Shown here: positions 1 to 21,267 of the stretch, piece after piece
Layout of the letters: each line of letters starts with the position of its first letter
Numbering within the stretch: the stretch's first letter is position 1
Assembly: GCA_031459535.1 (NCBI GenBank)
Contig: JAVKIJ010000055.1
Span: forward strand, 1 to 21,267
Source: Candidatus Fervidifonticultor quintus
GTDB lineage: Bacteria > Sysuimicrobiota > Sysuimicrobiia > Sysuimicrobiales > Humicultoraceae
Direction of reading: 5' to 3'
Length of the DNA stretch: 21,267 nucleotides
Made by a program: the position numbers and the translations under genes
The notes under the pieces: generated by a model
What the model saw: only the letters and a program-made list of their open reading frames with translations
What the model was told of the DNA's origin: nothing
Database searches by the model: none

Positions 1-20
1 CGGTACTCTTTGGTCGGCAT
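1..20 (-). CDS. Possible 5' end of a gene running off the left edge (MPTKEY...)
   Basis: ATG at 20-18 on the minus strand, open to the window edge and lying just downstream of the 33-52 palindrome. No SD seen and too short to identify. Confidence 0.25.
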
Positions 21-32
21 GGACAACGATTC

Positions 33-52
33 GACTTTAGCGCACTAAAGTC
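33..52. promoter_or_regulatory. Operator-like palindrome GACTTTAG-cgca-CTAAAGTC
   Basis: Perfect 8-bp AT-rich inverted arms with a 4-nt spacer in an otherwise very GC-rich window. Overlaps a -10-like TAAAGT (39-34) on the minus strand. Confidence 0.5.
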
Positions 53-120
53 CTGTCCAAGACCGATTTCTCGGACAGGCTCCTAGCGCAGCGCCTCGCG
101 TTCACCCGGCCCACAAACGC

Positions 121-152
121 GAAGAAACGGCGGAACTTCCCGCCGTTCCTCC
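121..152 (-). terminator. Putative intrinsic terminator downstream of the Lys-rich micro-ORF
   Basis: Minus-strand RNA AACGGCGG-GAAGUU-CCGCCGUU (perfect 8-bp stem, 147-140 with 133-126, extendable with G-U pairs) followed by UCUUCGCGUUUGU. Starts about 25 nt after the TAG at 173. Confidence 0.6.
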
Positions 153-172
153 GAGGGGCAAGCGCAGGGCGG

Positions 173-217
173 CTACTTGCCCTTCTTCTTCGCGGCCTTC
201 TTCGCCTTCTTCGCCAC
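173..217 (-). CDS. 14-aa basic micropeptide MAKKAKKAAKKKGK
   Basis: AAGGAGG SD (232-226) 8 nt upstream of GTG (217-215), TAG stop at 175-173, all eight Lys codons are AAG, terminator-like hairpin follows. Confidence 0.65.
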   Translation of the reverse strand: MAKKAKKAAKKKGK

Positions 218-388
218 CGTCCTCGCCTCCTTCTCCTGGAAGATGGACGGCAGGAGCTTGCCGTCGCATACCCGTTCGATACCAGATGTAGTTTCTCCTG
301 CTGGTCGAGACACAAATTCTTGTCCTGAACCTGGTTCTCTTCCACTGACCTGGAGGGAGACCGCGCGATCCGCCAGAATTCGCCAGAG

Positions 389-2329
389 GTGCTGCGTCGC
401 ATTGGGCCTCCTGCCATCGCCGCCCGCGGCTGCGCCGCGCTCATGCTGGTGGCGGTGGGCTTGGTACTCCCGGCGCGGGCGCAAGCGACCGACATTGCCG
501 GGCACTGGGCCGAAGACGAGATCCGTTCGTTGATCGCTCGCGGTATCATCGCGGCCAACGCCGACGCCGCGTTCCGGCCCGACGAACCGGTGAGCCGCGT
601 CCAGTTCATCGCATGGCTGGTCGCGGCTCGAGGGTGGCCCGCTATCAGGCTGGGAGCAGCGCCGTTTCCCGACGTGCCTCCCGGCGGTGCAGCCGCTGCG
701 GCCGTCGAGACCGCTGTGGCCTACGGTATCGTGCAGCCCGGTGGCCACTTCCGTCCCGATGCGGCGCTGCTGCGCGGGGAGGCATTTGTCTTCCTGGTCC
801 GCGCGCTCGGATACACGTTCGAAACCGGATACATGTCCAACGCCGCGCTGCCGTTTGGAGATGTTGATGGGCTGCCGCCGCCGGTGCGCGGCGCGATCGC
901 GGTGGCTGTCCTCTCGGCGCCGCCGTTGCTGCGTGAACCGCCCTCCGATCGGGTGCGCCCACAGGATCCGATGACCCGCGCCGAGGCTGCCAGCCTGGTG
1001 GCAGGGTATCTGCGCGCCATCGAGCGCGGGCTCTCGCTCACGTTCACGGTGCCGCTGGGCCCGGGTGTCACGCTGATTCTGGAGAAGCGCGGCGCGCTAC
1101 GCGCGCTGCCGGTGTGGCGGGTGCAGGTGGGGTCGTTCCAGGACGAGGAGCGCGCGCAACGCCTGGCGGACGCCATGCGGGCGCGCGGCTTTCCCGTGGT
1201 GATCGATCAGCAGGACGAGGTCTACAAGGTGCGCGTCGGCAGCTTCGCCACCCGCCAGGAGGCCGCCGCGCTCCAGGCGCGGCTGGCGGGCGAGGGCCTC
1301 GCCACCTGGGCGATCCTCACGGTGCACGACTACGACGCGCTGCCGGGCCCGTTCTGGACCGGCGCGCTCCTGATCGAGCCAGCGGGCGGCGCGCGCCTGC
1401 GGCCATCGCTGGCGCGCGAGACGGTCATCGGGAGAGGACGGACCAGTGAGGTCGCGCGGCGGGCCGGTGCCATCGCTGCCATCAACGCCGGTTTCTTCGC
1501 CAGCACGGGCGACCCGCTGGGATGCCTAGTCATCGACGGCGAGGTGATCAGCGAGCCGCTGCCCAACAGGACCTGCGCGGGCATCACCGACGACGGCCAG
1601 GTGCTCTTCGATGTGCTGCGGCTGGATGCGTCGGTCTCCGGCGCGCACGGCACCGTGACCATTGACGGGGTCAACCGCGAGCGCGGCGCCAACGAGATTA
1701 TCCTGTACCGGCCGGCCTACGGACCGTCGACGCGAACCAACCAGTTCGGCGCCGAGGTCACCGTGGTCGGTGACGTGGTCCAGAGTGTGGCCAACGGCCG
1801 CGCCAACACCGCCATCCCTCCTGACGGTTACGTGCTGTCCGGCCACGGCCGCGGGCGGGCCGCACTGCTGGCGGCACTGCGTCCGGAGAGCCGCGTGGCG
1901 CTGCGCGTACGGCTGGTGCCTCAGGGCGGCGATCCCCGATGGGAGGAGGCGCGGCAGATCATCGGCGGCGGACCGCGTCTGTTGCAGGGCGGGCAGTTCG
2001 TCGGGGGGGAGGGATTTCGATCGGGGTTCGCAGACCGGCGTCACCCTCGCACGGCCATCGGACGCCTCGCCGACGGTCGCATCCTGCTCATGGTCGTCGG
2101 TGGTCGCCAGCCCTACCACAGCCTGGGGATGACGCTGCCCGAGCTGGCCAGCCTCATGCGGCAGTTGGGCGTAACCGACGCCCTCAATCTGGACGGCGGC
2201 GGGTCCTCCACCCTGGTGGTGCGCGGTGCGGTGATCAATCTCCCGTCGGATGAGACCGGAGAGCGCCCGGTGAGCGACGTACTGCTGGTGCTGCTGCCCG
2301 CAGCCGGGTCGCGTCTGGGAGGCCACTAG
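389..2329 (+). CDS. Secreted S-layer homology (3x SLH) + SPOR + phosphodiester glycosidase (NAGPA/DUF2233) domain protein
   Basis: Signal-peptide-like N-terminus (basic, hydrophobic, ARAQA). SLH repeats DIAGHWA..FRPDEPVSR, FPDV..FRPDAALLRGEA, FGDV..RPQDPMTRAEAA. SPOR-like WRVQVGSFQDEERA..YKVRVGSF. NAGPA motifs AINAGFF, HPRTAIG, ALNLDGGGSS. Confidence 0.88.
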   Translation: MLRRIGPPAIAARGCAALMLVAVGLVLPARAQATDIAGHWAEDEIRSLIARGIIAANADAAFRPDEPVSRVQFIAWLVAARGWPAIRLGAAPFPDVPPGGAAAAAVETAVAYGIVQPGGHFRPDAALLRGEAFVFLVRALGYTFETGYMSNAALPFGDVDGLPPPVRGAIAVAVLSAPPLLREPPSDRVRPQDPMTRAEAASLVAGYLRAIERGLSLTFTVPLGPGVTLILEKRGALRALPVWRVQVGSFQDEERAQRLADAMRARGFPVVIDQQDEVYKVRVGSFATRQEAAALQARLAGEGLATWAILTVHDYDALPGPFWTGALLIEPAGGARLRPSLARETVIGRGRTSEVARRAGAIAAINAGFFASTGDPLGCLVIDGEVISEPLPNRTCAGITDDGQVLFDVLRLDASVSGAHGTVTIDGVNRERGANEIILYRPAYGPSTRTNQFGAEVTVVGDVVQSVANGRANTAIPPDGYVLSGHGRGRAALLAALRPESRVALRVRLVPQGGDPRWEEARQIIGGGPRLLQGGQFVGGEGFRSGFADRRHPRTAIGRLADGRILLMVVGGRQPYHSLGMTLPELASLMRQLGVTDALNLDGGGSSTLVVRGAVINLPSDETGERPVSDVLLVLLPAAGSRLGGH

Positions 2330-2431
2330 CCCCCGCAGGGCACCATCGCCGAAAGGATCGGGCCGCCGCGCAACCGAAAGTCCCATCGACGCGAACCCGA
2401 CGCTCTCCAGGATCCGCAGGAGCAGGAGGTA

Positions 2432-3807
2432 ATGGTGAGCGCAAGGCAGCGATCCTGGAGTTTTGTGCTGTTCGTGCTGGCCCTGGTGCTCGCCGTGTTC
2501 ATCCGCACGGCGACCCAGCCTCCCACGCTGTGGGGGCTCGTTCCCATCGTGCTGTACGCTGTGCTGGTGCTGCTGGGCACCGATGTGGTGCTCGCCACGC
2601 TGGCCGCGCTCGTCGCCGCCATCGTGATGACCGGGATCGGCCCCAAGGACCTGGCCGGGCTGATGGCCGAGTCGCTGGGCGCTTTCATCACGGTGGTGGG
2701 ACTGATCATCATGCTCGGCGGCGGCCTCGGACAGGTCACGAGAGAGACGGGCGTCGCCGAGCATCTGGTGCGCACCATCATCCATCGCATCGGGGTCCGG
2801 ACGCGGACGCAGGTGCAGGTCGGCGTCATGATCACATCCACGATCCTGGTAGGCGCGCTCGGCACCCTGGCAGGCGCCAACGCCATCCTCGCCCCGATCG
2901 TCATCCCCATTGTGGCCGCCGTGGGATTCACACCCCCGGCCCTGGCCGCCATGCTCCACGCGGCGGAGCTCCGGGGCTGTTCATCGGCCCGTTCACGCCT
3001 CCCGTCGTGACGCTGACCGGGACGGCCAAGGTCGCCTACGTGCCGTATCTGGTGGCGGTGGGACTGCCCATGGCCGTCGTGACGTGGATCACCGGCTTCT
3101 TCATGGCCCGCTGGATCCAGCGTCGAACCGAGGGAACTGTGGCCTACGACGAGTCGGATCTGGTCAAGGAGGAACACCCCCTCGGCCCCGACGCCCGACG
3201 CGGGACCTGGGTGTTCGTGCTGACGCTGGTCATCATGGTGGTCTACGGCATTCTCATCAAGGCCGGGTACTCGTACGCGATCCTCGCCATGCTGATCACA
3301 TCGTTCACCACGGGCCTAGCCGCCCGCCGTGGGCTGGTGCAGATCTTGCAGTCCATCTACGCGGGCGCCTCCCGCCTGATCTGGCTGTTCTTCCTGTTCT
3401 GGCTGTTCAATCCGTTGGTCACTCTTGTGGGGAAGACCAAGGCCTACGACGCGCTGCTGGACGTCATGAAGCCGCTGCTGGGCGCGGTCGGCGCGTACGG
3501 CTTCGCGGTCCTGGCCACCCTGGTGGGCTGGCTGGGCGTCTCGGGCGCGGCGGTCGCCCAGGTGGTGTTGATGAACGAGGTCTTCGGCCCCACCGTGCGG
3601 CAGGTTGCGCTCCCAGCGCTGGCCTGGGTCGCCGTGCTGCTGGCCAGTTCCCAGATCGACTGGTTCGGGCCCTTTCCCAATGCCGACATGATCGGACAGA
3701 TGGGCCTGGCCCGCTCCAGGGACCTGCGCATGCAGATGTACAACGGCTGGGCGATCATGGCCGCTAATTGTGTCCTCTTCCTGATTCTCTACCTCATCCT
3801 GGTGTAG
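2432..3807 (+). pseudogene. Multi-TM ion-transporter-superfamily permease (NhaC/GntP-like), interrupted by a 1-nt frameshift near 2962 (true pseudogene or sequencing error)
   Basis: Strong SD (AGGAGG) before ATG 2432. Hydrophobic helices in one frame up to MLHA (2962), continuing in another frame as GGAPGLFIGPFTPP to TAG 3807. Adding one G at 2962-2963 gives a continuous ~458-aa membrane protein. Confidence 0.75.
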
Positions 3808-3817
3808 GAGCCATGCG

Positions 3818-4627
3818 GTGGCGCTGGAGGCGGCGCGGGAGCCCATCGAGGCCCTAATCAGGAGCGCACCCGGTACAGTGGGATTGGTGATCAAAGACCT
3901 GCGCCGGGGCGTCACCCTGGAGTGGGCTCCGCACGAGCGCTTCCCGGCCGCCAGCGTCATCAAGATTGCAGTCCTGATCGAGGCGCTGCGGCAGGCCGCA
4001 GAGGGCAGCCTGCGCCTCGACGAGCGCGTGACGGTCAGGGCGGAAGATAAGGTCGGCGGGTTCGGCATTCTCAAGGATCTGGAGAGCGTCGGGGAACTGA
4101 GCCTGCGCGATCTGCTCACGCTCATGATCGTCATCAGCGACAACACCGCGGCGAACCTCTGCATTGACCGGGTGGGCATGACGCGGGTCAACGCGGGGCT
4201 GGCCGCGCTCGGGCTGCGGGAGACGGTGCTGCAGCGCAAGATGATGGACACCGCTGCCCGGGAGCGCGGTCTGGACAACTTCACTACCCCGGCCGAGACC
4301 GCGTACCTGCTCGAGCGGCTGGTCCGGCGCGAGATCCTGACCGCGGAGTTGTGCGATCTGGCCCTGGACGTCCTCCGGCGGCAGCAGGTCCGGGACCGCA
4401 TCCCGCTGCTCCTGCCGCCGGGGATGAGCGTGGCGCACAAGACTGGCGAGCTCCCCGGCATCCGGCACGACGTCGGGGTGGTCTTCACGGACGCGGGCCC
4501 GCTGGTCATCGCCGCGCTCACCAAAGACTTTGCGACGCCGTTGGGCCAGGGACTGATCGGCGGCGAGGCGGCCGCGCTCATCGCCCAGGTCAGTCGCTCT
4601 GCCTACGACGCGGTCATGGCCGCCTGA
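3818..4627 (+). CDS. Class A beta-lactamase-fold serine hydrolase (Beta-lactamase2 family), no signal peptide
   Basis: FPAASVIK (SxxK), SDN and KTG motifs; AGGAG SD 7 nt before GTG. Confidence 0.85.
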   Translation: MALEAAREPIEALIRSAPGTVGLVIKDLRRGVTLEWAPHERFPAASVIKIAVLIEALRQAAEGSLRLDERVTVRAEDKVGGFGILKDLESVGELSLRDLLTLMIVISDNTAANLCIDRVGMTRVNAGLAALGLRETVLQRKMMDTAARERGLDNFTTPAETAYLLERLVRREILTAELCDLALDVLRRQQVRDRIPLLLPPGMSVAHKTGELPGIRHDVGVVFTDAGPLVIAALTKDFATPLGQGLIGGEAAALIAQVSRSAYDAVMAA

Positions 4628-4653
4628 GCGGCCGTTGCCGGGGAGGGACTGCC

Positions 4654-6270
4654 GTGTTCGATCTGCTCATCCGGGGAAGCCACATCGTCGACGGGACGGG
4701 AAACCCGTGGTTTCGCGGCGACGTGGGAGTGAGGGGGGAGCGGATCGCGGGCCTCGGCGACCTCTGGGGTGCGTCGGCCCGACGGGTGATCGACGCCGAC
4801 GGCGCGGTGGTGGCGCCGGGCTTCATTGACCTGCACACCCACTCGGACTTCACGCTGCCCCGTTTCCCGCGGGCGGACGCCATGGTCAGGCAGGGCGTGA
4901 CCACGCAGCTGGTGGGCAACTGCGGCTTCTCGCCGTTTCCCGTCGAGCCGTCGCGGCTCGACCTCCTGAGGACTTACGCGGCATTCGTAGACGCGGGCCT
5001 GAGCTGGACGTGGACCGACGCGGCCGGGTACGCCTCGCACCTGGAGACGCTGCCCCTGGGGTGCAACGTCGCCCTGCAGGTCGGACACGGGGCCGTGCGA
5101 ATCGCGGCCATGGGATTCGACGCCCGCGATCCCACGGCGCGGGAGCTGGCAATGATGCAGCGCCTGGTCGCCGACGCCATGGAGCAGGGCGTCTTCGCCC
5201 TCTCGTCAGGGCTCATCTACGTCCCAGGCACCTATGCCACCACCGACGAACTGGTCGCCCTCGCCGACGTGGTGAAGCGGTACGGCGGGTTCTACTCGAG
5301 CCACATTCGCGGCGAAGGCGACACCCTCATCCCGGCCGTCACCGAGGCGCTGGCGGTCGGTCGGCGCGCCGGGGTGCCCGTGCAGTTGAGCCACCACAAG
5401 GCCTCGGGCCGCCGCAACTGGGGCCGGGTGGAGGCCACGCTGGCCATGATCGATGCCGCCCGGGCCGACGGGATGGACGTGCTGGCCGACCAGTATCCCT
5501 ATACCGCGGGCAGCACCACCCTGGCCGCCATTGTCCCCGCGTGGGCCCTGGAAGGAGGCCTGGACGCCCTGCAGCACCGTCTTCGCGACCCGGCCCTGCG
5601 GGCTCGCATCCGGATGGAGATCCTGGGTACAGGCGGCGGGGACGCCCGCGCCCCCGCCCGCGAGTTCGATCCGGCCTCAATCATGATCAGCCAGATACCC
5701 GATGGGCCCCACAAGCCGTTCGAGGGTCGCTGGCTCGGGGAGATCGCGGCCGCCTGGAACCTGGAGCCCGTGGATGCGGCGCTGCGCCTGCTCGAGGCCG
5801 AACGCGGCGGCATCCAGATGATCGTGTTCTCCATGTCGGAGGACGATGTGCGGCGGGTGATGCGCCATCCAGCCGTCGCCATCGCCAGCGACGGCTGGAC
5901 GCTGCACCCGGCATCCGGCGGCAAGCCCCATCCCCGCAGCTATGGCACCTATGCCCGCGTCCTGGGCAGGTACGTGCGCCAGGACGGCGTGCTGCGCCTG
6001 GAGGACGCCGTGCGCAAGATGACCTCCCTGCCGGCGCAGCGCCTGGGCTGTCTGGACCGGGGACTCATCCGACCGGGATGCGTCGCCGACGTGGTGATCT
6101 TCGATCCTGCGCAGGTGGCCGACCGCGCGACGTTCGAGGACCCGCATCAGTTCTGCGCCGGAGTGTCACACGTCATCGTCAACGGCCGGGTGGTGATTGA
6201 CGAGGGGCAGGACACCGGCCTCGCAGCCGGCCGCGTCCTGCGACGGGGCCAGCCGCAGGCGGCGGCCTAG
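4654..6270 (+). CDS. N-acyl-D-amino-acid deacylase (D-aminoacylase), amidohydrolase superfamily
   Basis: GGGAGG SD before GTG 4654 (MFDLLIRG..IVDGTG). Motifs APGFIDLHTHSD, GNCG, SHIR, SHHK, DQYPY, ASDG, PHPRSYGT, KMTSLPA. Confidence 0.9.
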   Translation: MFDLLIRGSHIVDGTGNPWFRGDVGVRGERIAGLGDLWGASARRVIDADGAVVAPGFIDLHTHSDFTLPRFPRADAMVRQGVTTQLVGNCGFSPFPVEPSRLDLLRTYAAFVDAGLSWTWTDAAGYASHLETLPLGCNVALQVGHGAVRIAAMGFDARDPTARELAMMQRLVADAMEQGVFALSSGLIYVPGTYATTDELVALADVVKRYGGFYSSHIRGEGDTLIPAVTEALAVGRRAGVPVQLSHHKASGRRNWGRVEATLAMIDAARADGMDVLADQYPYTAGSTTLAAIVPAWALEGGLDALQHRLRDPALRARIRMEILGTGGGDARAPAREFDPASIMISQIPDGPHKPFEGRWLGEIAAAWNLEPVDAALRLLEAERGGIQMIVFSMSEDDVRRVMRHPAVAIASDGWTLHPASGGKPHPRSYGTYARVLGRYVRQDGVLRLEDAVRKMTSLPAQRLGCLDRGLIRPGCVADVVIFDPAQVADRATFEDPHQFCAGVSHVIVNGRVVIDEGQDTGLAAGRVLRRGQPQAAA

Positions 6271-6276
6271 AGCCGT

Positions 6277-6879
6277 TCACGGGCCCAGCGACGCCAGGTC
6301 CTGGGCGGTGTCGATGTCGGCGGCTTCTTCTTCCGGGATGGTCACGGTCACGGCGTCGGTCCGGTGAGCTTCGACGACGCTCCGGGCGCCGCGGTCGCCA
6401 ACGAGCGCGCGCAGTTCAGGGAAGAGCGCGCGGTCGAAGTACGCCGGGACGCCCACGACGCGACCGTAGGCCGCGGCCGCCACGCGGGCCCGCGAGGCCT
6501 GCGCGCTGGTGATGAGCCGGTCGATGACCTCGGCTGAGACGAACGGCTGATCCGCCAGCAGCACCACCGCCCCGGACGCCTTGGGGGAGATCGCGCCCAC
6601 GCCAGCCCTGATGGATGCGCCCATGCCCTCGGCCGCGTCGGGGTTGACGACGACCCGGGCATCGAGACCGTCCAGCAGGGGCCGGTAGACGTCGGCGTGC
6701 ATACCCAGCACCACGATGACCTCCCGGCACCGCGATGCCAGCGCGGCGCCCACGGCGCGGCGGAGCATGGGTTCGCCGCGGACCGGCAGCGCCAGCTTGG
6801 GCCGCCCCATGCGGGTGCTGCCACCGGCGGCCAGCACGACGGCCGAGACAAAACGCTCGGCGCCAGCCGGCTCGCTCAT
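6277..6879 (-). CDS. mocA: Molybdenum cofactor cytidylyltransferase (MocA/YgfJ-like NTP transferase)
   Basis: VLAAGGSTRMGRPKL, GMGASI, LADQP, GDRGAR and DIDT motifs. ATGA overlap with xdhC; Mo-hydroxylase context. Confidence 0.85.
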   Translation of the reverse strand: MSEPAGAERFVSAVVLAAGGSTRMGRPKLALPVRGEPMLRRAVGAALASRCREVIVVLGMHADVYRPLLDGLDARVVVNPDAAEGMGASIRAGVGAISPKASGAVVLLADQPFVSAEVIDRLITSAQASRARVAAAAYGRVVGVPAYFDRALFPELRALVGDRGARSVVEAHRTDAVTVTIPEEEAADIDTAQDLASLGP

Positions 6880-8012
6880 GCCCCGCGCGACGAGGCGGAT
6901 AGGTCCTGCAAAGGTGCGTGGATCGGCTCGCGCCGGGCGCGCAGGAAGCCACCCTGGCGGCCTCGGGCCACGGCGAGTATCTCCGCCAGCACGGCCAGCG
7001 CAATCTCATCGGGAGTCTCGCTGCCGATGTCCAGGCCCACCGGGCCGAAGATCTGCGCGCGCCGCTCGGAGGAGATCGCGATGCCGGCGCTCTCCAGCTC
7101 GCGCAAGATCTTCTCAGTGCGCGCCCGGGGCCCGAGCATCCCGAGGTACGCGGCGCGGGTGGGCAGGAAGGACCGCAACAGGTCCCGATCGTGCAGGTAG
7201 TTGTGGGTCATGATCAGCACATAGGTGTGCTCGTCCGTGGGCACCGCCTCCCCGGCTGCGGGAAACTCCGCGCACACGAATCCGGCCGCACCCGGGAAGC
7301 GTTCCTGGGTCAGGAACGCTTCGCGACGGTCCACCACGAGGACGCGCCAGCCGAGCTGGGACGCAAACGCCACCACAGGGATCGCATCGTGGCCGGCGCC
7401 GCAGACGACCAGCCGGTACGGCGGATGCAACGCTTCGATGAACACCCGCAGGGCGCCACCAGGGGCTGGCAGGCTCTCCGTGCGCGCGCGCAGGTCACGG
7501 AATGCGGGGTCTGCGAGGCGGGCCACCGAGGCGTCGAGGTCGGGATCCCCAAGCGTCCCCTCTCGCCTGCCATCCGGCCACAGCAGGAGGCGCCGGCCTG
7601 CGGGGATCTCCGCCCGGCCCTCCACCACAGTGGCGACCACGGCGAGCGCGCCATCTGCCACAGCGGCCCGCACGGCCGTCCAGAGGAGGTCGTCCTTGCG
7701 CAGCGGCTCGATGAAGACCTCGATGGCGCCGTTGCATCCCAGCCCCAGGCCCCAGACGGCATCGTCGTCGGCGGTGAGGTCGTAGCTCACCACACGCGGC
7801 GCCTGCTGCGCCATCACCTCGGAAGCGATCGTCGCCACATCGCCTTCCAGGCAGCCGCCGCTGATGTTGCCCACGAGCCGGCCGGCCTGCGTGATCAGCA
7901 GCCGAGCACCGGGACGGCGGTAGGTCGACCCCCGCACGCTAATGATGGTGGCCAGGGCCAGGGGCCCCTCTGCGGCGTCTGCTACCTGGAGAATCTCGGC
8001 GAGTTCTTTCAT
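6876..8012 (-). CDS. xdhC: XdhC/CoxF/CoxI family Moco-insertion chaperone
   Basis: GSTYRRPGA, GNISGGCLE, GLGLGCNG, GAGHDA, MTHNY..D, YLGMLG and PVGLDIGSETPDEIA motifs. Confidence 0.92.
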   Translation of the reverse strand: MKELAEILQVADAAEGPLALATIISVRGSTYRRPGARLLITQAGRLVGNISGGCLEGDVATIASEVMAQQAPRVVSYDLTADDDAVWGLGLGCNGAIEVFIEPLRKDDLLWTAVRAAVADGALAVVATVVEGRAEIPAGRRLLLWPDGRREGTLGDPDLDASVARLADPAFRDLRARTESLPAPGGALRVFIEALHPPYRLVVCGAGHDAIPVVAFASQLGWRVLVVDRREAFLTQERFPGAAGFVCAEFPAAGEAVPTDEHTYVLIMTHNYLHDRDLLRSFLPTRAAYLGMLGPRARTEKILRELESAGIAISSERRAQIFGPVGLDIGSETPDEIALAVLAEILAVARGRQGGFLRARREPIHAPLQDLSASSRGA

Positions 8013-9190
8013 GGGAGGCGCGCCAGATAGCGCTCCAGCCGGCGCAGGCTGTCCAGATTGTGGGCGGGCGCGAAGACGTCCACATAGGGCAGGGCGACCC
8101 GCATGCCCTGACAGATGGGTTCGTAGCCCGGGCTGGCCAGCAGCGGGTTCAGCCAGATGACGCGGGCGGCACGGCGCTGCAGTTCGGCCATGGTGGCCTG
8201 GAGCACCTCTGCCTCACCGGTATCCCAGCCGTCGCTGATGATGATGGCGACCGTGCGACGATCGAGGGTGCCGCCGTACTCGTCGAGAAATGCGCGCAGG
8301 CTCCGGCCGATCTTGGTGCCGCCCGACCAGTCGGGCACACGACGGGCGATCTCGTCCAGGGCCGCGTGGAGGTCATCCTGCTCCAGGGAGGCCGTGATGC
8401 GGTGGAGCCCGGTGCTGAACACGAAGGTCTCGACCTTGCCGATCGCGTGCTGCAGCGCGTAGATGAACTGGATCAGGAAGCGGCTGTAGAGATCCATGGA
8501 GCCGCTCACGTCGCAGAGCAGCACGATCCGCGTCTTCTGGATCTTGCGCTCTCGGCGCAGGATCTCCACGATCTCACCGCCGCGTCGCAGGCTCCACCGG
8601 ATCGTCCGGCGCAGGTCGACCAGGTGGCCGCGTCTGGCGTGGCGCGTCCGGCGCGACAGGCGTGTGGCCACCCGGCGGGCGATGGCCACGACGATGGTGG
8701 TGATGGCGTCGAGTTCGTCGGCTGTAAAGGCGCTGAAGTCCTTGTGCGTCAATACCTCGATCGGGCTGTAGGCCGGCACCTGTTCGCCGTCCTCGGCCTC
8801 GTCGGCGTCCGCCCCCCACTCGGCCAGAATCCGCTCGAGCGCCGCCTCCCCGTCCAGCGCCAGGGTCCGCTCGGGCGCAGGCGCGGCCGGCTGCCCGTTC
8901 TGCGGCGGCCCCCAGAATTCCCAGAACGTGGCGTCGAAGACCCGCTGCTCATCCGGGCCGGAGGCCAGCACGGCCCGTAGCGCCAGGTAGACCTCCCATC
9001 GGTCGGCCAGGTCCACGGCCGCCAGCGCCCGCAGCGCGTCGGCGGCCTCGCGCGGGCCGACCCTCACACCCCGGTGTCGCAACAACCGGCAGAAGCCCAC
9101 GACGTTGGCGACCAGGTCGCCGTGCCGTGGACGACCTACTGCCTGGTCCGGAGCCGGTCGGCCGTTCTGGCGACGACCTCCTGGGACCAC
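8009..9190 (-). CDS. coxE: CoxE-like VWA domain protein
   Basis: MIDAS motif DVSGSM, WSGGTKIG, IISDGWD, WLNP, and N-terminal F-x-R-x-LR-x-x-G. Start placed at GTG 9190 behind a GGAGGAGGAG SD; the start is uncertain. Confidence 0.87.
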   Translation of the reverse strand: MVPGGRRQNGRPAPDQAVGRPRHGDLVANVVGFCRLLRHRGVRVGPREAADALRALAAVDLADRWEVYLALRAVLASGPDEQRVFDATFWEFWGPPQNGQPAAPAPERTLALDGEAALERILAEWGADADEAEDGEQVPAYSPIEVLTHKDFSAFTADELDAITTIVVAIARRVATRLSRRTRHARRGHLVDLRRTIRWSLRRGGEIVEILRRERKIQKTRIVLLCDVSGSMDLYSRFLIQFIYALQHAIGKVETFVFSTGLHRITASLEQDDLHAALDEIARRVPDWSGGTKIGRSLRAFLDEYGGTLDRRTVAIIISDGWDTGEAEVLQATMAELQRRAARVIWLNPLLASPGYEPICQGMRVALPYVDVFAPAHNLDSLRRLERYLARLP

Positions 9191-10086
9191 TCCTGTTGCT
9201 CCTCCTCCAGCGCCCGCAGGCCGTCGAGGATGCTTTCCAGCCACTGGGCCCGCACCGCACCGGCGTCGTCGTTGTGCTTGAACAGCACGCCCAGTGTCTC
9301 TTCGACGGCCTCGCGGTCGAGGTGATCGCGGTGCAGGGCGATCAACGCCGCACTCCAGTCCAGCGTCTCGGCGACACCCGGCGTCTTCTCCAGCCGCAGC
9401 CTCCGCACCATCTGCATGAACGCAGAGATCTGACGGGCGAGGCGGTCACCCACCCCCGGCACCTTGCGGCGGACGATCTCCAGCTCTTTCTCGAAGGTCG
9501 GATAGTCGATCCACAGGTACAGGCACCGGCGCCGCAGGGCGTCGCCGAGCTCGCGGGTGCGGTTGCTGGTGAGCACCACGTGGGGGATCGAGGCGGCCCG
9601 GATGGTGCCGATCTCGGGGATCGACACCTGAAAGTCCGAGAGCACCTCGAGCAAGAACGCCTCGAACTCCTCGTCGGCCCGGTCAATCTCGTCCACCAGG
9701 AGCACCGGCGCCTGCGAGCGCGTGATGGCATCGAGCAAGGGACGCCGCAGGAGGAACGCCTCGCTGAAGATCTCGGCCTCGCGTTCGGCCACGGGCCGAT
9801 CGCTGCCCTCCAGCAAGCGGATGTGGAGCAACTGCTTCTGGTAGTTCCACTCGTACAGCGCCGTGGTGGCATCCAGCCCTTCATAGCACTGCAGCCGGAT
9901 GAGGTCCGTCCCCAGCGCCCGCGCCATCACCTTGGCTACCTCGGTCTTGCCCACGCCGGCGGCACCCTCGATGAGCAGCGGCTTGCGCAGCGCGATGGAC
10001 AGGTAGACGCTGGTGGCGATGGTGCGATCGGCCACGTAGCCCCCTCCAGCGAGCAGTTCCTGGATCCGGTTGATCTCCGGGCGCAT
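9136..10086 (-). CDS. coxD: CoxD-like MoxR AAA+ ATPase
   Basis: Walker A GAAGVGKT, RLQCYEGLD, LYEWNY, Walker B LLVDEID, LTSNRTRE, DALRRRC. GGAG SD before ATG 10086. Confidence 0.92.
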   Translation of the reverse strand: MRPEINRIQELLAGGGYVADRTIATSVYLSIALRKPLLIEGAAGVGKTEVAKVMARALGTDLIRLQCYEGLDATTALYEWNYQKQLLHIRLLEGSDRPVAEREAEIFSEAFLLRRPLLDAITRSQAPVLLVDEIDRADEEFEAFLLEVLSDFQVSIPEIGTIRAASIPHVVLTSNRTRELGDALRRRCLYLWIDYPTFEKELEIVRRKVPGVGDRLARQISAFMQMVRRLRLEKTPGVAETLDWSAALIALHRDHLDREAVEETLGVLFKHNDDAGAVRAQWLESILDGLRALEEEQQEWSQEVVARTADRLRTRQ

Positions 10087-10154
10087 ACCCTGCTCCAGTG
10101 TCACGCGGCGCAGCGGCGAGGAGCCAGCCTGGCGCGTCCTCGAACGCAAGTCCT

Positions 10155-10183
10155 ATCTTACGAAGATCGCTCTGGGGTGTCCA
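10155..10183 (-). promoter_or_regulatory. Putative sigma70-type internal promoter upstream of coxD
   Basis: -35 TGGACA (10183-10178), 17-nt spacer, -10 TAAGAT (10160-10155), inside the 121-bp gap between the coxM-like gene and coxD. Confidence 0.55.
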
Positions 10184-10207
10184 TGCACGGGGTCGGCGCG
10201 GCCCGTC

Positions 10208-11095
10208 CTAGCGGGCCGTGCGCCAGCGATGGCTGGCGCGCTCGGAGGCGACAGCCAGCGCCCGCCGCGTCAGCACCCGGGCCAGGTGGAGACGGTACTC
10301 GGCACTGGCGTGCAGATCCTCGTTGGCCTCGACGCCGTCGGCGGCGGCCGCCGCAGCCTCGGCCAAGCAGTCGGCCGAAGGCTCCGCACCGGTCAGCGCG
10401 GCCTCCACGCCCCAGGCGCGGTACGGCGTGGCTGCCACGCCGGTGATCCCCACCCGCACGTCGGCACAGCGGCCAGCCTCGTCCAGGCCGACGACGGCCG
10501 CCACCCCGCAGATCGCAAACCCTGAGGCGGGGTTCGCCATCTTCTGGTAGCACGACCCCACGCGGCCGGTGCGGACCGGGATACTGACCTCGGTGATCAG
10601 CTCGCCGGGCGCCGCCGCGGTGGTCATGATGCCCTGGAAGAACTGCGCGGCGGGGACGGTTCGGGTGCCGCCGGGCCCGGCGAGTGCGATCTCCGCGTCC
10701 AGGGCCAGCACCGCCGCCGGGTAGTCGGCCGCCGGATCGGCATGGGCCAGGGCGCCGCCGATGGTACCCAGATTCCTGACCTGGACATCGCCGATAACCG
10801 CAGCGGTCTCCGCCAGAACGGGTGCCGCGCGGCGCACGACGGCCGAGGACTCAATCATCCAGTGGGTGACCAGCGCGCCGAGATGGAGCCGACCGCGGCG
10901 CATGCGGATCCGCCGCAAGGCCGCGATGCGGCCGATGTCCACGATGTGCGCGGGCTCCACGACGCGCAGCTTCATCATCGGCAGCAGGCTCTGACCACCC
11001 GCCAGGACCTTCGCGTCCGGACCGTGGGTGGCCAACAGTCTCAGCGCTGCTCCCACCGTCCGCGGACGATGATACGTGAACGCCGCCGGGATCAT
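10208..11095 (-). CDS. Mo-hydroxylase FAD-binding medium subunit (CoxM/CutM-like), copy 1
   Basis: MIPAAFTYHRP, LAGGQSLLPMMKLR, QVRNLGTIGG..HADPAADYP and D..ASAEYR motifs. ATGA overlap with coxG. Confidence 0.92.
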   Translation of the reverse strand: MIPAAFTYHRPRTVGAALRLLATHGPDAKVLAGGQSLLPMMKLRVVEPAHIVDIGRIAALRRIRMRRGRLHLGALVTHWMIESSAVVRRAAPVLAETAAVIGDVQVRNLGTIGGALAHADPAADYPAAVLALDAEIALAGPGGTRTVPAAQFFQGIMTTAAAPGELITEVSIPVRTGRVGSCYQKMANPASGFAICGVAAVVGLDEAGRCADVRVGITGVAATPYRAWGVEAALTGAEPSADCLAEAAAAAADGVEANEDLHASAEYRLHLARVLTRRALAVASERASHRWRTAR

Positions 11096-11538
11096 ACGCC
11101 TCCTCGCTGCAGATGCTGCTCAACGGCCTTGAAGAACTGAGCGGCGAGCTGCTTGGCCACCCCGCCGAAGAGCCGGTGACCCACGCTCATGAGCACACCG
11201 GTGACCTGGACATCGCCCGCGTACCGAACGAGGGTGCCGTGGCCCTGGGCTTCCAGGGTCAACGCGCCGGTGGCCTTGATGGTGCCCGGGCGGCCGCTTC
11301 CCTCCACGACGATCGTCATCTTCTCCGGCGGTGTCTTGTCCGTGATGCGGGCTGTCCCCTGATAGGACCCCTTGACGGGCCCCACCGCCAGCTCGATGGT
11401 GGCGTCGTAGGCGTCATCGCCCCGCGGGCTCAAGGCCTTGAGGCCCGGGATTGACCTGGTGAGCACGCCTGGATCGTTCAACGCCATCCACACCTGCTCC
11501 CGGGATGCTGAGAGCGCGTGCTGCCCTTCGATCTTCAT
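11092..11538 (-). CDS. coxG: CoxG / SRPBCC family protein
   Basis: MKIEG..VW..LNDP..L...IPG, VGPVKG.Y.G and G.L..VG.RL motifs. G-rich SD (GAGGGG) before ATG 11538. No C-terminal membrane anchor. Confidence 0.85.
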   Translation of the reverse strand: MKIEGQHALSASREQVWMALNDPGVLTRSIPGLKALSPRGDDAYDATIELAVGPVKGSYQGTARITDKTPPEKMTIVVEGSGRPGTIKATGALTLEAQGHGTLVRYAGDVQVTGVLMSVGHRLFGGVAKQLAAQFFKAVEQHLQRGGV

Positions 11539-11666
11539 GCCCGCCCCCCTCGAGAGGATCGGAGCGACCGGCGGTCCGGGTGCGCCCGTCCCCTTTCTTG
11601 GCTGCCCGGCCCGGCGCGTCCTGCGAACCGGGCGATCTGCCTGGTGTACGGTCTCGCCATCGCGGC

Positions 11667-12602
11667 TCAACGGATGGCCGAATACGCTGTCAGTAACACC
11701 GCGGCCATGATCCCTGCGGCGACGATGCTCACGACCCAGCTCGCCGGGATCATCCAGAAGATGCGACGATTGACGGCCACGGTACCCTTCGTGAGGCCGA
11801 CCCCAACCACCGCGCCGACGATCGCCTGCGACGTGGAGACCGGGACGCCCAGTTGCGTGAACAGGTGGACCGTGAGCGCCGTGCCCAGGGCGGCCACCAG
11901 GGCGGAGATGGGGTCGAGGGCGGTGATCTGCCTGCCCACCGTCAGCATCACCGGCAGGCTGTAGGTCAGCACCCCAGCGGCGATGGCCAGACCGCCGAGC
12001 AGCGCGCCCAGCGACGGCTCCACGACCCCCACGGCCACGAACGGGGCCATGGCGTTGCCCACGTTGTTGGACCCGAGCGCATACGCCCCGTAGCAGCCGA
12101 CGACGATGGCGCCGGCGCGGACCGTGCGTTGAAACGCGATGAGGCTGCCCAGCCGGCCCGCAGACAGGGTCGACAGCAGGCGGTAGAGGACATAGGCGAT
12201 CACGCCGGCACCGACGGGCGCAGTCAGCATCGAGACCACGATCCGCACCGCGGGCGAGAGGCTGATCGCCCTGCCGCCGGCGACGCCCACGGCAACCAGC
12301 GCGCCGAAAATGGCGTGCGACGTCGAGACCGGCATGCCCAGGCCGGTCATGACGTGCACCGAGACCGCGGCCGCCAGGGCGGCGACCACGCTCATCTCCA
12401 CGCTGAGCGCCGTGAGCCGGCCGAGGGTGGGAAAGACCTTCTCGCCTTCGACGATGGCTCCCGTCAGGGCGAAGAGGGCGGCCAGCGCCACCGCGCGCCG
12501 GTACGAAATGATGTTGGCACCGACCTGGGGGCCAAAGGTATTGGCCGCGTCGTTGGCACCAATCCCCCACCCCAGGTAGAGCCCGGGTAGCAGTGCCAGC
12601 AT
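11667..12602 (-). CDS. PiT family inorganic phosphate/anion transporter
   Basis: GWGIGANDAAN and GSNNVGN signature repeats, two G.PVSTS(H/Q) motifs, multiple TM helices, directly downstream of a DUF47 gene. Confidence 0.9.
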   Translation of the reverse strand: MLALLPGLYLGWGIGANDAANTFGPQVGANIISYRRAVALAALFALTGAIVEGEKVFPTLGRLTALSVEMSVVAALAAAVSVHVMTGLGMPVSTSHAIFGALVAVGVAGGRAISLSPAVRIVVSMLTAPVGAGVIAYVLYRLLSTLSAGRLGSLIAFQRTVRAGAIVVGCYGAYALGSNNVGNAMAPFVAVGVVEPSLGALLGGLAIAAGVLTYSLPVMLTVGRQITALDPISALVAALGTALTVHLFTQLGVPVSTSQAIVGAVVGVGLTKGTVAVNRRIFWMIPASWVVSIVAAGIMAAVLLTAYSAIR

Positions 12603-12604
12603 GA

Positions 12605-13273
12605 CTACAGACCGGTGCCGATGTGGAGGAGTTCGAGGCGGTCGCCCGTGTCCTCGATCTGGTCCGAGATCTCCGTCAGCGTCTCGATGAACTGGTTAAT
12701 GTGGATCTTGGACGCCAGCGGCAGGTTCGAGGTGAACACCTCACGGGTCAGCTTCCACTCCATGTCGTCGATGTCGGACTCGGTGACGCCTACCACCTTG
12801 AGCTTCTCCCGGATGACCCGTTCGTCACCTGTCGAGAAGAACGTGGTCACGGCGTCGTGCAGCGCGCGGAACGCTTCCTGGGTGCGGATCGGGATCTGGC
12901 GCAGGTGCTCGGCGAACTCGGCTGGAAGCTCGGGCCGCTGGCCCAGCAGAAAGTCGCAGGTCTCCTCGGCGCGGTCGGCAATCCGGTCCAGTTGCTCGAC
13001 GAACTCGTGGATGTCGGAGCGGAAGATGGGCAGGAAGGCGCCGCGGTAGAGCAGGTCGCTCACCGACCGGCGCATGCGATCGGCGTCGGTCTCGAGCTGG
13101 TCCACGTTGATGGCCCCAGCCTTGGCGGCCTCCAGCCGGCCGGCCAGGTAGTCATCCAGGACCTCCTGCGTGCGCGCCACCACCTCCCCCACCTTGTCGA
13201 GATGCTGGAGGATGAGGGTGCGGACCTCCCTTTCTCGGCCGTGCCCGAACAGGAACTGCACTGCGCGCGCCAT
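12605..13273 (-). CDS. DUF47 / TIGR00153 PhoU-like Pit accessory protein
   Basis: Repeated E..AD / E..ID motifs, GAFLPIFRSDI, D.IAD.AE and ISD.IED. GGAGG SD before ATG 13273; 2 bp from pit. Confidence 0.88.
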   Translation of the reverse strand: MARAVQFLFGHGREREVRTLILQHLDKVGEVVARTQEVLDDYLAGRLEAAKAGAINVDQLETDADRMRRSVSDLLYRGAFLPIFRSDIHEFVEQLDRIADRAEETCDFLLGQRPELPAEFAEHLRQIPIRTQEAFRALHDAVTTFFSTGDERVIREKLKVVGVTESDIDDMEWKLTREVFTSNLPLASKIHINQFIETLTEISDQIEDTGDRLELLHIGTGL

Positions 13274-13369
13274 CAGCGTCCCTCCATGATCCTCCCCCGG
13301 TCTTCGGCAGTCAGCGGAGCTGCCCCTGCGGGAGGAGCGCCCGCTGGGCGCCACGAACGTGATCATCCC

Positions 13370-15748
13370 ATGGGTACCCGTTACTTCGGCGAGCGCGTCG
13401 CGCGCCGGGAAGACCCGCGCCTGCTGACCGGCCGAGGGACCTACGTCGACGATGTGCAGCCGCCCCATCTACTGCATGCCGCGGTGCTGCGCAGCCCGCA
13501 TGCGCGTGCCCGCATCAGGCGCATCGACACCAGCCGTGCCGCCGCCATACCCGGGGTGGCGCTCGTGCTCACCCACGCAGACCTGCCGGCGGCACTGCAG
13601 GCCCCGCTGCCGAAGCTGATCGCGCACCCCAGCCTGATCCACCACAAGACGCAGTACGCGCTGGCGCCGGGACAGGTGCGGCACGTGGGTGAACCGGTCG
13701 CCTTCGTGGTTGCCGATAGCCGGTATCGGGCCGAAGACGCCCTGGACGCCATCGAGGTGGACTACGAGGTGCTGCCCGCGGTCACCGACCTCGAGGCCGC
13801 CGTGCGGCCGGGGGGCCCGCTGGTGCACGAGGACATGGGCACCAACGTCTGCGCGGAGTACACGCAGCGGGTGGGCGACCCGGACGCGGCCTTCGCCCGG
13901 GCCCCGCACGTCTTCCGCGAACGCCTGCGGATGGATCGGGGGACCGCTGCGCCCATGGAAACCCGCGGCGTTGTCGCCATCTGGGATCCCCGCATGCGCG
14001 ACCTGGTGGTGTATGACTCCACGCAGGCGCCGATCCGCATCCGCAACTATCTGGCGGCCCTGCTGGGCCTGCCCCAGGGCAGCGTCCGTGTCATCGCGCC
14101 GGACGTGGGCGGTGGCTTCGGGCCCAAGATCATGATGTGCTACCCGGAAGAGGTGCTGACCACACACGCCGCCATGCGCCTGGGCCGGCCGGTCAAGTGG
14201 ATCGAAGACCGGCGCGAGTGCTTCATGGCCATGAACCAGGAGCGCGAGCAGATCCACGACGCCGAGATCGCCGTCGACGACGACGGCCGGATCCTGGCAG
14301 TGCGCACGCGCTTCCTCTATGATTCGGGCGCCTACATCCCCTACGGCATCATCGTGCCCATCGTGACCAGCACCCAGCTTCCCGGGCCGTACCGGATCCC
14401 CAACTATGAGTGCACGTTCAAGGCCGTCTTCACCAACAAGGTCATCGTGAGTCCCTACCGCGGCGCGGGTCGGCCGCACGGCTGCTTTGTGATGGAGCGC
14501 CTGATCGAACGTGTGGCGCGGGAGCTGCACATCGACCGGGCGGAGGTGCGCCGCCGCAACTTCATCCAGCCCCACGAGTTTCCCTATGACACCGGCCTGA
14601 TCTTCCAGGACAACGCGCCGCTCATCTACGACAGCGGCAACTACCCCGCGGTCTTCGAGCGCGCCCTGGAGATGATCGGTTATGCCGACTGGCCGGCGCG
14701 GAAGGCCGCGGCCGCCGCGGCGGGCCGGACCCTGGGCCTGGGCTTCGCGTGCTACGTCGAGGGGACCGGCATCGGGCCCTACGAGGGGTGCCGCGTGACC
14801 GTGGAGCCCACCGGCAAGGTGTTCGCGGCCACCAGCGTCGGCACCCAGGGGCAGGGCCACTACACCTCGTTCGCGCAGATCGTGGCCGATGCCCTCGGGG
14901 TGGACGTGGGTGATGTCACCATCACCACCGGGGACTCCGGCGCGTTCGGGTGGGGCACCGGGACGTTTGCCAGCCGGGCGGCAGTGGTCGCCGGCAACGC
15001 GGTGGGGTTGGCGGCCCAGGCCGTGCGGCAGAAGGCGCTGATGGTGGCCGCGGCCCTGCTGGAGGCGCACCCCGACGATCTGGAGCTGGCCGGGGGGCGG
15101 GTGTTCGTCCGGGGCTCGCCCGGCCGCTCGGTGACGCTGGGCCAGGTGGCAGCGGCGGCTGACCCGCTGCGGGGCACGATCCCGCCCCAGTGGGAAGGGC
15201 CGGGTCTGGAGGCTACCCGCTATTTCGCGCCGCCGCGCGGCACCTTTGCCGCGGGCTGTCATGCCGCCATCATCGAGATCGACCGGGGCACCGGCGCCGT
15301 GCGCATCCTCAAGTACGTGGTCGTGCACGACTGCGGGAAGATCATCAACCCCCTCATCCTCGAAGGACAGATCCAGGGCGGCGTCGCCCAGGGCATCGGC
15401 GGCGCGTTCTACGAGAAGCTGGTCTATGACGAAAGCGGCCAACTCCTGACTCAGACGTTCATGGACTACCTGCTGCCCACCATTGCCGAGGTCCCGAAGG
15501 TGGAGATCGGGCACGTGGAGACGCCTTCGCCGCTGAACCCGCTGGGAGTCAAAGGCGCGGGTGAGGCCGGTGTGATCCCGGTACCGGCGGTGTTCGCCTC
15601 GGCGATCGACGACGCGCTCGGTGTGCGGATCGCGCAGATGCCTCTCTCGCACAGCGCGCTGCTGGAGATGGTGCTCGACCACGAGGCTGCGGCGGTCCCG
15701 GTGGCCGCGGCCGGCGACGCGGCCGCAGCCCGGGGGGGCGACCCGTGA
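13370..15748 (+). CDS. Xanthine dehydrogenase family molybdopterin-binding large subunit (form II CoxL/CutA-like; substrate unknown)
   Basis: R.ED.RLLTG.G.YVDD, RSPHARA, PMETRG, DVGGGFGPK, PYRGAGR, QGQGH, GTFASR, GQIQGG..QGIG and KGAGE (catalytic Glu). Confidence 0.93.
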   Translation: MGTRYFGERVARREDPRLLTGRGTYVDDVQPPHLLHAAVLRSPHARARIRRIDTSRAAAIPGVALVLTHADLPAALQAPLPKLIAHPSLIHHKTQYALAPGQVRHVGEPVAFVVADSRYRAEDALDAIEVDYEVLPAVTDLEAAVRPGGPLVHEDMGTNVCAEYTQRVGDPDAAFARAPHVFRERLRMDRGTAAPMETRGVVAIWDPRMRDLVVYDSTQAPIRIRNYLAALLGLPQGSVRVIAPDVGGGFGPKIMMCYPEEVLTTHAAMRLGRPVKWIEDRRECFMAMNQEREQIHDAEIAVDDDGRILAVRTRFLYDSGAYIPYGIIVPIVTSTQLPGPYRIPNYECTFKAVFTNKVIVSPYRGAGRPHGCFVMERLIERVARELHIDRAEVRRRNFIQPHEFPYDTGLIFQDNAPLIYDSGNYPAVFERALEMIGYADWPARKAAAAAAGRTLGLGFACYVEGTGIGPYEGCRVTVEPTGKVFAATSVGTQGQGHYTSFAQIVADALGVDVGDVTITTGDSGAFGWGTGTFASRAAVVAGNAVGLAAQAVRQKALMVAAALLEAHPDDLELAGGRVFVRGSPGRSVTLGQVAAAADPLRGTIPPQWEGPGLEATRYFAPPRGTFAAGCHAAIIEIDRGTGAVRILKYVVVHDCGKIINPLILEGQIQGGVAQGIGGAFYEKLVYDESGQLLTQTFMDYLLPTIAEVPKVEIGHVETPSPLNPLGVKGAGEAGVIPVPAVFASAIDDALGVRIAQMPLSHSALLEMVLDHEAAAVPVAAAGDAAAARGGDP

Positions 15749-16617
15749 AGGCGGCGCCCTTCGGGTATCTGGCACCGGCCGGCCGCGAAGAAGCCCTCTG
15801 GGCGCTCCGACGGTACGGCGCCGACGCCAAGGTGCTCGCCGGCGGCCAGAGCCTGGTGCCGCTGCTGGCCATGCGCCTGGCGAGGCCGGCGGTCGTAGTG
15901 GACCTGAATCGTATTGCCGATCTGGCCTATGTGCGACCTGTGGACGGGGGCCTCGCCATCGGCGCGATGACGCGGCAGCGGACCGTAGAGCACGATCCGC
16001 AGGTGGCCGCGCAGGCCCCGTTGTTGCGCGAGGCGGTGCGGTGGGTGGGACATCCCCAGATCCGCAACCGGGGCACGGTCGGCGGCAGCCTGGCCCACGC
16101 CGATCCTGCGGCCGAACTGCCCGCGGTGGCGGTCGTCCTCGATGCCCAGTTGGTGCTGGCCAACGCCCGGAGAACGCGCACGGTGGCGGCCAGCGATTTC
16201 TTCACCGGGTATCTGACCACGGCGCTGGAGCCCGACGAGCTGCTCGTCGAGATCCGGGTGCCAGCGCTGCCTGCTGACGCCGGGTGGGCGTTCCTCGAGG
16301 TCGCGCGGCGTCATGGCGACTTCGCGCTGGTCGGCGTGGCCGCCCTGCTGCGCCGCGACGCCGGGGGCCGCATCAGCGACGCCCGGCTGGCCGTCGTGGG
16401 CGTGGGTCACGGGCCGGTCCGGGTGCCCGACGCCGAGCAGGCCTTGGTGGGCAGGCAGGCGAGCGCAGCCGTAGCCAGCGAGGTCGGCCGCCTGGTCGAG
16501 GGTGCCCTCGACCCTCCGGACGACATCCACGCCACGGCCCGCTACCGGCGTCATGTGGCCGGCGTGCTCGCCGCGCGGGCCGTCGTTGAGGCCTACGGCC
16601 GCATGGAGGCTGCCTGA
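15745..16617 (+). CDS. Mo-hydroxylase FAD-binding medium subunit (CoxM/CutM-like), copy 2
   Basis: MKAAPFGY, LAGGQSLVP, IRNRGTVGGSLAHADPAAE and RRHGDFA motifs. GTGA overlap with the large subunit. Confidence 0.92.
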   Translation: MKAAPFGYLAPAGREEALWALRRYGADAKVLAGGQSLVPLLAMRLARPAVVVDLNRIADLAYVRPVDGGLAIGAMTRQRTVEHDPQVAAQAPLLREAVRWVGHPQIRNRGTVGGSLAHADPAAELPAVAVVLDAQLVLANARRTRTVAASDFFTGYLTTALEPDELLVEIRVPALPADAGWAFLEVARRHGDFALVGVAALLRRDAGGRISDARLAVVGVGHGPVRVPDAEQALVGRQASAAVASEVGRLVEGALDPPDDIHATARYRRHVAGVLAARAVVEAYGRMEAA

Positions 16618-17144
16618 TGCCGGGCAAGCGGACTGCAGCGGCCCGCCTGCGGCCAGTCACCACCGCGGAAGTGCGGCTACGCGTCAACGGCACCGAGGTG
16701 GCTCGGACCGTCGAGGTGCGCAGGACCCTCGCCGACTTCCTGCGGGAGGACCTCGGCCTCACGGGCACCCATCTGGGCTGCGAGCACGGCGTCTGCGGAG
16801 CGTGCACGGTCCTGCTGGACGGGCAGCCGGTCCGCTCCTGCCTGATGTTTGCGGTCCAGGCCGACGGCACAGAGGTCGTCACGGTCGAGGCCCTGGGCAC
16901 CGTGGACGCGCTCTCGCCTCTCCAGGAGGCATTTGTGGCGCACCACGGGCTGCAGTGCGGGTTCTGCACGCCGGGGATCCTGATGAGCGCCCACGCCCTG
17001 CTGCGCGACGTCCCCCACCCGACCGACGAACAGATCCGTGAGGTGCTCGGCGGGCACCTGTGCCGGTGCACCGGCTATCAGGGGATCTTGGACGCGGTGC
17101 GAGCGGCCGCGGGGATCCCGCCTCCAACCGCTGCACGGAGGTAG
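16617..17144 (+). CDS. Mo-hydroxylase (2Fe-2S) small subunit (CoxS/CutS-like)
   Basis: GCEHGVCGACT..SC, QCGFCTPG and HLCRCTGY motifs. TGATG coupling with the medium subunit. Confidence 0.93.
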   Translation: MPGKRTAAARLRPVTTAEVRLRVNGTEVARTVEVRRTLADFLREDLGLTGTHLGCEHGVCGACTVLLDGQPVRSCLMFAVQADGTEVVTVEALGTVDALSPLQEAFVAHHGLQCGFCTPGILMSAHALLRDVPHPTDEQIREVLGGHLCRCTGYQGILDAVRAAAGIPPPTAARR

Positions 17145-17154
17145 CCTGGGGCCG

Positions 17155-18078
17155 ATGGGTCGGGCGCGCGGCGGCGCAGTCACCCACGCCGTCTGCATCC
17201 CGGCGCCGCTGGCCGGTCTGCTGAAGGGCACCGCGCAGGGTACCGTGCTCGCCGTCTTCGAGCGCGGCGCCTACGTGGACCTGGCCGGCCACATCTTGGC
17301 GCTCACATCGGCGGCCGACGGGCGCGGCCCGCTGTCTATCGTCCTGTCCGACCGGGTAGCCCTCGCGCCGGTGGCCGCCGGCGATGCCGTTCGGGTGGAG
17401 AACGGTGTCTTGTCGGTCGGGCCGCACGCGGTGGTCGTCACGGGCGCCGATGTCTGGGATCCGGCATTGCCGCAGCCAACTGCGCCCACTGGCCACATGC
17501 GCACGTTGCGCGCTGTCGAAGCAGAACTGCGCGCTGGCGCCTCCCGCGAGAGCGTCGTCGCGCTGTTGGAGCCTCCAGCCCGCCCCGTGCGGGAAGATCC
17601 CGGGCAGTGCGCTGCGGCCGATCGGCTGGCGCCCATCCGCGGGGGCCTGGAGGTGATCGGCCGCTTCCTGGCGGGCTGCGCCTCGGTCGAGGACGTCACC
17701 AGGGCCGTCGCCTCAGGCGTCGCCGGCCGAGGCCCCGGCCTGACGCCCTCGGGCGACGATCTGCTGGCCGGGGTTATGCATGCCATCACCGTGTGGCCGC
17801 ATATCGCCGCGCCGGCCGGCGGCGTGCGGGCAAGGGAAGCACTCGCCGCCGGCGCGATCGGCCGCACCACCCGCATCAGCGCCGCCTACTTGCGGGCCGC
17901 GGCCGGGGGCCTGGCCGCCGAGCCCTGGCACGGGCTCGTGCGCAGCCTGGACCGGTCGGCCTCTGCGGTCAAGGCCGCCGCCCGGAGGATCCTGGCGATG
18001 GGGCACACCTCCGGCGCTGATGCGCTCACCGGCTTCTGCTGGGGCTGGTGCCGGGCAATCCGCCGGGCTCCGTCCTGA
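17155..18078 (+). CDS. DUF2877 family protein (AllH/YlbF-like)
   Basis: GRGPGLTPSGDD.L.G, RTT.IS and GHTSG.D...G motifs. GGAGGT upstream of ATG 17155; start approximate. Confidence 0.8.
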   Translation: MGRARGGAVTHAVCIPAPLAGLLKGTAQGTVLAVFERGAYVDLAGHILALTSAADGRGPLSIVLSDRVALAPVAAGDAVRVENGVLSVGPHAVVVTGADVWDPALPQPTAPTGHMRTLRAVEAELRAGASRESVVALLEPPARPVREDPGQCAAADRLAPIRGGLEVIGRFLAGCASVEDVTRAVASGVAGRGPGLTPSGDDLLAGVMHAITVWPHIAAPAGGVRAREALAAGAIGRTTRISAAYLRAAAGGLAAEPWHGLVRSLDRSASAVKAAARRILAMGHTSGADALTGFCWGWCRAIRRAPS

Positions 18079-19819
18079 CCTCCGACGCCGTCCCACGGCG
18101 CTGGAGCCGCTGCTCCACCGCTTCCAGCAGGTCCTGCAGCCCGCGCAGGATCTCACGCCACGGCCCACCGACCTGTCCCATCTGCCGGTACTTCCGGTAG
18201 CGCCGTTCCAGCAGCCGCCGACGCGAGAGCCGGCACACGTCCCAGAACGCGGCCACCAGGTGCCGCCGGAGCATCGCCGCGGCCGCATCGGCGTCGGCGT
18301 GCGCGCCACCCGGGGGTTCGGGGACGATGCCGTCAATGACACCCAGCCGCAGCAGGTCGGAGGCGGTGAGCTTGAGCGCGGCCGCCACATCGGGAGCGCG
18401 CGCAGCGTCCCGGTAGAGGATGACGGCGGCGGCCTCGGGCGCGATCACCGAATAGAAGGCGTGCTCCAGCATGAGCACCCGATCGGCCATCGCCAGGGCC
18501 AGGGCGCCGCCGCTACCTCCCTCACCGATGACCGCGGCGACTGTGGGCGTGGGCAGCAGGGCCATCGTGGCCAGATTCTGCGCCAGTGCCTGCGCGATGC
18601 CGCGGCGCTCGGCCTCGTAGCCCGGGTAGGCACCAGGCGTGTCCACGAGGGTGAGGACCGGCAGGCCGAACTTGGCGGCGAGCTGCATCAACCGCCGCGA
18701 GGTGCGATAGCCCTCCGGTAGCGGCATGCCCTGGTGCGCTCCGGCCGGTCGGTCGGGCCAGCGACCGCGCTCCTGGCCGATGACCACCACCGACTGGCCG
18801 TCGATCTCTCCGAGGCCGGCTACCAGCGATGGATCGTCGCCAAACATCCGGTCGCCGTGCAGCTCGACGAACGACGTGACGATGCGCCGGATGTATGCCA
18901 GTGCCGTAGGCCGCTGCGGATGGCGCGCCAGCTGCACAACGTCCCACGGGGCCGGCGCCGCCCCGGCCTCGGCCGGCGCAGCCGGCAGCTGCTCTCTGAC
19001 CCACCGGGGGCCCTGCTGGCGACGCAGATGTCGAACCAGGTACTGCAGGGTCTCCCGGAGCTGCCGCCGGTCGGCCACGAGGTCCACCATGCCGCTGGCA
19101 AACAGCCGCTCGGCTCGGTGCGAGTCGGGCGGGAGCACCTCTCCCATGGTTGCCTCGATGACCCGTGGACCGACGAACCCGATCTGCGCGCCCGGCTCGG
19201 CGATCAGGATGTCGGCCAACGACGCGAAACTGGCCGAGACTCCCCCGAAGGTGGGATGGGCCAGCACCGAGATGTGGGCCAGGCCCGCGGCGTGGTGGCG
19301 GGCGCGCGCGGCGGCCGTCTTGGCCATCTGCATGAGGGACAGCATGCCCTCCTGCATGCGCGCGCCGCCGGTGCTGGTCACCGTGATCACCGGCAGGCGG
19401 CGGCGGGTGGCGACCTCGAAGGCGTCTGCGATCTTCTCGCCCGCCACCGAGCCCATCGTTCCGCCCAGGAACTCGAACTCGAACACCACCACGACCGCGG
19501 GCAGTCCGCCGATCCTGGCCCGGCCGACCACGACGGCCTCGCGCAGCCCGGTGCGCTGGCGCGCTTCGATCAACCGCGTGCGATAGGCCCGCGTATCGGC
19601 AAACCGGAGCGGGTCCACCGACGTCAGCGTGCGGTCGAACTCGCGGAACGTCCCGGCGTCCACCAGGGACGCGATCCGGTCGCGGGCGGGCATGACCAGG
19701 TGCGCCGCGCACGACGGGCACACCCAGAGTGCCTGCCGCAGTGCAGACGTCGGGGCCTCGGCGCCGCAGGCAGGGCAGCGCACCGCGGGGTCGGGAGCAT
19801 GCGCCCTAGATCGTACCAT
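18026..19819 (-). CDS. accDA: Fused acetyl-CoA carboxylase carboxyltransferase beta-alpha (AccD-AccA)
   Basis: Beta half: Zn finger CPAC..CPSC, DPLRF, GGTMG, GGARMQEG, GGVSASF, GFVGPRVI. Alpha half: ARHPQRP, ELHGDR, DTPGAYPG, GEGGSGGALA, YSVIAPE. One open frame from ATG 19819. Confidence 0.9.
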   Translation of the reverse strand: MVRSRAHAPDPAVRCPACGAEAPTSALRQALWVCPSCAAHLVMPARDRIASLVDAGTFREFDRTLTSVDPLRFADTRAYRTRLIEARQRTGLREAVVVGRARIGGLPAVVVVFEFEFLGGTMGSVAGEKIADAFEVATRRRLPVITVTSTGGARMQEGMLSLMQMAKTAAARARHHAAGLAHISVLAHPTFGGVSASFASLADILIAEPGAQIGFVGPRVIEATMGEVLPPDSHRAERLFASGMVDLVADRRQLRETLQYLVRHLRRQQGPRWVREQLPAAPAEAGAAPAPWDVVQLARHPQRPTALAYIRRIVTSFVELHGDRMFGDDPSLVAGLGEIDGQSVVVIGQERGRWPDRPAGAHQGMPLPEGYRTSRRLMQLAAKFGLPVLTLVDTPGAYPGYEAERRGIAQALAQNLATMALLPTPTVAAVIGEGGSGGALALAMADRVLMLEHAFYSVIAPEAAAVILYRDAARAPDVAAALKLTASDLLRLGVIDGIVPEPPGGAHADADAAAAMLRRHLVAAFWDVCRLSRRRLLERRYRKYRQMGQVGGPWREILRGLQDLLEAVEQRLQRRGTASEVRTEPGGLPGTSPSRSR

Positions 19820-20993
19820 CCTGGCGCAGTGCGGCAATCTCCGCGTCCGTGTAGCCCAGCTCGCGCAGGATCGGCTCGGTGTGCTGGCCCAGCAACGGCG
19901 GGGGCGAGGCGATCCGGCCCGGGGTCTCCGAGAGCTTGAGCGGCACGCCGGTCTGTTTGATGCGCCCGGCGCGCGGGTGGTCGATCTCCACGACCATGCG
20001 GCGGTGATGCACCTGGGGATCGTTGAACAGGTCCGACAACTGGTAGATGGGCCCGGCCGGCACGCCGGCGGACTCCAGCGTCTGCGTCCACTCGGCCATG
20101 GTACGGGTGGCGAAGATCGCCGCAAGCAGCGGGATCAGGGCCTCGCGGTGCTTCACCCGGTCGGCGTTGGTGCGGAATCGGGGGTCCTCGGCCAGGTGCG
20201 GCGCGCCGATGGCGGCCGCGAAGCGGGCCCAGATAGCTTCGCTGCCCACGGCGACGTTGACGTAGCCGTCGCTTGTGCGAAACGCCTGGTAGGGCACCAG
20301 GGACGGATGGGCCGTGCCCAGGCGCCTCGGGTTCTGGCCCGTGGCGAAGTAGTACCCGGCCTGGTAGGTCATCCAGGCCACCTGGCTGTCCAGCATCGAC
20401 GCGTCGACCAGTTGCCCCCGACCGGTGCGCGCCCTGGCGTGCAGGGCGACCATGATGCCGTAGGCGGCGAACATGCCAGCGGCGATGTCCGTGACCGCCA
20501 CGCCCACTTTGACCGGCGGGCCGTCCTCCTCGCCGGTGGTCCCCATCAAGCCACCCATGCCCTGCAGGATCAGGTCGTAGGCGACGCGCTCCCGGTAGGG
20601 ACCGTCCTGGCCGAACCCCGAGACCGAGGCGTAGACCAGCCTCGGGTAGGCCGCCCGCACGGCCTCGTAGCCGAAGCCGAGTCGTTCCATGACGCCGGGA
20701 CGGAAGTTCTCGACCAGCACGTCCGCCTGATGAAGGAGCCGCCAGAGGATCTGGCGGCCCGCGGCGTGCTTGAGGTTGAGGGTGAGGCTCTCCTTGTTGC
20801 GGTTGATCCCCAGGAAGTAGGAACTCTCGCCGCAGATGAACGGTGGCCCCCAGCCGCGGGTGTCATCGCCGCCATCGGGAGCCTCGACCTTGATGACCCG
20901 GGCGCCCATGTCCGCCAGCATGAGGGTGCAGTACGGACCGGCCAGCGCCCGGGTCAGGTCGACGACCACCAGGTCTTCGAGCGGTGCGGGCAT
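19806..20993 (-). CDS. CaiB/BaiF family III CoA-transferase
   Basis: DLTRALAGPYCT..LADMGA.VIKVE, NRNK.S, ENFRPG, SGFGQDGP, D at VTDIAAG, and PPLLGQHT. Confidence 0.93.
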   Translation of the reverse strand: MPAPLEDLVVVDLTRALAGPYCTLMLADMGARVIKVEAPDGGDDTRGWGPPFICGESSYFLGINRNKESLTLNLKHAAGRQILWRLLHQADVLVENFRPGVMERLGFGYEAVRAAYPRLVYASVSGFGQDGPYRERVAYDLILQGMGGLMGTTGEEDGPPVKVGVAVTDIAAGMFAAYGIMVALHARARTGRGQLVDASMLDSQVAWMTYQAGYYFATGQNPRRLGTAHPSLVPYQAFRTSDGYVNVAVGSEAIWARFAAAIGAPHLAEDPRFRTNADRVKHREALIPLLAAIFATRTMAEWTQTLESAGVPAGPIYQLSDLFNDPQVHHRRMVVEIDHPRAGRIKQTGVPLKLSETPGRIASPPPLLGQHTEPILRELGYTDAEIAALRQDGTI

Positions 20994-21265
20994 CAGCGGG
21001 CGCGCCGCCGCCTCGGCGCCCGCTGCGGCGCAGGCAGGCTGTCTGCTTCGACGAAGGCCACACAGCGGCAGAACGCCGCTTCCCCGCCTTTGAACCGGAA
21101 CGGGAAGCAGCCCACCCAGACCCTGCGGTTGAGGATCAGGTCAATTTCGCCTCCGATGTTCTCCACGTGGAAGACGCCCTTGGGAAAGAGCAGCGTGTGG
21201 GTGGCCTGATAGTCCCTGGGCCACGGAAACGCCTCGTCCATGGACATCCCGATTTTCTTCTCCAC
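20993..21265 (-). CDS. Cyclase family (kynurenine formamidase-like) metal-dependent hydrolase, C-terminal part only
   Basis: H..L....VFHVEN.G and FP.RF.GGE...CR.VA C-terminal cyclase-family motifs. TGATG coupling to the CoA-transferase; truncated by the window edge. Confidence 0.75.
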   Translation of the reverse strand: MEKKIGMSMDEAFPWPRDYQATHTLLFPKGVFHVENIGGEIDLILNRRVWVGCFPFRFKGGEAAFCRCVAFVEADSLPAPQRAPRRRRAR

Positions 21266-21267
21266 CT

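Follow-up and report, generated by a model that had tools for sequence, protein, structure and literature searches.

A conserved, unannotated micro-gene for a 14-residue lysine-rich peptide in the hot-spring lineage of Candidatus Sysuimicrobiota

Sequence comparison indicates that a 14-codon ORF near one end of a contig of Candidatus Fervidifonticultor quintus (21,267 nucleotides, referred to below as the window) is a real, unannotated, stand-alone gene kept across the hot-spring lineage of Ca. Sysuimicrobiota (CSP1-3). The product, almost entirely lysine and alanine, probably provides nucleic acids with a free polycation resembling a histone tail. The comparative case is unusually clean, combining a period-3 substitution pattern, an identical peptide encoded at a second locus, synteny across two families and variants that extend to AKKA-repeat proteins of 30 aa.

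Results and discussion

The micro-gene and its surroundings

The sequence-only reading had picked out an AAGGAGG-N8-GTG sequence on the minus strand, opening an ORF in which eight of 14 residues are Lys and followed by TAG, and direct reading agrees with it. The Shine-Dalgarno (SD) sequence (232..226) is followed by the 8-nt spacer CGAGGACG, the start codon (217..215), the codons GCG AAG AAG GCG AAG AAG GCC GCG AAG AAG AAG GGC AAG and the stop codon (175..173), giving the product MAKKAKKAAKKKGK (Table 1). All eight Lys codons are AAG, the preferred Lys codon of this genome (89% in long ORFs). Removal of Met before Ala is usual and would leave a 13-residue peptide with eight lysines.

When the 3.1-Mb genome (68.7% G+C) was scanned in six frames for ORFs of ≤ 40 aa with ≥ 35% Lys and at least four Lys, only this micro-ORF and a paralogue on another contig (C2) were found, both with an SD and a terminator. 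Frames of 190 to 191 aa overlap the micro-ORF in the window. The long open frames that lie in frame upstream of the GTG (up to 191 aa in the window) were considered as coding sequence and rejected, since they are interrupted by 1- to 2-nt indels in relatives and overlap the SLH gene on the opposite strand.

Table 1. Features of the micro-gene in the window, from the 5' to the 3' end of the putative transcription unit
Feature	Position	Strand	Basis
Promoter-like block: TTGTGT (315..310), 19-nt spacer, TACATC (290..285)	285..315	-	Alignment conservation
Motif TGGTATCGAAC (TGGT[A/G][G/T]CGAAC in relatives)	274..284	-	Near-invariant in alignment A1
5' leader hairpin: GACGGCA (265..259), 6-nt loop, UGCCGUC (252..246)	246..265	-	Predicted fold
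Tentative SD/start-hiding helix: GCCGUCC (251..245) with GGACGGU (222..216), CUUCC (242..238) with GGAGG (230..226)	216..251	-	Minimum-energy fold
SD sequence AAGGAGG, 8 nt ahead of GTG	226..232	-	Invariant in 23/23 sequences of alignment A1
Micro-ORF: GTG, 13 codons and TAG; product MAKKAKKAAKKKGK	173..217	-	Direct reading and comparison
Stop-codon hairpin: GGGCAAGU (182..175) with GCUUGCCC (163..156)	156..182	-	RNAalifold consensus
Intrinsic terminator: 14-bp stem (153..140 with 133..120), 6-nt loop, tail CGUUUGUGG (119..111)	111..153	-	Fold and covariation

The micro-gene is divergent, as first read, from a gene encoding an SLH-SPOR-NAGPA protein (389..2329, plus strand). After it in the window comes the end of an IS element. 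In most loci of the same family (f1) with readable flanks, the next gene downstream encodes an acyl-CoA dehydrogenase (Pfam-confirmed in the five such loci scanned) and is convergent. Sequence conservation ends at the terminator. No tRNA gene was found in a search of the window.

Putative expression signals

The promoter-like block is kept in alignment A1 (23 orthologues) and in the sister family f2, and is unique in the genome; the TACATC of the window is TATAT[G/A] in most relatives. A strict sigma-70 scan, which admits spacers of 16 to 18 nt, called no promoter for the micro-gene, a point against the proposed expression unit; the block has a spacer of 19 nt. The motif TGGTATCGAAC probably lies around the transcription start. 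It is also near-invariant in the f2 leaders, which all begin with GCGAAC, and is tandemly duplicated in genus g3. The leader motif and the hairpins, sought across the genome as a regulon or repeat element, occur at these loci only.

The leader hairpin is predicted in 43 of 44 folded orthologous leaders, with a loop of varying length, the sole exception being L080, whose folded stretch has other hairpins. Its sixth pair covaries among 16 f2 sequences (C:G in 12, U:A in 4) and the hairpin is without variation inside f1. In the minimum-energy fold a tentative alternative helix masks the SD and start codon, an observation that counts against the proposed expression unit. Pair probability of this helix is 0.94 at 37°C and 0.35 to 0.57 at 55 to 65°C. 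Since it does not covary, is lacking in G019 and has no predicted counterpart in f2, it was rejected as a conserved feature at the family level.

The hairpin that holds the stop codon has eight pairs, with 100% of cells paired; as seven of these pairs never vary, it shows no covariation. Its 3' arm falls within a conserved 18-mer, CCGCCCUGCGCUUGCCCC (172..155), that shows almost no variation in f1. Codons 12 to 14, which form the 5' arm, have invariant third positions, while eight third positions vary in codons 2 to 11. In the terminator, compensatory changes affect six of the 14 pairs. With three helices counted, 98.9% of cells were paired, against 39 to 55% when the partners were slid. The consensus fold has the stop-codon hairpin and the terminator as separate helices, and no alternative pairing with a terminator arm was predicted.

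A terminator pattern scan called one site (minus strand, 149..132). The micro-gene had been credited at the outset with an 8-bp perfect hairpin and a U-rich tail. The hairpin, AACGGCGG (147..140) with CCGCCGTT (133..126), stands as the core of the longer terminator stem; the U tract is only modest in the window (CGUUUGUGG) and better in relatives. The unit ends in a G+C-rich stem-loop and a U tract, as expected of a Rho-independent terminator.

Conservation at the first locus

In 29 of 30 f1 loci the micro-ORF keeps its position and its divergent orientation relative to the SLH-SPOR gene. The single miss is a fragment at a contig end, and the copy in that genome sits on another contig. In the sister family (f2, also of Ca. 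Sysuimicrobiota/CSP1-3) it is found at the same spot in 16 of 17 loci, the exception being a locus of only 122 nt. The f2 peptides are 10 to 12 aa long, for example MAKKKAKKKR and MAKKKAAKKKKK. The 161-nt unit has 82 to 94% DNA identity in 16 loci of relatives, and the neighbouring SLH protein has only 53 to 69% protein identity across f1.

Substitutions in the aligned f1 sequences are confined to synonymous sites. Among 21 distinct orthologues, third codon positions vary at eight of 13 codons and first and second positions at none of 26 (Fisher p = 2e-5, an overstated value because kin are not independent). Thirteen distinct ORF DNA sequences encode three peptides, with one and the same peptide in 18 of the 21 aligned f1 sequences. 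Within the ORF, indels span 3 or 9 nt, that is, whole codons; those in the leader ahead of the start codon are of 1 to 4 nt, and such indels break the frame upstream of the GTG in relatives. Over all variants the peptide of this locus has 10 to 17 aa. The residues at both loci are drawn from K, A, G and R; a few variants also contain T or, at the second locus only, S and P. Residue order differs even inside genus g1.

Selection at the level of the peptide is indicated by the synonymous-only substitutions, the whole-codon indels and the occurrence of an identical peptide at a second locus with different codons and flanks. The pattern of change shows that purifying selection acts on the ORF as a coding sequence, and two families of Ca. 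Sysuimicrobiota retain it at a single chromosomal position. The SD, ORF and hairpin with synonymous changes, which had been proposed as the thing to look for in relatives, were found together in the f1 orthologues, and the claim of a real, free-standing micro-gene is supported by these same comparisons.

Contigs from RNA libraries were also compared. Of 20 sequencing runs listed, three are on record as RNA; X4, X19 and X20 were used, together with the DNA run X1. Contigs of an RNA library from the same hot-spring study include the unit of a close relative (window 116-268), and X19 contains one 151-nt contig over 175-299 with five differences. Pieces from X20 (soil) were rejected as evidence of expression as they match only the Lys-coding core (about 179-215) and come from other Lys-rich genes. 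The support for expression is weak, because contigs of RNA libraries cannot show a transcript, its ends, its strand or its level.

A second locus

The paralogue on contig C2 has the same layout as the micro-gene, and copy number is one or two. At this locus the identical 14-mer is encoded in two genomes, G012 and G020 (L046 and L052), where it starts with ATG, uses other Ala codons and has flanks that cannot be aligned with those of the first. Inside f1 the second locus encodes K/A/G/R variants of 11 to 20 aa, one with T, always in frame. Its flanking genes are common to loci in f5 and f7 that encode AKKA-repeat proteins of 29 to 30 aa, so that peptides of the second locus range from 11 to 30 residues overall. 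Its downstream gene is convergent, its neighbours are entirely different from those of the first locus, and its terminator sequence (GAGCACUGC..GCAGUGCUC) is almost invariant across families. In three f2 and two f4 genomes the locus was sought after a threonine-aldolase-like gene and was not found there.

Relationship to histone H1-like proteins

The H1-like proteins of bacteria (Hc2/HctB, PF07382; NF038053, hist_H1_lk_Burk; AlgP) have the same composition as the peptide and the same AKK/AAKK periodicity. They are about 100 to 240 residues long, against 10 to 30 for the peptides here, which have no DNA-binding or partner domain and come from an expression unit smaller than many sRNA genes. The array of more than 100 aa of Lys-rich pentamers that marks H1-like proteins is absent from peptides of either locus (10 to 17 aa at the first and 11 to 30 aa at the second). 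The peptides here change length as repeats are gained or lost, and the same is reported for Hc2 (PMC2848022).

In profile searches the 29- to 30-aa relatives stood in for the 14-mer. The 30-aa positional orthologue of the paralogue, L121, had only weak matches, to H1-like families and Rv3852_fam (9.7 to 13.9 bits against cut-offs of 40 to 135), including HC2 (11.2 bits against 40), NF038053 (11.4 against 80) and NF038052 (9.7 against 135), all far below the family cut-offs. The other two 29- to 30-aa relatives scanned against Pfam and NCBIfam had no H1-like match. In the ESM Atlas, the nearest named cluster to the 30-aa relative has HC2 in 17% of its members (score 0.89), which serves as a lead only; the other clusters retrieved with it were all 'hypothetical protein' clusters of 29 to 38 aa. 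The sequence-only reading had likened the peptide to histone H1-like tails, and this comparison is strengthened because the positional orthologues of the paralogue are 29- to 30-aa AKKA-repeat proteins.

Exact look-up of five 29- to 30-aa relatives in a collection of 15 billion proteins found none of them. The peptide strings had no match in the literature, in a search that covered main texts. Within the same scope no relevant report on Lys-rich bacterial small ORFs or small proteins was found, and literature on H1-like proteins yielded only the known long ones. The suggestion that the family is undescribed holds as far as it could be tested, as no Pfam, NCBIfam, Rfam or published family fits.

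Proposed role and alternatives

Our preferred reading, held with moderate confidence, is that this self-contained unit yields a selected Lys/Ala peptide that acts as a free, non-specific polycation on nucleic acids. The stretch 315..111 (minus strand) would contain a conserved promoter-like block, some 55 nt of leader with a conserved hairpin, a strong SD, the 14-codon ORF, a stop hairpin and an intrinsic terminator, and its selected product would be the peptide MAKKAKKAAKKKGK. We infer that charge and flexibility, not a particular sequence, are the target of selection; the product would therefore be a small, soluble polycation without sequence specificity. It may coat and neutralize ribosomes and their rRNA, other RNAs and the DNA of the nucleoid. 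Many bacterial proteins carry fused Lys/Ala 'histone-H1-like' tails with this role, whereas the product here would be a free molecule. The leader helix that hides the SD and start, predicted in f1 only, may add a further layer by gating translation. The genome encodes a spermidine synthase and two ordinary HU genes, so it is not obviously short of small polycations or nucleoid proteins, and with the synthase present the idea of a replacement for missing polyamines is unsupported. Rapid turnover of an unstructured peptide of 13 residues is conceivable and would count against the polycation reading.

A tiny ribosomal protein occupying one defined rRNA pocket is an unlikely identity for the peptide. 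Like the micro-gene, bTHX, bL37, bS22 and eL41 are very short, extremely basic, stand-alone and often missed by gene callers; bTHX and eL41 are very short polybasic ribosomal proteins and bS22 and bL37 have been reported as such, a stand-alone gene with a strong SD is seen for other small r-protein genes, and the peptide is invariant across most of f1. However, the tiny polybasic ribosomal proteins are rich in Arg, keep particular residues conserved and do not vary in length, whereas the peptides here are fixed in neither length nor sequence. At both loci their length is free even within one genus, their order varies, they are built from K, A, G and R (a few variants add T) and they have no aromatic or otherwise specific residues; a copy number of one or two also argues against a ribosomal component. 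Such free variation among relatives (10 to 30 aa) is unlike a protein fitting a fixed rRNA pocket and weakens the earlier comparison with bTHX and eL41, and the 29- to 30-aa relatives match no ribosomal family in NCBIfam or Pfam (E ≤ 10). The K/A-rich C-terminal extension (about 70 residues) of Gemmatimonadota uL4 ends in AKKAAKKKGK-stop, the last ten residues of the peptide, an identity that is not evidence of homology because the sequence is of low complexity and the search pattern selected for it. The uL4 tail is a polycation fused to a folded domain on a nucleic-acid machine, whereas the micro-gene peptide is free; by analogy it offers a lead that such tails may work on ribosomes. It is quite unlikely that the RNA is functional, alone or in addition to the peptide, as a possibly dual-function sRNA of about 160 nt whose C-rich 3' segment or hairpins act on targets. 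Non-coding parts of the unit, namely the leader hairpin, the TGGTAxCGAAC motif and the 18-mer CCGCCCUGCGCUUGCCCC that follows the stop codon, match or exceed the ORF in conservation. Such unusually high conservation of untranslated parts is not accounted for by a peptide function and leaves room for an RNA function. The near-invariance of the second terminator across families and a fold rather more stable than shuffles (z = -2.5) point the same way. Against this, period-3 substitutions, whole-codon indels and the same peptide from unrelated flanks are marks of selection on a peptide, and the 3' segment is conserved neither in f2 nor at the second locus. Rfam had no match at the gathering score across the whole window, and at E ≤ 1 over 90-340 only two miRNA models matched, both on the terminator hairpin, far below threshold and attributable to chance.

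Action of the polycation on another polyanion or outside the cytoplasm, such as on the cell-wall polymers on which the neighbouring SLH-SPOR-phosphodiester-glycosidase protein acts, on polyphosphate or on membranes, is very unlikely. The divergent SLH-SPOR-NAGPA linkage is kept across two families, and there is a precedent for polyphosphate in the H1-like protein AlgP, reported to organize polyphosphate granules (PMC9239181). However, the peptide has no signal peptide, and none could fit in 14 residues; no transporter gene is among the ORFs adjoining the micro-gene, and the neighbours of the second locus are entirely different. Neither PPK1 nor PPK2 was found in G000 (89% complete) or in five relatives (97 to 100% complete), a result that disfavours polyphosphate as the partner. 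A lysine-sensing leader peptide or attenuator, in which stalling at the eight Lys codons controls read-through of a hairpin into a downstream gene, is highly improbable. A short ORF rich in one codon and followed by a terminator is also the arrangement of his-, trp- and thr-type attenuator leaders, and two hairpins follow the Lys-codon run, one of them including the stop codon. The attenuator reading is largely refuted by gene order: the next downstream gene is convergent at the first locus in most relatives with readable flanks, and likewise at the second, an IS element comes next in the window and conservation stops at the terminator, so there is no co-directional gene to attenuate and the micro-ORF is not a leader peptide. 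Nor would a pure codon sensor need the restriction to K, A, G and R (with few T, S or P). A chance ORF in an intergenic region has a negligible probability: the ORF is very short and G+C-rich genomes contain many spurious frames, such as the overlapping 190- to 191-aa frames noted above, but the comparative conservation data exclude it.

Conclusions

The micro-gene is best read as the source of a free Lys/Ala polycation. A broader proposal, which we regard as tentative and rather doubtful, is that free oligolysine peptides of 10 to 30 residues form a widespread class of products that annotations of bacterial and archaeal genomes have so far missed. They would amount to polyamines encoded by genes, or to 'free histone tails', would be made from dedicated, strongly signalled micro-genes and would act as bulk counter-ions and stabilizers of ribosomes, RNA and DNA. 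In this hot-spring lineage two loci would supply them, and the conserved, structured leader of one might adjust translation to temperature or to the amount of the polycation itself. A whole gene class of this kind could be missing from annotations, because such genes are below gene-caller size limits and their products are destroyed in trypsin-based proteomics. The case is directly testable, since chemoautotrophic enrichments containing this genus have been reported (PMC11604079). Should the peptide prove to be an abundant polycation of the cell, it would bear on how nucleic acids are neutralized and stabilized in thermophiles and other bacteria, on what may account for unassigned density or charge in preparations of ribosomes and nucleoids, and on how histone-H1-like tails arise or shrink.

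The locus 1 micro-gene and its rarity

Every element that the sequence-only reading had described, namely a Shine-Dalgarno (SD) sequence eight nucleotides ahead of a GTG codon, a peptide with Lys at eight of 14 residues, a TAG codon and a hairpin, can be read on the window's minus strand. The product of this gene (locus 1) is MAKKAKKAAKKKGK, and the perfect 8-bp hairpin (147..140 with 133..126) forms the core of a longer terminator stem, whose U-tail is modest in the window.

Positions of locus 1, its neighbours, the paralogous locus and pattern matches in other phyla
Feature	Position	Strand	Description
Locus 1 SD, AAGGAGG	window 232..226	minus	direct reading; GTG after 8 nt
Locus 1 start codon, GTG	window 217..215	minus	direct reading
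Locus 1 stop codon, TAG	window 175..173	minus	13 codons after GTG before TAG
Locus 1 terminator stem, 14 bp	window 153..140 with 133..120	minus	from folding; site also called by a simple terminator scan
SLH-SPOR-NAGPA gene	window 389-2329	plus	646 aa; two SLH repeats, SPOR domain, NAGPA phosphodiester-glycosidase domain
Insertion-sequence end	window 1-87; ATG at 20..18	minus (ATG)	repeat, about 30 nt past the terminator
Locus 2	G000 contig C2, about 52707-52748; also L140-L149, L151, L121	minus	SD GGGAGG, GTG start, TAG stop, hairpin terminator
Acidobacteriota micro-genes (three MAGs)	L032 5511-5552; L033 394-435; L037 1999-2040	plus; plus; minus	SD, MKKTAKKAAKKKGK, hairpin
Planctomycetales MAG ORF	L029 2814-2900	minus	MCNCCGCTPAKKKKAAPKKAKKAAKKKGK, 29 codons, own SD; Cys-rich head, oligolysine tail
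Gemmatimonadota uL4	L038 6929-7831	plus	PF00573, E = 1.3e-61

The host genome (G000) is metagenome-assembled (3.1 Mb, 68.7% G+C, 88.85% complete), and the window is one whole contig. When the whole genome was scanned in six frames for ORFs of ≤ 40 aa with ≥ 35% Lys and ≥ 4 Lys, exactly two were obtained: locus 1 and MAKAKKAAKKKGR on contig C2 (locus 2). The only further Lys run in any frame was KKKKKK at the C-terminus of a minus-strand frame on contig C134 (ending in CPSCGYYAGREVIAVESARSKKKKKKES), which by its CPSCG motif resembles ribosomal protein bL32. In the NCBI taxonomy Fervidifonticultor belongs to Ca. Sysuimicrobiota (CSP1-3), family Humicultoraceae, and the paper describing the phylum Sysuimicrobiota reports this genus among chemoautotrophic enrichments from hot springs (PMC11604079).

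Conservation and coding signature

A DNA search of 40 relatives matched a 161-nt unit at 16 loci with 82-94% identity; the adjoining SLH-SPOR protein has just 53-69% protein identity across the same family. The region upstream of every SLH-SPOR gene found was scanned for Lys-rich micro-ORFs, and one was present at 29 of 30 loci in the family of the window (f1; 27 of 28 without the unpublished genomes G022 and G013) and at 16 of 17 in its sister family (f2). The f1 miss (L070) is a contig-end fragment from a genome whose copy lies on another contig (L025), and the f2 miss (L100) is a locus of only 122 nt. No Lys-rich micro-ORF was found upstream of this gene at ten loci in f5, one in f7 and one in f3.

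Among 21 distinct f1 sequences (alignment A2, including one from G022), 13 distinct ORF DNA sequences encode only three peptides. Variation was seen at 8 of 13 third codon positions and at none of the 26 first or second positions (Fisher p = 2e-5, overstated since the sequences are non-independent kin); the period-3 pattern is plain. Indels within the ORF are of 3 or 9 nt, and those in the leader before the start codon of 1-4 nt. An upstream in-frame open frame of 191 aa was rejected as coding, as indels of 1-2 nt between SD and start shift its frame in relatives. This comparison, proposed in the sequence-only reading, thus found the unit of SD, ORF and hairpin kept, with synonymous third-position changes in the ORF. 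On comparative grounds, locus 1 is shown to be a conserved, separately signalled coding unit, its peptide under selection. We have little doubt that the gene is real.

Peptides encoded at the two loci
Locus	Genomes	Peptide
1	most of f1	MAKKAKKAAKKKGK
1	other f1 genera	MAKKAKKAKKKGK, MAKKAKKKKGK, MAKKKAAKKKKGK/R, MAKKKAAKKKGKR, MAKKKKAGKKKK, MAKKATKKKAGGKKKGR
1	f2 (10-12 aa)	MAKKKAKKKR/K, MAKKKAKAKKKK, MAKKKAAKKKKK/R, MAKKKAKGKKKK, MAKKKGKKKK, MARKKAKGKKKK
2	G012 and G020 (f1)	MAKKAKKAAKKKGK, 14-mer identical to locus 1; ATG start, different Ala codons, unalignable flanks
2	other f1 genomes	MAKKAKKAKKKGK, MAKKKAAKKKGK, MAAKKKAAKKKGK, MAKKAAKKATKAKGKKKKGR, MAKKKAAKKKR, MKKKKAAKKKK, MKKKAAKKKGK, MAKKAKKGKKK
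2	G017 (f1)	MKMGAKKKGGKKKGK, or MGAKKKGGKKKGK if the inner start is used
2	f5 genomes	MAAKKAA[S/G]KKATAKKTSAKSTAKKSAKKKR, MAAKKAAKKATAKKTSAKKTAKKAARKKR
2	G030 (f7)	MAAKATAKKAAAKKAPAKKAAAKKATKKKK

Neighbouring genes

Sequence conservation ends at the locus 1 terminator. The next long frame downstream is on the opposite strand in most of the f1 relatives whose flanks could be read, and at the five loci scanned with Pfam it is an acyl-CoA dehydrogenase gene. Such gene order, with a convergent downstream gene, speaks against a leader peptide acting as a Lys-sensing attenuator. The SLH-SPOR-NAGPA gene is always divergent from the micro-gene in f1 and f2; its protein, found in 66 of 94 genomes of the class, is an unusual cell-wall-anchored combination of domains.

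In the window, the site at which relatives carry the convergent acyl-CoA dehydrogenase gene is occupied by an insertion sequence. Its end (a stretch of 86-113 nt) recurs at ten other places in the genome, all but one no more than about 40 nt from the end of a contig, and the contig ends at window position 1 because this repeated element lies there. The minus-strand frame that begins in it (MPTKEY...) continues on contig C47 and may correspond to the N-terminus of an IS5/IS1182-type transposase, which it resembles.

RNA features and expression

The untranslated parts of the locus 1 unit are highly conserved, and no Rfam family fits the unit. The families f1 and f2 share a conserved upstream block, TTGTGT-N19-TA[T/C]AT-N-TGGTA[G/T]CGAAC, that probably holds the promoter and transcription start; a strict sigma-70 scan (spacers of 16-18 nt allowed) does not call it. 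Of 44 orthologous leaders folded, all but L080 (43) are predicted to form a leader hairpin, GACGGC(A)-loop-(U)GCCGUC, with a loop of varying length. The sixth pair of this hairpin shows covariation among 16 f2 sequences, being C:G in 12 of them and U:A in 4. The terminator shows compensatory changes at 6 of its 14 pairs. In a third predicted helix the last codons and stop codon (GGGCAAGU) pair with GCUUGCCC, which lies in a near-invariant 18-mer past the stop; codons 12-14 are invariant at their third positions, and the eight third positions that vary lie among codons 2-11. With the three helices counted together, 98.9% of cells are paired versus 39-55% with partners slid, and the observed value for cells changed on both sides was reached in 0 of 500 shuffles, but the stop-codon helix never varies and so is neither supported nor refuted by these covariation counts.

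The minimum-energy fold predicted for f1 pairs the leader hairpin's 3' arm with GGACGGU across the start codon, and also CUUCC with the SD. Pairing in this helix, which would hide SD and start, has a probability of 0.94 at 37°C that falls to 0.35-0.57 at 55-65°C. The helix shows no covariation, is lacking in G019 and is missing from the folds predicted for f2; from the folding model it is tentatively suggested as a possible translational gate in f1 only.

Twenty sequencing runs contain part of the stretch, three of them recorded as RNA; these three and one DNA run were examined. In the same-study metatranscriptome (X4), window 116-268 is covered by a 780-nt contig of a close relative and 281-834 by an exact contig; a sludge metatranscriptome (X19) has one 151-nt contig over 175-299. 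Pieces from a soil run were discarded as expression evidence since they match the Lys-coding core only. As the RNA-run matches are assembled contigs, which carry no transcript ends, strand or level, their support for expression of locus 1 is weak at best.

The paralogous locus

Locus 2 lies between a threonine-aldolase-like gene, which it follows, and a convergent outer-membrane-like gene, both named from C-terminal sequence only. A tblastn search with the flanking ORFs found these neighbours to be common to f1 (G012, G017), f5 (G036, G039), f7 (G030) and f3 (G026). An SD-bearing Lys-rich ORF was present in 11 of the 18 locus 2 regions fetched, and the locus was not found at its usual position in three f2 and two f4 genomes. 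Its terminator core, GAGCACUGC..GC[A/G]GUGCUC, is almost unchanged from one f1 genus to the next and has a close variant in G030, and the peptide ahead of this core ranges from 11 to 30 residues. Apart from a few that also contain T, S or P, all variants at either locus consist of K, A, G and R, and their length and residue order drift. With such a composition, this drift is what one would expect under selection for charge and flexibility and not for a fold or specific contact. The short f1 genes and the longer Lys-repeat genes of f5 and f7 occupy one shared position, which for locus 2 bears out the idea that micro-genes of this kind are shrunken counterparts of longer ones.

Lys/Ala peptides in other lineages

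Relatives of 29-30 aa score far below the cut-offs of HC2 (11.2 versus 40 bits), hist_H1_lk_Burk (11.4 versus 80) and Rv3852_fam (13.9 versus 100), match no ribosomal family in profile searches and are absent from a collection of 15 billion proteins. Their nearest ESM-Atlas clusters are unnamed 'hypothetical proteins' of 29-38 aa.

The pattern AKKAAKKKG[K/R]-stop occurs in 27 stretches in 185,579 species genomes, 17 of which are locus 1 or locus 2 copies in Sysuimicrobiota. The three Acidobacteriota micro-genes differ only synonymously in the ORF and have unrelated neighbouring genes. The Planctomycetales ORF, which has a weak sub-threshold match to the HypB N-terminal prefix model (E = 0.039), may encode a metal-binding micro-protein. 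Five Gemmatimonadota proteins (L038, L039, L043, L049 and L053) have C-terminal tails that finish with the motif, and the gene right after each begins like uL23; in L038 the uL4 bears a Lys/Ala-rich extension of about 70 aa ending AKKAAKKKGK, the other four being read as uL4 from their tails and the next gene. One Chitinophagaceae protein also has a tail ending in the motif. These matches outside Sysuimicrobiota are leads rather than homology, because the pattern itself selects a decapeptide in low-complexity sequence.

Proposed function

The sequence-only reading had proposed a nucleic-acid- or ribosome-binding polycation made from a real micro-gene. The gene has held up, being conserved with its peptide selected. 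The free drift in peptide length and order argues against a classical ribosomal protein. Polyphosphate is disfavoured as the partner since PPK1 (PF02503) and PPK2 (PF03976) were found in none of six Sysuimicrobiota genomes, G000 and five relatives that are 97-100% complete (G003, G008, G012, G058 and G028). Nor is the peptide likely to replace missing polyamines or nucleoid proteins, as the genome carries spermidine synthase and two plain HU genes.

Nothing relevant on the peptide strings or on lysine-rich bacterial small ORFs was found in full-text searches, supplementary tables aside. The micro-gene is of a kind undescribed in the literature searched, within the theme of histone-H1-like and polybasic mini-proteins. 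We give slightly better than even chances to the whole statement, mechanism included, that a real conserved micro-gene encodes a polycation acting in free form. With its eight Lys the peptide would be free and disordered and would bind polyanions electrostatically, without sequence specificity; in the cell these would be mainly rRNA and ribosomes, together with other RNA and DNA. It would act much as a long polyamine does, or as do the Lys/Ala tails found on H1-like proteins and on some ribosomal proteins.
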